Of a stretch of DNA of 64,000 bases, positions 1-64,000 are shown one piece after another (within the stretch, counting starts at the first letter, position 1; each line of letters begins with the position of its first letter). The position numbers were made by a program, and so were the translations under genes. The notes below the pieces were generated by a model, which did no database searches, had not been told where the DNA came from, and was given only the letters and a program-made list of their open reading frames with translations. The stretch is from Candidatus Lustribacter sp. GTDB taxonomy: Bacteria > Vulcanimicrobiota > Vulcanimicrobiia > Vulcanimicrobiales > Vulcanimicrobiaceae. The stretch is taken from positions 2,368,001-2,432,000 of the forward strand of contig OZ255842.1 of NCBI GenBank assembly GCA_965277805.1. Direction: 5' to 3'.

Positions 1-1
1 C

Positions 2-304
2 GACGAAGATGTCGGATTTCGCAATCAGCTTGCGCAGCAGCTCCTTGCCCTGATCATGTTTGAGATTGCAGGTAACGCTTTGTTTGTTTGCATTGAGGAG
101 CATGAAGTAGTGCGAGTCAACGCCCGGCTCGTTGCTCGAGGCCGCACGGCTCTGATCGCCGGCCGGGGGTTCGACCTTGATGACATTCGCACCGAGCCAG
201 GCCAGCGTCATCGTGCACGACGGGCCCGATTCGAACTGCGTGAGATCGCAGACCGTTATGCCGTTAAGAGCGCCAGGGCTCGTTTGTTGCGATGATGATG
301 TCAC
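2..304 (-). CDS. Class III CoA-transferase (CaiB/BaiF, formyl-CoA transferase-like), N-terminal part; runs off the window edge
   Basis: Manual translation from GTG at 304: MTSSSQQTSPGALNGITVCDLTQFESGPSCTMTLAWLGANVIKVEPPAGD...FMLLNANKQSVTCNLK...LIAKSDIFV, a typical CaiB N-terminus. A GAGAGGGG RBS lies upstream. Not in the ORF track because there is no stop in the window. Confidence 0.9.
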   Translation of the reverse strand, partial: MTSSSQQTSPGALNGITVCDLTQFESGPSCTMTLAWLGANVIKVEPPAGDQSRAASSNEPGVDSHYFMLLNANKQSVTCNLKHDQGKELLRKLIAKSDIFV

Positions 305-363
305 GATAAGATCCCCTCTCTACGTGCGCGTTTTTTCCGGACGCGGCACAGCGCACCTTTGCC

Positions 364-409
364 TTGAATTTGTCTATGGCAAATTCAAAAAATTTACCAC
401 TGTTAAATT
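364..409. promoter_or_regulatory. Tandem palindromic operator-like sites in a divergent promoter
   Basis: TTGAATTTG-N7-CAAATTCAA (364-388) and AATTTA-N7-TAAATT (391-409); both have the core AATTT-N9-AAATT. Confidence 0.6.
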
Positions 410-498
410 GGAAAACCGGCATTAGGAAAAGTCGCGTTCGCGTCAAGGTACGCAACAACGCGTAACGGAAGAGCGCTCGAACTTTCGCGGAGAATGAA

Positions 499-1464
499 GT
501 GGATTTGAAGACACGTTCGTCCTTTCTTACCGCTGCGGGCGTCGGCTTAGCCGCTGTAACTCTGCCGCATATCGCTCGCGCACAACAGGCAACCGTGCGC
601 GTCGCGGGCGCCTCCACCGACGTTTTTGCCGAGCCGTTTTATGCCGACGCATCCGGAGCATTTGCGGCGCACGGTTTCGACTTGCAGACGATGACGATCG
701 ACAACGTCGGCGCCATCGCTGCCGCAATCGGCGGCGGCAGCTTAGAAATGGGCGTCGGAGATCTTATCTCCGGCGTCAACGCAATTATCGCCGGCGTTCC
801 GATCGTGATGATTGCCGGCGGCGGCCTCTATCGCTCGCCCGCCGATCGCGCCGGCAACATCCTCGCCGTCGCCAACGCATCGCCGATCCAGTCGGCCAAA
901 GATTTCATCGGCAAATCGATCGGCGTCCCGACGCTTGTCGGCCTGACGACGGCCTGCCTCAAGGCCTGGTTGCCGGCGCACGGCGTACCGCTCTCAAGCG
1001 TGCGCCTGGCCGAGATTCCGTCGCCCACGATGGTCCCGGCATTGCAACGCGGCACGGTCGACATCGCGCTCTTGAGCGAGCCGCTCGTGACGATTTCGAA
1101 GGCGGACGTGCGAGCGGTGGGCTACCCGTTCGATGCGGCGGCCGATCATTCGCCGAGCCACGCATTCTGCTTCGGCGTTTGGTACGCGTCCAAAGCGTGG
1201 GTCGAAGCCGATCGAGATCGCGCCCGCCGGGTGGTGCAAGCGATCTACGACGGCGCGCGCTGGGCGAACGCCCACCGCGATGAAACGCTCGGCATTATGG
1301 TCGAGCGCCGGAAACTGAACGCCGAACAAGTCCGCGGGATGACGCGCGTGACGTATGCCACCTCGTTGACGCCCGACTTGATCGCGCCCGTCTTGGAGCT
1401 TGCGATGCAGCAGAACGTGTTCGCAAAGCCCGTCAACGCCGACGCGTTGATCACACGCATCTAG
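499..1464 (+). CDS. ABC transporter substrate-binding protein, NitT/TauT (SsuA/NMT1-like)
   Basis: Signal peptide (TRSSFL...ARA); PBP2-type motifs (DFIGKSIGV, ALQRGTVDIA, GARWANAH). Confidence 0.85.
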   Translation: MDLKTRSSFLTAAGVGLAAVTLPHIARAQQATVRVAGASTDVFAEPFYADASGAFAAHGFDLQTMTIDNVGAIAAAIGGGSLEMGVGDLISGVNAIIAGVPIVMIAGGGLYRSPADRAGNILAVANASPIQSAKDFIGKSIGVPTLVGLTTACLKAWLPAHGVPLSSVRLAEIPSPTMVPALQRGTVDIALLSEPLVTISKADVRAVGYPFDAAADHSPSHAFCFGVWYASKAWVEADRDRARRVVQAIYDGARWANAHRDETLGIMVERRKLNAEQVRGMTRVTYATSLTPDLIAPVLELAMQQNVFAKPVNADALITRI

Positions 1465-1482
1465 TTCGAAATGGGGAATCAC

Positions 1483-2424
1483 ATGAACCGTAGAGAGGTC
1501 CTGTTCGGGAGCGCCGCTGCGCTCGGCGCCGCGGCCGTTCCGATCCGCGGGCGCGCTGCCTTGACGCAGATTCGCGTGGCCCTGGTCGTATCCGATTCAT
1601 CCGCCCTATGCGTGTATGCGAGTGCGGGCGGATTTCTGGACAAAGGCGGTATGTCGGTCGACATCCAGTACCTCGCCAACGGTGGGGCATCGATCTCCGC
1701 TTTACTCGGCGGCGCGATCGACATCACCCCGAGCAATTCGCTCTCCGCCGTCGTGGCACAGGAGAAGGGCTTGCCGGTGAAGATCGTCGGCATGCAATCG
1801 ATCTACCGCGCCGGCCAAGCCTCGACGCTGCTCCTCGTGAATAAGGATTCCCCGCTTCAGACGGCGCGCGACCTCGAGGGGAAGACCGTTGCGATCAGCA
1901 GCTTGCTGAGCAACACCCACATCTCGGTCATGCGTTGGATCGATAAAAGCGGCGGAAACTCAAAAAACGTCAAATATATCGAGCTCGGCTTCCCCGCGAT
2001 GCCGGCCGCGCTGCAGGCAAAGCGCGTGGACGCCATCATGGTCGCCGAGCCGAGCCTCACCGCTTCGCTCGGCTTCGCCCGCGTGTTCGCCGACGCGTAC
2101 GGCTCCTACGGACCGTCGTGGCTGCAAGATTGCTTCGTCTCGACCGACACCTGGATCAATGCGCATCCCGCCGAGACGAAGGCGTTCTGCGACGCCATGC
2201 TCGCAGCCGCCGTGTGGGCGAATCACAATCACGAAAGGACCGCGCCGATCCTCGCCAAGGCCCTAACGATGGATCAGCACATCATCGACGGAATGCACCG
2301 GGCGGTGTTCGCGGAAAAAGTGACGCCGCAGTTGATGCAGCCGGTCATCGACGCCGGCATCGAGTACGGCGCGTTGAGCAAGCCGCATTCGCCCGCGGAC
2401 GTGTTCGCCCGCCAGGTGCTCTGA
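1483..2424 (+). CDS. ABC transporter substrate-binding protein, NitT/TauT (SsuA-like), Tat signal
   Basis: MNRREVL Tat motif; DLEGKTVAI, ALQAKRVDA, AVWANHN; paralog of the upstream gene. Confidence 0.85.
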   Translation: MNRREVLFGSAAALGAAAVPIRGRAALTQIRVALVVSDSSALCVYASAGGFLDKGGMSVDIQYLANGGASISALLGGAIDITPSNSLSAVVAQEKGLPVKIVGMQSIYRAGQASTLLLVNKDSPLQTARDLEGKTVAISSLLSNTHISVMRWIDKSGGNSKNVKYIELGFPAMPAALQAKRVDAIMVAEPSLTASLGFARVFADAYGSYGPSWLQDCFVSTDTWINAHPAETKAFCDAMLAAAVWANHNHERTAPILAKALTMDQHIIDGMHRAVFAEKVTPQLMQPVIDAGIEYGALSKPHSPADVFARQVL

Positions 2425-2427
2425 GGG

Positions 2428-3885
2428 CTAGAGCGTGATGTTGATATTCTTGAGCTGGGTGAAGTCGTACAGCTCATCGATCGACTCTTCGCGTCCGATT
2501 CCGGAGAGTTTGTAGCCTCCAAAGGGAGCGCCGATGAAGTGCGCCGCGGCGTTGTTGACCCAGACGAAACCGGATTGGACGCGAGCGGCGGCACGGTGTG
2601 CGGTGCGCAAGTCGCGGGTGAAGATGGCGGCGGTTAAACCGTACTCGACCGAATTGACGTCGGCGAGCATCCGCTCTTCGTCGGACCAGCGCAAGATGGA
2701 GAGAACCGGACCGAAGATTTCCTCGGCCGCGATGCGCATGGACATCGTGACGTCGGCGAAGATCGTCGGTTCTACGAAGAAGCCCTTCGCCAGCTCCGGA
2801 TCGCTCGGAACGTTGCCGCCGGTGACGAGGCGTGCGCCTTGTTCTTTGCCCGATGTGATGAATCCGAGGATCTTCTCCCACTGCTCGCGCGAGACGATCG
2901 CGCCCATCGTCGTGGCGGGATCCGTCGGGATGCCCGGCCGGTACGATTGCGCCGCCGCAGCGATGCCGTCGATCACGCGCTCGTAGAGCGCTTCGTGCAC
3001 GAAGACGCGTGAGGTCGAGCCGCACGATTGTCCGCACCAGGTAAAGTTCATGCCCTTGACTGCGCCCGCGATCGCAGCGTCGACATCGGCATCCGGATAG
3101 ATGATGAGCGCGTTCTTGCCGCCGAGCTCGAGCACGACGTGCTTGAGGCGATCCGCAGCGGCTTTGGCGATCGCGCGTCCGGTCGGGACGCTGCCGATCA
3201 GCGTAACCACCGGCACGAGCGGATGGACGGTTAGCGCCTCGCCCGATTCGCGGCCGCCGGTCACGATGTTCAGCACGCCGGGCGGGACGATGCCCTCGAG
3301 CAGTTCCATCAAGCGGTACGCGGAGAGCGGTGCCTGCGGCGGCGGTTTCATGATGACCGTGTTGCCGGCGGCCAGCGGCGCGCCGAACTTTCCCGCCGTG
3401 AACATCAGCGGGTGATTGTAGGCTACGATGCGCGCCACGACGCCGTACGGCTCGCGCACGGTCATGTTCACGACATCCTCGCCCATCGGAATCGTCTCGC
3501 CTTTGAGCTCGGTGACGAGGCCGGCGAAGAACTCCAATTGCGCGGCTGCGGCGTGCGCATCGTTTGCCATTTCGCTGACCGGGTTGCCGCAATTGAGCGC
3601 GTCGAGATAAGCGAACTCGCTCGCGTTCTCTCGCAGCACCACGGCGATGCGCCGTAAAATGGCGGCACGATCGAGCGGCTTCGTTTTGCGCCAGCTAGGC
3701 CAGGCTCGATGCGCCGCGGCGACGGCCGCTTCGACATCCTGTGTATTCGCGTCCGCGGCGTGCCCGAGCGAGGCTCCCGTGGCCGGATCGAACGTTTCGC
3801 TATATCCGCCTAGCGGCGCATGCCACGCTCCCCCGTAGTAGAGGTCGCGATGCACTGGCAATGCGACGGTCGCCGTCGCGGTCAT
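2428..3885 (-). CDS. Aldehyde dehydrogenase (aromatic/betaine aldehyde type)
   Basis: LELGGKN, GQSCGS catalytic Cys, EEIFGPV, PFGGYKLSGIGRE. True start MTATAT at 3885 overlaps the upstream stop (ATGA). Confidence 0.92.
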   Translation of the reverse strand: MTATATVALPVHRDLYYGGAWHAPLGGYSETFDPATGASLGHAADANTQDVEAAVAAAHRAWPSWRKTKPLDRAAILRRIAVVLRENASEFAYLDALNCGNPVSEMANDAHAAAAQLEFFAGLVTELKGETIPMGEDVVNMTVREPYGVVARIVAYNHPLMFTAGKFGAPLAAGNTVIMKPPPQAPLSAYRLMELLEGIVPPGVLNIVTGGRESGEALTVHPLVPVVTLIGSVPTGRAIAKAAADRLKHVVLELGGKNALIIYPDADVDAAIAGAVKGMNFTWCGQSCGSTSRVFVHEALYERVIDGIAAAAQSYRPGIPTDPATTMGAIVSREQWEKILGFITSGKEQGARLVTGGNVPSDPELAKGFFVEPTIFADVTMSMRIAAEEIFGPVLSILRWSDEERMLADVNSVEYGLTAAIFTRDLRTAHRAAARVQSGFVWVNNAAAHFIGAPFGGYKLSGIGREESIDELYDFTQLKNINITL

Positions 3886-5312
3886 GCGTACACCACCGTC
3901 TTTGCAACGGTATAGTCGATCGCGTCGTCGCTGCCGAAGCCGCTTTCCTTGACGCCCCCGAACGGCGTCTCGGGCCGGCCTAGACCGAAGCCGTTGATGC
4001 TGAGCATTCCGACCTCGAGCTTTTCCGCGACGCGATGCGCGGTCGAGATCGATTCGGTGAAGGCGTAACCGGCAAGGCCGAACGGCAGGCGGTTTGCTTC
4101 GGCGATCACCTCGTCGAAGGACTCGAAGGACGTCAGCACGGCGACGGGACCGAATGGCTCTTCGTTCATGATCGCGGCGTGCGGCGGAACATCGGCGAGT
4201 ACGGTCGGCTCGAAAAAGTATCCATCGCCGGCGATCCGTTTGCCGCCGGTCACGAGCCGGGCGCCGTTGGCGACCGCATCGAAGATCAGCCGTTCCATCG
4301 CATCGACGCGCCGCGCGTTCGCCAGCGGTCCGACGTCGGTCGCCGCATTGAAGCCGTCGCCGACGTGCAGACCGGCGACGACGCTGGCCATACGCTCGAC
4401 GAACGCAGCGTAGATGTTGCGATGCACGAAAAACCGCGTCGGCGAGATGCAGACTTGGCCGACGTTGCGCATCTTGTTCATGGCGCACATTTCGGCGGCG
4501 TTCTCGACGTCGGCATCGGCGAAAACGATCACGGGGGCGTGGCCGCCGAGCTCCATCGTGGTCGCTTTCACGCCGTCCGCGGCAAGGCGTTCGAGCGCTT
4601 TGCCGACGACGGTCGATCCGGTGAACGACACCTTGCGCACAACCGGTGACGCGATGAGGTGGGCCGATATCTTGCTCGGCACGCCGTACACGATTTGCAA
4701 CGCGTCCGCGGGGACGCCGCCGTCGATGAGCGCTTCGGCCAGCAGCAGCGCCGTCATCGGCGTCTCCTCGGCCGGTTTGACGATCATCGAGTTACCGGCT
4801 CCGAGGCCCGCGCCCATCTTGCGCGCCGGCAGCACGCCGGGAAAATTCCAGGGCGTGAATGCCACCACCGGGCCGAACGGCTGCCGGATCACGTACGCGC
4901 GTCCGTCGGCGCTGCGCGGCGGAACGACGCGGCCGTACAGCCGGCGGCCCTCTTCGGCCGACCACTCGATGTGCTCCGCGCAGCCGAGAATCTCCATCAG
5001 GCTGTCGCGATAGCGTTTGCCCCCTTCGAGCGTCTGCTGCGTTGCGATTGCTTCGGCACGTTCGCGAATGAGCGTGGCGCCTTGGCGCATGATTCCGCAG
5101 CGATCGAACGCCGTCAGCGCGCTCCAGCGTTCGAAGCCGCGCACCGACGCAGCGAGGGCGCGGTCGAGGTCGTCCGTCGACGCGATCGGCAGGCGCCCAA
5201 TTTCGAGTCCGGTCGATGGGTTGACCACCGGCAGCCACGGCCGGTCGTCGGCCGTGATTCGGTCACCGGCAATCAGCAGATACGGGTTCTGATATCGCGT
5301 TGCGGTAAGCAT
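3882..5312 (-). CDS. NAD-dependent succinate/alpha-ketoglutarate semialdehyde dehydrogenase-like ALDH
   Basis: FTPWNFP, FTGST, MELGGHAP, GQVCISP, EEPFGP, PFGGVKESG. Confidence 0.9.
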   Translation of the reverse strand: MLTATRYQNPYLLIAGDRITADDRPWLPVVNPSTGLEIGRLPIASTDDLDRALAASVRGFERWSALTAFDRCGIMRQGATLIRERAEAIATQQTLEGGKRYRDSLMEILGCAEHIEWSAEEGRRLYGRVVPPRSADGRAYVIRQPFGPVVAFTPWNFPGVLPARKMGAGLGAGNSMIVKPAEETPMTALLLAEALIDGGVPADALQIVYGVPSKISAHLIASPVVRKVSFTGSTVVGKALERLAADGVKATTMELGGHAPVIVFADADVENAAEMCAMNKMRNVGQVCISPTRFFVHRNIYAAFVERMASVVAGLHVGDGFNAATDVGPLANARRVDAMERLIFDAVANGARLVTGGKRIAGDGYFFEPTVLADVPPHAAIMNEEPFGPVAVLTSFESFDEVIAEANRLPFGLAGYAFTESISTAHRVAEKLEVGMLSINGFGLGRPETPFGGVKESGFGSDDAIDYTVAKTVVYA

Positions 5313-5328
5313 GGGTCCTTCGGTTCAA

Positions 5329-6003
5329 TCAGTGCTTGTGATCGTGGTCGTGGTCGTGGCTGTGTCCCGGATCGTAATTCTGCATGTGGCGGTTATCGGA
5401 GTGCGCCTGATGATCGTGCTCGTGCTCGAGCGGCGGCAGCAACGTTCCGTCGTTGGACGGCATCGCGCCCCACTTGCGCTTGGCGTGCATCACTTCTTCA
5501 AACGAGAGCTTCCGATGCTCGCCCGCCGGCAGCGTGTACTCTGCAGCGGGACTGCTCAGCGCTTCGAAGTACTTCTCGAAGCCCCCGGGCGTGGTGATGA
5601 GCAAGAACTTCGCGGTCTCGGACGTAACGCGAAATTCGTGCCGCGTTGAGTGCGGAACGTACACGAATCCGCCGGCCTTGACGCCAGTCCAAACCGTCTC
5701 GCCGATGCAGAAATCCATCTCACCGGCAAGCACGTAAAACGCTTCGGTCGTATTCGAGTGCGTGTGTCCCGGGGCCGCAAAGCCCTGCGGTGCGAGCTGC
5801 TCGACAATCGTGAACTGGTTGTCCGTATCGAGCGCGCGCGCTTTGAGCGTAAAGAGCGCCTCCATGAACCAGAGCGCCGGCCCTTCACCGGAGTTGAGGA
5901 CGTAACCGGGCGCGAGCCCTTCCGGCGATCCGATTGCGTGCTGCGTCGCAACGGGTTCGTCCGGTTCGATCTTCACGGGTGGTTTCAAGAATGAAAGAGT
6001 CAT
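5329..6003 (-). CDS. Cupin protein, quercetin 2,3-dioxygenase-like, with His-rich C-terminal tail
   Basis: PGHTHSNTTEAFYVLAGE and YVPHSTRHEF cupin motifs; PGGFEKYF. Confidence 0.8.
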   Translation of the reverse strand: MTLSFLKPPVKIEPDEPVATQHAIGSPEGLAPGYVLNSGEGPALWFMEALFTLKARALDTDNQFTIVEQLAPQGFAAPGHTHSNTTEAFYVLAGEMDFCIGETVWTGVKAGGFVYVPHSTRHEFRVTSETAKFLLITTPGGFEKYFEALSSPAAEYTLPAGEHRKLSFEEVMHAKRKWGAMPSNDGTLLPPLEHEHDHQAHSDNRHMQNYDPGHSHDHDHDHKH

Positions 6004-6014
6004 GATCGTACTCC

Positions 6015-7136
6015 TTACGCTCCCGGCGTCGCGTCGATGAGGCCGTCTTCGGCCAGTGTCTTCTGGGTGATGTTCAAGGCGCCGAATGCGCGCGGCAGTC
6101 CGGTATAGAGTGCCAGATGTTCGTAGAGCTCCTGAAGCTCGCCGATCTTGAGTCCGTGCCGCAAGCCTGCACGCACGTGTACCGGAATCTCGTGCTCGGC
6201 GCCGATCGACACCAGCACGGCGATCGTGGCGAGCGAACGATCGCGCCGGCTGAGACCGTCACGCGTCCACACCTCGCCCCAGCAATAGCGCGTCAGGAAA
6301 TCCTGGAACGGCCGCGTGAACTCGGTGAAGTTTGCAATCGTCTTGTCGATGTGGGCATCCCCGAGCGCCTGGCGCCGGCTAACGTAGCCGATTTCGAGCG
6401 TGGCCGCCGATCCGAAGTGATTGAGCAGCAGCTTCGAGAGCTGCGCCGGCGCTTCGAGCGCCACGAGGTGGGCCGCCTTCGGAATGCGCGCCAGCTTCGC
6501 TTGCGGAAGCGCAGCCGTCAGTTCGTCGAGCAACGCCGACGTGACCGTTGCATCGTCGCTTCCGGCAACCACGAGAACGTTGGCCGCGATGCGGCCCAAA
6601 TCCGGGCCGAGATCAGCATCGGCGCCGGCATCGCACGCTTGCGCGAGTTCTTCCGCCGATGCGCCCGCGAGCGTCGCCGTGACCCGCGCCGCCAGTCCGG
6701 CATCGCGCGCGATGAGTTCCGGCGTGAGCCACTCGGCAACGATCGCTTTGCGAACGGCATCACCGCTACCCGCGCGCAGCTGTGTGGCGCGCGCTTTCCA
6801 AGCGCTCGCGTCTTTGCTGCGCGCACCGGTACCGATGACCGCCAGGCGCGACACCCGATCCGGATGATGCACCGCCAGCCAGAGCGCGACGAGACCGCCG
6901 AAACCCGCACCCGCGATGTGCGCACGCCGTACGCCCGCGGTATCGAGCGCAGCGATGACTTCTTGCCCGGCGTGTTCGAGCGAGCCGGATACCTTCGGCC
7001 GGATCACGCGGAACTGTTCGGAGAACGGTCCGACGATCGGATCCCAGCTGGCCGGCCCGGCCCCGATCGAATCGAGCAGCACGAGCGCCTGCGCGCCGAT
7101 CGGACCTTCAGTAAGAGTTGCGGGACTAGTGCTCAT
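6015..7136 (-). CDS. Alpha/beta hydrolase + carboxymuconolactone decarboxylase fusion (PcaD-PcaC/PcaL-like); hydrolase nucleophile degenerate
   Basis: N-terminal PcaD-like fold (HPDRVSRLAV, AAHL); C-terminal CMD domain FQDFLTRYCWGEVWTRDGLSRRDRSLATIA. Confidence 0.85.
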   Translation of the reverse strand: MSTSPATLTEGPIGAQALVLLDSIGAGPASWDPIVGPFSEQFRVIRPKVSGSLEHAGQEVIAALDTAGVRRAHIAGAGFGGLVALWLAVHHPDRVSRLAVIGTGARSKDASAWKARATQLRAGSGDAVRKAIVAEWLTPELIARDAGLAARVTATLAGASAEELAQACDAGADADLGPDLGRIAANVLVVAGSDDATVTSALLDELTAALPQAKLARIPKAAHLVALEAPAQLSKLLLNHFGSAATLEIGYVSRRQALGDAHIDKTIANFTEFTRPFQDFLTRYCWGEVWTRDGLSRRDRSLATIAVLVSIGAEHEIPVHVRAGLRHGLKIGELQELYEHLALYTGLPRAFGALNITQKTLAEDGLIDATPGA

Positions 7137-7156
7137 GAGAACCTCCGGAATGCGGG

Positions 7157-8371
7157 CTACTGCGAGTTACTGGGTTTGGAGACGGCTACGAAGTCCTTGC
7201 GCGCTTGATCCCACTTGGCGATCAACGTCGCGTTGAGGCCCAGGCCGCGTTGCGAGCCGTCGCGGAAATCATACACGCCGTTGATGCCGATGAAACTGTG
7301 GAGCTTCGTAATATAGCCGCGCGCATCGTCCGCAGTGCCGTTGGGGCCGATGTGCCGCAGCGCATCGACGAGGATCATCGCCGGACCCCAGACTTGCGCG
7401 TACGAGAGGTCGGCACGGATGCCGCGCGCAGCCAGCGCTTTCTGATAGACGACCTGCGCGTCATGGATCGGCCCGGCGCCGGCACCGTTGGTCACGAGCG
7501 AGCGCATCGCGGGGAAGTACAGTTGCGAGGGCAGCGAGGACGCGAACTGATTCATCTGCGCATAGGTCATGTTACCGCTGCCGGCCAGAATCGGCAGATC
7601 GAAGCCGGCGTCGCGCATGCTACGCAGCACCGTGCCGAGCGGCGTTCCGACGGTCCAGGCGATCACCGCTTGCGGATTCGAAGCGCGGATCTTGGCCAAC
7701 TGACCCGACACCGCGATGTCGCTGACGCTGAACGACTCACGGTCGACGAGCTTGAGGCTTTGGTTCTTCGGCAGCGCGAAGGCCCGGTCGAAGGCGCGAT
7801 CCATCGTTTGACCCGCGGCATCCTGCGTGCTCAGCATTGCGATACGCGTCCAGCCCTGTTCGCGGAAGTAGCGCAGCGATGCGACGGCCTGATCGAACGA
7901 GCTGACGTCGGCAACGAATCCGAAGCCGTTGGCCGCCGGCTCGAAAATCGGCGCGATGCAATACATGACCGGCCCCTTTTTCAAGAGCGGATAGACGGCG
8001 TTACAGCCGGCGATGATTTCCGGCCCCAGCATGACCGGAGCGTTAGCGGCGATCAGTTTGCTCGCGAGCTGTACGCTCACTTGCGGGTTGGACTGATCGT
8101 CGGAGACGGTGAAGGCAACCGGCCTGCCGTTAATGCCGCCCTCCTTGTTCACGACGCCTTCGAGCGCTTCGAGCGCCTTCGCGTTGGCTTGGCCCAGAAA
8201 CGCGAGGTACCCCGTCATCGAGAGGACGACCGGAATCTCAACCGGCGCGCCGCTAACGGCCGGTGCCGCCGAAAGCCGAACGGCAGACGCGGGGCCCAAC
8301 GTTGCCGCGAGCAGCGCGGCGATGAAAACACATCGGACAAAACGGTTGATCATGAGCGGGTTCCTCGTCAT
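7157..8371 (-). CDS. ABC substrate-binding protein, LivJ/PBP1 type (aromatic-ligand-like)
   Basis: Signal peptide; GGINGRPV..DDQSNP; GINGVYDF. Alternative start at 8353. Confidence 0.88.
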   Translation of the reverse strand: MTRNPLMINRFVRCVFIAALLAATLGPASAVRLSAAPAVSGAPVEIPVVLSMTGYLAFLGQANAKALEALEGVVNKEGGINGRPVAFTVSDDQSNPQVSVQLASKLIAANAPVMLGPEIIAGCNAVYPLLKKGPVMYCIAPIFEPAANGFGFVADVSSFDQAVASLRYFREQGWTRIAMLSTQDAAGQTMDRAFDRAFALPKNQSLKLVDRESFSVSDIAVSGQLAKIRASNPQAVIAWTVGTPLGTVLRSMRDAGFDLPILAGSGNMTYAQMNQFASSLPSQLYFPAMRSLVTNGAGAGPIHDAQVVYQKALAARGIRADLSYAQVWGPAMILVDALRHIGPNGTADDARGYITKLHSFIGINGVYDFRDGSQRGLGLNATLIAKWDQARKDFVAVSKPSNSQ

Positions 8372-8455
8372 TACTATTCAGTTACTGTATCGTTAAGTAT
8401 CTAATCTATTACGGTACGCCAAGACGGGGCGCGCTTGCGCGCGACCTCGGGGTGT

Positions 8456-9574
8456 TCAGACGGTCAGGGTCTGGACCGTGTGCTCGCCGAGCTGCGGCGG
8501 CGGATTGGCGGGCGTGATGCGCGCGCCGTCCACGTGTAGCGGCGAGTGTACCATCGTGAGCGATTCGCCCCCGGTACCCGTTACCGTGAACATCGTCGAC
8601 AAGGCCTGAACTTGGGGATCGTTCATCGCATCGACGATGTCGTTGACGGCCGCGTTGGGAACGTCGGCTGCATCGAGCAGATCCACCCATGCGGCAAGCG
8701 GGCGCTGGATAAAGTACGCGGCCAGCAAACGGTTGAGTTCGGCATAATTCGTCAGGCGGTCCATTCGGGTTGCGAAGCGGAGATCGCTCGCGAGCTCGTT
8801 CGCTTCGATGGCCTTCGTCATCGCGATCCAAAATTTTTCGAGCGACGAGAGGTGGATCGCGATCATGCCGCCGTCGGCACACCGGAAGACGAAGGACTGC
8901 GAGGATGCTGCACGCGATTGCGGCGTGGGCCGCACGTTCAGCTGCGTGGCGAGCGAAAACGCGTCGGGAACGAACGCCATCGACGATTCCAGCATGTTGA
9001 TTTCGAGCCGCCGGCCCGTGCCGGTGCGTTCGCGTTCGTAGAGTGCGCCGAGGATGCCGAGAGCAGCGTACATGCCGGTGACGTTATCGGAGATCGTCGG
9101 TCCGACCACGCGCGGGTCCGCTGGGTCAAAGAACAGGCTGCCGAGCCCGCTGATCGCTTGCGCGACCGCATCGAACGCAGGGCGGTCGCGCTTTGGGCCG
9201 ACGGCGCCGAATCCCGTAATCGAACAATGGATGAGGCGCGGAAAGCGCGCGCGCAGGGCTTCCGGTGCGAGGCCCAACCGCGGGAGAACGCTCGGGCGCA
9301 AGTTGTCGATCAGCACGTCGGCATCGGCGAGCAATGATTCCAGCGACTCGCGGCCGGTTTCGGCAGAAAGATCGATGACGACGCTGCGCTTGTTGCGGTT
9401 GTAGGCGATGAACTGCGGGCTGTACGAACCGCCGCGAAACGCCCGGAACGGATCGCCCTCAGGCCGCTCCACTTTGACGACGTCCGCGCCGAAATCAGCC
9501 AGCAGCATCGCGGCAAGGGGCGCCGTGATGGTGGTCCCGATCTCAATGATGCGTACGCCGGAAAGCAAACTCAT
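8456..9574 (-). CDS. Class III CoA-transferase (CaiB/BaiF)
   Basis: LADFGADVVKVERPEGDPFR, NRNKRSVVIDL, PAFD catalytic Asp region, PPQLGEHT. Confidence 0.92.
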   Translation of the reverse strand: MSLLSGVRIIEIGTTITAPLAAMLLADFGADVVKVERPEGDPFRAFRGGSYSPQFIAYNRNKRSVVIDLSAETGRESLESLLADADVLIDNLRPSVLPRLGLAPEALRARFPRLIHCSITGFGAVGPKRDRPAFDAVAQAISGLGSLFFDPADPRVVGPTISDNVTGMYAALGILGALYERERTGTGRRLEINMLESSMAFVPDAFSLATQLNVRPTPQSRAASSQSFVFRCADGGMIAIHLSSLEKFWIAMTKAIEANELASDLRFATRMDRLTNYAELNRLLAAYFIQRPLAAWVDLLDAADVPNAAVNDIVDAMNDPQVQALSTMFTVTGTGGESLTMVHSPLHVDGARITPANPPPQLGEHTVQTLTV

Positions 9575-10053
9575 GCTTCTTCAGCGACCTCAAAATACGC
9601 CGATTCGAGATTCTCGCGAACGCGCGTGAGCGAAGCGCGCAGCTGGGCGATTTCCGCCGGCTTGAGGCCCTTGAGCGCCGCCGTCGACACATCGAAGGCA
9701 AAGCTCAGCAGTGTCGACTGCATCGTCTGTCCCTTGGGGGTGGGGACGATCCAGACGACGCGCCGGTCGACGGTGTCGCGCACGCGCTTGATGAAGCCGC
9801 GCTTTTCCAGCGAGTCGACCGTCGCGACGGTTGCCGGGGGCGTGGTCCCGAGACGTTCGGCCAGCTCCACTTGGTTGAGGCGCTCACCGTCGCCGAGTTG
9901 GCGCAGCAGCAAGTACTGGGTCAACGTAATACCATGACGGTCGAAGTGCAGCTTGAGCGCCCGGAGCAGAAGGCGCGACGACTCACGCAGCTCGTTGCCG
10001 AAAAGAAGATCGGACTCATCGGGTACACCGCGCGGCGCCTTGAGCTTTTTCAT
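9571..10053 (-). CDS. MarR family transcriptional regulator
   Basis: wHTH (QVELAERLG..VDSLEKRGFIKR..DRR). Confidence 0.9.
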   Translation of the reverse strand: MKKLKAPRGVPDESDLLFGNELRESSRLLLRALKLHFDRHGITLTQYLLLRQLGDGERLNQVELAERLGTTPPATVATVDSLEKRGFIKRVRDTVDRRVVWIVPTPKGQTMQSTLLSFAFDVSTAALKGLKPAEIAQLRASLTRVRENLESAYFEVAEEA

Positions 10054-10907
10054 CAGACATTGCTATTACTCTCAAGACCCGGCCGGTACTTGCCCTCGAG
10101 GAAATCACCGATCCCAACGCGCCGGAACGCATCGTTTTGGTTCTTCGAGAGAAGGCCTTCGCGAGCTTGAGCGTACGCGACGGCCGCGTCCCAATCCATG
10201 CCGATCGAATAGGCATAGGCTTCTTTGGTGGCCGCAAGCGCCTCCGGATTCTTCTGCGCGAGCTCTTTGGCAAGGGTCATGACTTCATCGAGCAGTGACG
10301 CGCCGGGGACGGACGAGTTGACGAAGCCGATCTCCGCCGCCCGTTTACCATCGAACGGCCGGCCCGTGAGGCCGTAAAAGAGCGCGTCGCGCGGGCGGAG
10401 CAGGTTCGCGAGCGACTTACTCACCGGGCCGCCGGGAAAGAGCCCGAAATTGACTTCCGAGAGGCCGAACGTGGCCTCGTCGGCGGCGATCGCCAGATCG
10501 CAGCCCTCGACGATCGAGAACGCGCCGCCGAAGCAAAAGCCGTTGACCATCGCAATGGTCGGCTTCGGAAAGTGCCGCAGCGTGCGGCCGCGCCATTCCG
10601 TCGCGATGCGGTACACGCGGTCGAACTCATCGGGCTTGTCCTTGAGTTCCGTGAAGTATTGCTTGAGATCCATCCCTGCGCAAAAGCTGTCACCGGCACC
10701 CGTGATGACGACCACCCGGGCCGCGGCATCATAGCGCAACTGCTCGAGAGCAGCCGTCACGTCGAGGTGCAGTTGCGGGCTCATGGCGTTGCGCTTGGCG
10801 GGCCGATTCAGCGTTAGAACGGCGACGTTGTCGGCCGTCTCGACCAGAATGGTCTCGAATGAGTACTCGGGCACGGAAAATCCCCCGGCGACGGCGCTAA
10901 AAGCCAT
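10053..10907 (-). CDS. p-Hydroxycinnamoyl-CoA hydratase/lyase-like crotonase (divergent paralog)
   Basis: LNRPAKRNAMSP, AGMDLKQYF, KPTIAMVNGFCFGG, FGLSEVNFG, C-terminal YRPGL. True start may be GTG at 10874. Confidence 0.85.
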   Translation of the reverse strand: MAFSAVAGGFSVPEYSFETILVETADNVAVLTLNRPAKRNAMSPQLHLDVTAALEQLRYDAAARVVVITGAGDSFCAGMDLKQYFTELKDKPDEFDRVYRIATEWRGRTLRHFPKPTIAMVNGFCFGGAFSIVEGCDLAIAADEATFGLSEVNFGLFPGGPVSKSLANLLRPRDALFYGLTGRPFDGKRAAEIGFVNSSVPGASLLDEVMTLAKELAQKNPEALAATKEAYAYSIGMDWDAAVAYAQAREGLLSKNQNDAFRRVGIGDFLEGKYRPGLESNSNV

Positions 10908-10920
10908 TAAGCACCTTAAT
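10906..10920. promoter_or_regulatory. Palindromic operator (candidate MarR site)
   Basis: ATTAAG-CAC-CTTAAT; a similar GTTAAGTATCTAATC lies at 8392-8406 upstream of the SBP gene. Confidence 0.55.
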
Positions 10921-11029
10921 CAGTTAGCATCTGCACTATAATTGGAAACGAGCTCCACGTCAACGGGGTGGGCCGCAAAAAAAGAAATGCGTTTTCGCTG
11001 GGCCTACGGGCACCCCGCTCCGGCGCGGG

Positions 11030-11665
11030 TTAGTCGGGTGCGAATCTCGCGATGGCGTCGTGTGCCAGCGCGACGATCAGCGGTTGAACCGAGCCCGCAT
11101 CGCGGCCGCGACCCGCGAGGTCGGCGTAAAAGCCATAACTCGTCAGCGCGAAAAGAACGTCCGCCAGTGCCGGCGCCCGGTCGCTATCGATGTGCCCGGC
11201 AGCCGAGAGCCGCAATGTGAGGACGTTGAAGAGCCGGCGCCGCCGTTCGTTTCGCGCCGCGAGCGAGCTGCTGAACTCGGGATCCGTCGTTCCTAGCGCA
11301 TAGAGGCTCCCCAGCACCGCCCGGTCGGCCATCCAAAAATCGACGAAGAGCGCAATGACGGCATCGATCGATGCCACCGGATCGGACAGCCGCATGGCAT
11401 CCGGAATTCTCTCGAGGCCGCCGCGCTTGGCTCGTTCGTCGAAAACCGCTTCGAAGAGCGCACTACGCGAGCCGAAGGCATTGTACACCGTCAGGCGCGT
11501 AACGCCCGCGGCCTTGGCAACGGCATCGAGCGAGCACCGCTGCGCACCGGTGGGTGAGCGCAGCAGACGGGTGGCGGCAGCAACCAAACGCGCGCGCGTC
11601 TTCTCCGCGGCGGCCTCGCGCGCCGGGCTGCGATAACCCCGGGGGCTCTCCTGCTTGCGTTCCAT
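11030..11665 (-). CDS. TetR/AcrR family regulator
   Basis: SLDAVAKAAGVTRLTVYNAFGSRSAL HTH. Confidence 0.92.
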   Translation of the reverse strand: MERKQESPRGYRSPAREAAAEKTRARLVAAATRLLRSPTGAQRCSLDAVAKAAGVTRLTVYNAFGSRSALFEAVFDERAKRGGLERIPDAMRLSDPVASIDAVIALFVDFWMADRAVLGSLYALGTTDPEFSSSLAARNERRRRLFNVLTLRLSAAGHIDSDRAPALADVLFALTSYGFYADLAGRGRDAGSVQPLIVALAHDAIARFAPD

Positions 11666-11675
11666 CTATATTAGG

Positions 11676-11690
11676 TATACACTACGTATA
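11676..11690. promoter_or_regulatory. Candidate TetR operator
   Basis: TATAC-N5-GTATA palindrome in the short divergent intergenic region. Confidence 0.5.
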
Positions 11691-11711
11691 GTCAAATTGG
11701 AGTCGCATCAA

Positions 11712-12392
11712 ATGCTCGTTCAACGCCATCATTCTCCGCCGCCGGGAATCGTCGCTACGGTGTTCGTGGTACTGTTTTGCACCGGCCTGTACTTCGTCAC
11801 ATCGTTCAACGGAATGCCGTACTTCCCGGGACCGTGGGCGTCACATACGGAGATCGAGCGCTATTTCGTGCTTCGAAGTCCGCAGGCGATGCTGTGCGCT
11901 TTCTTCCAATTTGGATCGGCGATCCCGCTCGGAATCTTTGCAGCAAGCGCCGCCGACCGGCTCCACTTCCTCGGCATTCGTGCCGCGGGCGTCGAAATCG
12001 CAAAGTTCGGCGGCGCGATGACGGCGATGCTGATCGCGGTATCGTCAGGGATCCTCTGGGCAATGACGGCACCGAACGTGAACCAGTCGCCCGGAGTGAT
12101 CGACGCGCTGTACTTCGCGGCGTTCGTGTTCGGCGGCGTCGGCTTCTCGATTCCGTTCGGCTTGCTCATCGCCGGGATCGCCGTGCCCGCGTACGTTACG
12201 CACCTTCTCCCGCGGTGGTTCGTCTTTGCCGGCGTCGCCGTCGCGCTCTGCGGCGAACTCAGCTGGTTGCAGATGGTCGCGCCGTCGCTGCTCTTTCTGA
12301 TTCCGTTGACGCGCTTTCCGGGTTTCCTCTGGATCATCGCGGCCGGCTTTCTGCTCCCCGCGCACAGGCGAGGCGCGCCGGCTGCTAGCTGA
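11712..12392 (+). CDS. Multi-pass membrane protein (DUF4386-like)
   Basis: About 6 hydrophobic segments; LLPRWF..G motif; divergent from the TetR gene. Confidence 0.7.
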   Translation: MLVQRHHSPPPGIVATVFVVLFCTGLYFVTSFNGMPYFPGPWASHTEIERYFVLRSPQAMLCAFFQFGSAIPLGIFAASAADRLHFLGIRAAGVEIAKFGGAMTAMLIAVSSGILWAMTAPNVNQSPGVIDALYFAAFVFGGVGFSIPFGLLIAGIAVPAYVTHLLPRWFVFAGVAVALCGELSWLQMVAPSLLFLIPLTRFPGFLWIIAAGFLLPAHRRGAPAAS

Positions 12393-12828
12393 AGTTGCCC
12401 TTGATCCGCTGAAGCGTACGCCGCAATACCGCAATCTCGTCATCGGAGATTCCGGTGAGAGCCCCTTCGAGCACGTCGCCGGCATAGCCGTGCAGCGTGT
12501 CGCGCATCGTCCGGCCGGCCGGGGTCAACCGCACGTGGGTTTTGCGGCGGTCGGTCGTGCTGCGCACGCGCTCGATCAGACCCAGCCGCACGAGCGCGTC
12601 GAGCGTCCCGACCATCGTCGGCTCGAGCACGCCCACGCGGTTGGCGATCTCGCGTTGCGTAAGCCCCTCTTCTTGCCACAGTTCGCGCAGCACGTAGTAC
12701 TGCGGCAGCGAGATGCCGTGCGGTACGAGCCGCGTGGTCAGATCGTTGAGGATACGCCGCGCGGTATCGCGGAGCAAATAGCCGATGCTGTTATTCGTAT
12801 CCGCGTCGAACCCGCGGCCGGCGCGCAT
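12385..12828 (-). CDS. MarR family transcriptional regulator
   Basis: SIGYLLRDTAR, GLTQREIA, GLIERVRSTTDRR. Confidence 0.92.
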   Translation of the reverse strand: MRAGRGFDADTNNSIGYLLRDTARRILNDLTTRLVPHGISLPQYYVLRELWQEEGLTQREIANRVGVLEPTMVGTLDALVRLGLIERVRSTTDRRKTHVRLTPAGRTMRDTLHGYAGDVLEGALTGISDDEIAVLRRTLQRIKGNFS

Positions 12829-14018
12829 TACAACGGCGCGCCGCCCGGCTTCGTCACGCCCTTGAACGTGGCGTCGGCGGCATTCCAGCGAATGACGATC
12901 GCCGTGTTTTCCGAGAGACCGCGCTGGCTGCCGTCACGGAAGTCGTACACGCCGTTGATGCCCGTCCAGCTGTGCAGCCCTTCGATGTAGCCGCGCACCG
13001 CCTCAGGAGACGCGCCGAGCCCGACGTGCTTGAGCGCATCGACCACGATCAGCGCCGGATCCCACGAAAACGAATGCGCGACGTCCGGCTTCACGCCGAC
13101 CGCGGCAAACGATTTGAAGAACAGGTTTTGGGCATCGCGAATCGGACCCGGTCCGACTTGCTCGCGAGCGAAAAAACGCGGGCTCGGAAAGTACATTTGC
13201 TTGGGTGTAAACGACTTGTACTGCGCGAGTTGCGGATACGTGAGGTTCCCGTTACCACCGAGCACCGGGATGTCGATGCCGGCGTCGGTGATGCCGTGCA
13301 GCAGGGTGCCGAACGGCGTGCCGGTCGACCAGGCGACGATCGCATCCGGCTTCAGCGAGGCCATGTGCGCGATCTGCGCGCTCACCGTCACGTCGGTGGG
13401 GTTGAAGTGTTCTTGCACGATCAGCGAGAGCCCGGCATTCTCCGGCCGGTGCGACGCTTCGACGAACGCGCGCTCCGCGTCTTGGCCGCTGGCGTCGGTC
13501 GAGGTGATGATCGCGACGCGATTCCAATGTTTGCCGTGGAAGAAGCGCAGCGACGCGATCGCGAGATCGTCGGTGCTGATGCTCGATGAGAACGTGTAGC
13601 TGTTGGCGACCGGATGAATGCCGGGCGAGAAACAGAACTGCACCGGACCGGCGGCTTTGACGAGCGCTGCCATCGCGTTACACATCGCAACGACCGCGCT
13701 GCCGAGAATCACCGGAGGCTTCTTCGCGAGCGCGCCGTTCGTCAGCTGAATGGCGACTTGCGGATTGGACTGATCGTCTTGCACGGCGAAGTGAATCGGC
13801 CGCCCCTTGATGCCGCCCGACGTGTTGACCATCTTCTCGATGATCTGCAGCGACTGCAGCTCGGAAGTACCGAGAAAGGCGCCCCCGCCCGTAAGCGGCA
13901 TGACGACGGGGATCTCGAACGGATCGGCCGCCGCAGCCGGCAATGCGGCGGGCGCCGCGAGCAGCATGACGGCCGCGGCGAGGACGGCGCCGGCGAGGCG
14001 CTTGACGGGGATCAGCAT
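12828..14018 (-). CDS. ABC substrate-binding protein, LivJ/PBP1 type
   Basis: Signal peptide; close paralog of 7157..8371 (DDQSNPQV, GINGVYDFRDGSQRGL). Confidence 0.88.
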   Translation of the reverse strand: MLIPVKRLAGAVLAAAVMLLAAPAALPAAAADPFEIPVVMPLTGGGAFLGTSELQSLQIIEKMVNTSGGIKGRPIHFAVQDDQSNPQVAIQLTNGALAKKPPVILGSAVVAMCNAMAALVKAAGPVQFCFSPGIHPVANSYTFSSSISTDDLAIASLRFFHGKHWNRVAIITSTDASGQDAERAFVEASHRPENAGLSLIVQEHFNPTDVTVSAQIAHMASLKPDAIVAWSTGTPFGTLLHGITDAGIDIPVLGGNGNLTYPQLAQYKSFTPKQMYFPSPRFFAREQVGPGPIRDAQNLFFKSFAAVGVKPDVAHSFSWDPALIVVDALKHVGLGASPEAVRGYIEGLHSWTGINGVYDFRDGSQRGLSENTAIVIRWNAADATFKGVTKPGGAPL

Positions 14019-14081
14019 GCAGATGCTCCAGAAGGCTCTAGGTACTTTGCTAATCGAATGATTTGGTGTACTATGGGTTCA

Positions 14082-15275
14082 ATGCCTGCCCCAACGCTGC
14101 GTCTCGGAGCGATCGGCCTCGGCCGGGCCGCCGCGACGATGCTGCCGAGCCTGCTTGCTCACCCCAACGTACGGCTTACGGCAGCAGCCGATCCGAATCC
14201 CGAGGCGCGGGCGCGCTTCGAGGCCGATTTCGGCGGCACGACCTATGCGAGCGCCGCCGAGCTGTGTGCCTCGCCGGCTGTGGATGCCGTCTATATTGCC
14301 AGCCCGCACCAGTTTCACGCAGCCGACGTAATGACGGCGGCGCGCAACGGCAAGCACGCGATCGTCGAGAAACCGATGGCGCTCACGGTCGAGGAATGCC
14401 GCGCCATGACCGATGCCGCCGAGAGCAACGGCGTGGTGCTCGTCGTCGGTCATAGCGCGGGTTTCAACCCGACGATCAAGATGATTCGCGAGATCGTCGC
14501 GAGCGGCGAAGTCGGGCCGCTGCGCATGATGACGAATCTCGTTTATACGAACTTCCTTTACCGGCCGCGCCGCCCGGAGGAACTCGACACCGCGCAAGGC
14601 GGCGGCATCATCTTCAATCAGATCCCGCATCAGCTCGACATGATCCGCGTGATTCACGGCGGTCCGCTGGAAAGCGCGTACGCCGTCACCGGCGTGTGGG
14701 ACCAAACGCGGCCGACCGAAGGCGCGATGACCGCACTCTTGCAATTCGAAGACGGTGTGGCCGCGTCGCTGACCTATAGCGGGTACGATCACTTCGACAC
14801 CGATGAATTTCACGATTGGGTCGGCGAGGGCGGGGCTGAGAAAAAGCCCGGCTACGGATCGCTCCGCCGCGAGCTGCGCAAGTTCGCCACGCCGGCCGAG
14901 GAAGCGCGTGCACGGACGGCCAGCGGCTTTGCCGGGCGCGGCATCGCGAAACCGCAAGGCCCCATGCACCATCCGCATTTCGGGCTGCTGCTCGTGAGCT
15001 GCGAGAAAGCCGACCTGCGGCCGTCGCCCGACGGCGTGCTGGTGTACGATACCGACGGTGTCCACGAACTGATCGCGCCGCCGGCGCGCACCTACCCGAA
15101 CAAAGACGGCGTCATCGACGAACTCTACGATGCCGTCGTGAGCGGCGAACCGCCGCTGCACGACGGCCGCTGGGGAACCGCGACGACGGCCGCAGCCATT
15201 GCCCTGCTCCAAAGTGCGCGCGAACGGCGCGTCATCACGCTCGCCAACGAGGACCGACCACATGCTTTCCGCTGA
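14082..15275 (+). CDS. Gfo/Idh/MocA oxidoreductase, phthalate 4,5-cis-dihydrodiol dehydrogenase-like
   Basis: LRLGAIGLGRA, VEKPMA, TNFLYRPRRPEELDTAQGGGIIFNQIPHQLD, YSGYDHFD. Confidence 0.85.
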   Translation: MPAPTLRLGAIGLGRAAATMLPSLLAHPNVRLTAAADPNPEARARFEADFGGTTYASAAELCASPAVDAVYIASPHQFHAADVMTAARNGKHAIVEKPMALTVEECRAMTDAAESNGVVLVVGHSAGFNPTIKMIREIVASGEVGPLRMMTNLVYTNFLYRPRRPEELDTAQGGGIIFNQIPHQLDMIRVIHGGPLESAYAVTGVWDQTRPTEGAMTALLQFEDGVAASLTYSGYDHFDTDEFHDWVGEGGAEKKPGYGSLRRELRKFATPAEEARARTASGFAGRGIAKPQGPMHHPHFGLLLVSCEKADLRPSPDGVLVYDTDGVHELIAPPARTYPNKDGVIDELYDAVVSGEPPLHDGRWGTATTAAAIALLQSARERRVITLANEDRPHAFR

Positions 15276-16539
15276 AGAAAACGCGCTTCTCACCAACGTT
15301 ACCGGCGACGCGCCGATGGGTCAGATGATGCGGCGCTATTGGGTGCCGGCGTGTCTCTCCGAGGAGGTCGCCGAACGCGATTGCACGCCGCATCGCACGC
15401 AGATCTTCGGCGACCGCCTCGTCGTGTTCCGCGATTCCGACGGCAAACTCGGCGTCGTCGACGAGCGCTGTCCGCACCGTCTCGCATCGCTCGCGCTTGG
15501 ACGCAACGAAGACGGCGGACTGCGCTGCATCTATCACGGCTGGAAGTTCAACACGGCCGGCGCGTGCGTCGACATGCCGACGGAGCCGGGCGAACACGGC
15601 TTCCGCGATCGCATGAAGCTGAAGAGCTATCCGGTGCGCGAGGCGGGCGGCATGGTCTGGACCTATCTCGGCCCGGCCGGCACCGAACCCAAATTTCCGG
15701 AATACGACTGGATGAAGCTGCCGCGCGATCAGTACGCGACGGTGAAGGTCGGCGAACGCGTCAACTACGCGCAGGCGATCGAAGGCGCGATCGATTCATC
15801 GCACTCGTGGTTCTTGCATCAGGGCATCATCTGGGATTGGAAGAAACGCGCCGAAATCTCGATGGACACCTCGCCGAAGATGGAATGCGAGGACACGAGC
15901 TACGGGTTCCGCTACGCCGCAATCCGCCGCCCGACGACGAATCCCGATACCGAGAAATACGTGCGCGTGACGATCTTCCTCGTGCCGTTCACCGCGTTCA
16001 TTCCGCGTCCGCTCGAGAAAACGCAGAACTGCCACATCCAAATCTTCGTGCCGGTCGACAACGAGCGCACGATCTTCTACGGCGTCTTCTTCAGCCAAGA
16101 CGGCAGCAAGGTCGACGAAGCCGAGACGCGGCGTAAGCACCACCTCGTACCCGGCGTCGACCTCGACCGCAACTGGTACAAATTGGCCACCGAAGAGAAC
16201 TGGTTCAACCAGGACCGCGAAGCGATGAAGAACGGCAGCTACACCGGCATCAACGGTTTCTCCAACCAAGACATGGCGTGTCAGGAATCGATGGGGCCGA
16301 TCGTCGACCGCACCGCCGAACACCTCGGCACTTCCGACATCGCGATCATCCGCATGCGCAAACGCATGCTCGAAGCCGTGCGCCTCTTCCAAGCCGGCCA
16401 GCCCCTCATCGGCCTCGACCCGAACCTCCACTACGACAAGATCCGCACCGAACAACTGATCATCCCAATCGACCAGCCCTGGCAAACCGTAGGAGCCTAC
16501 GCCGGCGAATACACCGCCAAAGAACCCGCCCGCGTGTAA
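15262..16539 (+). CDS. Rieske non-heme oxygenase alpha subunit (phthalate 4,5-dioxygenase/LigX-like)
   Basis: CPHR...CIYHGWKF Rieske motif; EGAIDSSHSWFLH iron site; QDMACQESMG. Confidence 0.92.
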   Translation: MLSAEENALLTNVTGDAPMGQMMRRYWVPACLSEEVAERDCTPHRTQIFGDRLVVFRDSDGKLGVVDERCPHRLASLALGRNEDGGLRCIYHGWKFNTAGACVDMPTEPGEHGFRDRMKLKSYPVREAGGMVWTYLGPAGTEPKFPEYDWMKLPRDQYATVKVGERVNYAQAIEGAIDSSHSWFLHQGIIWDWKKRAEISMDTSPKMECEDTSYGFRYAAIRRPTTNPDTEKYVRVTIFLVPFTAFIPRPLEKTQNCHIQIFVPVDNERTIFYGVFFSQDGSKVDEAETRRKHHLVPGVDLDRNWYKLATEENWFNQDREAMKNGSYTGINGFSNQDMACQESMGPIVDRTAEHLGTSDIAIIRMRKRMLEAVRLFQAGQPLIGLDPNLHYDKIRTEQLIIPIDQPWQTVGAYAGEYTAKEPARV

Positions 16540-16548
16540 GGTTTTTTA

Positions 16549-16597
16549 TGTCATCCCGAGCGGGGCACCGCAGGTGCGCAGACGAGGGATGCGCCAC
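16549..16597 (+). repeat. REP-like palindromic element, copy 1
   Basis: TGTCATCCCGAGC-gggGCACCgcaGGTGCgca-GACGAGGGATGCGCCAC. Confidence 0.75.
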
Positions 16598-16611
16598 GAC
16601 CTAATTATCGA

Positions 16612-16687
16612 GTGCGACCGCGAAGGCGGGAGCAGTGGTATAAAAAGACGTTGTAAGTAACCACTACTCCCGCCTTCGCGGTCGCAC
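16612..16687. repeat. 28-bp inverted repeat (1 mismatch) with a 20-bp AT-rich loop, between convergent genes
   Basis: GTGCGACCGCGAAGGCGGGAGCAGTGGT ... ACCACTACTCCCGCCTTCGCGGTCGCAC. Confidence 0.85.
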
Positions 16688-16713
16688 GCTAATCGCCGAG
16701 ATCCCGCTTGTTG

Positions 16714-16980
16714 CTACGCGCCTCTCTTGTTGACGGTGGCGTAGGCGATGCGTTTGGCTTCTTCGGCGGGTTTGCCGGCGGCTTCTTCGGATTCGATGAT
16801 GTGTTCGGCTTGGCGTTTTTCTTTCGCCGTATACCGGTGCGCATCGGGGTTGAGTTTGTTGACGGTGGCGTAACCGACGCCCTCAGCTTCGCCCGCGCCC
16901 ATGCCGCGCTCCATCTCGCTCTCTTTGATGTGCTCGACTTGGCGGTGTTCTTTCGCGGAGTAACGATGTTTGCGCGCCAT
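16714..16980 (-). CDS. Small stress-type protein with two tandem Y(S/T)xKxxRQxEHIxES...YATVNK repeats
   Basis: 88 aa from ATG 16980; internal duplication HRYSAKEHRQVEHIKES..YATVNK / HRYTAKEKRQAEHIIES..YATVNK. Confidence 0.75.
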   Translation of the reverse strand: MARKHRYSAKEHRQVEHIKESEMERGMGAGEAEGVGYATVNKLNPDAHRYTAKEKRQAEHIIESEEAAGKPAEEAKRIAYATVNKRGA

Positions 16981-16984
16981 CGCG

Positions 16985-17200
16985 TTAGCCGGCGTGGACG
17001 TCGCGCTGATCGTCTTCATTCGGCTGCGCGGAATCATCGCCGTAGACGACTTCCGGCGTAACGCTGATTCCGGCCACGTCGGCTTCCTCGCGCGTGAGAG
17101 CCGGATCGCGCTCGTTCTGAGTGCGCAGCTGGCGAGGCATGCCCGAATCCGGGTGGTCATCGACTTCGTCGGGCAGGGCATTCTTGTAGTCGTTCGTCAT
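16985..17200 (-). CDS. Small acidic hypothetical protein
   Basis: 71 aa, AGGAG RBS, 4-bp gap to the downstream gene. Confidence 0.6.
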   Translation of the reverse strand: MTNDYKNALPDEVDDHPDSGMPRQLRTQNERDPALTREEADVAGISVTPEVVYGDDSAQPNEDDQRDVHAG

Positions 17201-17312
17201 CGCGTGAGTTCTCCTGAGGTGGCCTTTCCCCGTCCGGACCTTCTCTCACGCCAACCGCCCGCCAGTCTTCCCCATGAAGGAAAGTTTCTCAAGCCCGCGC
17301 CAAAGCGATCAG

Positions 17313-18527
17313 ATGAGCACCAATCCGCCGAAAAAGCGCCTGATTCTCGGCTTGCTGTGGACGGCGTTCTTCGTCGCCTACCTCGACCGGACGAACATCT
17401 CGGTCGCCGGTCCGACGATGATGAAGGCGCTGAACATGTCGCCGCAGACGTTCGGCTACGTGCTGGCGTCATTTACGGCCGGTTACGCGCTGATGCAGAT
17501 TCCGGGCGGCATGTTCGCCGATCGCTTCGGCGCGAAGCGCATGCTGATCATCGCGCTGCTGGTCTGGTCGCTCTTCACCGGGCTCACGGGGCTGGCCGTT
17601 TCGGTCGGCATGCTCATCGCGGTGCGCTTCTTCTTCGGCGTCGGCGAGGGACTCGAGAACGGCGCGCACTTCAAGGCAATCGGCGACACGTTCGCCTCGC
17701 ACGAACGCTCGGCCGCAAGCGGGATCTTCCATACGGCACTCGCGCTCGGGCCGGCGTTCGTCGCGCCGATTGCCGCGTTCACGATCGCGAGCTCCGGCTG
17801 GCAAATGCTGTTTCTGCTCTTCACGATTCCGGGCGTGCTCGTCGCGGCGCTGATCTGGGGCTTCTTTCCGGCGACGACCGGCAACCCGCGCACCGACCAC
17901 GCCGAAGATGCAACCGGGGCCGGCTCGTTCGGCGAGATGATCTCGCGTCCGTTGGCGTGGCTGCCGTTCGCGGCGTACTTGCTCTTCAACGTCGCGTTCT
18001 GGGGCTTGTTGAACTGGATGCCGTCGTACTTGAGCGCGGAGCGGCACATCGACTTGAAGTCGCTCGGTCTGATCGCGTCGATTCCATACCTGTGCGGCTT
18101 CTGCGGCTTGCTGATTCTCGGCTATCTCGGGAAGGGTTTGCTGTACCGTTACCGGCCGCTCTTGCTCGGCGCGAGTTATCTGCTGGCGGGACTCGGATTA
18201 TTTCTCGCGTTCACTGCGGACAGCGTCGTCGCGTGCGTTGCCGGCCTATCGTTCGGCGCGTTTTTTCTCTACGGCGGCTTCGGACCGTTCTGGGCCGTCG
18301 CGCTCGACGTCGTGCCCGCAAAGCTGCGCGGCACGTTCAGCGGCTTCGTCAACTTCGGCGGTCAAATCGGCGGATTTTTCTCACCGATCGTCGTCGGCAG
18401 CATCGTGCAGAACACGAAGTCCTACTCCGGCGGCTTCGTCTTCATGATCGGCGCGCTGATCCTCGCCGGCGCAACGATGGTCGCGATCCAGCAAGGCCAA
18501 CGCCTCCCGCAACCCGCCGCCGCTTAA
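17313..18527 (+). CDS. MFS transporter, anion:cation symporter (phthalate permease-like)
   Basis: YLDRTNISVA, QIPGGMFADRFGAKR, RFFFGVGEG; about 12 TM segments. Confidence 0.9.
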   Translation: MSTNPPKKRLILGLLWTAFFVAYLDRTNISVAGPTMMKALNMSPQTFGYVLASFTAGYALMQIPGGMFADRFGAKRMLIIALLVWSLFTGLTGLAVSVGMLIAVRFFFGVGEGLENGAHFKAIGDTFASHERSAASGIFHTALALGPAFVAPIAAFTIASSGWQMLFLLFTIPGVLVAALIWGFFPATTGNPRTDHAEDATGAGSFGEMISRPLAWLPFAAYLLFNVAFWGLLNWMPSYLSAERHIDLKSLGLIASIPYLCGFCGLLILGYLGKGLLYRYRPLLLGASYLLAGLGLFLAFTADSVVACVAGLSFGAFFLYGGFGPFWAVALDVVPAKLRGTFSGFVNFGGQIGGFFSPIVVGSIVQNTKSYSGGFVFMIGALILAGATMVAIQQGQRLPQPAAA

Positions 18528-19276
18528 CGCACGGGCGCGTATCCGCCGGGCTCGTACTCGAAGCCCGCCCGGCGCGTCCAGTACTCCCACGCCCGTTGAT
18601 TGCCCATACCGGCGCGCCGTGCGCCGCCGCCGCTGCCGATCTCGGCGTCGGAGAGCGTCTTCACGTCTCCTAAGCGCAGCGCTTCGAGATAAATCTTCGC
18701 GTTGCGCGGCATGTAGACCGCGATCGTCACGACGTCGACGAGCGATGGGGCTGCTGCGGCAAAACCGTGTCCGCGCATGAGCACGACGCTGTTGGAACCG
18801 AGCCGTGCCGCCAGTGCGCGACCGTGATCCATGTTTTGCACGAGCAGGTTCGTCGCATCGCCGAACTCCTCGTCGATATCCCAAACCGGCGCTTGTTTAC
18901 CGATGCTCTTGGCCGGGCCGAGCACCGGCCGCAGCGGCGTCTGGGTAACGGTAAACGGCAGCACTTCATCCGCGTGCGAATGCACGACCGCGCCGGCATC
19001 CGGCCGCGCTGCGTAAATCGCCGCATGAATAAAGCGCTCGATGTAGCGTTCGCGCTCGTCGCCGCCGAGTGCATTGCCGTTGAGGTCGAACTCCATGATG
19101 TCTTCGACCGTCACCACCTCCGGACTGCGTGCACGCGAGAGCAGAAAGTGGTCGGGCCGATCCGGGTGGCGGACGCTGATGTGGCCGAAGGTGTCGACGA
19201 CGTCTTCGTGCGCCAGAATGCGGTTCGCGATCATGAGATCGCGCTTCAGGCGCGTCAGTTCGCTGCTCTCGGTCAT
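18524..19276 (-). CDS. Class II aldolase/adducin family protein (decarboxylase-like)
   Basis: GHISVRHP, ERFIHAAIY, VVHSH, LMRGHG. Start MTESS at 19276 overlaps the upstream stop. Confidence 0.88.
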   Translation of the reverse strand: MTESSELTRLKRDLMIANRILAHEDVVDTFGHISVRHPDRPDHFLLSRARSPEVVTVEDIMEFDLNGNALGGDERERYIERFIHAAIYAARPDAGAVVHSHADEVLPFTVTQTPLRPVLGPAKSIGKQAPVWDIDEEFGDATNLLVQNMDHGRALAARLGSNSVVLMRGHGFAAAAPSLVDVVTIAVYMPRNAKIYLEALRLGDVKTLSDAEIGSGGGARRAGMGNQRAWEYWTRRAGFEYEPGGYAPVR

Positions 19277-20211
19277 GCGTAGAACTCCTCGTAGGTCACC
19301 GGGCGCTGTAACATCCCGTACTTCGCCGCAAGCCGCAGCGTGGCATCGACGTACTTGCGGTCGTTGCGCGTGGCAAAGAGCCGCCGTTGTTGCGCGGCCA
19401 CGATGGCCGGATCCACCTTCGTTACGCGTGCGATGATCTCGGCAGCTTGCGGACCGTGCGTGTTGGCCCAGCGCGCGGTCGCATAGATGGCCGTCACCAG
19501 CCGCTTCGCGGTCTCCGGGTTCTTCTGCAGCCAGGCCGTTGACGTAAACCACACCGTCGTCGCGAGCTCGGGCGCGAGCGCGATGTAGGTGTCGGCGAAA
19601 TCGCGGATGAGGCCGGCGCGCATCGCATCGGTCTTGGCGGGTTCGACGATGAAGCCGGCCTGGATCGTGCCGCGCTGGAGCGCTGCGCCGATCTCCGAAA
19701 ACGGCAGCTCGATGTACTTGATGCTCGTACGCGAGACGCCGTTGGCGTCGAGCCACGCCCACAAACTGAGCTGGTTGAAATCGCCGAGCGAGCCGACGCC
19801 GATCGTCGCGCCTGCCAGGTCTTTGGGCGAGCGGATCGGCGACGTCTTCGCCACCACGACGTTCGGATTCGCAACTTGCTTCGCGTAGATGCACGCGGGC
19901 GCGATCATCACGAGCGAGATGCCGCGCGCGATCGCAACGGCGAGCTGGAACGGGTTCACCTCGCCCGCGTCGAGATCGCCGCCGAGCACGGCTTGCACGA
20001 TCGTCGCGCCGTTGTTGAGCGTCTGCACCACCGGGGCGATGCCGTTGCCGGCGAAGATGCCGGACTCGGCGCCGTAATAGGCTTCCGCCGACGGCTCGAT
20101 CGGGATCGTGCCCATGCGCACCGTCGCCGGCGTTTGCGCCGCGGCGGGTTGCGCGGCCGCAACGATTCCGCCCGCGAGCAGACGCATCGCGGCGGAACGC
20201 GGAACGTTCAC
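19273..20211 (-). CDS. ABC substrate-binding protein, NitT/TauT type
   Basis: Signal peptide; DLAGATIGV, ALQRGTIQA, TARWANTH; paralog of the SBPs at 499 and 1483. Confidence 0.85.
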   Translation of the reverse strand: MNVPRSAAMRLLAGGIVAAAQPAAAQTPATVRMGTIPIEPSAEAYYGAESGIFAGNGIAPVVQTLNNGATIVQAVLGGDLDAGEVNPFQLAVAIARGISLVMIAPACIYAKQVANPNVVVAKTSPIRSPKDLAGATIGVGSLGDFNQLSLWAWLDANGVSRTSIKYIELPFSEIGAALQRGTIQAGFIVEPAKTDAMRAGLIRDFADTYIALAPELATTVWFTSTAWLQKNPETAKRLVTAIYATARWANTHGPQAAEIIARVTKVDPAIVAAQQRRLFATRNDRKYVDATLRLAAKYGMLQRPVTYEEFYA

Positions 20212-20221
20212 GGGTGACGTG

Positions 20222-20563
20222 CTAAACGCGTACCGAGATGATGAACCAGGCTGCGCCGAGCACGCGCCGCTGGCCCTTGGTCAGCAAACCGAAGATCTCG
20301 CTGCGCACGTCGTCGGCGATGCTTTTCCCGAGCCGCAAGCCGATGAGCAATTTGCGGATGCCCTGGAATTGGTCGCTAGTCAGGTTGAGGATCGCCGTCC
20401 CTTCGGTTGAGGGAAAGTTGTCCGCGGGCGACATCGCCGGAGGCTGGAAGCGCGGCAGTCGCGGCGTGGCGGTACCGCTGGTGGTCGCCCCGCCGGCAGG
20501 GGTGCCGCCGGTAGCCGGGAGACCGACCTTGTTCACATTGCTCACATGAATACTTTCGACCAA
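20222..20563 (-). CDS. Hypothetical protein with two LTxxQ motifs (Spy/CpxP-like core)
   Basis: LNLTSDQ and LLTKGQR motifs after a low-complexity N-terminus; start uncertain. Confidence 0.5.
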   Translation of the reverse strand: MVESIHVSNVNKVGLPATGGTPAGGATTSGTATPRLPRFQPPAMSPADNFPSTEGTAILNLTSDQFQGIRKLLIGLRLGKSIADDVRSEIFGLLTKGQRRVLGAAWFIISVRV

Positions 20564-20636
20564 ATGACGTTGGAAATCGAGCCTTCGCGACCGGCCGGCC
20601 AGGCCTTTCCCCGGACGGGGCTAAAAATTTCGTTTT

Positions 20637-21779
20637 ATGAGGGTTTTACGGACGGCGAGTTTCGCCGCCGCTATCGCGGCGGTGGTTTTCACGTTGGCGA
20701 CCGCAGCATTTGCGGCCGGGCGCCCGGTCGTCACTCAAGATTGGTTCTACGTCGGCGGCCACTACGAAGATACGGCCGACGGCACGATCTTGACCGGGCA
20801 AATGTACACGCAGGTGTTCACGCCGGTCCACGTGACCCACAAGTATCCGATTATCCTCATTCACGGCGGCGGCGGCACGGGCGCAACCTACGAGAAAACC
20901 GCCGACGGCCGGCCCGGCTGGGCCTACGACTACGCCGGTCGCGGATTCCGCGTCTACGTCGTCGATCAGCCCGCTCGCGGCCGTTCGATCCAAGATTCCG
21001 CGGTCGACGGACCACTCGTCCGCGACACGGTGAAGTCGCTCGAGCAGCGTCTCACGATTCCGCAAGACTTCGACCTCTGGCCGCAAGCGAAACTGCACAC
21101 GCAGTGGCCGGGCACCGGTAAACCCGGCGATAAATACTTCGATGCGTTCATGGCCACGCGCGTCATGTCGCTCAAAGACAACGGCAAGATGGAAGAGCTG
21201 ACGACGCATGCGGTCGTCGCGCTGCTCGACAAGATCGGTCCCGCGATCGTGCAAACGCATTCGCAAGCGGGCTCATACGGCTGGCGCATCGCCGACGCGC
21301 GACCGAAGCTCGTCAAGGCCTTGATTCAAGTCGAACCCAACGGCCCGCCGTACAAAGAGACGAGTTACATCGGGCCGCCGGACTACTTCGGCAAAGAGAC
21401 GGTCGGGCGCCCGTGGGGACTCACGAACGGACCGTTGACGTTTGCGCCGCCGGTGACCGATGTGGCCGACATGAACTTCGTGCAACAGGCGCAGGCCGAC
21501 GGACCGGGTCTCGTACGCTGCTGGGAACAAGCGCCCCCGGTCCATCAGCTTCCCGTGCTCGCAACCGTGAAGATCCTCATGGTCACGAGCGAGGCGTCAT
21601 ACCACGCGCCGTACGATCATTGCACGTCGCGTTTTCTCACGCAGGCCGGGGTGAAACACGATTGGATTCACCTGGCCGCCGTTGGTATCCACGGCAACGC
21701 GCACGACATGATGCTCGAGAAAAACAGCGCATCCATCTCCGCAGTGATGGCGAACTGGCTCGTGAGCAAAGGTCTCTAG
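20637..21779 (+). CDS. Secreted alpha/beta hydrolase
   Basis: Signal peptide; LIHGGG, DGRPGWA, DQPARGRS, THSQAG nucleophile, GIHGNAHDMMLEKN. Confidence 0.85.
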   Translation: MRVLRTASFAAAIAAVVFTLATAAFAAGRPVVTQDWFYVGGHYEDTADGTILTGQMYTQVFTPVHVTHKYPIILIHGGGGTGATYEKTADGRPGWAYDYAGRGFRVYVVDQPARGRSIQDSAVDGPLVRDTVKSLEQRLTIPQDFDLWPQAKLHTQWPGTGKPGDKYFDAFMATRVMSLKDNGKMEELTTHAVVALLDKIGPAIVQTHSQAGSYGWRIADARPKLVKALIQVEPNGPPYKETSYIGPPDYFGKETVGRPWGLTNGPLTFAPPVTDVADMNFVQQAQADGPGLVRCWEQAPPVHQLPVLATVKILMVTSEASYHAPYDHCTSRFLTQAGVKHDWIHLAAVGIHGNAHDMMLEKNSASISAVMANWLVSKGL

Positions 21780-21780
21780 G

Positions 21781-21939
21781 CTAAATTCGCGCGCCGCGTC
21801 CCGTGACGATGTTGAAGATCAACAAGATGACGGCGATGACGAGCAGCAAATGGATCAGTCCGCCGGCGATGTGAAGCGTGAAGCCCAACAGCCAGAAGAC
21901 AAACAATACGACGATGATGGCCCAAATAAGTCCAGCCAT
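21781..21939 (-). CDS. lmo0937-family small membrane protein
   Basis: MAGLIWAIIVVLFVFWLLGFTLHIAGGLIHLLLVIAVILLIFNIVTGR; GAAGGGG RBS. Confidence 0.85.
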   Translation of the reverse strand: MAGLIWAIIVVLFVFWLLGFTLHIAGGLIHLLLVIAVILLIFNIVTGRGARI

Positions 21940-22005
21940 GGTTTCCCCTTCGCAGCGCGACACATGCGCGCTCTACCTAACTAGGGTCCCCCGGCAAGGC
22001 GGCAG

Positions 22006-22575
22006 CTAAACTTCGGGGTGCTTGAGCCCGTCGAGAAAGGCGAACACCCGGCGCTCTGCCTGGAGCGCCGCGAACTCGTTGTAGCCCGCATCCTCGTGAA
22101 GCGCGAAGCCGTGCCCGGCACCCGGATAGCGATAGATTTCCGTCGTGGCAAAGCCTTCGAGCGCGCCCTTGATCGCGCGGACTTCTTCGAATGGTACGCG
22201 GTCATCGTCATCGCCGAAGTGCAAACTCAGCGGCAGTTTTGCGGCCGGCGCTTCATCGAGGTGCGCTCCGATGCCGGCGCCATGAAAGGCCGCCGCCGCG
22301 TCGGCCCCGAGCCGGGTCAGCGCCAAAAATGCGTAGCGCCCGCCATAGCCGTAGCCCACCACCGCGATCTTGCCGCCGGTCGCGTGCTCGTGCAGCGCGT
22401 CCATCCCCCGCCTGACCGACGCGAGACTGTCCTCGACACCGGCGGCCTCGTCGACGTCGACGGCGAGCACGTCGTAGCCGCGGGCGGCGAACCGCTCGAG
22501 CGCCGTGCGCGACCCCGCCGGAAGACCGACGAGCACCACGCCCAGGGCGTCGCCGGGCTGCTGTTCAGAATCCAT
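22006..22575 (-). CDS. Dienelactone hydrolase-like protein, shortened, catalytic Cys replaced by Gly
   Basis: KIAVVGYGYGG, HFGDDD, YPGAGHGF. Confidence 0.8.
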   Translation of the reverse strand: MDSEQQPGDALGVVLVGLPAGSRTALERFAARGYDVLAVDVDEAAGVEDSLASVRRGMDALHEHATGGKIAVVGYGYGGRYAFLALTRLGADAAAAFHGAGIGAHLDEAPAAKLPLSLHFGDDDDRVPFEEVRAIKGALEGFATTEIYRYPGAGHGFALHEDAGYNEFAALQAERRVFAFLDGLKHPEV

Positions 22576-22671
22576 CTCGGGACCCTCTTCGCTCCCCGGA
22601 GGTAATGAACCGTGCGGAGCGCATTATCAAGCCGGAACACCGCAGCACTGCATATCGAGGATTGGGGAAAC

Positions 22672-23334
22672 ATGGGAACAGCAACTTTTACGGCCGCCGA
22701 CAACTTCTCGCTCACCGGCTACACCGCCGGACCCGAGAATGCCACCAAGGGCATCGTCGTCGTCCAAGAGATTTTCGGCGTTAACAAACACATTCGCGAC
22801 ATGGCCGACGCCTACGCCGCCGCCGGCTACAAAGTGATCGCACCCGGCATGTTCGATCGCGCACAGAAGGGCGCCGATCTCGGTTACGGTCCCGACGATC
22901 GTAAAGCCGGCATGGAGATGCGCGGCAAGATCAGCGAAGAACAGAACATTCACGACATCGTCGCGGCCGCGAAGGCGCTCGGCACGAAGTCGACCGGCAT
23001 CGTCGGCTACTGCTTCGGCGGAACGATGGCGTGGCTCGGCGCAACGCGCACGCACGAATTCCAAGCGGCGTCGTGCTGGTACGGCGGCGGCATCGCCAAG
23101 GCCAAGGACGAGAAGCCCAATTGCCCGGTGCAGATGCATTTCGGTGAAACCGACGGCAGCATTCCGCAAACCGACATCGACGCGATCAAGGCCGCCCAGC
23201 CGAGCGTCGAAATCTACGTCTACAAGAACGCCGGCCACGGTTTCGGTTGCGCCGACCGCGACAGCTTCAACAAAGAAGCGTACGAGACTGCGCAAAAGCG
23301 CACGCTCGATTTCTTCGCCAAATATCTGAAGTAA
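22672..23334 (+). CDS. Dienelactone hydrolase
   Basis: VQEIFGVN, GYCFGG, HFGETD, AGHGF. Confidence 0.93.
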   Translation: MGTATFTAADNFSLTGYTAGPENATKGIVVVQEIFGVNKHIRDMADAYAAAGYKVIAPGMFDRAQKGADLGYGPDDRKAGMEMRGKISEEQNIHDIVAAAKALGTKSTGIVGYCFGGTMAWLGATRTHEFQAASCWYGGGIAKAKDEKPNCPVQMHFGETDGSIPQTDIDAIKAAQPSVEIYVYKNAGHGFGCADRDSFNKEAYETAQKRTLDFFAKYLK

Positions 23335-23394
23335 CGTTTGTAATTAGCCGCCGAGGGGCAACCTGCATGAAATCCTGGCCCGAAAGGCGGACTC

Positions 23395-23553
23395 ATGACG
23401 CTCCTCATCATCATCCTGGTACTAGTGGTGCTCTTCGGCGGCGGCGGCCACTACTACAACAACGGTTCCTACCGCTCCGGCGGCTATAGTATCGCCGGCA
23501 TCCTGATCGTGGTGTTGCTGATCCTCTGGCTCACCGGCAACATCCACGTCTAG
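23395..23553 (+). CDS. Small membrane protein (DUF3309-like); not in the ORF track
   Basis: MTLLIIILVLVVLFGGGGHYYNNGSYRSGGYSIAGILIVVLLILWLTGNIHV (52 aa); AAGGCGG RBS. Confidence 0.8.
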   Translation: MTLLIIILVLVVLFGGGGHYYNNGSYRSGGYSIAGILIVVLLILWLTGNIHV

Positions 23554-24512
23554 AGCGTAGGTAGCACGATCTCGCCCTCGAGCGTTTCGCCCCGCGCGAA
23601 GCGCTCGAGGTTGCGATCGTACTGGTCGGCCAGCCGCCGGCCCGTCGCGATGCTGCCGAACGTGCCGATGTGCGGCGTGATGATCACGCCCGGTGTGGTC
23701 CACAGCGGATCCGTCGCCGGTAACGGTTCGGGATCGGTCACGTCGAGCGCTGCGCCCGCGAGTTTGCCGGCCGTCAGCGCCGCGTGCAGCGCCGTTCCGT
23801 CGACGACGGGACCACGCGAAACGTTGACCAGCAACCCATTCGCGGGCATCGCGGCCAGCGCGGCAGCGTCGATCATGTGCCGCGTTTCGTCGTTGTAGGT
23901 CACCGCCAGCACCACCGCATCGCTTTGCGCAAGCGCCTCGTGCAAATGCGTGGTCGCGAACATCGCATCGGCGCGTTCATCGGGGGCACCGGTTCGCGAT
24001 ACGCCGATGATGCGTTTTGCCAACGGGCGCAAGCGGGTTGCGAGCCCGCCGCCGATCGCGCCGAAACCGACGATCGCGACGGTGAGATCTTCGAGCGATC
24101 GCAGCGTGCGGATCATCGCCGGCGCGTCCCACTTGCTTTCCGTCTGCGCCGCAAACGCGCGCGGCAATTGCCGCAGCAGCGCGAGCAGCAGCGCCACGGC
24201 GTGCTCGGCAACGGCCGGACCATGCACGTGGATCGCGTACGTCATCGTCACGCCGGGCGGCACGCCGGCGCGCAACAGCACGTCGTAACCCGCGCTCGTC
24301 AGCCCGATCCACTTCAGGTCGCCGCGGTTCGCCTTGATCGCTTGCGGAACGGCGGCCGAATAATACGTCGGCGTTATCCAAAGCGCGTCCGCGCCGGGCA
24401 ACGCCGCCAGCAGTTCGTTCTCGTCGCCGGCCACGAGATAATCGAGCTTACGGCGACGGGCGAGTTCCGTGAGCTCAGCCTCGAAAACTTGACCCCGAAA
24501 TACGACACGCAT
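23550..24512 (-). CDS. D-2-hydroxyacid dehydrogenase
   Basis: VGFGAIG, VNVSRG, LDVTDPEPLP, ITPH. Confidence 0.92.
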   Translation of the reverse strand: MRVVFRGQVFEAELTELARRRKLDYLVAGDENELLAALPGADALWITPTYYSAAVPQAIKANRGDLKWIGLTSAGYDVLLRAGVPPGVTMTYAIHVHGPAVAEHAVALLLALLRQLPRAFAAQTESKWDAPAMIRTLRSLEDLTVAIVGFGAIGGGLATRLRPLAKRIIGVSRTGAPDERADAMFATTHLHEALAQSDAVVLAVTYNDETRHMIDAAALAAMPANGLLVNVSRGPVVDGTALHAALTAGKLAGAALDVTDPEPLPATDPLWTTPGVIITPHIGTFGSIATGRRLADQYDRNLERFARGETLEGEIVLPTL

Positions 24513-24622
24513 CGCCCATCTCGTTGGACGCGCTGCATCGAACGTCCACTCGAAGCAAAAGCTGAGAAATTTTTAGGTCTCCCGAACTAGGATACTAGGC
24601 ACGGCTTACAGTAGCGTGAGGC

Positions 24623-25744
24623 GTGCTTAAATACGCTCCCTTTGCAGCCTTGGCCGTGGTTCTGGCCGTTAGCCGGCAGGCGTCCCCGGTCACCGCGATC
24701 CCGATTTTCAGCCACCAGTACGACGTGTCGTGCTCGAAGTGCCACTCGGTCATCCCGCACCTGAACGAGTTCGGCTCGGCCTTCATGGCCAACGGCTATC
24801 GCATCCCGGGAGTGAGGCCGGGCCCAGCCTTCCCGATCTCGGCCAAAGCGAATCTGGTGGCCTCGAGCGAGAACCAGGGCGACGGCGAGGGCGGCGCCGG
24901 GCTTCCGAAAGACATCGTCGACGAAATCGAGATCTTCACCGCCGGCGGCATCGGCGACCGTTCGGCCTATCTGGTCGAGCAGTACGCGGTCGACGGCGGC
25001 GAGCACGGCCTGTTGCGCGATGCGTGGGCCATCGATCGCATCAACCCGTGGGACGCGAAGATTCCGCTGCAAGTTCAAGCGGGATCGTTCACGCTGCCGT
25101 TGCCGGTGGATCCGGAGACGTTTCGCGAGACGTACGCCGGCTATTCGATCTACACGGCCACCATCGGCACGAACCCGTTCAACTTCTTCGATCCCAAGAT
25201 CGGAGCGCGATTGCAGATCGGCGATCCGCTCAAGGGTCTCAACGTGCAGGTCGCCGGTTTCCAAGGTCACGATCGGCAAAGCGGCGTGCCGAACAGCGGT
25301 ACCGACCTCATGCTCTCGGGTCAAGAGAATGCCGGACCGTTCGCCCTCACCGCGTTCCGGTATTCCGGCACGCGCCCCACGATCGACGGCGGCATCGACA
25401 CCTTCGAGCGCACCGGCTACGGCCTCGTGTTCGATCAGTGGGGACGTCTCTCAAGCGAGAACGTGCTGATCACGGGCAACGATACCGATTGCGGCAACGG
25501 CTTCGGCGCCGCGTGTCAGTCCAGCGGCGGTTTCTCGCAACTGCGCTGGGCGTTCAACCGCAAGCTCTTCGCGCTGGCACGCTATGAGGGCACGAACGAT
25601 CCCGTGAACGGCTTCACGCGCGACGCCGTGCTGCTGCTTGGCTACGGTCCGACTGAAAACTCCCGTATCACACTCGAAGACGTGATCGCGCATACGCCCA
25701 ACACCACGCACACCATGAACGTGCAATTCACGATCGCGTACTGA
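24623..25744 (+). CDS. Outer-membrane porin-like protein with N-terminal CxxCH (ExtI-like 'cytochrome c' family)
   Basis: Signal peptide, AIPIFSHQYDVSCSKCHSVIPHLNEFGSAFMANGY, beta-strand pattern, C-terminal aromatic residue (VQFTIAY). Confidence 0.75.
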   Translation: MLKYAPFAALAVVLAVSRQASPVTAIPIFSHQYDVSCSKCHSVIPHLNEFGSAFMANGYRIPGVRPGPAFPISAKANLVASSENQGDGEGGAGLPKDIVDEIEIFTAGGIGDRSAYLVEQYAVDGGEHGLLRDAWAIDRINPWDAKIPLQVQAGSFTLPLPVDPETFRETYAGYSIYTATIGTNPFNFFDPKIGARLQIGDPLKGLNVQVAGFQGHDRQSGVPNSGTDLMLSGQENAGPFALTAFRYSGTRPTIDGGIDTFERTGYGLVFDQWGRLSSENVLITGNDTDCGNGFGAACQSSGGFSQLRWAFNRKLFALARYEGTNDPVNGFTRDAVLLLGYGPTENSRITLEDVIAHTPNTTHTMNVQFTIAY

Positions 25745-26298
25745 TGCGCGTGCTCTGGGCGGCATTCGCCTTCTGCGTCATACTCGGCTCCATCGCGCGC
25801 GCGGACGACGATGTCGTGCGCACGATCGACGCAGCGAAATCAAAAGCGGCGTTCGCGGTGCAGCACATCTACGTCACGCGCGTGAACGGAACGCTGCCGA
25901 TCATCGGCGGCAGCGTAACGTTGCCGCAGAACGCAACGCTGCCGGTCGCGGTCACGGCCGAACTCGATCCGAGTAAGGTCAAGAGCGGCGACCCCGATCG
26001 CGACGGCGCGCTCGTGAGCCCGGACTTCTTCGACGTCAAAGCCTTTCCGGCGTGCACGTTCACCAGCACGAAGATCATGCCGGTCAGCGCGACGGCGTTC
26101 GGCGTCGACGGAACGCTCACGCTGCACGGCGTCACCGCACCGGAGCATCTCGACGTCACGATACGAGGTGATGCAACGCATCCGCTCTATCACGCCGTCG
26201 GTCACATGGACCGGCAGGCTTTTCACATGTCCGTCACGCGGCTCGATCCCGTCATCGGGAAAATCGTCGACATCACGCTCGATATCGTTCTGAAGTAG
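25744..26298 (+). CDS. YceI family (polyisoprenoid-binding) periplasmic protein
   Basis: RDGALVSPDFFDVKAFP, GTLTLHGVT. Confidence 0.9.
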   Translation: MRVLWAAFAFCVILGSIARADDDVVRTIDAAKSKAAFAVQHIYVTRVNGTLPIIGGSVTLPQNATLPVAVTAELDPSKVKSGDPDRDGALVSPDFFDVKAFPACTFTSTKIMPVSATAFGVDGTLTLHGVTAPEHLDVTIRGDATHPLYHAVGHMDRQAFHMSVTRLDPVIGKIVDITLDIVLK

Positions 26299-26323
26299 CG
26301 TTCACCCGCAAAGGCGAAGGCGT

Positions 26324-27766
26324 TTGCGGATGGTTTTCTTTGCGGCGTGCTTGGCGGTGTTCATGGTTTCGGTTGAAGCGACGATCGTCGCGACGGCCAT
26401 CCCCACCATCGTCGGCGATCTCGGCGGATTGCGGCTCTTCAGCTGGGTGTTCGGGATCTATTTGCTCACGCAGGCCGTCACGATCCCGATATACGGACGG
26501 CTCGCCGACATTTACGGCCGCAAGAAGTTGTTCTTCATCGCGATCGCGCTGTTCCTGATCGGTTCGATTCTCAGCGGCTTCGCGCACAACATGGTCATGC
26601 TCATCATCTACCGCGGCCTGCAAGGGCTCGGCGCGGGCGGCGTGATGCCGCTCGCATCGACGATCGTCGGCGACATCTATACCGGTACCGCGCGTGCCAA
26701 AGTGCAGGGATACCTTTCGAGCGTCTGGGGCATTTCCGCCGTCACGGGCCCGCTGATCGGCGCGTTTCTGATCGCGCACGCGGGCTGGCCCACGATCTTC
26801 TGGCTCAACGTTCCGTTCGGCATCCTATGCCTGTTCGTGATAGCGCGGTTCTTCCACGAGCGGGTCGAGCATCACGATCACACGATCGACTACGCCGGCT
26901 CGCTGCTGCTGGCCGGCGGTATCGGCACGCTGATGTTCGTGCTCGTGATGCTCGGCAATATTCCGGCCACCCTGGCTATCGTACTCGCGGTCGTGGCGCT
27001 GGTGCTCATCACCTGGCTGATCGTGCACGAACTGCGCACACCCGAGCCGATGATGCCGCTGAAGCTCTATGGTCTCCGTATCATCACGATCTCGAACGCG
27101 GCCAACTTCACCATGGGGGCCCTCTCGATCGGCATCACCGCCTTCTTACCGACGTACGTGCAGGGCGCGATGGGCCTCTCGGCCGTGCTGGCCGGCGCGA
27201 CGCTCGGCGTGACGTCGGCGTTTTGGACGGTCGGCTCGCTGGTCGTCTCGCGCATCATCCATCGCGTGACCTATCGCGAGCTGGCATCGGCCGGCGGCGT
27301 GATGCTGATCGCCGGCAGTCTCTTTCTCATCACGCTCGAGCCCGATCGTTCGATCTGGTGGGCGCTCACGGGCGGGACGATCCTCGGCCTCGGCTTCGGC
27401 TTCGCGAACCTGGTGTTCGTCGTAACGACGCAAGCCGCGGTACCCTGGCAGCAACGTGGCGCCGCGACGGCTTCGAATCAGTTCATGCGCCAGCTCGGCA
27501 GCTCGATCGGCACCGCTGCGTTCGGTGCGATCTTCAACCTCGGGCTCTACGCGCGCATTCCGAACAGCGGCGAAGTGGTCACGCGCATGATGGATCCGCG
27601 CACGCGCGGCAGCTTACCGCCGGCCGAAATCGGCAGCTATGCCGCCGCGATTTCCGGCTCGCTGCACGGCATCTTCATCGTACTGGGCCTGCTGGGAGTC
27701 ATCACGCTGGCGCTCGCCCTCGGCGTGCCGGCAAAGCTCAATGCGAGCGATCCTACGCCGGCGTGA
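26324..27766 (+). CDS. MFS multidrug transporter (DHA2, 14-TM type)
   Basis: TIVATAIPTIVGDLGG, YGRLADIYGRK, RGLQGLGAGG. Confidence 0.92.
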   Translation: MRMVFFAACLAVFMVSVEATIVATAIPTIVGDLGGLRLFSWVFGIYLLTQAVTIPIYGRLADIYGRKKLFFIAIALFLIGSILSGFAHNMVMLIIYRGLQGLGAGGVMPLASTIVGDIYTGTARAKVQGYLSSVWGISAVTGPLIGAFLIAHAGWPTIFWLNVPFGILCLFVIARFFHERVEHHDHTIDYAGSLLLAGGIGTLMFVLVMLGNIPATLAIVLAVVALVLITWLIVHELRTPEPMMPLKLYGLRIITISNAANFTMGALSIGITAFLPTYVQGAMGLSAVLAGATLGVTSAFWTVGSLVVSRIIHRVTYRELASAGGVMLIAGSLFLITLEPDRSIWWALTGGTILGLGFGFANLVFVVTTQAAVPWQQRGAATASNQFMRQLGSSIGTAAFGAIFNLGLYARIPNSGEVVTRMMDPRTRGSLPPAEIGSYAAAISGSLHGIFIVLGLLGVITLALALGVPAKLNASDPTPA

Positions 27767-28691
27767 GCCACGCGAGAATGTTCTTCACGGTATCGCGGTA
27801 GAAAATCTCGTAGGTCTCGCGCGTGACGAAACCGACGTGTCCGGTTGCCAGCACGTTCGGCAACGTGCGAAACGGATGATCGGGCGGTAGCGGCTCGGTC
27901 GCGAACACGTCGAGCGCAGCGCCTGCAATCCGTCCCTCCCGCAGCGCGGCGATCAAGGCGTCTTCATCGACCAGCGGCCCGCGCGAGGTGTTGACGAACC
28001 ATGCATCTGGCTTCATCAACGCCAGCTCGGCCGCGCCGACGACTCCGCGTGACCGTTTGCCGAGCACGAGATGCACGGTGACGATGTCGGCCGTGCGGAA
28101 GAGCTCGTCTTTTTCCACGTAGCGCGCCCCCGCCGCGGCGGCTCTTTCCGCCGTCAAATTGGGACTCCACGCGATGACATCCATCCCGAACGCGGCGGCG
28201 ATCCGTGCGCTCGCGGTGCCGATCCGGCCGAGGCCGAGGATACCGAGCGTCCGGCGATTGAGATCGCCCCCGACGGCGACTTGCCAGCCTCCCGCCCGGA
28301 TCGATGCGGCCTCGGCCGGGATGTGCCGTACGGCCGCCAGGATCAGCGCCCACGTCAACTCGATCGCGCCGTGAGACGTGTACCCAGTGTGGGCGACGGT
28401 GATCCCGCGCTCGCGCGCGGCATCGAGGTCGATCGAGGCGTTCACGGCGCCGGTCGACGCGATCAGGCGCAGCCGCGGCAGGCGCTCGATGATCTCGCGC
28501 GTCAACGGCGTACGCTCGCGCATGACGCAGACGACGTCGAACGGCTCGAGCCGGGCGACGACGGCGTCGGGATCGCTCACGTGGTCGCGAAAACTTTGAA
28601 TCACGGCGCGGCCGGCGAGCGGCGACCAGTCGGCGCAGGTGAGCGCGACGCCCTGATAGTCATCGAGAATGGCAATATTTACCAAGGACAT
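27753..28691 (-). CDS. D-2-hydroxyacid dehydrogenase family protein
   Basis: ILDDYQ, MRERTP, LGLGRIG, NTSRGP, LDVFATEPLP. Confidence 0.93.
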   Translation of the reverse strand: MSLVNIAILDDYQGVALTCADWSPLAGRAVIQSFRDHVSDPDAVVARLEPFDVVCVMRERTPLTREIIERLPRLRLIASTGAVNASIDLDAARERGITVAHTGYTSHGAIELTWALILAAVRHIPAEAASIRAGGWQVAVGGDLNRRTLGILGLGRIGTASARIAAAFGMDVIAWSPNLTAERAAAAGARYVEKDELFRTADIVTVHLVLGKRSRGVVGAAELALMKPDAWFVNTSRGPLVDEDALIAALREGRIAGAALDVFATEPLPPDHPFRTLPNVLATGHVGFVTRETYEIFYRDTVKNILAWLTPA

Positions 28692-28713
28692 CTTTTTCTA
28701 TTATACTGTGTGG

Positions 28714-28953
28714 ATGGGTGGTATCAACGATCGCTGTACGAAGTGCGGCCATCTTCTTGCATCGCACGTTCCGGATGTCGGCTGCACCGACCGCGTACCC
28801 GGCACAATGGAGCGGATGCCCGGGGCGTGCGGGTGCGGGGCGCCGGAAGTCCTCGCCGACGTGATCCCGTTTCGCTCCCGTAGCCAGCGCGACGCGTTAG
28901 CGCGGGGGCTGACCATCGACGAGGACGGCGGTAACGGCGATTACCACGGTTAG
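28714..28953 (+). CDS. Small Cys/His-rich putative zinc-binding protein
   Basis: CTKCGHLLASH..C..CGC; TATACT -10 box 6 nt before the ATG; 3' end overlaps the convergent gene. Confidence 0.5.
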   Translation: MGGINDRCTKCGHLLASHVPDVGCTDRVPGTMERMPGACGCGAPEVLADVIPFRSRSQRDALARGLTIDEDGGNGDYHG

Positions 28954-30087
28954 GATCAGCATTTCGTAGCGGACGCTGCCTGCAACTGCTACGGCGCCAT
29001 CGTTAATCCGGCGACGGGATTGCAGCGCAACCACGCCGGCCAGCGCGAAAAAGACGATCTTCGCGCAGATCTCCCAGCCATACGCCGACGAAAACAGCCC
29101 GGATAGCGGGCTGACGTTGCGCAGGACTTGCACGACCGAACTCACGAGCAAGAGGATCACCGCGTACGTCGCCACGTTCGACGTGCGCCGTACGTCGACG
29201 ATTCCGGTCGCCAACAAGGTCGTCAGCAGCACACCGATCCAGACGGCCGCCGCGAGCAGGTGCGCGAAGTCGAAGATCACGCCGGCCACGGGCAGCACGC
29301 CGGTGGAACCATGTCCGCCCAGCGATTCGCAGACCAGAACCGCAACGATCGCGGCGATCAGCAACGGGTAACGGCGCTTGCCGCCGCTCACCGCAATCGC
29401 ACCGAGGAACGCGGCAATCGTCAGCGCGAGATGCAAGATCCCGTAACGCGTCTGCAGCGTCGCGATGAGCGAGCCACCCGTGATGAGGCCTTGGACGCGA
29501 ACGTCGATGAACGCCACGAACGCGATCGTGATCCAGGCCCCGAACTCCAGCATCGAAACCGGCGCAACGTTGGGCGCGCGAACGGTCAACAGCGCGCCGA
29601 ACGCGAGGCCCGTGCCGATCAGGATTCCCGCGAGCATCGCGAATCGCAGCACCGCGACGATCGCGACGGCGCCGGCGATCCCGGGCTGGTCGCCGGCCGG
29701 AACCACTCCGGCCGGGACGCCGACGCCGAACGCAAAGCTGCCCTCGCTCACGTGTCCGTCGTCGGCGGTAACTTGCCACGTGACGATGTAGCTGCCGCTC
29801 GCGAGCGCGGGCGTTTTCACCTCGACCAAACGCGTGTCGCCGCCGGGATGATACGGCGCGCTCGCGCGGTTGAGGCCGTGCGCGTCGCTCACGCGCATGA
29901 TGTCGATCTGCGCCTCTTCCTTGAAGCGCAGCGTGACGACCGCCGGTGCGCGCTGCATTTCGACGCCCGCTTCGGGCGTGCTGCCCAAGAACTTCGTGTG
30001 TGCGCTCGCCGCGTGCGGTACGAACACGAACAGCCCGCCAAGGACGAACGCCGTCACGGTGACGGCGCGACGGAACTGCTCGAACAT
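28897..30087 (-). CDS. CopC/CopD fusion copper uptake protein (YcnJ/CutJ-like)
   Basis: AHTKFLGSTP after the signal peptide; WQVTADDGHVSEG; CopD AHLLAAAVWIG. Confidence 0.88.
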   Translation of the reverse strand: MFEQFRRAVTVTAFVLGGLFVFVPHAASAHTKFLGSTPEAGVEMQRAPAVVTLRFKEEAQIDIMRVSDAHGLNRASAPYHPGGDTRLVEVKTPALASGSYIVTWQVTADDGHVSEGSFAFGVGVPAGVVPAGDQPGIAGAVAIVAVLRFAMLAGILIGTGLAFGALLTVRAPNVAPVSMLEFGAWITIAFVAFIDVRVQGLITGGSLIATLQTRYGILHLALTIAAFLGAIAVSGGKRRYPLLIAAIVAVLVCESLGGHGSTGVLPVAGVIFDFAHLLAAAVWIGVLLTTLLATGIVDVRRTSNVATYAVILLLVSSVVQVLRNVSPLSGLFSSAYGWEICAKIVFFALAGVVALQSRRRINDGAVAVAGSVRYEMLILTVVIAVTAVLVDGQPPR

Positions 30088-30131
30088 TACAAAATAGGGT
30101 ACCACGGGCGGCTGGGGCGAACCTATGCCTG

Positions 30132-30695
30132 ATGGGGACCGACCTCTACGCCGACCGCATCGACTCTCCCATCGGCACGCTTCTGCTCATCACCAAGGGT
30201 AACCGGCTGTGCGCGCTGGACTATCGCGGCTACGATCACCGGATGAACGGTTTTCTCGCCGCCCGCTTCGGCAACTACACGCTGCACGATGCGAACGATC
30301 CCGGCGGCACGACCGGCGCGCTGCGCGCGTATCTCGCCGGCGACTTACGCGCGCTCGATGTACTCGCCGTTGATACCGGCGGTACGCCGTTTCAGGAGAG
30401 CGTGTGGGCCGAGTTGCGCCGCATCCCGGCCGGCACGACGATCACCTACGGTGAGCTCGCGCGGCGCGTCGGTCAGCCCAGCGCGAGCCGCGCGGTCGGC
30501 CATGCCAACTCGCTCAACCCGGTGGCAATCGTGGTGCCGTGTCATCGCGTGATCGGCGCGGATGCAACGCTTACCGGTTACGCCGGCGGACTCGATCGCA
30601 AACGCTGGCTGCTCGAACATGAGGGCGTGCGCCTGCCCCAAGCGCCGCCCCAGCGCCGCAGCGAGAACCAGCTCTCGCTGTTCGCTTCGTCCTAG
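30132..30695 (+). CDS. ogt: Methylated-DNA--protein-cysteine S-methyltransferase
   Basis: GTPFQ, TYGELA, VVPCHRVIG active site. Confidence 0.95.
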   Translation: MGTDLYADRIDSPIGTLLLITKGNRLCALDYRGYDHRMNGFLAARFGNYTLHDANDPGGTTGALRAYLAGDLRALDVLAVDTGGTPFQESVWAELRRIPAGTTITYGELARRVGQPSASRAVGHANSLNPVAIVVPCHRVIGADATLTGYAGGLDRKRWLLEHEGVRLPQAPPQRRSENQLSLFASS

Positions 30696-31924
30696 CCGAG
30701 CGGTCCGAGCAGGGTCTCCCCGCCGTAGACGTCGTCCGTGGCGGGGATTACCGCCGGCCACGCGCCCGGTTTCGGGTTCGGTCGCGACGACGCCGGCCGC
30801 GCGCGGCCGTCCCAACCGATCTGCTCCATCGAGAAGTACACTTGCACGGCTTGGCCATCGGGATCGAGCACGTGGAACGCATAGTCGATGCCCGGATGCA
30901 ACTCGGCCGGAATCTCGATGAACGTCCGTCCGCGCTTCTCCAGAAACGCGCGGGCGTCGCACAGCTGACGGTACGAACCGACTTGGATGCCGACCGAGAA
31001 CGTCGTGGAATCCGGCCGCAAGCCGAGTTTTTCGCGCAGCTCGATCGGATAGAGCGCGATCGTGTGGTGTTCGGTATTTGCGCGCAAGAAGACGCAGCGC
31101 GCGCCGTTCCAAACGGTCTCTTCGGAAACGCGCAAGCCGAGTTCGTGCGAGTAAAAACGCACCGCCGCGTCGATGTCGGCGGTAAAGAGGCTGATCGGTC
31201 CGCCCTTGATGATCTTGAACGGCCGCGGCAGCAAGATGCCGTCGACATCGTAATCTTTGCCGGGGAGCGAGTCGCGCATTTCGTAGCCGGAACTGAGATC
31301 GTCGCCGCGCTTTTCCGCGATGCTTACTTCTTCGTCTTCCGAGATTTGCGGCAGTTCGGGCTTCACCCGGAACATGCGGTCCCACATTCCCTTGGGTTTG
31401 CTGCGCGCATCCCAGCCGACTTGCTCCATGCCGTAGTACAGCTCGTTCGTGTGGCCGTCCGGATCGTAGAAATACGTGTGCCAGTTGGAACCCGGCATGT
31501 CGCGGCCGCTGCGCTGGATCTTCAGGCCCTCTTCGTTGAGCCAATCGCAGCCGTTGGAAACTTCGCCGAGGCTGCCGACTTGCCACGAGATCTGGTTCAT
31601 GACTACGCCCGGCGCGAAGTGGCGCTCGGTGTCGATGTACTCGCGCACGCGCTTGTTGAAGAGCACGAAGCTATGATGGTCGGTGCCGTAGCGCATGAAG
31701 TAGCCGTGCGGATCGCCGAATCCCGCGATCGCTTCCGGCGGCTGCGCGCGTTCGCCGAAGTTGCGCTTGTCGGAGATCCGGTAACCCAAATCTTCCGTGT
31801 AAAAGCGAACGCACTCTTCCATCTTGAGCGAGTTCAAGCCGAAGTGGCCTAAGCGGCGGATCTTGAACGGACGCTCGAGCAGCACGCCGCCGACGTCGTA
31901 GGTTGCCGCAGATGTTTCGATCAT
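30692..31924 (-). CDS. Two-domain VOC/extradiol dioxygenase-like protein
   Basis: RRLGHFG, TDHHSF, YFYDPDGHTNELYY; internally duplicated 'LLxRPFKI' and 'MEQxGWD' modules. Confidence 0.85.
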   Translation of the reverse strand: MIETSAATYDVGGVLLERPFKIRRLGHFGLNSLKMEECVRFYTEDLGYRISDKRNFGERAQPPEAIAGFGDPHGYFMRYGTDHHSFVLFNKRVREYIDTERHFAPGVVMNQISWQVGSLGEVSNGCDWLNEEGLKIQRSGRDMPGSNWHTYFYDPDGHTNELYYGMEQVGWDARSKPKGMWDRMFRVKPELPQISEDEEVSIAEKRGDDLSSGYEMRDSLPGKDYDVDGILLPRPFKIIKGGPISLFTADIDAAVRFYSHELGLRVSEETVWNGARCVFLRANTEHHTIALYPIELREKLGLRPDSTTFSVGIQVGSYRQLCDARAFLEKRGRTFIEIPAELHPGIDYAFHVLDPDGQAVQVYFSMEQIGWDGRARPASSRPNPKPGAWPAVIPATDDVYGGETLLGPLG

Positions 31925-31937
31925 GCCCGGTTCTCCG

Positions 31938-32915
31938 TTACTTCGTTGCTTCGGCGGCGTACGATGGGTCGTAGAGATCGTTCATCGGCGGCATGGCAGG
32001 CACAACGCCGAATTGCACCTGATACTTGCCGACCGTTTGGATGGAGGGGATCGAAAGCTTGAGATTGGGATTGAACGCTTTCCATTTGCCGAAATCGACG
32101 TCCCACGCGGCGTTGGCGATCGCCGGATCGACCTTCGTCTTGTCGACCAGGACGGCCACCGAGCCGGCCTTGTTCGCATAGCCGTATTGAATCGCTTTAC
32201 GCACGGCGCGCAAGAACTTCACGACCGTCGAGCGGTTCTTCGCGGCCCAGTCGTTGTTCGCCGCGATGCACGTGAAGGCCCAATCCTTGATCGTATCGCT
32301 GGCGGTTGCCAAGATCACGTCGCCCTTAGATTGGGCGAGCAGATCGAAGGGCTGGCCCAGCATCGAACCCTGCACCTGACCGCTTTGCAAGCCGGCGTAG
32401 CGTGCGGTGCTGTTGCCGCCGATCACGATCTGAAAATCGTCGAGCGTCATCTTATGCGCCGCAGCAAGGGAGCCGAGCGCGATCGCCGTTACGTCTTGCT
32501 TCGTACCGAGCATGACCGATTTGCCCTTGAGGTCGGCCCACGATTTGATACTCGGCAGCACGACCAGCGAGTAGGGGTTCACCCCGAACATCGGGGCCAC
32601 GATCTTGAGCGGCAGGCTGTGGGACACGGCGGCAATCTCGCTATCGCATCCGTTGTCGACCATGTTGGCCCCGTTGGTCGCCACCAAGTTGATGACGTTG
32701 GGCGGCGAGTTGCCCTCGATGATCGAGACCTTCAGGCCCTCATCCTTATAAAAGCCCTCGGCCTCGGCGATGTAAACGGGCCACTCCGATGCGGTCGGCG
32801 TCAAAATACCGAAGTTCAGCTCGATCAGCCCGTTCTGGGCGGCGACCGGCGGCGGCGCGATGAGCAGCGTCAGCGCTGCCAGCAACGCGAGCGAGACAAA
32901 CCTTGGTACGTTCAT
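31938..32915 (-). CDS. ABC substrate-binding protein, NitT/TauT type
   Basis: Signal peptide; AEGFYKDEGLKV, WADLKGK. Confidence 0.88.
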   Translation of the reverse strand: MNVPRFVSLALLAALTLLIAPPPVAAQNGLIELNFGILTPTASEWPVYIAEAEGFYKDEGLKVSIIEGNSPPNVINLVATNGANMVDNGCDSEIAAVSHSLPLKIVAPMFGVNPYSLVVLPSIKSWADLKGKSVMLGTKQDVTAIALGSLAAAHKMTLDDFQIVIGGNSTARYAGLQSGQVQGSMLGQPFDLLAQSKGDVILATASDTIKDWAFTCIAANNDWAAKNRSTVVKFLRAVRKAIQYGYANKAGSVAVLVDKTKVDPAIANAAWDVDFGKWKAFNPNLKLSIPSIQTVGKYQVQFGVVPAMPPMNDLYDPSYAAEATK

Positions 32916-33010
32916 TCGACATTCTCCGTAGCGTCGTGCGTTCGTGAAAACGGGAGCCGAAACGGAATTTAGCGCGAGGAGACGGCTTCCCCCCGCCGTA
33001 CCGTCCTTCC

Positions 33011-33793
33011 GTGGCCCTCATTGAGTTCGTCGACGTCGGCATGACGTACCAGCGTCGCGGCGGTGGCGAAACCGTCGCGCTCGAGCGAACCTCCCTGACC
33101 ATCGCGCCGGGGGAGTTCATCTGCATCGTCGGCCCCAGCGGCTGCGGCAAGACGACGCTGCTGCACTGCCTCGACGGCCTGCAGACGCCGACGAGCGGCC
33201 GCATCCTGATCGACGGCCGCGAAATCACCGGTCCCGGCCGCGACCGCGCGATGGTCTTCCAAAGCGCGTCGCTGATGCCATGGCGCACGGTCTCCCGCAA
33301 CGTCACCTACGGCCTCGAGCTGCACGGCGTCCCGCTGCGCGAAGCGCTCCCGCGCGCGCAGAAGATGATCGACCTCGTGGGGTTGAGCGGATTCGAGGAT
33401 CGTCATCCGGGCGAACTCTCGGGCGGCATGCAGCAGCGCGTCAACCTGGCGCGCGCGCTCGTCATCGATCCCGAAGTGATCCTGCTCGACGAACCGTTTG
33501 CCGCGCTCGACGCGCAAACGCGGGAGGGCATGCAAACCGAGCTCTTGCGCGTGTGGGATGAAACGAAGAAGACCGCGGTTTTCATCACGCACCAGATCAG
33601 CGAAGCGGTCTACCTCGCCGACCGCGTCATCGTGATGTCGGCGCGGCCCGGTCACGTAAAGGCGATCGTGCCGGTGCCGATCTCGCGGCCGCGTCCCGCC
33701 AGCGCACGGCGCGATCCGCAGATGTACGAGATCGAGTCGGAGATCGCCGCCTTGATCGACGGCAGCCACACGGAAGTGGTGGTCGAAGCATGA
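33011..33793 (+). CDS. ABC transporter ATP-binding protein (TauB/SsuB-like)
   Basis: GPSGCGKT, LSGGMQQR, LLDEPFAALD. Confidence 0.95.
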   Translation: MALIEFVDVGMTYQRRGGGETVALERTSLTIAPGEFICIVGPSGCGKTTLLHCLDGLQTPTSGRILIDGREITGPGRDRAMVFQSASLMPWRTVSRNVTYGLELHGVPLREALPRAQKMIDLVGLSGFEDRHPGELSGGMQQRVNLARALVIDPEVILLDEPFAALDAQTREGMQTELLRVWDETKKTAVFITHQISEAVYLADRVIVMSARPGHVKAIVPVPISRPRPASARRDPQMYEIESEIAALIDGSHTEVVVEA

Positions 33794-34629
33794 CGCAGTT
33801 GACGCAAACGTCGAGCGGCCTCGTCACCGACGACATCCCCGTTCCGCGCCGCAAGACCGTCGCGCGCGCCGGCTTCTTCTCCCAGCGCGCGATCACGCAG
33901 ATCATTTCGGTTATCGGCGGGCTCGCGCTGTGGGAGCTGCTCGCGCGCTACGCCGTGCACAACACCGCGTTTCTAGCACCGCCGTCGATCGTCGCGGTTC
34001 GCTTCTACCAAATGCTGCGCGACGGTTCGCTGCTCTACAACGGCTGGGTCAGTTTCCAGGAACTGATCGGCGGCTTCGTGCTCGGCGTCGCGGCCGGCAT
34101 CATCATCGGCGCCGCCATGGTGCAGTGGAAACGCGTCGACGACGCGCTCGAAGTCTGGATTGCCGCGCTCTACGCCGCGCCGATCGTCGCGCTCGCACCG
34201 ATCCTGATCATCTGGTTCGGCTTCGGCCCGTGGTCGAAGGTCGCCGTGGTCTTCATCATGGTCGTCTTCCCGATGGTGATCTGCACGCAGGCCGGGCTCG
34301 AATCGGTCGACCGCCGCCTACTGCTCGTGTCGCGCTCGTTCTGCGGTTCGCGCTGGAAGACGTTCGTCACCGTGGCGCTGCCGTCGGCGGCGCCGTTCAT
34401 CGTTTCCGGCATGCGGCAATCGGTCGGCCGCGGACTCGTCGGCGTCGTGATCGGCGAGCTCTTCGGCGCCAAAGCGGGCCTCGGCAACATCATCACGACC
34501 GCCAGCAGCGTGTTCGACATGCCGACGCTCTTCGTCGCCGTCGTGACGCTCGCGCTCGCCGGCATCATCCTCACCGGCATTCTCCGCTCGTTCGAACTGC
34601 GTCTCGCCGCCTGGCGCGACGTCGCCTAA
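33790..34629 (+). CDS. ABC transporter permease (TauC/SsuC-like)
   Basis: PIVALAPILIIWFGFG, EAA-like loop, GELFGAKAGLG. Confidence 0.93.
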   Translation: MTQLTQTSSGLVTDDIPVPRRKTVARAGFFSQRAITQIISVIGGLALWELLARYAVHNTAFLAPPSIVAVRFYQMLRDGSLLYNGWVSFQELIGGFVLGVAAGIIIGAAMVQWKRVDDALEVWIAALYAAPIVALAPILIIWFGFGPWSKVAVVFIMVVFPMVICTQAGLESVDRRLLLVSRSFCGSRWKTFVTVALPSAAPFIVSGMRQSVGRGLVGVVIGELFGAKAGLGNIITTASSVFDMPTLFVAVVTLALAGIILTGILRSFELRLAAWRDVA

Positions 34630-34640
34630 GGAAGCCAGCT

Positions 34641-35159
34641 ATGTCCGAAACCGCCACGCAGACCCAAACGACGCCGATCAAGGTCCGTAAACTCGGTCAT
34701 CTCGTGTATGAAGTCAGCGACATCGAACGCTCGACGAAGTTCTGGACGGAAATCATGGGCTTCTCCGTCTCCGATACCAACGAGTTCGGCATGGTGTTCT
34801 TGCACAGCACGGGCGATCATCATTCGATCGCGCTCGTGCCGTCGAAGAAGAAAGAGCGCCCGCCCGCGAACGCCGGCTTGCGTTTCCACCATTTGGCGAT
34901 GGAAGTCGACAACGTCGAAACGCTGTTCAAAGCCCGCGAATTTTTACAGGCGCGCGGCGTGCCGATCGACTTCGAAGGCCGGCGCGGACCCGGCGGTAAC
35001 ACCGGCGTCGAGTTTCAGGACCCCGACGGCTACACGTTCGAGATCTACGCCGACATGGACCAAATCGGTCCCGACGGCAAGACGCGCCCCCCGGAACAAT
35101 TCGATCGCGTCAAAACGCTCGAAGACGCCGTCGCCCGCCCCCTCCCCGACAAGTACTAG
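34641..35159 (+). CDS. VOC/glyoxalase family protein (single domain, dioxygenase-like)
   Basis: KLGHLV, DHHSIAL, HHLAMEV, FQDPDGYTFE. Confidence 0.88.
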   Translation: MSETATQTQTTPIKVRKLGHLVYEVSDIERSTKFWTEIMGFSVSDTNEFGMVFLHSTGDHHSIALVPSKKKERPPANAGLRFHHLAMEVDNVETLFKAREFLQARGVPIDFEGRRGPGGNTGVEFQDPDGYTFEIYADMDQIGPDGKTRPPEQFDRVKTLEDAVARPLPDKY

Positions 35160-35167
35160 CCATGCCC

Positions 35168-35200
35168 TGTCATCCCGAGCTTGTCGAGGGACCGCCACAA
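35168..35200 (+). repeat. REP-like element, copy 2
   Basis: TGTCATCCCGAGCTTGTCGAGGGACCGCCACAA. Confidence 0.8.
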
Positions 35201-35202
35201 CC

Positions 35203-36261
35203 GTGAAAGCCGTGATCTTCGAGCGCTTCGGTGGACCCGAGGTGATGGAATACCGCGACGTGCCGACGCCCGAAGTCGGCCCCGGCGACGTGCTCGTCGA
35301 GGTGCATGCGGTCACCGTCAATCGCGCGCTCGACATTCACGTGCGCGAGTCCGGCGACGGGCGCAATCCCGTGCTGCCGCTCGTCCTCGGCGTCGATCCC
35401 GTCGGCGTGATCGTCAAGGCCGGTGCGAACGTTCCGCAGTCACGCATCGGCGAACGCGTTGCTGTAGCCTCATCGGTGCGCTGCGGAAAATGCGGCGCGT
35501 GCCTCGACGGCCGCGGACCCGATTGCGTCGCCACGCAGCATCTCGGCATTCACCGCTGGGGCGGCTACGCCGAATACCTCAGCATCCCCGCCGATGCGAC
35601 GATGCCGATTCCGGACAACATGAATTTCCCCGAGGCGGCCGTCGTGTTCCGCCACTTTCCCACCGCCTTTCATCTGCTCGACTGCAAAGCCGGCATCAAA
35701 GCCGGCGAAACCGTGTTGATCATGGGCGCGGCGGGCGGCCTGGGCAATGCCGGGATTCAAGTTGCGAAGTATCGCGGCGCGCGCGTGATCGCGGGCGCCG
35801 GCACCGATGCGGGCGTTGCGCTCGCGCGCGAAACGGGCGCCGACGAAGCGGTCAATTACCGCACCGAAAACCTCGAAGCGCGCGTCAACGAACTCACCGG
35901 CGCTAAGGGCGTCGACGTCGTGTTCGAAAATATCGGCGCACCGGATCTGTGGCCGGCAGCCTTCAACTCGCTCGGCGGCGGGGGACGGCTCGTGACCGCG
36001 GGCGCGCATGGCGGCGGCACGGTGACGCTCGACGTGAAGCGGCTTTATCGCCGCAAACTGCGCTTGATCGGCGGTGCGGGCTCCGATCCGTGGGACGTCG
36101 AGGCAACGATCGAGGGCGCGGCGAGCGGCAAACTGCACGGTGCGATCGACCGCATCTTGCCGCTCTCGGAAGTCGCGGAAGCGCATCGGCTCGTCAGCGA
36201 GCGTGAAGTCACCGGTAAAGTCGTGCTGATCCCCGAGCGCGTGCTCGCGCTAACGAACTAG
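35203..36261 (+). CDS. Zinc-binding dehydrogenase/quinone oxidoreductase (MDR family)
   Basis: GTG start MKAVIFERFGGPEV; CGKCGAC..C structural Zn site; GAAGGLG; GKVVL. Confidence 0.9.
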   Translation: MKAVIFERFGGPEVMEYRDVPTPEVGPGDVLVEVHAVTVNRALDIHVRESGDGRNPVLPLVLGVDPVGVIVKAGANVPQSRIGERVAVASSVRCGKCGACLDGRGPDCVATQHLGIHRWGGYAEYLSIPADATMPIPDNMNFPEAAVVFRHFPTAFHLLDCKAGIKAGETVLIMGAAGGLGNAGIQVAKYRGARVIAGAGTDAGVALARETGADEAVNYRTENLEARVNELTGAKGVDVVFENIGAPDLWPAAFNSLGGGGRLVTAGAHGGGTVTLDVKRLYRRKLRLIGGAGSDPWDVEATIEGAASGKLHGAIDRILPLSEVAEAHRLVSEREVTGKVVLIPERVLALTN

Positions 36262-36834
36262 ACGATCGCCCGGCTCCGGCGGCGGCTCGGGCGGCGCAGG
36301 CACCGTCGGCATCTCGTGATTGGCGTAGAGCGCTATGCGTTCGATGCGCCCATTGTTACCGCTGATGATCGCGATGCCGTGCTGCCAACGCGCTTGATAC
36401 GCGTGCTGGTAGACGATCGAACGCGCCCCGCCTTCGCGGCCGGCCTGCGAGATGAAGTACTCCGGCAACGACGTGATCACGTTGCCGATGCCGATGCTGC
36501 CCGGTTCCACTTTGAAGATACCGTTCGCCGGCGGCGTGTCGCGCGGTAAGTTTTCGGTCTTCGCAAGGTAGTGCTCGATGCCGATCAGCACTTGGCCGCG
36601 ATAGATCGCCGAGAGCACCCAACGCTGGTTGTGCAAACCGGCCGCGGCCCACGTGCGCCAGCCCGGCGCCGGATACTCGATCGCGGGGCCCATGCGGCGT
36701 TCGATCGCGCGGCGCGTGGTGAAGCCCGGCACGAAACTCAAGAGCCCGCTCTCGAGCGTCATCGGCGGTGCCGGCGCCGGTTTCGCGGGGGCGGCCGGAG
36801 GCTTCTTCTTATTTCCGAACAGGCCGGCGAACAT
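36250..36834 (-). CDS. Hypothetical protein
   Basis: Plausible globular composition with Pro-rich ends; no family recognised. Confidence 0.6.
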   Translation of the reverse strand: MFAGLFGNKKKPPAAPAKPAPAPPMTLESGLLSFVPGFTTRRAIERRMGPAIEYPAPGWRTWAAAGLHNQRWVLSAIYRGQVLIGIEHYLAKTENLPRDTPPANGIFKVEPGSIGIGNVITSLPEYFISQAGREGGARSIVYQHAYQARWQHGIAIISGNNGRIERIALYANHEMPTVPAPPEPPPEPGDRLVR

Positions 36835-36881
36835 CGGCCAAAACTTCTCGCCCGCGGCAACGAAGGCCGCTTTTCGCCCCG

Positions 36882-37310
36882 TCAGTCGAGCGCGATGCGC
36901 GCCAAAAGCGCCATTAAGTGATCGCGCTCCGCAGGCGCGAGCGGCGCGAGCGTTTCGGTTTGCGCGCGCGCGCTGAGCTCCGCAATTTCGCCGGCCTGGC
37001 GCTCCCCGCCGGCCGAGAGACGCACGCGCAGCTGACGCTGATCGGTCGGATGCGGCTCAACCACGATCAAGTCTTGTTTTTTGAGGCGTGCGACCAGGCC
37101 GTGCACGTTCGCCGGTTCCATGCCGATCGCGCGGCCGAGTTCGGCTTGCGAGAGCGGGCCGCGGGCGTGCAAGGTCATCACCGTTGCCGCCTGCATCGGC
37201 GTGATGCCGACGTCCTTGAGCAGATGGCTGGTGTTGTTCTTAGCGCGGTAGTAGGCGCGGCGGAGCAGATGGCCGACACGGTGCTCCGCTTCGTAGTCGA
37301 ATTCGTCCAG
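36882..37310 (-). CDS. MarR family regulator (probable CTG start)
   Basis: Open frame CTG-DEFDYEAEHRVGHLLRRAYY..ITPMQ..LSQAELGRAIGMEPANV..DQRQ; first ATG is only at 37196. Confidence 0.8.
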   Translation of the reverse strand: MDEFDYEAEHRVGHLLRRAYYRAKNNTSHLLKDVGITPMQAATVMTLHARGPLSQAELGRAIGMEPANVHGLVARLKKQDLIVVEPHPTDQRQLRVRLSAGGERQAGEIAELSARAQTETLAPLAPAERDHLMALLARIALD

Positions 37311-37315
37311 AGCGG

Positions 37316-38197
37316 CTAGCGTGCCAGAGCGACGGCTTCTTCGAAGCGGCCCGCGCCGATCTTATCGGCGTCAAAGATGCCGCGCTCTGCCACCCACGAG
37401 TGGGTGTCTTCATACATCGTCTTCGAGTACGGTTCGAAGATCAGCCGCTCGCCGGGACCGAAGCGGCGCACGTCGACCAGCGGACGGAAGCGTTCCTGCA
37501 ACTCGTTCTGATAGTAGTGCACGTACTTCTGATGCCGCACGTCGATGTCGGCCTGCGCGCGGCGCAGCGCGGCGTAGTATTTCTTCACGTCGTCGAGGTC
37601 GGCGTCTTTCGCGACCATGCCGGCGATCATGAACGTCGTGTCGGTGATGACGCGGAAGCCGAGCTGCTCGAGGATGTAACGCTGCATGCCGAACACGTTC
37701 GCAGCCTTTGCTTCGCGCGCGATCATCGCGTCGACGCGCTCGTCGGGCAAACCGCCGAAGCGCAGTTTGATCGCATCGGCCGGCAGATATTCTTCGAGCG
37801 ACTGGATCGTCGCGTAGTGGCTGCCGGAATGGTAGCCGACGTAGACCTCGACGCCCGCCAGCTGCTCGGGTTTGGTGATCGCCGACTCCGGCGGCACCAT
37901 GATCGCGCCGGGCGAGATCGAGTAGCATTCGCCCCACAGCGTGCCGTGGTCGGCGGAGGCGGCCATGTTCACGGTCCAATGGCACGCGCAGCTCACGGTC
38001 GCATCGCGGCCGGTTTCGTACGACTCGTACGCGCCGTGCTTCTTGCCCTCGGCGGTCATGACGTCGGCTGGGTCGGGCTGGCCCAAATCATTTTTCTTGA
38101 GGACGTAGTCCGTCAGGCCCTCAGCCGCGTAGTAGCCCTTTTCTTCCGCGACCCATTCCTGGAGACGCCCGTGCGTGTGGATGACGAAGGTGCTCAT
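37316..38197 (-). CDS. PBP2/NMT1-fold protein lacking a signal peptide (possibly a cytoplasmic enzyme)
   Basis: WVAEEKGYYAAEGL, PEQLAGVEV, GSHYATIQ; no hydrophobic N-terminus. Confidence 0.75.
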   Translation of the reverse strand: MSTFVIHTHGRLQEWVAEEKGYYAAEGLTDYVLKKNDLGQPDPADVMTAEGKKHGAYESYETGRDATVSCACHWTVNMAASADHGTLWGECYSISPGAIMVPPESAITKPEQLAGVEVYVGYHSGSHYATIQSLEEYLPADAIKLRFGGLPDERVDAMIAREAKAANVFGMQRYILEQLGFRVITDTTFMIAGMVAKDADLDDVKKYYAALRRAQADIDVRHQKYVHYYQNELQERFRPLVDVRRFGPGERLIFEPYSKTMYEDTHSWVAERGIFDADKIGAGRFEEAVALAR

Positions 38198-38200
38198 ATC

Positions 38201-38214
38201 GTTATGATAATAAC
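38201..38214. promoter_or_regulatory. Palindromic operator overlapping a -10 box (candidate MarR site)
   Basis: GTTAT-GATA-ATAAC; on the minus strand TATCAT lies 6 nt before ATG 38197. Confidence 0.55.
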
Positions 38215-38219
38215 ATTAT

Positions 38220-38942
38220 TTAGCCGGCGTCAAGCCCCGCCCGCCCGGCCGCCGCGAGCAGGGCGGCGGTGAGTTCGGCGGGAGCGTCGAGCATCACGTC
38301 GTGGCCGCTTGGGATCGCATCGACGAACCAGCCGCCCTCGGCGGTTACCCGCGCTCGGGCTTCATCGAAGCCGGGTGAGCGGTAATTGCCGGCGCGCAAG
38401 TACGTCTTGTGCGCGCAGCGTTCGCGCGCGCCTGTGAGCGCGAGCCCTTCGGTAAACGTCTTGAGCGGCTGCGGCACGCATTGCGCATCGACATATGCGC
38501 GGTCGCGTTCGTTCACGCCGAAGCTCGCTGCCGCAATCGGCGGCAAGTAGCCCGAGTCCGCGGCGGCTTCGAATCGCGCCCGCACGGCGGCCAGTGCGTT
38601 GTCCATCATCGACTCACCGTCGCGCGGAACGAACGCATCGAGGAACACGAGCGCGGCGATGCGTTCGGGCACGGCTTCCACGACGCCGGTGATCACGTTG
38701 CCGCCGTAGGAGTGACCGCACAGCACGACGTCGTGCAAGTCTTCGAACTTCAGCACGTTGACGATGTCGGTGACGTGCGTACTGAGCGTGATGTCGGGAC
38801 TGCTGAGATGCACCCGCTCGCCGAGTCCGGTCAGCGTCGGCGTAAACACGCGGTGCCCGCGCGCCCGCAGCGCGTCGGCTACGCGCGCGTAACACCACCC
38901 GCCGTGCCACGCTCCGTGAACGAGAACGAAGGTCGTCGGCAT
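38220..38942 (-). CDS. Alpha/beta hydrolase (methylesterase-like)
   Basis: LVHGAWHGGWC, GHSYGG, SGHDVM. Confidence 0.92.
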   Translation of the reverse strand: MPTTFVLVHGAWHGGWCYARVADALRARGHRVFTPTLTGLGERVHLSSPDITLSTHVTDIVNVLKFEDLHDVVLCGHSYGGNVITGVVEAVPERIAALVFLDAFVPRDGESMMDNALAAVRARFEAAADSGYLPPIAAASFGVNERDRAYVDAQCVPQPLKTFTEGLALTGARERCAHKTYLRAGNYRSPGFDEARARVTAEGGWFVDAIPSGHDVMLDAPAELTAALLAAAGRAGLDAG

Positions 38943-38954
38943 GTGGGTCTCTCC

Positions 38955-39830
38955 TCAGCCGACCTGCGGTCCACCGAAGAACTGCATCAGAATCGGCTTG
39001 AGCGGGCGATTAGGTTTGTAATCGGCGGGCGGCGGCTGCAACGGAACGCGACGATCGCCGCGGGCGAACGGATCGTCATGAATCGGATAGTGGAATAACC
39101 ACGGAATATCGTCTTCCTCAACGTGCCCGTCGCCGTACATGTATTCGTAGTGCGTCCAATAGTAGATGGTGTTGCCGCGCCGGATTCCCTCTCCGATCAC
39201 GCTGATGATGCCGTCGCCCGGATTCATTCCCTCGTGAATGCCGTTGAACGACATCTGGAAATGTTTGGTCGTGATCGTCGGCGCCGTATCCATCGCGGCA
39301 TTGGCTTGGGCGAGCGTCTGATGCGACGACGCAATCGATTGCGCGAACTGATTGTTGAGCTGATCGAGCTGCGCTTGCGAGTAGGCCTGACGCTTGGGTT
39401 CGGGCGGCGCGGCGGCAGGCCGGACCTCGTGCGGGATCTCCGCCACGCCCTCGCCGCGCGACGGCGCGGTCTGGCGCGGCGCGTGCACCTTGATGTGCGC
39501 GAGTTCGTGGTGCTGCTCGACGGGCGCGACGATCGGCTGCGGCTCGACGCGCGGCGCAGGCGGTGGCGGCGGCGGCGGTTTCGGCGGCTGCTTGGGCTTC
39601 GGCAACACGACGGCCACCGGCCGTTGTTGCGGTTCGGCCTTTTCCAAGCGAATGATGTCGGACTTCGGCAGCTGCGGCGATTGCAGGCTTGCGAGTTGCG
39701 GCAGCGCCTTCACCACGGCGCGCGAAAGCAGACCGTACAACGAGCCACCGGCGAGGTGGACCATTAACGACAGCATGAGCCCGATGAGGAGATAGCGCCG
39801 CGTTCGCGCGCGGCCTCGCGCGCTGATCAT
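38955..39830 (-). CDS. TonB-like membrane-anchored Pro-rich protein with an unrecognised C-terminal domain
   Basis: Single N-terminal TM with SxxxH (SLMVH); PKPKQPPKPPPPPPP linker; C-terminal domain shared with 41082..42245. Confidence 0.7.
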   Translation of the reverse strand: MISARGRARTRRYLLIGLMLSLMVHLAGGSLYGLLSRAVVKALPQLASLQSPQLPKSDIIRLEKAEPQQRPVAVVLPKPKQPPKPPPPPPPAPRVEPQPIVAPVEQHHELAHIKVHAPRQTAPSRGEGVAEIPHEVRPAAAPPEPKRQAYSQAQLDQLNNQFAQSIASSHQTLAQANAAMDTAPTITTKHFQMSFNGIHEGMNPGDGIISVIGEGIRRGNTIYYWTHYEYMYGDGHVEEDDIPWLFHYPIHDDPFARGDRRVPLQPPPADYKPNRPLKPILMQFFGGPQVG

Positions 39831-39929
39831 GTCCTGGGGGATAACGTTCCTCGGACTACGGTAGTCCCATGAGATTCAACGGCCATCGTAGGGGGCCCGG
39901 CTTGGAGTCCCCTGGGCCGCGGCCCCACG

Positions 39930-39956
39930 AAAAAAGCACCCCGCGGACGGGGTGCT
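39930..39956 (-). terminator. Intrinsic terminator of rplJL
   Basis: AGCACCCCG/CGGGGTGCT stem with a U-tract on the minus strand. Confidence 0.8.
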
Positions 39957-39978
39957 CGTTCTGCTTACCAGCGATCGG

Positions 39979-40353
39979 TTACTTGATCTCGACCTTGGCG
40001 CCGGCTTCTTCGACTTTCTTCTTGATCGATTCGGCTTCGTCTTTGGTGACGCCGGTCTTGATCGCCTTGGGGGCGCTCTCGACGAACGACTTCGCTTCGG
40101 TCAGGCCGAGCGAGGTGACTTCGCGGACGGCCTTGATGACCTTGATCTTCTCGGCGCCGATTTCGCTGAGAATGACGTCGAATTCCGTCTGGGCTTCGGC
40201 CGGGCCGGCGGCCGCGGCGGCACCCGGGGCTGCCGCAACGGCAACCGGGGCAGCGGCGCTAACGCCGTATTTTTCTTCGAGGGTCTTCACCAGCTCGGAG
40301 AGCTCGAGGACCGTGAGTTTGTCGATTTGATCGATGAGTTCGGCTACTGCCAT
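39979..40353 (-). CDS. rplL: 50S ribosomal protein L7/L12
   Basis: [49 protein letters not shown]. Confidence 0.99.
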
Positions 40354-40369
40354 GTTGTTCGATTATCTC

Positions 40370-40909
40370 CTAAGCTGCTGATCCGGCGGCTTCTTTTTGC
40401 TCGCGGATCGAATTGAGGACGCGGACGAGACCGCCTTGATTGCCCGAGAGCACGGTCACCAGACCGTATAGCGGGCTCTTGAGCGACCCAACCAGGCGGC
40501 CAAGAAGCTCGATTTTCGGAGGGAGGGAGGCGAGTTGGGCTACGCCCTTGGCATCGACGATCTGGCCGTCGATGTACGCCGCCTTGATTTCGACGGGCTT
40601 GTTGGCCTCGCCGAAGGGCATTTTGAGCGCTTTCGCGGGTGCGACCGGATCGTCGCCGGCGAAAACGATGGCCGTCGGACCGGCCAGGTAGGATTCAAAT
40701 TTAGCGGCGAGATCGCTACCCGCGGCGCGCGAGAACAGGGTGTTCTTCACGACGCCATACGTGCTGACGCCGTCTTTGCGCAGCTCGTTGCGGAGTTTCG
40801 TGATGTCTCCGACGGTCAGCCCGGCGTAATTCGTGAAGAACAAGTTCTTCGACGCGCCCAGCTTCTGCCGGAGTTCTTCGATCGTCGCTTCTTTTTTCGC
40901 GGTCGGCAT
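40370..40909 (-). CDS. rplJ: 50S ribosomal protein L10
   Basis: MPTAKK.., YAGLTV..LRNELR, VVKNTL, GPTAIVF, LASLPPKIELLGRLVG. Confidence 0.97.
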   Translation of the reverse strand: MPTAKKEATIEELRQKLGASKNLFFTNYAGLTVGDITKLRNELRKDGVSTYGVVKNTLFSRAAGSDLAAKFESYLAGPTAIVFAGDDPVAPAKALKMPFGEANKPVEIKAAYIDGQIVDAKGVAQLASLPPKIELLGRLVGSLKSPLYGLVTVLSGNQGGLVRVLNSIREQKEAAGSAA

Positions 40910-40928
40910 GGTGGCTTTCTTGAGAACG

Positions 40929-41070
40929 AAAAAGCGCCTCCGCCAACCCAGGCGAGGCGCATCGAAAGCCAAATGCCCGCAGGCACTAGGAGTCTCGTTC
41001 GCATCCTCGGTAGGCGCCTAGCGCTCGCACGCTCAGCATTATCCCCTCACGGGGACCCACGGTCATTGGA
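40929..41070 (-). promoter_or_regulatory. Ribosomal protein L10 leader (autoregulatory RNA) with attenuator hairpin
   Basis: Minus strand CCAATGACCGTGGGT..ATAAT..CCTACCGAGG matches the L10-leader pattern; GCGCCTC..GAGGCGCTTTTT terminator precedes rplJ; TATGAT -10 at about 41081-41086. Confidence 0.75.
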
Positions 41071-41081
41071 GCCATTGCGTA

Positions 41082-42245
41082 TCATACCTCAGGCGGCCCC
41101 TGAGGGTCAAGTTGGCCAATTGTCATCCCGAGCAAAGCACCGAAGGTGCGTCGTCGAGGGACCGCCACAATCGCGGCCACCTGCAGCCCCGGGAAATACT
41201 CCAAGAGCAGCGGCTTGAGGGGCCGGTCGGGCTTGAACCCCTTGGGCGGCGGCTGCAGCGGTATGACCGAGTCGCCGCGAGCGAACGGGTCGTTTCCGGT
41301 CGGAAAAAAGAACGGCCAGGGAATGTCGTCTTCTTCGACGTGTCCGTCGGGATAGCGGTAGATGTAATGCACCCAATACTTCGTCACCGGACCGTCGGGC
41401 TCGTAGCTGTTGTAGGTCATCGCCCCCTGGCCGGGCGTCAGCGCATCGAGCAACCCCCGGAACCCACGTTTGCTGAACGTCGCCTCTGCCGGGTCGGACA
41501 GCAAAAACGCTTGCAGTTGCTGCGCCTCTGCCGGCGCGTTCTTGCGCGTGACGAGATCGAGCGGGATCTGCACGTTCAGACTCGCCGGCAGTAAATCCAG
41601 CCGCAGCGTTCCCGGCGCGACCGCCGCAATCGCCGTCGCAAACGAGCAGTACGTGAGAAATGCCGCCTTTCCGGACGCGAGCGTTGCGGCCGCCGCCGCC
41701 GCATCGAAGCCCGCGGCGCTATCGTGCGCTTTCGAACGCAGATCGATGCTCATGCCCGGCGCGAGACGCGCGAAGCCTTTGAGCACTTGATCGACGTAGG
41801 CGGTGACGTAACGCTCTTGCACCTGTTTGATCAACCCGATCTTCGGATCGGTGAGCACATCCAAGAACGGACGTCCTTGCGCGAGTGCGGTCGGCGTTAG
41901 CAAACACAGCGCCGTGCGCGCGACCACGTGAATGTCCCCGTATTTGCTCGTATCGCGGAGCTCGAACGCCGCCGGCAGGTCGAGCGTGACGAACAGATCC
42001 GGCGTATCGGGCATGAGCTTGCCCAGCAGCGCGGCGTTGGAGTCGTAGGTGACGTCGACCGCGATACCGGTCTGACGCGTGAACGCAGCGACGGCCTCAT
42101 CGAGCGGAGCCTTGACCAGCGCGTTGGCAAACAGGGAGACGTGATGCTGCGCCCCGCGCTGCTGCGCAACTGCGGGAGACGCGGCGAAAAAAGACAGCGC
42201 CGCCGCCACCGCAAGAGCTACGGCCGGCGACCAGCGCTGCTTCAT
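41082..42245 (-). CDS. Degenerate ModA-like periplasmic binding domain fused to an unrecognised C-terminal domain
   Basis: Signal peptide; LDEAVAAFTRQTGIAVDVTY..PDLFV; FLLSDPAEATFSKRGF (ModA C-terminus); then the shared domain. Confidence 0.75.
   Translation of the reverse strand: MKQRWSPAVALAVAAALSFFAASPAVAQQRGAQHHVSLFANALVKAPLDEAVAAFTRQTGIAVDVTYDSNAALLGKLMPDTPDLFVTLDLPAAFELRDTSKYGDIHVVARTALCLLTPTALAQGRPFLDVLTDPKIGLIKQVQERYVTAYVDQVLKGFARLAPGMSIDLRSKAHDSAAGFDAAAAAATLASGKAAFLTYCSFATAIAAVAPGTLRLDLLPASLNVQIPLDLVTRKNAPAEAQQLQAFLLSDPAEATFSKRGFRGLLDALTPGQGAMTYNSYEPDGPVTKYWVHYIYRYPDGHVEEDDIPWPFFFPTGNDPFARGDSVIPLQPPPKGFKPDRPLKPLLLEYFPGLQVAAIVAVPRRRTFGALLGMTIGQLDPQGPPEV
41121..41170 (+). repeat. REP-like element, copy 3 (inside a CDS 3' end)
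   Basis: TGTCATCCCGAGC-aaaGCACCgaaGGTGCgtc-GTCGAGGGACCGCCACAA. Confidence 0.8.
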
Positions 42246-42258
42246 GCTAGGGAGCGGG

Positions 42259-43461
42259 TTACGGACCAGTTTCGTTCGGGTCCTTGACGCCGACGTAGCG
42301 GTCGAACTCGTAGTTGCCGAGCACGCCGTTGCGACGTTCGACTTTGCGGAAGTAGACGTTCTGCACGATATCGCGCGTGGCGGGGTCGATCGAGATCGGT
42401 CCGCGCGGGCTCTCGAACTGCATGCCCTTGACGATATCCATCGTCTTGTCGGGATCGATGTGACCCTTCTGCGCGATCAGCACCTTGTACGCCGCGGCGA
42501 TCGCGTCGTAGGCCTGGACCGCTTCGAACGTCGGGAGCTGGTCGCTGCCGTACGCAGCCTTGAACGCCTTGACGAAGTCGCGATTCATCTTCGAGTCGTG
42601 CATCGCCGAGTAGTCGAACGTCGTCGTGATACCGAGCGCGGTGTCGCCCTCGGTCGGGAGGATCGCTTCGTCGACGAGATCGCCCGTCGCGAGAAACTTG
42701 ATCCCGGTGCGATCGAAGCCTGCCGACTTGAGCGCCTTGATGAAGTCGACGCCGCCGCCGGTCGCGTTGATGAACAGGAACATCACGTCAGGCTTCGCGT
42801 CTTTCACCTTTTGAATGTAGGCCGAGAAGTCTTTAGTGTCGACCGGCATGCGCGATTCGCCGAGCACCTTACCGCCCGCAGCGGTGAACGTTTTCTCGAA
42901 GGCCGTGCCGGCGTCGATGCCCGGACCGTAGTCCTGGAACACCGCGTACGCCGTTTTGGCGTGCTGGAAGTTGAAGGCCCACTTCGCGAACGGCACGGAA
43001 ATCTGCCCGGTCGTAAAGCCGAAGCGCGCGGTATAGGGGTTGGTCTTGAAGATGTTCGACGTCGCCGCGTTGACGATGAAGTACGGCACCTTCGCTTGAG
43101 TCGAGACTTTGCCCATTGCGATCGCGTTGGGCGTATACGATGCGCCGATCAGCAAGTCCACGTGTTCTTGCACGATCAGTTCTTGCGCGAGCCGCGCCGC
43201 CACGTCGGGGGCGATGCCCGTGTCGTCGCGCTTGATCAGCACGACCTTGCGCCCGGCGATCGTATCGCCGTGCTGCTTCATGTAGGCATCGAACGCCGCG
43301 TTCGCCATCTTCCCGAGCGTGACGTTGTCACCACCCGAGTAGGACAGCACGACGCCGATCTTGATCGGGTCTTTGGTTTGCGCGAGCGCCGGCACGGACG
43401 CCGTCACCAGGACGACGGCCAGCAACGCTAATAGGGAACGTTGAATAGAGCGAATGATCAA
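42259..43461 (-). CDS. ABC substrate-binding protein, PBP1 (aromatic acid-binding type)
   Basis: TTG start with GAGGAG RBS; IKRDDTG..PDVAARLAQEL; ESPRGPISIDPATRDIVQNVY. Confidence 0.9.
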   Translation of the reverse strand: MIIRSIQRSLLALLAVVLVTASVPALAQTKDPIKIGVVLSYSGGDNVTLGKMANAAFDAYMKQHGDTIAGRKVVLIKRDDTGIAPDVAARLAQELIVQEHVDLLIGASYTPNAIAMGKVSTQAKVPYFIVNAATSNIFKTNPYTARFGFTTGQISVPFAKWAFNFQHAKTAYAVFQDYGPGIDAGTAFEKTFTAAGGKVLGESRMPVDTKDFSAYIQKVKDAKPDVMFLFINATGGGVDFIKALKSAGFDRTGIKFLATGDLVDEAILPTEGDTALGITTTFDYSAMHDSKMNRDFVKAFKAAYGSDQLPTFEAVQAYDAIAAAYKVLIAQKGHIDPDKTMDIVKGMQFESPRGPISIDPATRDIVQNVYFRKVERRNGVLGNYEFDRYVGVKDPNETGP

Positions 43462-43534
43462 AGCACGTCTCCTCGGAAAATAACTTTCAGTCGATACCGA
43501 TGAGAACGCGAACATTCCTCCGAACGTTAGCACC

Positions 43535-44194
43535 GTGACCTCGGGCTTCATCGCGACGGCTTTTGCCACGGCGTTCACGATCATCGACCCGGTCGGAATG
43601 ATTCCGCTCGCCCTGTCGGTGACCGTCGATGCGTCCCCGCAGCGCCGCGCACAGATCGTCAATCAGGCGATCCTGGTGGCGGCCGCCGTTATTCTGCTCA
43701 TGGGACTCGTCGGGAAGCCGCTGCTCGAGTCGCTCGGCATCACCCTGCCGGCGTTCACGATCGCCGGCGGCGCGTTGCTCTTCCTTATCGCCGTCGACAT
43801 GCTCTTCGGACGCAAGCCGGGCACGAAGCAGACCCCGGAAGAGGAGCGCGTGGACGCCGACAGCGCCAACCCGGCGGTCTTTCCGCTGGCCGTCCCGATG
43901 ATCGCCGGACCCGGCACGATTGCGACCGTCCTCGTCTTGGTGACGCTGGCCGGCGGCGACCGCGAAAAAGACGCGATCGTCTTTGCCGCGTTCGCCAGCG
44001 CCATGGTCGTCACGTGGATCTGCATGCGCCTATCCACCCAACTGCTCCGCGTCATCGGCACCACCGGCATCCATGTCGTCACGCGCCTCTTCGGCATCCT
44101 GCTCTCCGCCCTCGCCGTCCAATTCATCCTAAACGGCCTATCCCAAACCCCCCTCCTCCACACCGTCACTGTCACCCCGAGCGGAGTGCCGTAA
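43535..44194 (+). CDS. marC: MarC family membrane protein
   Basis: IIDPVG, FTIAGG, VFPLAVPMIAGPGTI, TRLFGILLSALAVQFI. Confidence 0.92.
   Translation: MTSGFIATAFATAFTIIDPVGMIPLALSVTVDASPQRRAQIVNQAILVAAAVILLMGLVGKPLLESLGITLPAFTIAGGALLFLIAVDMLFGRKPGTKQTPEEERVDADSANPAVFPLAVPMIAGPGTIATVLVLVTLAGGDREKDAIVFAAFASAMVVTWICMRLSTQLLRVIGTTGIHVVTRLFGILLSALAVQFILNGLSQTPLLHTVTVTPSGVP
44170..44182 (+). repeat. Partial REP-like element in the marC 3' end
   Basis: TGTCACCCCGAGC. Confidence 0.45.
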
Positions 44195-44206
44195 CCCACA
44201 TTGGGG

Positions 44207-45478
44207 CTAGGTGAAGCCGTTCCAGCAGGCGTCGTAGTCGGACTGCATCGCGGGTGTTGCGAGAGCGAATGCCGTGGGCGCAAGCACGTAGCACGTTTCA
44301 AACATGAACGCGAGGCCGTCTTTGATGTAACGCGGCTTCAGTTCGGCCGCAACGGCTTGCTCGTAGGCGGCGAGGTCGGGGCCATGCGCCGACATGCAAT
44401 TGTGCAAGCTCGCCCCGCCCGGCACGAAGCCGCCCGATTTCGCCTCGTACGCGCCGTCGATCAGGCCCATGTATTCGTTCATCACGTTGCGATGAAACCA
44501 CGGCGGCCGGAACGTGTGCTCGGCAACGGCCCAGCGCGGCGGAAAGATCACGAAGTCGAGGTTCGCCGTGCCTGGTGTCGTCGACGGAGACGTGAGCACG
44601 GTGAAGATCGACGGATCGGGATGATCGAAGCTCACGCTGTTGATCGTGTTGAAGCGCGCCAGGTCGTATTTATAGGGAACGTAGTTGCCGTGCCAAGCGA
44701 CCACGTCGAACGGCGAGCGGTCGAGTTGCGTTGACCACAGCCCGCCCATGAACTTTTGCACGATCTCGGTCGGCTCGGCGTCCTCGAACGCGGGAACCGG
44801 GGTGAGGAAGTCGCGCGCGTTCGCGAGGCCGTTCGAACCGATCGGTCCGAGTTCGGGCAGCCGCAGCAGCGCGCCGTAGTTTTCGCACACGTAGCCGCGC
44901 GCCGTTGCGTCGAGCAACTCCACCCGGAAACGCAGGCCGCGCGGAATCACCGTGATCTCGCCCGGCGCAACGGTCAGCCGGCCGAGCTCCGTCACGATCA
45001 GCAGCGCGCCTTGCTGCGGAACGAACAACAGCTCACCGTCGGAGTTGAAGAACGCGCGCCCGCGCATCGAGCGATTCGCAACGTAGATGTGGATCGCAAT
45101 CCCGGCGCGCAATCCCACGTCGCCGTTTCCGGCCATCGTGTGCAGCCCATCGATGAAGTCCTGGGGCTCTGCGGGGACCGGTAACGGGTCCCAGCGCAGC
45201 CGGTTCGGCGACGGCGCAATCTCGGCGAACGGTCCGCTGCGAATCGCTTTCGCATCGATGCGCGCGTAGGCGCGATGATCGGCCGAGGGCCGCTTGCGGT
45301 ACATCCAGGTGCGCCGGTTTTCCGCGCGCGGGGCCGTGAACGGGGTGCCGGAGATGATCTCGGCGATCAGGCCGTGCGGAACGTGCTGCGGCGAGTTTTG
45401 GCCGACGGGCAGCGCGCCGGCAACCGCTTCGCCGGCGAACTCGTTGCCGAAACCGCCGGCGTAGGTGAGCTGCTCCAC
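44207..45478 (-). CDS. hmgA: Homogentisate 1,2-dioxygenase
   Basis: [60 protein letters not shown] start 45478. Confidence 0.96.
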
Positions 45479-45541
45479 GGCGGCCGGGTTCGCGCCGCAC
45501 GGCGGGCGGCCCCGTGCTGCGAAGCGAATCAATTCGGCCAC

Positions 45542-46237
45542 ATGTCGAGCACGATTTCCATTACCAGCAGCGACGGCCGGCCCTTCGAGGCCTACCTCGC
45601 GTTGCCGCCGTCCGGTCCCGCGCCGGCGATCGTCATCGTGCCCTCGATCTTCGGCGTCACCGACGGGTTCAAGACGTCCCTGGAGCGTTACGCGAGCAAG
45701 GGCTTCATTGTGATCGCGCCCGACGTGTTCTGGCGCACGCATCCCGGCCCGTTGACGCCGGATCGCGCGCCCGAGGGCCAAGCGCGCATGAAGGCCTACA
45801 ACCTCGATGAAGGCCTCGACGATTTGCGCTGCACGGTCGACGCGCTGAAAAGCGTCCCGCAGTGGAACGGCAAGTGGGGCATTTTCGGTTTCTGTTTCGG
45901 CGGCAAACTTGCGTACCTCGGCATCACGCGGCTCGGCGCTGATGCCGCCGCTGCATTTCACGGCGTCATGATCCACACCGTCCTCGATGAAAAAGACAAG
46001 CTCGACAAACCGTTCAGTTTTCACTACGGCCGCCAAGATCACGTGATACCGATGGAACAGGTCGAGGAGATTCAAGCCGCGCTCGCCGGCAAAAACGGCG
46101 AGATCTATGTGTACGACGACGCCGGCCACAGCTTTGCGCTGCCCGACAATCCGTCGTATCACGCGGAGACCGCGCGGCTGTCGGAAGATCGCGCGCTCGC
46201 GGTGTTCGATACGATGAAAGATGCGGCGGTTGTCTAA
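45542..46237 (+). CDS. Dienelactone hydrolase family protein
   Basis: SIFGV, APDVFWR, GFCFGG, AGHSF. Confidence 0.9.
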
Positions 46238-48563
46238 GTTCATCGGCGCCGCGCTCCCGCGGCTCGAAGACAAGCGCCTCATCACCGGTTCCGGCCGTTA
46301 CACCGACGACGTCCGCGCGGCGGGCTCCGCGCACGCCGCCTTCATCCGTTCGCCCCACGCGCATGCGCGCATCGGCACGATCGACGCCTCGGCCGCGCTC
46401 GCGGCACCGGGTGTGATCGCGGTGCTCACCGCTGCCGACTACCTTGCCGACGGCCATCGCCCGATCGCGCACGTACCGAATCCCGCCGACGCCGTCGACT
46501 GGCAGCGCCCCGGCTTCGTGGCGCCCGAAGGCGAACCGCCGGTGGCCGACATCCCGCAGCTGCCGCTCGCGTACGACCGCGCGCGGCACGCGGGCGAAGC
46601 GGTCGCCGTGATCATCGCCGAAACCGCGGCGCAAGCGCGCGACGCGATGGAACTCGTCGAGATCGATTACGAAGCACTGCGCGCCGTGGTCAACGCGCAA
46701 GATGCGCTCGCGCCCGAGGCGCCGCTGATCTGGGAGCAAGCGCCGGGGAACCGCTGCTTCGACCTCGCGTTCGGCGACGAAGCCGCTTCCGAGGCCGCGT
46801 TTGCGAACGCGCACCTCGTCGTCGAGCGCACGTTCGACAACCACCGCATCGTCACGTGTCACATGGAGCCCCGCGCGGCGATCGCGTCGTACGATGCCGA
46901 GAGCGGTGACTATGCGATCGTCGCCGGCAGCCAAGGCGTCTTCAAGTACCGCGTCTCGATCGCGCAGGCACTGGGCGTTGACGCAGGGCACGTGCACGTC
47001 AGTTCGCCCGATGTCGGGGGCGGATTCGGCTCGCGCACGAACCTGCATCCCGAACCGCTGGTGCTGGCGTGGGCCGCCAAACGCATCGGCCGTACCGTGC
47101 GCTGGACGAGCGATCGCAGCGAATCGTTCGTCACCGACTTCCAGGGCCGCGACATCACCGACAACGTCGCGCTCGCGTTCGATGCGTGCGGGCGTCTGCT
47201 CGCGATGCGCGCGACGATGACCGGCAACATTGGCGCCTACACCGTCGGCTACGCGCCGCTGCAGAACGCCTATCGCATCGCGACCGGCGTGTACGACGTT
47301 CCGCTCGCATTCGTCCGCGCGCGCGGCGCGATCACCAATACGACGCCGACCGCGCCGTTCCGCGGAGCGGGCCGGCCCGAAGCCACCCACGCGATCGAAC
47401 GTCTGCTCGACATCGCCGCATCAGAACTCGGGCTCGACCGCGTCGAGATCCGGCGCCGCAACATCGTGCGTACGACGCAGCTGCCGTACCGTACCGCCGT
47501 CGGGCTGACGCTCGATTCCGGCGACTTCGCCGACAACATGGACCGCGCGCTCGTGCACGCGGACTGGACCGGCTTCGACGCGCGCCGTAGTGCGAGCCTC
47601 GAGCAGCGCAAACTGCGCGGCATCGGCTTCGCCAACTACGTCGAGGCGCCGGTCGGCGCGCCGCGCGAACGCCTCATCCTTAACGTGCGCAGCGAAGGCG
47701 TCGTCGAAATCGTCACCGGGACGCAATCGACCGGGCAAGGCCACGAAACGACCTTCGCGCAGGTCGCAGCCGACCTGCTCGACGTGCCGATTGAATCGAT
47801 CCGGCTCGTGCAAGGCGAATCGCGCGCGATCACGATCGGCGGCGGAACGCACTCGAACCGCTCGATGCGCATCGTCGGCACGCTGCTCGTCGAAACGTGC
47901 GGCAAGCTGCGCGAACGCGCCGGCGTGATTGCCGCCGCGCATCCCGAAGCCGCCGGCGATATGTTCGCCATCGCGGCCATCGCCGAACGCGCGGGCGAAC
48001 CCCTAACCGCCGACGCGGACTTCGCCGGACGCATTCCGGCGCACCCGACCGGCTGCGCCGTGTGCGAACTCGAGATCGATCCCGCCACGGGCGTCGTGAC
48101 GATCGAACGCTACTCGCAAGTCGACGACGTCGGTCAGGCCATCAACCCGCTGATCCTCGATGGACAAACGCACGGCGGCATCGCGATGGGGATCGGACAG
48201 ACGCTCTACGAGCAGCTCTTCTTCGACCGCGAATCGGGGCAAGTCCGCGGCGGAACGTTCATGGAATACGCGGTCCCGCGCTCGTTCCAAGTGCCGAACT
48301 ACGACGTCGAGCTGCGCGAACACCCGACGGCCGGCAATCCGCTGCGCGTCAAAGGCGGCGGCGAAGGCGGCGTGACGCCGGCACCGGCCGCGATCATCAA
48401 TGCGATCTGCGATGCGTTACGCGGTTACGGCGTCGATCACATCGAAACGCCGGCCACGCCGGAAAAGATCTGGCGCGCGATGCGCTCGAGTCATCCCGAG
48501 CTTATCGAGGGACAGCCACTATCGATGTCGATGAGTGGCGGCCCCTCGACAAGCTCGGGGTGA
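46221..48563 (+). CDS. Xanthine dehydrogenase family molybdopterin-binding subunit (CoxL form II-like)
   Basis: [50 protein letters not shown]. Confidence 0.92.
48490..48563. repeat. Paired inverted REP-like elements (REPIN-like doublet) forming the coxL-like 3' end
   Basis: GTCATCCCGAGCTTATCGAGGGACAGCCACT ... AGTGGCGGCCCCTCGACAAGCTCGGGGTGA. Confidence 0.8.
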
Positions 48564-48572
48564 TATAAGGGA

Positions 48573-48926
48573 CTACGCGGCGAGGACGCCTTCTTCGGCG
48601 TCTTGTTTGTCGAGCGATTCTTTTTTCTCGACGAGCACCCAGGTGTTGGCCGTTTCGCGCTGTGCGTCGGAAACATGCGCTTTGGCCCAGGCGAGGATGC
48701 CTTCGTCGGTGTCGATCGTCTTCAGTGCTTCGTCGAACTGCGCCGAGGTGATGCCCCAGCGTTCGAAGACGCCGCGATCCAACGGACACGGATAGATGTA
48801 ATCGAAGATCGTGTCGTCGCGCTTGGCACGCGCTTTGTCGAACACGCGGGCGAGCCAGTAGAAGTCGCCGATTTGGTCGCGCCCACGGCGCGGGAAGTCT
48901 TTGCCGCTGCGGAAGTCAGTCGCCAT
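48573..48926 (-). CDS. DUF5069-like protein
   Basis: PRRGRDQIGDFYWLARVFDKARA..DYIYPCPLD; AGGAG RBS. Confidence 0.8.
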   Translation of the reverse strand: MATDFRSGKDFPRRGRDQIGDFYWLARVFDKARAKRDDTIFDYIYPCPLDRGVFERWGITSAQFDEALKTIDTDEGILAWAKAHVSDAQRETANTWVLVEKKESLDKQDAEEGVLAA

Positions 48927-48972
48927 TTGTTCGTCTCTCCTGTCGGTGTGCTCGTATGAACCAAAGTCCCCG

Positions 48973-49827
48973 TCAGCCGGGTTGCAGCGCCTTGGCAACC
49001 GCCCGCCGGACGAACACGTCGGCCATGGCGGCGCGGTATTCACCCGAGGCGAACGTGTCGCCGCGCGCCTCGATTCCGGCCGCGGCATCCCGGCAGGCCG
49101 CATCGAGCGCGGCGGAATCGTCCGTCCACACGCCGGCCAGCGCCGCCTCGACGCCGGGCGCCCGGAATGCTGCGTCGCCGACCCCGGTGAACGCGACCCG
49201 CGCGGCGGCGATGCGGCCGGCAGCGAGGTCGAGCTTGACCGCCGCACCGACGACCGCGTAGCCCGACGCCGGGTGGTGAAATTTTTCGTACGCCGAGTTC
49301 GGCGCGGACGCGAACGCGATCGAGGTGAGCAACTCGAGCGGATCGAGCGCCGTTTCGAACATCCCTACAAAGAACGCATCGGCATCGACGTCGCGCGTAC
49401 CGGATTCGCCGGTGAGGGTGAAGGTTGCATCGAGCGCCAGCATCACGGCCGGATAGTCGGCCGACGGATCGCCGTGCGCGCACGCGCCGCCCACCGTGCC
49501 GCGGTTGCGGACTTGCGGATCGCCCAGCTCGTTCGCAGCTTGATACAGCACGGGCGCGTGCTGCTCGAGCTCGCGGCTCGACGCGAGCGCCGCGTGCGTC
49601 GTCAGCGCGCCGAGCTCGATGCGCTTGCCGTCGTGTTTGATACCGGCCAGATCCGGAATCGCACCGATGTCGATGATCGTCCCGGGTGCCGCGAGCCGCA
49701 GCTTCATCATCGGAATCAAGCTGTGTCCGCCGGCGAGAATCTTCCCGTCGTCGCCCGCTTCTTCGAGCAGGCGCAGCGCGTCGGGAACGTCGCGCGCGCG
49801 AACGTAGTTGAAGGCAACCGGAATCAT
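48973..49827 (-). CDS. Xanthine dehydrogenase family FAD-binding subunit (CoxM-like)
   Basis: [33 protein letters not shown]. Confidence 0.93.
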
Positions 49828-50291
49828 TGGCCGCGCACCACGGCCGCCGCGACGGTGACCGCTTTCACGATGTTCTCATAGCCCGTGCAGCGGCAGATGT
49901 TGCCCTCGATGCCGAAGCGGATCTCTTCCTCGGTCGGGTTCGGATTGCGCTTGATCAAGTCGAGAGCGCTCATGATCATGCCGGGGGTGCAGAACCCGCA
50001 CTGCAAGCCGTGCTGCGTCCAGAACGCCTCTTGCATCGGATGCAGGTCTTCGCGCGTGCCGATGCCCTCGATCGTCGTTACCGTGCGGCCCTCGGCTTGC
50101 ACCGCGAACATCGTGCAGCTTTTCACGGAGACGCCGTCGAGCAGTACCGTGCACGCGCCGCAACTCGAGGTATCGCAGCCGACGTGGGTGCCGGTGAGTT
50201 CGAGCTCCTCGCGTAAGGCTTGCACGAGCAGGAGCCGCGGCTCGACATCGAGCGTGTGCTCGACGCCGTTAACGCGGAAGGTCACATTCAT
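49824..50291 (-). CDS. 2Fe-2S subunit (CoxS-like)
   Basis: [28 protein letters not shown]. Confidence 0.95.
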
Positions 50292-50354
50292 ACCCCTCCC
50301 GTTCTCCGCACCGGCGGCGGGATCATGGGTGTGCTACGCGAAGGCGGATTTGCT

Positions 50355-51908
50355 ATGCAAACCGCGCCCCGCCCCTCGCACCACGGTGTCGACACGGAAC
50401 GCTTCCGCCTGCGTTCGTTCATCGAATCGCTGGCCGGATCCGACGAGCTCGAGATCCACGATGCGCCGATCGACTTGGTCGACGTAGCCGCCAAGGTCGA
50501 CGGCAATCCGAAAGCCGTCCTCTTCCGCAACATGGGGCCCGAAGGCGCCGAGATGGTCGCGAGCGTCACCGCCAGCCGCGAACGCCTGGCCCGCGCGTTC
50601 GGCGTTCCCCAGAGCGAGCTGCGCGCCGAGGTCTCGCGCCGGCTGCGCAACGAGCCGGTGCTGGTCGACGTGAGCCGCGAGGACGCGCCCGTTCAGCAAG
50701 TCGTGCTCACCGGCGACGACGCCGATCTCACCAAGCTGCCGGTGCATTTGCAGCACGGCTACGACGGCGCACCATTCATCTCGGCGTCGATCGACTACGC
50801 GGTCGACAAACTGACCGGCCTCACCAACGTCGGCATCCGCCGCTTGATGCTGCGCGGCCGCCGCGAAACCGGGATCGATCTGCACACGCCGAGCGATCTC
50901 AAGGCAATTTATGAAGCGAGCCTCGCGCGCGGCGAACGGCTCCCGATCAGCTTCGTCGTCGGTGCGCATCCGATCGACTACGTCGCCTCGATGATGCGCC
51001 TGCCGGGCGACGAGCTCGGACTCGTGTCCTCGCTGCGCGGCGCGCCGGTTGCGGTCGTGAAGGGCGTCACCAACGACGTGCGCGTTCCGGCCGACGCCGA
51101 ATACGTGCTCGAAGGCTACCTCGACGAACGCGGCTTCATCGAACCCGAAGGCCCGTACGGCGAATTCCTCGGCTACTACGGCGGCGTGAAGAAGAACCCG
51201 GTCTTCACCCTCACCGCGATCACGCACCGCCGTGACGCACTCTTTCAGTCGGCGAGCATCAGCGGCAAACAGCTCGCCTACACCGACACGGCCCAACTGG
51301 GCGCGCTGCGCAGCGAGGTGATCATCTGGAACGCGCTGCAGACCGCGGTGCGCGAACCGCGTCAGATCTACGCGACCGCGTCGAGCGGCGGTAACTACAA
51401 CGTGCGCATCCAGATGCGGCAGCGCGTGCCGGGCGAGGCGCAAAACGCGATCTCGGCCGTCTTCGGCTGCCTCGCCAACGTGAAGAACGTGTTCGTCGTC
51501 GATCCCGACGTCGACATCTTCTCCGACGCCGAGATGGACTGGGCGCTCGCGACGCGTTTCCAAGCCGATCGCGATCTGGTCGTCCATCAGAACATGCGCG
51601 CGTTGCCGCTCGACCCCTCGCTCGATCCGGGCAAACGGATCGGCGCCAAGGCGGGCTTCGATCTCACCGTGGCGTTCGGCCGCAGCGGCATGGAATCGCT
51701 GATTCCCGAGGTCCCGACGTACGGCACGAAACGCTTTCCCTCGCTGCGCGCCGCCCTCGAAGACGGACCCAAGCGTTTCGAAGAACTGATCGCCGCCGCC
51801 GGCAGCCGCGACGGCCGCGAGATCGTGTTGGAACTCGCGAAGTTACGCCAGGAAGTTTCCATCGGGCGCGACGCGCTCGGGCGCTACACGATCGAAAAAC
51901 CAGCGTAG
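50355..51908 (+). CDS. UbiD family (prFMN-dependent) decarboxylase with C-terminal extension
   Basis: EGPYGEFLGYY, VDPDVDIF..WALATRFQADRD, LDPS. Confidence 0.92.
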   Translation: MQTAPRPSHHGVDTERFRLRSFIESLAGSDELEIHDAPIDLVDVAAKVDGNPKAVLFRNMGPEGAEMVASVTASRERLARAFGVPQSELRAEVSRRLRNEPVLVDVSREDAPVQQVVLTGDDADLTKLPVHLQHGYDGAPFISASIDYAVDKLTGLTNVGIRRLMLRGRRETGIDLHTPSDLKAIYEASLARGERLPISFVVGAHPIDYVASMMRLPGDELGLVSSLRGAPVAVVKGVTNDVRVPADAEYVLEGYLDERGFIEPEGPYGEFLGYYGGVKKNPVFTLTAITHRRDALFQSASISGKQLAYTDTAQLGALRSEVIIWNALQTAVREPRQIYATASSGGNYNVRIQMRQRVPGEAQNAISAVFGCLANVKNVFVVDPDVDIFSDAEMDWALATRFQADRDLVVHQNMRALPLDPSLDPGKRIGAKAGFDLTVAFGRSGMESLIPEVPTYGTKRFPSLRAALEDGPKRFEELIAAAGSRDGREIVLELAKLRQEVSIGRDALGRYTIEKPA

Positions 51909-51941
51909 CCTCACACCACTCGCTTAGCCGGGAGTTTTCGG

Positions 51942-53120
51942 ATGACGCACTTACGGAAGATAATTGTTGCAGCATTCGTTGCGATGTTTGCGCTCACGGC
52001 CGCCGGCGCGGCCGACTTGCCGCCGGTCAAGATCGGCATCGTGTACTCGTACACCGGTTCGTCGGCCGACGCCGGCCCGGTCGTCGATGCGGCGATCGCA
52101 GCGTGGCTCGCCCAGCACCACGGCATGATGTCGGGCCGCAAAGTCGAGATGATCAAGCGCGATGACACCGGCCCTGCGCCCGACGTCGCGCGCCGTCTTT
52201 CAACCGAACTCGTCGTGCAAGATCACGTCGACTTCCTCATGGGCAGCACGTACACGCCGAACGCCGTGGCGATGGCGACCGCATCGACGCAATCGAAGAC
52301 GCCGTACTGCATGGTCAACGCGGCCGGTTCCGGTCTGCTTGCGAAGGCGCCGTACTCGACGCGGCTCGGCGTCACGATGGCGCAGATCACCGTTCCGCTC
52401 GCGAACTGGGCCTGGAAAAACGGCGTGAAGACGGTCTACAACGTGCTCGCCAACTACCAGCCCGGCATCGACGGCGGCAAGGCGTTCGCCGACACGTTCA
52501 CCGCGGCCGGCGGCAAGATGGTCGGCGAAGTGCTCGTGCCGATCAACAACACGGAATTCAGCGCGTACATCCAGCGCGTGAAAGATGCCAAGCCCGATGC
52601 GGTATTCGTTTTCGTCGGCGCGGGCACGCCGGCGGTTGCATTCTTCAAAGCCTTTCATCAAGCCGGACTCGACAAAATGGGTATTCGCATTCTCGCCTCG
52701 GGCGACGCGCTCGAAGAGGATGCCCTGCCGCAGATGGGCGACGAGCCCAATGGCGTGATCAGCTCGCTGAACTACGCTGCCGTGCACGATTCGAAGCTCA
52801 ACCGCGACTTCGTCAGCGCGTTTCACGCAGCCGATTCGACCAAAACGCTCGAGCCGGATTTCTTCGCGGTGGCCGCCTACGATTGCATGACGGCGTTCGA
52901 CCGGGCCGTCGCCGCGCAGAAGGGCACGATCGATCCCGACAAGACGATGGCGATCTGGAGCGGCTTGAAGTGGGAGAGCCCGCGCGGTCCGATCCAGATC
53001 GATCCGCAAACGCGCGACATCACGCAAGACATGTACATGCGCAAGGTGACGAAACAGGGACCAAAATATCAGGACGTCGAGTTTTCGACGACGCCCAATG
53101 TTAAGGCCGACGGCACCTAA
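51942..53120 (+). CDS. ABC substrate-binding protein, PBP1 (aromatic acid-binding type)
   Basis: Paralog of 42259..43461 (KRDDTGPAPDVARRL, ESPRGPIQIDPQTRDI). Confidence 0.9.
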   Translation: MTHLRKIIVAAFVAMFALTAAGAADLPPVKIGIVYSYTGSSADAGPVVDAAIAAWLAQHHGMMSGRKVEMIKRDDTGPAPDVARRLSTELVVQDHVDFLMGSTYTPNAVAMATASTQSKTPYCMVNAAGSGLLAKAPYSTRLGVTMAQITVPLANWAWKNGVKTVYNVLANYQPGIDGGKAFADTFTAAGGKMVGEVLVPINNTEFSAYIQRVKDAKPDAVFVFVGAGTPAVAFFKAFHQAGLDKMGIRILASGDALEEDALPQMGDEPNGVISSLNYAAVHDSKLNRDFVSAFHAADSTKTLEPDFFAVAAYDCMTAFDRAVAAQKGTIDPDKTMAIWSGLKWESPRGPIQIDPQTRDITQDMYMRKVTKQGPKYQDVEFSTTPNVKADGT

Positions 53121-53129
53121 CGTGTAAGC

Positions 53130-53165
53130 GAGCGCTATTACGCATTGCGTCGCGCGCTCTTTTTT
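53130..53165 (+). terminator. Probable intrinsic terminator
   Basis: GAGCGC..ACGC-ATT-GCGT..GCGCTC followed by a T-run. Confidence 0.55.
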
Positions 53166-53180
53166 GGGTAGACTGCGGTC

Positions 53181-53786
53181 ATGACGACCGCAACGCAACA
53201 AGCGTACACCGCTAAGAAGTGGGACCTTAAGGGTCTCCAAGGTATTTCCGACAACACGCTGACGGTGCACTTTGGCCTTTACGAAGGCTACGTGACGAAC
53301 ACCAACAAGCTCAACGACCAGATCGCCGCCCTCGTGCAAGCCGGCAAAGGGTCAGCCGCTGAACCGGCGTTCGCCGAACTGACGCGCCGTCTCGGCTTCG
53401 AGTACAACGGCATGGTTCTGCACGAGTACTACTTCGACAACCTGACCTCGAGCGGCAGCACCGCGCCGTCGTCGGGCAAACTCGTTACCGCCGTAAACGA
53501 GAGCTTCGGAGACTTCGAAACTTGGAAGAAAAGTTTCGCGGCGACCGGCGCTCTGCGCGGCGTGGGTTGGGCCATCATGTATCAGGATCCGAAGAGCGGG
53601 CGTCTCTCCAACCACTGGGTGACGCTGCACGAAGACGGCAATGTTGCCGGCTTCACGCCGATCCTCGTGATGGACGTGTGGGAACACGCCTTCCTGCTCG
53701 ACTACAAACCGGCCGAGCGCCCCAAGTACATCGAAGCGTTCTTCAGCAACGTCGACTGGACCGCAGTCGAAAAGCGCCTGAAGTAA
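53181..53786 (+). CDS. sod: Fe/Mn superoxide dismutase family protein
   Basis: HFGLYEGYV, NGMVLHEYYF, DVWEHAF signature. Confidence 0.92.
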   Translation: MTTATQQAYTAKKWDLKGLQGISDNTLTVHFGLYEGYVTNTNKLNDQIAALVQAGKGSAAEPAFAELTRRLGFEYNGMVLHEYYFDNLTSSGSTAPSSGKLVTAVNESFGDFETWKKSFAATGALRGVGWAIMYQDPKSGRLSNHWVTLHEDGNVAGFTPILVMDVWEHAFLLDYKPAERPKYIEAFFSNVDWTAVEKRLK

Positions 53787-53789
53787 CCG

Positions 53790-54134
53790 TTACGTGCGTT
53801 GGCGTCCCGGCACCAGCGGCCGGGGCGCCGACGCGACGTAGATCTCGGCATCGCGAATTTCGACGGGAAACGTCGCCACCGACTGGCGGCCGTATTCCTC
53901 GGTGCCGTCGACGAGGCTGAACTCGCGGAAATGCAGCGGACATTGCACCGTGCAGGCAGTGGGGTTGACCTTGCCGCCGTGCAGCGGTCCGTCGACGTGC
54001 GGGCAGACGTTGTTGATCGCATAGATCGTTCCGTCAACGTTGAACACGCCGACGTCGTACTCACCGACCTGCGTTACGCGCGCCGTGCCCGGCGCCACCT
54101 CCCCGAGCGAAAAGACCCGCACAAAATCATCCAT
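53790..54134 (-). CDS. Rieske-type ferredoxin
   Basis: CPHVDGPL...CPLH; start MDDF at 54134. Confidence 0.88.
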   Translation of the reverse strand: MDDFVRVFSLGEVAPGTARVTQVGEYDVGVFNVDGTIYAINNVCPHVDGPLHGGKVNPTACTVQCPLHFREFSLVDGTEEYGRQSVATFPVEIRDAEIYVASAPRPLVPGRQRT

Positions 54135-55614
54135 TCGTGACCTTTTCGGCAAGGCGCTCGCGGAGGTCTTTCTTGAGCGCCTTCCCTTGCGCGTTCTTCG
54201 GGAAGGGTTCGAAGAAGACGTACTTGGGCTTCTTGTAGCTGGCGATCAGCGCACGGCAGTGTTCGATGATCTCGGCTTCCGTGACGTGCGCGCCCGGCGT
54301 CAGTTCCACGAAGGCCACCACGGCTTCGCCAAATTGGGCATCCGGCGTGCCGACGACGGCGGCATCGGCCACTGCGGGATGCGAGAGGATCGCGTTCTCG
54401 ACTTCCTTGGAATAGATGTTCAGGCCGCCGCTGAGGATCATGTCCTTCTTGCGGTCGACCATGTAGAGATAACCGTCGGGATCGAAGCGCCCCATGTCGC
54501 CGGTGAGAAACCAGCCGTCGCGAAAGGCCTCGGCCGTTTCCTTCGGCCGGTTCCAGTACGCGCGCATCATCAGCTCGGCGCCCGGCACGCCCGAACGCAC
54601 GAGGATCTCGCCGATCTCCCCGTTCGGCACGGCCTTGCCCGCATCGTCGGCCAGCATCACTTCAACGCCGGGCACCGGCCGGCCGGCCGAACCGGCATGC
54701 GTGATCTGATCCTCCGACTTCAGCACGGCCGCGCCGAACGTTTCGGTCATCGCCAGTGCTGAGGAGAGCTTGATGTTCGGCAGCGTCGCGAAGAGGCGCT
54801 TCTTCAGCTCGACCGGGAACGCTTCGCCGACCGAGATCATCATGCGCAGCGCGGCGTACGGCTTCGCATCGCCCTCGAACGCATCGAGGATCATGCGCGC
54901 CACGGTCGGCACGAGGCCGGTGACGCTGACGCGCTCGCGCACGATCGTCGCTAAGGTCTCGGCCGCATCGAAGCGCGGCATGATGATCAGCGTCGCGCCC
55001 AGCGTGAGCGTGTTGTACAGGCGCGCGATCGCGGTGCGGTGCGCGAACGGGGTCGTAACGAGTACGCGGTCGTGCTCGGTCAAGCCGTAATCGTAGTTGT
55101 TGATCATCGCGGTGAGCACGAGGTTGTTGTGCGTCGTGATCGCGCCTTTCGGCGTGCCCGACGTGCCCGACGTGTAGCCGATCATGCAATCGTCGGAGTC
55201 GTGCGGCACGGGCCACGGTGCATCGCTGGCGCCGGCTGCCGCGGCCTCGAGTTCGCCGACCGTCACCACCGGGCCCGACGGAATATCACGCAGCTCGTCG
55301 GACGCGACGACGACGCGCGGCTCCGCGTCGCCCACGAGGAACGCGACTTCGTGTGCGGTGAGCCGCGTGCTCACCGGCACGACGAGCGCACCGAGTTTCA
55401 TCACCGCGAGGCACAAGAGCGGCCAAGCGATGCCGTTGTTGACGAACAGCAGTACGCGATCGCCCTTGACGACGCCGCGCCCGTGCAGCACGGCCGCCAG
55501 CTGGTTCGTTCGCCGTTCGAACTCGGCATAGGTCACGCGCGTGTTCTCGCACACGAGCGCTTCGCGGCCGGGAACGCGACGCGCGAAGGTGTCGAGAAAG
55601 ACCTGGGTCTTCAT
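54127..55614 (-). CDS. Acyl/aryl-CoA ligase (AMP-binding)
   Basis: YTSGTSGTPKG, TGDMG, DRKKDMILSGGLNIY, GKALK. Confidence 0.93.
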   Translation of the reverse strand: MKTQVFLDTFARRVPGREALVCENTRVTYAEFERRTNQLAAVLHGRGVVKGDRVLLFVNNGIAWPLLCLAVMKLGALVVPVSTRLTAHEVAFLVGDAEPRVVVASDELRDIPSGPVVTVGELEAAAAGASDAPWPVPHDSDDCMIGYTSGTSGTPKGAITTHNNLVLTAMINNYDYGLTEHDRVLVTTPFAHRTAIARLYNTLTLGATLIIMPRFDAAETLATIVRERVSVTGLVPTVARMILDAFEGDAKPYAALRMMISVGEAFPVELKKRLFATLPNIKLSSALAMTETFGAAVLKSEDQITHAGSAGRPVPGVEVMLADDAGKAVPNGEIGEILVRSGVPGAELMMRAYWNRPKETAEAFRDGWFLTGDMGRFDPDGYLYMVDRKKDMILSGGLNIYSKEVENAILSHPAVADAAVVGTPDAQFGEAVVAFVELTPGAHVTEAEIIEHCRALIASYKKPKYVFFEPFPKNAQGKALKKDLRERLAEKVTNG

Positions 55615-55623
55615 CCGCCCTCG

Positions 55624-56472
55624 TTAGCTTTTCTTGTACGCGCCGAGACCCGGCTTGAACGACTTGTCGTCGAGGAATTGCTTCATGCCTTGCCCGCGCC
55701 CATCGGCTTTGTCCAAGAACGACACTTGATCCATCTTCGCCCCCAGGTAGTCGGACGCGTCCTCCCAGCTCATGTCGCGGACGTGTTTGTAGGCGCGTTT
55801 GGCAGCGCTCAAGACCACCGGATTCTTCTCGAGCAGCGTGTTTGCGAGCTTACGCACGCGGTCGCGCAGCTGATCCTTCGGCACGGCGTCGTTGACGAGC
55901 CCCATCTCCTTCGCTCGCTTTCCATCGAACGTCTCGCCCGTCATGATGTAGTACAGGCAGTCGCGCTGGTTCATCACCTGCGCCACGGCCTTCGTGACGA
56001 TGCCCGCCGGGATGATGCCCCAGTTGATCTCAGAGAGTCCGAACGTGGCTTCTTCGGCGGCAATCGCGAGGTCGCACGAGATCAAGGGCGTGAAGGCGCC
56101 GCCGAAACACCAGCCGTTGACCATCGCGATCGTCGGCTTCGGAAAAGGCGCCAGCAGCCGCCATTGCCACATCGCGTTCGTGCGGTAGACGCGCAACCGT
56201 TCGAGCGTCGGCATCCCGTCGGTCGCGCGGAAGTAGTCCTTGAGATCCATGCCGGCCGAAAACGCGTCGCCCGTGCCGGTCAGCACGAGCACGCCGGCGC
56301 GGTCGTCGATCTCGAGCGCTTCGAGAACTTCGAGCATCTCGTATGCGAGCGCCACGCTCATCGCGTTCCGCTTTTCGGGCCGGTTCAGCGACACCCACGC
56401 GATGCCGTCCTCGAACTCGACTAAGACGTTTTTTCCGCCCGGGACGGGCTTGCCGTTTGCTGATGCGCTCAT
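55624..56472 (-). CDS. ech: p-Hydroxycinnamoyl-CoA hydratase/lyase (feruloyl-CoA hydratase-like)
   Basis: NRPEKRNAMS, AGMDLKDYF, WQWRLL, FGLSEINWG, QGMKQFLDDKSFKPGL. Confidence 0.88.
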   Translation of the reverse strand: MSASANGKPVPGGKNVLVEFEDGIAWVSLNRPEKRNAMSVALAYEMLEVLEALEIDDRAGVLVLTGTGDAFSAGMDLKDYFRATDGMPTLERLRVYRTNAMWQWRLLAPFPKPTIAMVNGWCFGGAFTPLISCDLAIAAEEATFGLSEINWGIIPAGIVTKAVAQVMNQRDCLYYIMTGETFDGKRAKEMGLVNDAVPKDQLRDRVRKLANTLLEKNPVVLSAAKRAYKHVRDMSWEDASDYLGAKMDQVSFLDKADGRGQGMKQFLDDKSFKPGLGAYKKS

Positions 56473-56485
56473 GTTTCGATACTCC

Positions 56486-57292
56486 TCAGGAATGACGTCC
56501 GCTAATCAGGGCGGGAAGGGAGACGGGCGGCCCTGCGATTTCGGTCAGCACCGGCAAGATCCGGTCGCGAATCCCATCGCTGCCGAACTCGCTCATCGGG
56601 CCGATCACGTTCATCGCGGCGACGACGCGACCGTCGGCATCGCGCAACGGGACGGCCACCGACGCCGTTGCGCTCTCGATCATGCCGTACGAGAACGCGT
56701 ATTTCTTCTTGCGAATCTCGCGCAGATCGTCGAGCAGCGTCGGCATCGCGGTGATCGTCGTGTTGGTGTAGGGCGTGAGATCGTGATCCGCATAGCGCCG
56801 GATCACGTTCGCTTCCGACTCGAACGCGAGCAGCACGCGGCCGAGCGACGTTGCGTGCGCGGGCAGCGCCGAGCCGACCTCGATGTTGAACGGGCTGTAG
56901 CGCCCGACGTTGCGCGCGACGTGCAGCACGAGCCGGCCGTCGAGTACGCCGACATTCGCCGTAAACCCGATCGTCCGAAGGACTTGATTCAAGCGCCCGT
57001 CGAGATCCGGATTGTCGAGCGCCGCGCGCACGCGCATCCCGGTCCACAGCAGCTTCAACCCGGCCCGATAGACCTTGCGCTCGGCGTCGAAATTCAAATA
57101 GTGCAGCGCGGTCCACGTTTGCAAGATACGGTGCGCTACGGTATGGCCGAGGCCGAGCTGGCGCTGCACGTCCTTGAGCGTCGTCGAGCCGGAACTGATC
57201 ACGAGTTCGAGGACATCGGCCGACCGCTTGACGGTCCGGAGCGAATCGTCGCTCTTCCCGCTTATCGGACTATCTTTCCCGGAAAATGCCAC
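56486..57292 (-). CDS. IclR family transcriptional regulator
   Basis: N-terminal HTH; GSALPAHATSLGRVLLA; SVAVPLRDADGRVVAAMNV. Confidence 0.92.
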   Translation of the reverse strand: MAFSGKDSPISGKSDDSLRTVKRSADVLELVISSGSTTLKDVQRQLGLGHTVAHRILQTWTALHYLNFDAERKVYRAGLKLLWTGMRVRAALDNPDLDGRLNQVLRTIGFTANVGVLDGRLVLHVARNVGRYSPFNIEVGSALPAHATSLGRVLLAFESEANVIRRYADHDLTPYTNTTITAMPTLLDDLREIRKKKYAFSYGMIESATASVAVPLRDADGRVVAAMNVIGPMSEFGSDGIRDRILPVLTEIAGPPVSLPALISGRHS

Positions 57293-57320
57293 ACAGGTCT
57301 CTTTAGCACGCTTTCGCCTT

Positions 57321-57366
57321 TGTCATCCCGAGCAAAGCGCCCGCGAGCGCGTCGTCGAGGGACAGC
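57321..57366 (+). repeat. REP-like element, further copy
   Basis: TGTCATCCCGAGC-aaaGCGCccgcgaGCGCgtc-GTCGAGGGACAGC. Confidence 0.8.
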
Positions 57367-57380
57367 GAGCATCGCGCCCA

Positions 57381-58145
57381 TCACCCCCGGAACGCCCGAA
57401 TCACGAGACCCACCGCGGCGCAGGCCAGCATCACGAGCACGGCCCGTTTGAAGATCAGATCGTCGATGCGCTTTTGGATCGCAAACCCCACGCCCATTCC
57501 GGCAAAGGCGAGCACGACGACCACGAGCGCGGAGGCCCAAATCGCCGGCGTCGTGAGGTGGAGTTGCTGCAGCGACGTGAACTGCGTCCAGTCGAGCACA
57601 AAGAAAATCAGGTTGATCGAGAACAAAAAGCCGTCGCGCGTCAGCTGCGAGCTGACGAGGTACGTCGTCACGATCGGACCCGACGCGCCCGCGCTGCCCT
57701 GTATGATGCCGCACGCGAAGCCGATCAACGGTCCAACCCGTGAGGCAACCGCGCGGCTCATGGTCGGCACTTTGCCGAACCACGACACGATGATGAAGGC
57801 GATGACGACCGCGGCGAGCACCGCACTCAAAATCGACACCTTGACGAAGAGCAAGATCCGCGTGCCGATCACGATCCCGATCAGCCCGCAGATCAGGAAA
57901 CCCACCAGAATCGACGCTTCACGATAGTTTTTGCGGAACCGGTAGAGCATGGGGATGTCGGACAGCGCGGTGGCCAAGATCGTCGTCAGCAGCACGAGGC
58001 GCAGATCGCCGTAGAGCGCAACCAGAATCGGCACGCCGGCGACGGGCAAGCCCATGCCGGTTACGCCCTTCGCCACGCCGGCGATGAAGATCGTCGCAAT
58101 CGCGAGCACGAGCCGGATATCGATGGGAATGGGGCCGTCAATCAT
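57381..58145 (-). CDS. TauE/SafE (sulfite exporter-like) membrane protein
   Basis: AGVAKGVTGMG, GIIQGSAGASGP; about 8 TM segments; GGAGG RBS. Confidence 0.88.
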   Translation of the reverse strand: MIDGPIPIDIRLVLAIATIFIAGVAKGVTGMGLPVAGVPILVALYGDLRLVLLTTILATALSDIPMLYRFRKNYREASILVGFLICGLIGIVIGTRILLFVKVSILSAVLAAVVIAFIIVSWFGKVPTMSRAVASRVGPLIGFACGIIQGSAGASGPIVTTYLVSSQLTRDGFLFSINLIFFVLDWTQFTSLQQLHLTTPAIWASALVVVVLAFAGMGVGFAIQKRIDDLIFKRAVLVMLACAAVGLVIRAFRG

Positions 58146-58159
58146 CGTAGTCCTCCGAT

Positions 58160-58378
58160 ATGGCAGATGTAACGATCAAAATCCGTCCCAACGGCCCCTA
58201 TCTGGTCAGCGGACCCATCGATCTCACCGACGCCGACGGCAATCCGGTACCGATTCCGGAAGGCAAAACAAACATCGCGCTGTGCCGCTGCGGCGCCTCG
58301 GTCACCAAGCCGTTTTGCGACGGCACGCACAGCAAAATCGGTTTCGACGCCGCGGCTAAGGCCGTTCCCGGGGCGTAA
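58160..58378 (+). CDS. CDGSH iron-sulfur domain protein
   Basis: NGPYLVSG, ALCRCGASVTKPFCDGTH. Confidence 0.93.
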   Translation: MADVTIKIRPNGPYLVSGPIDLTDADGNPVPIPEGKTNIALCRCGASVTKPFCDGTHSKIGFDAAAKAVPGA

Positions 58379-58778
58379 CTCGAAAGAGGGGTAACGAGAC
58401 GCCTTCGGTGCTGTCGTCGAAGGTAACTTCGACGCGCATTCCTACGCGCACGTCTTCCCACGGGATGTCGATGACGTTGCTCAAGAGCGAGAGATCTTTC
58501 GGCGCTTCATCGAGGCTGATGAACGCGACCGTGTAGGGCACCGCATCGGCGAACGCCGGATGCATCGGCTGATGTTGCACGACGAACGACGTGATCGTGC
58601 CGGTGCCGCGCACGTCCACCCACGTCGCGCCGAGTTTGCGGCAGTGCGGGCAGACCTCGGCCGGCGGCCAACGGCGCTTCCCGCAGCTGTTGCATTGCTG
58701 CGCGGTGAGACGATGTTCGCGGCACGCCGCCCAGAACGGCGCACTGTCGGCATCGGGGACCGGAATCGGGCGCGGCAC
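58356..58778 (-). CDS. DUF35 Zn-ribbon/OB-fold protein
   Basis: PFWAAC, CNSC..CPHC, VRVGMRVEVTF. Confidence 0.92.
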   Translation of the reverse strand: MPRPIPVPDADSAPFWAACREHRLTAQQCNSCGKRRWPPAEVCPHCRKLGATWVDVRGTGTITSFVVQHQPMHPAFADAVPYTVAFISLDEAPKDLSLLSNVIDIPWEDVRVGMRVEVTFDDSTEGVSLPLFRVTPRERP

Positions 58779-58779
58779 G

Positions 58780-59958
58780 TCAGGCGCTCCGCAAGATCAG
58801 CGAGGCTGCGCCGCATTCGCCGCACACCAACCCGACGTGCGGATCGCGCACCTGGCGGCAATGCGTGCGGTCGTAATCGTGCTCGCCCGTGCAGAGATCG
58901 TCGACGACGCCGCCGGGGCGCAGCTGCTGCACCGCTTCGACAACGTGGTTGAGGCCTTGCATGTACGTTTCGGACAAGAGCCCCCCGTGCGTGTTGATCG
59001 GCATCGCGCCGTCGAGGCCCGCACCGCCGCTGCGAAACAATTCCGGCGCGCCGCCCTGCGGTGCGAGTCCGAAGGCCTCGGCGTGCAGCAGCGTCATGCC
59101 GGTGAAGGGATCGTAGAGTTCGGCGAAATCGACGTCTTGCGGCGTAAGGCCGGCGCGCTCGTAGAGGATCGGCGCGGCCCGGAGGCCTTCGATTTCCCAC
59201 TCCGGACTCGGTTGCGGCGGATACGTGCCGCCCATGAACGAGGTGATCAGCACCGGTGCCTGCCGCAGCGTGCGCGCGCGCTCGGTCGTCGTCACGATCA
59301 CCGCCATCGCGCCGTCGGATTGCAAGCAGCAGTCGAAGAGCCGGAACGGATAGATGACCCACGGCGAGTTTTGATGTTCTTCCACCGTCATCGGAGCGCG
59401 CATCTGGGCTTTCGTGTTCAGCGCGGCGTGCGCGCGCGTGTTGACGGCGACGTACGCCAAGTCTTCGGTCGTCGCGCCGTAGCGCGCCATGTATGCGGTA
59501 TAGTACGGTCCGAAAATCGATGCCGCGTGCGTCGCACCGAACGGCACCATCCACTGCCCCGGTCCTTCGGGCAACCGCGCCGCGCCCGTGCGCCGCGCGC
59601 TGCGGCCGTTGAGCGACCGGTAGATCAGCACGTTCTTGCATAGTCCGGAATGGACGGCCATCGCAGCCGCTGCGACGAGCGAACACGCCGACGTGCCGCC
59701 GTGCTGATCGAAGAGCTGGAAGTTGCACGCTTTGAGCCCGAGCGCAACGTGCAAGTCGCGCGGATACACCGTGTCGACCGTGTTGTACTGCCACGTCATG
59801 ATGCCGTCGATGTCGTCGACCTCGAGCCCGGCGTCGGCGATCGCGTTGAGCGCCGCCTCGGCCGTCAAGCTCACGACGCTCGTGCCGGAGGCTTTGGAGA
59901 ATTTCGTCCAGCCCACGCCGGCGATGGCCGTTTGATCCGCGATCGAAGGTATCGACAT
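58780..59958 (-). CDS. Thiolase-like (Ltp2/SCP-x type) protein
   Basis: TAIAGVG, RLFDCCLQSDGA, ELYDPFT, NTHGGLLSETYMQG. Confidence 0.88.
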   Translation of the reverse strand: MSIPSIADQTAIAGVGWTKFSKASGTSVVSLTAEAALNAIADAGLEVDDIDGIMTWQYNTVDTVYPRDLHVALGLKACNFQLFDQHGGTSACSLVAAAAMAVHSGLCKNVLIYRSLNGRSARRTGAARLPEGPGQWMVPFGATHAASIFGPYYTAYMARYGATTEDLAYVAVNTRAHAALNTKAQMRAPMTVEEHQNSPWVIYPFRLFDCCLQSDGAMAVIVTTTERARTLRQAPVLITSFMGGTYPPQPSPEWEIEGLRAAPILYERAGLTPQDVDFAELYDPFTGMTLLHAEAFGLAPQGGAPELFRSGGAGLDGAMPINTHGGLLSETYMQGLNHVVEAVQQLRPGGVVDDLCTGEHDYDRTHCRQVRDPHVGLVCGECGAASLILRSA

Positions 59959-60051
59959 CGCCTCCTATCTCCGGCGCTGAAGGTAGGGCTCCTCCCGGCG
60001 CCGGATATTACGAGTTCGAAACTCTTTTTGCCCTCTCCCGGGACCACAGCC

Positions 60052-61101
60052 ATGCAATTCGGCGTCCAGTTTTTCCCCGACGTCAAGCCCGAAGAAAAAT
60101 CGGCGGCGGATTATTTCCGCGACAGCCTGGCGATCGCCGAAGCGGCCGATCGCATCGGCTACACGCACGTGCGCATCGTCGAACATTACTTCCATTATTA
60201 CGGCGGCTACAGTCCCAACCCGATCGTCTTTCTGTCCGCCGCCGCGATGCGCACGACGAACGCGCGGCTCATCACCGGCGCAGTGCTGCCGATCTTCAAC
60301 AACCCGCTCAAACTCGCCGGCGAGATCGCGATGCTCGACGGCATCAGCGGCGGCCGCCTCGACGTCGGCTTCGCGCGCGCGTTTCTGCCGCACGAATTTC
60401 GGCGCTTCGGAATCTCACCGGACGAATCGGTCGCGCGTTTCCGCGAGGGCGTCGAGCAGATCGAACTGCTGCTCACGCAGGAGAACGTCACGCATCGCGG
60501 CCGCTTTCATACGATCGTCGACACGACGTCGCTGCCGCGCCCGACGCAACAGCCGCGGCCGAAGTTTTACGTCGCGGCGACCGGCAACGCCGAGTCGTTC
60601 GAATTCGCCGGCCGCAACGGCTACTCGATCATGGCGATTCCGCTGGCCGGGCCGAAGATGCGGGAAACCTTGGCGATCTACCGCGACGCTTGGCGAGCAG
60701 CCGGGCACCCCGGCAACGGCGAGGTGATGCTGGCGTTCCAGATGTTCGTCGACGCCGACGGCGACCGCGCGCGGCGCATTGCCAAGCCCAAGGTCGAAGC
60801 ATACCTGCACTCGCTGGTCGAGGCGTCGTCCGACTGGGCCGAGGGCACGAGTTCCGCCGACTATCCCGGGTATGATAAAATGGTCGAGAAACTGCGTACG
60901 GAAACGATGGAGTCCCAGATTGCCAGCGGCTCGGCCTGGATAGGCACGCCGGAGGAAATCCGAGCCTCCATCGCGCGTGTTCAAGAGGCATTCGGCGGAT
61001 TCGAGCACGCGTCGCTCCAGATCAACTTCAACACGATGCCGCAAGACGAAGCGATGCGGTCGCTGCACATGTTTGCAACCGAGGTCATTCCGAAATGTTG
61101 A
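60052..61101 (+). CDS. LLM class flavin-dependent oxidoreductase
   Basis: VEHYFHYYGGYSPNP, LDGISGGRLDVGFAR, PRPTQQPRP. Confidence 0.92.
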   Translation: MQFGVQFFPDVKPEEKSAADYFRDSLAIAEAADRIGYTHVRIVEHYFHYYGGYSPNPIVFLSAAAMRTTNARLITGAVLPIFNNPLKLAGEIAMLDGISGGRLDVGFARAFLPHEFRRFGISPDESVARFREGVEQIELLLTQENVTHRGRFHTIVDTTSLPRPTQQPRPKFYVAATGNAESFEFAGRNGYSIMAIPLAGPKMRETLAIYRDAWRAAGHPGNGEVMLAFQMFVDADGDRARRIAKPKVEAYLHSLVEASSDWAEGTSSADYPGYDKMVEKLRTETMESQIASGSAWIGTPEEIRASIARVQEAFGGFEHASLQINFNTMPQDEAMRSLHMFATEVIPKC

Positions 61102-62366
61102 AACCCGAAGAGAACGAACGGCTGGTTAGAATCGGACCGGGCACGCCGGCCGGTGAAGTCTTCCGACGGTACTGGCAGCCGGCCGCGCTCTCGATGGAGC
61201 TGCCCGAGCCCGATTGCCCGCCCATTCGCGTGCGGCTCCTCGGCGAAGATCTGATCGCGTTCCGCGCGACCGACGGCAGCGTCGGCCTCGTCGACGCGTT
61301 CTGTCCGCACCGCCGCGCGCCGATGTTCTTCGGCCGCAATGAAGAATGCGGCTTGCGCTGCGTCTACCACGGCTGGAAGTTCGACGCAACCGGCACCTGC
61401 GTCGACATGCCCTCGGAACCGCCCGACAGTTTGTTCAAGACCAAGGTCACGATCAAGGCTTACCCGACATTCGAAGCGGGCGACGTAATCTGGACGTACA
61501 TGGGGCCGCCCGAAGCGATGCCCGCGCGTCCCGACTACGAATGGATGCGCGCCCCGCGCACGCACCGCATTCTCTCGAAGACGTACGAAGCGGCAAATTA
61601 TCTGCAGGGGCTCGAAGGCGGGCTCGATACCGCCCACTCGTCGTTCGCTCACAACGAGCGCCTCGGCGACCGCAATTGGATTCGCAATCGCGACGGCGCA
61701 CCGCGCTTGGACGTCGAGCGTACCGACTACGGCTATACCTACGTCTCCACCCGCAACGTCGGCGAAGACGGCCAATACATCCGCGTGTATCACTACGTGA
61801 TGCCGGCGCAGCAGATGCGCGGCAGCGTCACCTCGCTCATGGGCGGACGCGCCGAGGTTCCGAAGCTCGACGGGCACATCTGGGTGCCGATCGACGACGA
61901 GCAAACCTACGTCTACAATTGGGCCTGCTCGTATTCGAGCGACGACCCGATCACGCCCGAGTATGCGGAAGAGTGGGAAGCCATGAACGGCCGCGGCAAA
62001 GACGATCTCGTCCCCGGCACGTTCAAGCTGAAGAAAACGCTCGCCAACGACTACATGATCGACCGCGAGCGCCAGAAGACCAAGACGTTCACCGGCATCA
62101 TCGGCATCAACACCCAAGACTTCGCCTTGCAAGAAGGCATGGGCCGCATCACCGATCGCTCGCTCGAACACTTGGGCACCACCGACAAAGCGATCATCGT
62201 GACGCGTCAGCTCATGCTCGAAGCCACCGACCGCGTCGAATCCGGCGAGACGCTGCGCGCGATCGAACCCGCGACCTATCGCAACATTCGCCCCTACGAC
62301 GACTACGTGCCCGAGGGCGGCGACTGGCGCGTGCAATTCGCACCGGAGCTCGTGGCGAAATGGTAA
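61095..62366 (+). CDS. Rieske non-heme oxygenase alpha subunit (phthalate dioxygenase/LigX-like)
   Basis: CPHRRA..CVYHGWKF; EGGLDTAHSSFAH; QDFALQEGMG. Confidence 0.92.
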   Translation: MLKPEENERLVRIGPGTPAGEVFRRYWQPAALSMELPEPDCPPIRVRLLGEDLIAFRATDGSVGLVDAFCPHRRAPMFFGRNEECGLRCVYHGWKFDATGTCVDMPSEPPDSLFKTKVTIKAYPTFEAGDVIWTYMGPPEAMPARPDYEWMRAPRTHRILSKTYEAANYLQGLEGGLDTAHSSFAHNERLGDRNWIRNRDGAPRLDVERTDYGYTYVSTRNVGEDGQYIRVYHYVMPAQQMRGSVTSLMGGRAEVPKLDGHIWVPIDDEQTYVYNWACSYSSDDPITPEYAEEWEAMNGRGKDDLVPGTFKLKKTLANDYMIDRERQKTKTFTGIIGINTQDFALQEGMGRITDRSLEHLGTTDKAIIVTRQLMLEATDRVESGETLRAIEPATYRNIRPYDDYVPEGGDWRVQFAPELVAKW

Positions 62367-63370
62367 CGGCGACGACCGAAACGCAGCTCTCACCCGAGGA
62401 GCTGCAGCAAGGCTGGCGCGACGCGCACGTCAAGCCGCTGTGGGAGATCGCGCAGGCCCACGCGCCCGACGGCGAACTCGGCAAACCCGTGCTATGGTCG
62501 TGGGAAACGATGCAGCCGCTCGTGCAGCGCGCGATCGCGCTGACCTCACCGGCCGTCGCCGAGCGCCGCGTGCTCTCGTTCATCGATCCCGACGCCCGCG
62601 AAGGCGAGTTCCACACGATCAGCAACCTCAACGCTGCGTTGCAGATTTTGCTGCCGGGTGAGGTTGCGCGACCGCACCGTCATTCGCCCGATGCGCTGCG
62701 GTTCGTGCTGCAAGGCGGCGGCGCCGTCACCAAGGTCGACGGCACGCTGGCCCGCATGGAATTCGGCGATCTCGTGCTCACGCCCGGCTGGTGCTGGCAC
62801 GAGCATTGGCACGAAGGCACGGAGCCGATGGTGTGGCTCGACGTGCTCAACGTACACGCGCACATCCACATGGGCACGTTCTCGTTCGAACCGGGCCCGC
62901 CGCACGACGTGCCCGCTGCCATCGATAGCTCTGCGTTCTCCAGCGCCAACGTCATCCCGGACGTGCCCGCCTCCAAAGTCTCGCCTGTATTCCGCTACCC
63001 GTTCGAGGAAGCGAAGCGCGCCCTCGACGCGAGCGCACCAACCCGCGACGGCGCGCGCCGCGTGCGGTACGTGAATCCGCTGACGGCCGGTCCCGTGATG
63101 CCGTTGCTCGACTGCTACCTCGTACGCCTCGATCCCGGCGTGACGACGCTGCCGTTCCGCACCAGCGCGCACAACATCTGCACGGTCGTCGAAGGCAGCG
63201 GCTCGACCACAGCCGGCAGCGGAACCGTGAAGTGGGGACCGCGCGACATCTTCACCTTACCGCACCGTGCCGCGGTCACGCACACGGCCGACACGACCTC
63301 GTACCTCTTCGTCGTCACCGATCGCGAAATTCTCCAGCGTCTAGACCTACTCGAAGAAAAAGTAGGCTAG
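62360..63370 (+). CDS. Gentisate 1,2-dioxygenase-like cupin
   Basis: AERRVL, LQILLPGEVARPHRHSPDALRFV, TPGWCWHEH, YVNPLT. Confidence 0.88.
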   Translation: MVTATTETQLSPEELQQGWRDAHVKPLWEIAQAHAPDGELGKPVLWSWETMQPLVQRAIALTSPAVAERRVLSFIDPDAREGEFHTISNLNAALQILLPGEVARPHRHSPDALRFVLQGGGAVTKVDGTLARMEFGDLVLTPGWCWHEHWHEGTEPMVWLDVLNVHAHIHMGTFSFEPGPPHDVPAAIDSSAFSSANVIPDVPASKVSPVFRYPFEEAKRALDASAPTRDGARRVRYVNPLTAGPVMPLLDCYLVRLDPGVTTLPFRTSAHNICTVVEGSGSTTAGSGTVKWGPRDIFTLPHRAAVTHTADTTSYLFVVTDREILQRLDLLEEKVG

Positions 63371-64000
63371 ATTTCCCCGCGAGAACGCCAAAACCGTTCC
63401 GCAGCCGGATGCAGCGGAACATCGTACGGCGCATCTGCCGTATTTCGGGCCGTCACCGTGGCTTTGCGCTCCAGAAGCGCCGCGCAAATCATCTCGACGA
63501 GATCATCGGATGCTTCGGCATGGACGAAAATCGCCCAACCGCTGAAGTCCAGCGTAAGGATGCCGCCGTCCAGAACGCGCCGCCGATAACCGAGCGCTTC
63601 GAGCCGCGCGATCGCCGTCTCACCGATGCCGAAAACGTTCATCCCGGCTTCGAGCACGTCAGCCATCCACTCATCCGCGCCCTCATCGAAGATCCCGTCG
63701 ATCTTTCCGGCGACCAATTCGCGGAACTTCGGCGAGACCGGGTACGGAATGCCGCCACGCAGCTCGAGATTGATGCCGCGCGCTTCGAGCGACGCGCGCG
63801 ACTGCCCGTTCGCCGCGAGCACGTCGTCCATCATGAACTGGAGCGAATGCTCGGGCTCGCCGCGCAATACGATCGTCAACGGGCCCCTCGCTGCGGCCAA
63901 GTCTTCCAGCGACTGCACGCCGGTGCGCGGATGCATCGCGAACACGAGGCCGTCGGCTGACGGCATGACCGCGATCGTGCGCACCGGCTGCGGCGTGCCG
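63367..64000 (-). CDS. TAXI-family/TRAP-like solute-binding protein, C-terminal part; start lies outside the window
   Basis: SLEDLA, GKIDGIF, C-terminal VPLHPAAERFWR motif. Confidence 0.65.
   Translation of the reverse strand, partial: GTPQPVRTIAVMPSADGLVFAMHPRTGVQSLEDLAAARGPLTIVLRGEPEHSLQFMMDDVLAANGQSRASLEARGINLELRGGIPYPVSPKFRELVAGKIDGIFDEGADEWMADVLEAGMNVFGIGETAIARLEALGYRRRVLDGGILTLDFSGWAIFVHAEASDDLVEMICAALLERKATVTARNTADAPYDVPLHPAAERFWRSRGEI

Follow-up and report, generated by a model that had tools for sequence, protein, structure and literature searches.

A C-terminal domain shared by a TonB/TolA-type inner-membrane protein and an SBP_bac_11 protein in the Baltobacteraceae

The locus and the shared domain

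The window, a stretch of 64,000 nucleotides from a Candidatus Lustribacter genome, contains two minus-strand genes, P0001 and P0002, located on either side of rplL and rplJ (Table 1). The comparison of their products by BLASTP showed 50 identities in 97 positions (52%, E 4e-32) between residues 195-291 of P0001 and 262-357 of P0002, the remaining segments giving E values of at least 1.7. This C-terminal likeness is far above chance and, with both open reading frames present at their positions, bears out the first-pass annotation of this DNA, which had reported two minus-strand genes with similar C-terminal domains.

Table 1. Features of the P0001-P0002 region, with positions numbered from the first nucleotide of the window.
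Feature	Position	Strand	Description	Basis
P0001	38955..39830	minus	291-aa bitopic inner-membrane protein, TonB/TolA-type layout, new C-terminal domain	ORF, translation, full-length AlphaFold2 model
New C-terminal domain, copy 1	38958..39248	minus	P0001 residues 195-291; three long antiparallel strands, extended Pro-rich tail, short helix
Single 31-residue helix	39285..39377	minus	P0001 residues 152-182, precedes the domain	AlphaFold2
Pro-rich linker	39381..39632	minus	P0001 residues about 67-150, Pro/Lys-rich, predicted disordered	pLDDT 57-73, no secondary structure
Alternating hydrophobic/charged motif	39630..39662	minus	P0001 residues 57-67, Pro at end, between anchor and poly-Pro tract
Transmembrane anchor	39705..39812	minus	P0001 residues 7-42	AlphaFold2 helix, pLDDT 92-95
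S21-x3-H25	39756-39770	minus	Inside the anchor helix
Terminator-like hairpin	39934..39957	minus	10 pairs, 7 G-C, T run; between rplL and P0001	Consensus scan only
rplL	39979-40353	minus	Between P0001 and P0002, outside the feature	Pfam Ribosomal_L12, Ribosomal_L12_N
rplJ	40370-40909	minus	Between P0001 and P0002, outside the feature	Pfam Ribosomal_L10
Two promoter-like sites	41038..41110	minus	Upstream of rplJ, at the P0002 3' end; 10/12 and 9/12 matches	Consensus scan only
P0002	41082..42245	minus	387-aa secreted SBP_bac_11 protein with fused second domain copy	ORF, translation, Pfam
P0002 tail after the domain	41085-41174	minus	30 residues, variable, not conserved
New domain, copy 2	41175..41462	minus	P0002 residues 262-357	BLASTP
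SBP_bac_11 (ModA/WtpA-type periplasmic binding fold)	41457..42134	minus	P0002 residues 38-263	Pfam PF13531
Signal-peptide-like N-terminus of P0002	42165-42245	minus	Residues 1-27	By eye

The translation and the AlphaFold2 model of P0001 confirmed the TonB/TolA layout that had been proposed, namely one N-terminal transmembrane helix with SxxxH, a Pro/Lys linker and a C-terminal domain. In the full-length model residues 43-151, between the anchor helix and the second helix, were disordered and Pro-rich; the domain strands 207-218, 221-231 and 237-249 and the helix 279-285 had pLDDT values of 92-98, and a prediction of the domain by itself gave pLDDT 81 and pTM 0.70; the new domain is confidently modelled as a three-stranded β structure of about 100 residues. 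Conserved positions were also found ahead of it: among 24 close homologs, E109 of a HELA-type motif in the linker is invariant and H112 nearly so, and the helix preceding the domain holds a conserved F162..I166 motif, both residues of which are invariant.

The description of P0002 as a secreted protein with a ModA-like fold was likewise upheld by its signal-peptide-like start and its SBP_bac_11 match (E 1.5e-14; 54.7 bits, cut-off 25), which covers positions 3-227 of the 227 in the model. The fold assignment does not extend to the name ModA, since the best score of P0002 with the NCBIfam ModA equivalogs, 51.1 bits, falls far short of the cut-off of 288. No modBC genes lie next to P0002 in the window, its neighbours being rplJ and a Peripla_BP_6 gene, and a second SBP gene, found in this genome at about 388.9-389.8 kb, shows 31% identity to its SBP part.

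The rplJL flank, which had been treated as part of the system, is a matter of genus-level synteny, the linkage holding only within genus g1; a terminator-like hairpin stands between rplL and P0001, and promoter-like sites lie ahead of rplJ. No Rfam family was found over positions 36000-45000, and so no L10 leader. Contigs from four RNA-library runs cover rplJL and include just one short contig over P0001/P0002, where missing cover proves nothing.

Sequence relatives and taxonomic range of the domain

The first-pass annotation had noted that the C-terminal domain lacks the sequence pattern expected of TonB_C and had named a match to a characterised Pfam family or to canonical TonB_C as a result that would speak against its proposal. 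By sequence, no such match was obtained: P0001 gave no Pfam hit at E<=1, the domain matched no family of Pfam or NCBIfam, and hhalign of the domain profile with the ten TonB_C segments of the same genome gave a probability of 0.2%. The best hit of a PDB sequence profile search had an E value of 9.7, and the best score in the ESM Atlas (0.80) was within the range of the shuffled controls. Among the structures listed by fold searches with the domain model there was neither a TonB nor a TolA chain, an absent match that leaves such a fold possible. Judged by these sequence comparisons, the domain of about 100 residues is previously undescribed and without relatives in Pfam or in the sequences of the PDB. 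In the literature, by title and abstract, no paper was found on this protein family (Eremiobacterota with TonB), none among those listed linking Baltobacteraceae or Lustribacter with ExbB/TonB, and none joining TonB, SxxxH, C-terminal domain and molybdate for the family.

The domain is both real and under constraint. With P0001 as query, 92 homolog clusters were obtained at E<=1e-3, of which 91 are devoid of any Pfam domain and the single exception, P0094, is a hit of 11% coverage; where source names exist, all read 'hypothetical protein'. With the domain as query, 312 clusters at E<=1e-3 were found among 1.84 billion representatives and, among the matches listed, it nearly always occupies the C-terminus of proteins of 250-330 aa. 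Some members of the family possess an additional N-domain, cytoplasmic and about 210 aa long, unlike TonB, and in a third, divergent class of paralogues the transmembrane helix does not contain SxxxH.

The proposed lineage specificity was substantiated: the domain occurs in 76 of 81 genomes of the Baltobacteraceae, a family of the Eremiobacterota, at 1-3 copies, and was found in none of the 75 genomes examined from 19 other families of the phylum. The Eremiobacterota are an almost wholly uncultured phylum, of which the Baltobacteraceae are a lineage of soil bacteria.

Anchor, motor and binding-protein context

The anchor of P0001 resembles that of TonB. The SHLS motif has been defined in the available text of PMC12215075, where Ser16 and His20 of the E. 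coli protein contact ExbB; in P0001 its third (Leu) and fourth positions correspond to Tyr32 and Ser36. Loss of SxxxH in homologs had been set out beforehand as evidence against the proposal. Instead, S21 and H25 were invariant in all 24 close homologs and reached at least 90% when 75 sequences were aligned. A motif census of the 120 proteins of at least 230 aa among the 150 matches listed, out of 312 representative clusters, gave 94 with SxxxH, 16 with SxxxN, 3 with [ATGC]xxx[HN] and 7 with neither, Sxxx[HN] being kept in 110 of the 120 at identities down to about 25%. Exchange of E. coli His20 for Asn keeps full function, according to the part of bioRxiv 10.1101/2022.09.26.509584 that was available. 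The motif is not obligatory: among the matches listed, seven full-length proteins are without S/H-type residues, and another pattern is seen in a visible subgroup.

Moreover, the transmembrane region of P0001 is identical to that of the genome's canonical TonB at 12 of 25 positions (BLAST, E 4e-5). The alternating motif that follows the anchor has a nearly invariant I60 and an invariant E63 in the 24 close homologs, with the family consensus SxxxRIExRxxPxP over 75 sequences. The D-box of TonB, in the accessible portion of PMC10907165, is a strand-prone element after the anchor that binds the ExbD dimer; a by-eye comparison with that description suggests that the motif is D-box-like by position and pattern, and the BLAST alignment of P0001 with the genome's TonB did not extend over it.

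A canonical exbB-exbD-exbD-tonB cluster is present once in the genome, alongside 10 matches to TonB_C and 13 TonB-dependent receptor barrels that pass the cut-off, and the retention of this set argues against the earlier idea of a replacement as far as TonB is concerned. Only one ExbB-type channel and two tandem ExbD proteins were found, two other MotA_ExbB matches adjoining flagellar-type or MotB-type ORFs, as read by eye from their translations. ExbD is present in 78 of 81 Baltobacteraceae genomes, among them all 54 of high quality, and usually as a tandem pair. Around the domain genes, 44 loci (426 kb, overlaps included) were scanned by tblastn, and no exbB, exbD or tonB was detected at E<=1e-3; the case for coupling to ExbBD is therefore one made from the motifs.

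The tie of the domain to an SBP_bac_11 protein turned out to be real and wider than the window, in the form both of adjacent genes and of fusions. An SBP_bac_11 gene is placed directly upstream of a domain gene, on the same strand, in 20 of the 61 genomes holding both, a count that comprises related lineages, not independent events, and was obtained with a profile built from adjacent copies and hence favouring them; all 21 gene pairs have one orientation. These operonic SBPs match PF13531 and bear the JGI name 'molybdate/tungstate transport system substrate-binding protein'. The architecture of SBP_bac_11 plus domain was found in 14 homolog clusters of P0002, the fusion occurring in a Ca. Lustribacter subclade, and in each of the 14 homologs the domain showed stronger conservation than the SBP part.

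The SBP part of P0002 was rejected as an orthologue of the operonic SBP (BLASTP E 0.12; missed by the operonic-SBP profile at E<=0.01). It belongs to a different subfamily, and the operonic and the fusion links may be unrelated. Complex prediction for an operonic SBP (residues 24-277) and the protein adjacent to it (45-266) scored 0.00, which is evidence neither way. The neighbours that recur beside the domain genes have housekeeping roles, with gatCAB, dnaE and metG as examples, and among those scanned no gene for an ABC permease, an ABC ATPase or a TonB-dependent receptor was identified. A further recurring 'upstream ORF' in three loci, cluster c13, was discarded, as it has no Pfam match and its composition suggests an out-of-frame artefact.

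Possible function and significance

Compared with the known systems nearest to it, P0001 shares with TonB of the E. coli type (PF03544) an N-in bitopic topology, a single transmembrane helix with Ser-x3-His, a short, apparently strand-prone motif directly outside the membrane, a linker rich in Pro that spans the periplasm and a small C-terminal globular domain; this genome also has a canonical TonB whose anchor is of the same type. P0001 differs in that TonB_C has no sequence or profile similarity to the P0001 domain, in the 31-residue helix before the domain, and in a gene situated away from exbBD and linked to an SBP_bac_11 gene. With TolA of the Tol-Pal system it shares an SHLS-type anchor, which docks on a 5:2 motor (PMC12215075, available text), a middle part spanning the periplasm and a small C-terminal domain, but not the long helical domain II, the TolA Pfam match or the tolQR-tolB-pal context. 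P0002 and the operonic SBPs have PF13531 in common with ModA/WtpA-type binding proteins, from which P0002 is distinguished by its scores, by its extra C-terminal domain and by scanned neighbours among which no gene for an ABC permease or ATPase was identified. A motor-coupled periplasmic tether touching a periplasmic binding protein has a precedent in the reported interactions of TonB with FhuD and BtuF (PMC3813593, available text, citing Carter 2006 and James 2009). Those involve the canonical TonB and class III binding proteins that are not encoded in an operon or fusion, whereas here the link is genomic and concerns a ModA/WtpA-type fold.

Taken together, these data are best explained, with a probability of roughly 0.45, by P0001 acting as an additional transducer that draws on the one ExbBD motor and has a periplasmic binding protein as its partner. 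P0001 would be a lineage-specific paralogue of TonB by architecture, its SxxxH helix docking on the only ExbB-ExbD-ExbD proton motor of the genome, with probable help from the strand-like motif just outside the membrane. The Pro-rich linker would carry the β-rich C-terminal domain across the periplasm, where we infer that the domain cooperates with a periplasmic SBP_bac_11 protein of the molybdate/tungstate type. The domain could hold or position the SBP, or have a binding partner in common with it, and an oxyanion-type ligand would in this way be handed on at the envelope. In the Ca. Lustribacter subclade the second copy, fused onto the SBP in P0002, would yield a soluble protein with the same docking module. 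It is tempting to speculate further that the domain is a new fold and a dedicated docking module between a pmf-driven tether and a soluble SBP, an 'energised binding-protein' pathway of the Baltobacteraceae; this stronger version is very improbable.

Among the alternatives, a TolA-like envelope-integrity tether on the same motor, linking inner membrane, wall and outer membrane in a genome where Tol-Pal is not recognisable, is rather unlikely. Its domain would bind an outer-membrane or wall component, and the SBP neighbour would be incidental or a secondary client. The single ExbB-type channel with only two ExbD, the lack of any TolB_N match at E<=0.1 in this genome, which is 95% complete, the SHLS anchor that TolA also has and the housekeeping neighbours agree with it, as does the near-universal presence in the family at 1-3 copies, which would be expected of a housekeeping envelope part. 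The one short helix in place of domain II and the missing TolA Pfam match do not, and the sister families, whose genomes did not yield the domain, would require this function too; the SBP fusion and the stronger constraint on the domain than on the SBP part would also be left unexplained. Not very probable, either, is a passive membrane tether or scaffold holding the SBP or another client near the inner membrane with no energy from ExbBD, much as lipid anchors hold binding proteins, the S/H pair then serving oligomerisation or another membrane partner. This would suit the lack of genomic linkage to exbBD, the seven members lacking S/H among the matches listed, the third paralogue class and the additional N-domain of some members. 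It is countered by the Ser-x3-His/Asn retained over wide divergence, by the similarity to the genome's own TonB in the transmembrane region, by the conserved motif at the D-box position and by a long Pro-rich spacer that would be needless near the inner membrane.

The core idea of the first-pass annotation, an alternative TonB serving a subset of TonB-dependent receptors, is decidedly unlikely. Here the domain would bind Ton boxes or another periplasmic element of the receptors by strand addition, and P0002 would compete, or hand substrate over, at the same receptor. The 13 receptor barrels, the occurrence of the module in two proteins and the modelled three-stranded sheet, which could in principle accept an extra strand, are in its favour; the failure to identify receptor genes among the neighbours scanned, the 10 TonB_C matches already present and the hhalign result with TonB_C oppose it.

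TonB and TolA are the two textbook routes by which inner-membrane energy reaches the outer membrane of diderm bacteria, and for each of them it is the C-terminal domain that determines the target of this energy. A third such module, present throughout a family and carried on an anchor of the same type, points to a further client of ExbBD. If the docking-module version held, an ExbBD-coupled tether would load, unload or drag SBP_bac_11 proteins or P0002 at the outer membrane in the capture of an oxyanion, and TonB-type energy would be used in a way that bypasses the contact of TonB_C with the Ton box. The small, well-modelled domain, which occurs naturally both in gene pairs and in fusions, lends itself to expression and binding assays. 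For the annotation of the Eremiobacterota, the finding would add a family of about 300 sequence clusters outside Pfam, whose proteins now carry no functional name.

Two C-terminally related proteins of Candidatus Lustribacter

The two minus-strand open reading frames with similar C-terminal domains that the first-pass annotation had noticed were found as described. Residues 195-291 of P0001, a protein of TonB/TolA layout, and residues 262-357 of P0002, a substrate-binding protein, share 50 of 97 positions (BLASTP, E 4e-32), and BLASTP of the two proteins gave no other similarity outside this domain. The rplL and rplJ genes, recognised with Pfam, are located between them. P0001 matched nothing in Pfam at a threshold as loose as E<=1, and its two far-sub-threshold NCBIfam matches covered the Pro-rich part only. 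Residues 38-263 of P0002 belong to SBP_bac_11 (Pfam, E 1.5e-14); the protein is far under the ModA equivalog cut-offs of NCBIfam.

Coordinates of the features (window positions unless a genome, G, or locus, L, is named)
Feature	Location	Strand	Description
P0001	38955-39830	minus	ORF, 291 aa
P0002	41082-42245	minus	ORF, 387 aa
rplJ-rplL	39979-40972		
Terminator-like hairpin	39934-39957		after rplL
HELA-type motif	39480-39510		P0001 residues ~107-117
Contig of run X16	39099-39326		238 bases
Additional ORF	37316-38197	minus	293 aa
Ton cluster	G000 2818179-2820484		ExbB, ExbD, ExbD (C1:2818939-2820484), 252-aa TonB (2818179-2818937)
Nearest paralogue of P0002 SBP	G000 ~388.9-389.8 kb		31% identity
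Third domain member	G000:C1:3527947-3528765	plus	outside the window
Third domain member	L026:1061-1930		
Operonic SBP	L016:4688-5590		SBP_bac_11, E 1.1e-25
Operonic pair	L024:7126-7959 and 6319-7119		SBP; its neighbour gene
CYxHRxxxCPIxH end	L024:6322-7119	minus	C-terminal end
CYxHRxxxCPIxH end	L017, L020, L029, L030, L019, L028, L032		C-terminal ends
Split P0001 orthologue (G003)	L033:7785-8658		pieces 7785-8399 and 8227-8658

Judged by its sequence the domain is not a known one, as had been proposed: it has no match in Pfam or NCBIfam, its profile reached at best an E of 9.7 among all PDB sequences, and a profile-profile comparison with the ten TonB_C segments of the host genome (G000) gave a probability of 0.2%. 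Foldseek found no PDB match at E<=0.001 with either the domain model or the full-length model, the best value of the ESM Atlas search (0.80) was within the noise range, and no paper on this protein family was found in the literature.

The AlphaFold2 model of P0001, built from a 75-sequence alignment, has a transmembrane helix (residues 7-42, pLDDT 92-95), then a Pro-rich part that is unstructured (43-151) and a helix (152-182) ahead of the C-terminal domain. The latter (pLDDT 92-98) has three long antiparallel strands (207-218, 221-231 and 237-249), behind which come a Pro-rich tail in extended form and one short helix (279-285); a domain-only model from 24 sequences was in agreement (pLDDT 81, pTM 0.70). 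The alignments showed conservation of S21 and H25 in the anchor helix, of an alternating hydrophobic/charged motif with Pro at its end (residues 57-67, with I60 and E63; family consensus SxxxRIExRxxPxP), of a linker motif of HELA type (E109 and H112) and of F162..I166 in helix 152-182. The HELA-type motif, midway along the Pro-rich linker, is kept across genera, E109 being invariant and H112 nearly so, and this linear motif might be a candidate binding site.

In a search of 1.84 billion representatives the domain profile matched 312 clusters at E<=0.001, 249 of which reached E<=1e-10. Almost all of the 312 are proteins 250-330 aa long that carry the domain C-terminally. Within the Baltobacteraceae (Eremiobacterota) the domain was present in 76 of 81 genomes (72/77 when four unpublished genomes are left aside), in 52 of the 54 genomes of high quality and in 73 of the 78 genera, with one to three copies each. 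The survey of the phylum found it in 43 of the 44 genomes of family-level group f1 and in none of 75 genomes from 19 other families; the sole f2 genome had a single match, a weak one (E 4e-5). The domain is lineage-specific, as suspected at first.

Outside the window, G000 encodes a third domain protein that has diverged far more than the others (E 1.4e-5 against the domain profile), and locus L026 has one as well. The G000 protein comprises 272 aa, with a transmembrane helix devoid of SxxxH, a Pro-rich and then Gly-rich linker, and two Cys bracketing its version of the domain. Many genomes of the family contain such a second, weak-scoring class, its open frames being about 290-300 aa long. 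Copies of other genera, the SBP-linked ones included, mostly end in a conserved CYxHRxxxCPIxH stretch (two Cys, two His), which is absent from Lustribacter P0001 and P0002 and could form a disulfide or a metal site. P0249 (240 aa) carries the domain mid-protein, behind a CarboxypepD_reg-like segment (28.9 bits vs a cut-off of 32.3); its ORF may be chimeric or wrongly called. In genome G003 the match to the P0001 orthologue is split between different frames, its two pieces overlapping, through a frameshift or an assembly error.

The membrane anchor and the Ton motor

The SHLS motif is described as Ser-x3-His-x6-Leu-x3-Ser, and Ser16/His20 of TonB and Ser18/His22 of TolA touch ExbB/TolQ in E. 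coli cryo-EM structures, according to PMC12215075. The four corresponding positions of P0001 are S21, H25, Y32 and S36. Its N-terminal 80 residues aligned with the TonB of G000 itself, with 12/25 identities over the helix (E 4e-5).

The survey of the anchor covered the 150 clusters listed out of the 312 representative ones that match the domain profile; 120 of the 150 are at least 230 aa long. Among these 120, SxxxH within a hydrophobic stretch was found in 94, SxxxN in 16, [ATGC]xxx[HN] in 3 and neither in 7. In E. coli TonB, Asn in place of His20 keeps full function, as stated in bioRxiv 10.1101/2022.09.26.509584. Inspection by eye of the ten listed rows that do not have S-x3-[HN] showed that three begin two residues or fewer from a His, as truncated N-termini would, and that five have another pattern in common. 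The full-length proteins P0132, P0162, P0170, P0187 and P0253 possess a helix with conserved spaced Pro, Thr and Trp and no Ser-x3-His/Asn; the motor contact of this subgroup may be lost or changed. Three homologs of about 470 aa (P0140, P0142 and P0146) have about 210 additional N-terminal residues before the SxxxH helix, with no Pfam match. This part, which would be cytoplasmic and is unlike TonB, hints at regulation from the cytoplasm.

The D-box of TonB, a strand-prone, Pro-flanked motif right after the anchor, is captured by the ExbD dimer, as reported in PMC10907165. Compared by eye with that description, motif 57-67 of P0001 occupies the D-box position, and a look-alike was seen by eye at the same place in the canonical TonB of G000.

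G000 is a 5.53-Mb single-contig genome, estimated to be 95% complete, with 10 TonB_C, three MotA_ExbB and two ExbD matches. Its canonical TonB, encoded in the Ton cluster, combines an SxxxH helix with a Pro-rich linker and TonB_C (E 1.6e-9). From the reading of the translations, the other two MotA_ExbB genes adjoin flagellar-type and MotB-type ORFs; a canonical Ton system therefore exists, apparently with a single motor. ExbD was found in 78/81 genomes of the family and in every one of the 54 of high quality. Almost all family genomes have exactly two tandem ExbD matches, meaning one exbB-exbD-exbD motor. Many clients appear to be common to this one motor, as the TonB_C matches of G000 illustrate.

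Association with SBP_bac_11 and the surroundings of rplJL

In 3 of the 19 loci first examined, the directly upstream same-strand gene belongs to one cluster, whose member in L016 is an SBP_bac_11 protein. With tblastn this SBP type was also detected directly upstream in L017 and in L032 and, in the Candidatus Velthaea locus L043, about 1.1 kb downstream. Homologs are annotated as 'substrate-binding domain-containing protein' by NCBI and as 'molybdate/tungstate transport system substrate-binding protein' by JGI. The profile of this operonic SBP matched in 64 of 81 family genomes; 61 contain both SBP and domain, and a pair of matches no more than 3 kb apart occurred in 20/61 (18/58 without unpublished genomes), a proportion that is descriptive only, because the profile was made from adjacent copies and the genomes are kin. 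The SBP gene was upstream on the same strand in all 21 pairs. Between the matched parts lay 438-683 bases (1298 for a tandem second copy), as many as the N-terminal half of the domain protein takes up; the two genes therefore abut.

In the genus of the window genome (g1) the profile survey gave no operonic-SBP match at E<=1e-20, nor did the profile match P0002; the fused SBP is therefore of another subfamily. In all 14 fused homologs the domain is conserved more than the SBP part (e.g. 94% vs 79%, 64% vs 47%), and the tail behind the domain is not conserved. P0002 is confined to part of g1 (G000, G003, G004 and locus L034), and in G005 livK is followed by rplJ with nothing in between. A tree was built from 24 domain sequences; in it, the branch parting g1 from 17 copies of other genera (support 89/99) puts the P0002 copy with g1, at an exact position with weak support (71/55) and on a branch about nine times that of P0001 (0.72 vs 0.08). 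From this distribution and placement it follows that the fusion arose recently, within the lineage, by duplication of the domain onto an SBP.

The flanking of rplJL is not a functional linkage: P0001 lies downstream of rplL in g1 only, and there is a terminator-like hairpin behind rplL and there are promoter-like sites ahead of rplJ. The genes that recur next to domain genes in other genera are gatCAB, an RNA methyltransferase, dnaE or metG. In this genus rplJ-rplL are apart from their usual rplKA and rpoBC neighbours and are flanked by a Peripla_BP_6 gene, P0002 and P0001; the sequence upstream of rplJ matched no L10-leader RNA family. The additional ORF, with no Pfam match or signal peptide, adjoins or is near P0001 throughout g1; it follows P0001 directly in G005, and an alpha/beta hydrolase gene intervenes in G000. 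RNA-library contigs cover rplJL. The contig of run X16, within the P0001 domain, has 14 differing letters and shows only that a relative's sequence is present in an RNA library.

Proposed working of P0001

The observed facts fit a TonB-type transducer, predicted to use the single ExbB-ExbD-ExbD motor in common with canonical TonB and to carry an output domain other than that of canonical TonB. We infer the motor coupling from these facts; against it count the finding of no exbBD beside any domain gene and the domain proteins devoid of the S/H pair, and a passive anchor is a rival explanation. A Tol-like envelope tether is another; TolB_N was not found in G000 at E<=0.1, no Tol-Pal system was recognised there, and the C-terminal end of P0001 fails the membership tests of both TonB_C and TolA. 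P0001 might also be an alternative TonB serving a subset of receptors, G000 having 13 TonB-dependent receptor barrels over the cut-off.

For the transducer reading, SBP binding, a ligand and any outer-membrane partner of P0001 are likewise what we infer. That the SBP link was seen in a minority of genomes and involves two different SBP subfamilies counts against this reading, and the partnership is a testable hypothesis, so far unsupported. Reported TonB-FhuD and TonB-BtuF contacts, cited in PMC3813593, give a precedent for a motor-type protein working with a binding protein. The feature itself is real, conserved and lineage-specific. The N-terminal end of P0001 is of TonB/TolA type in its predicted working, and the recurrent genomic tie to SBP_bac_11 suggests that the output of the domain protein concerns a periplasmic binding protein.
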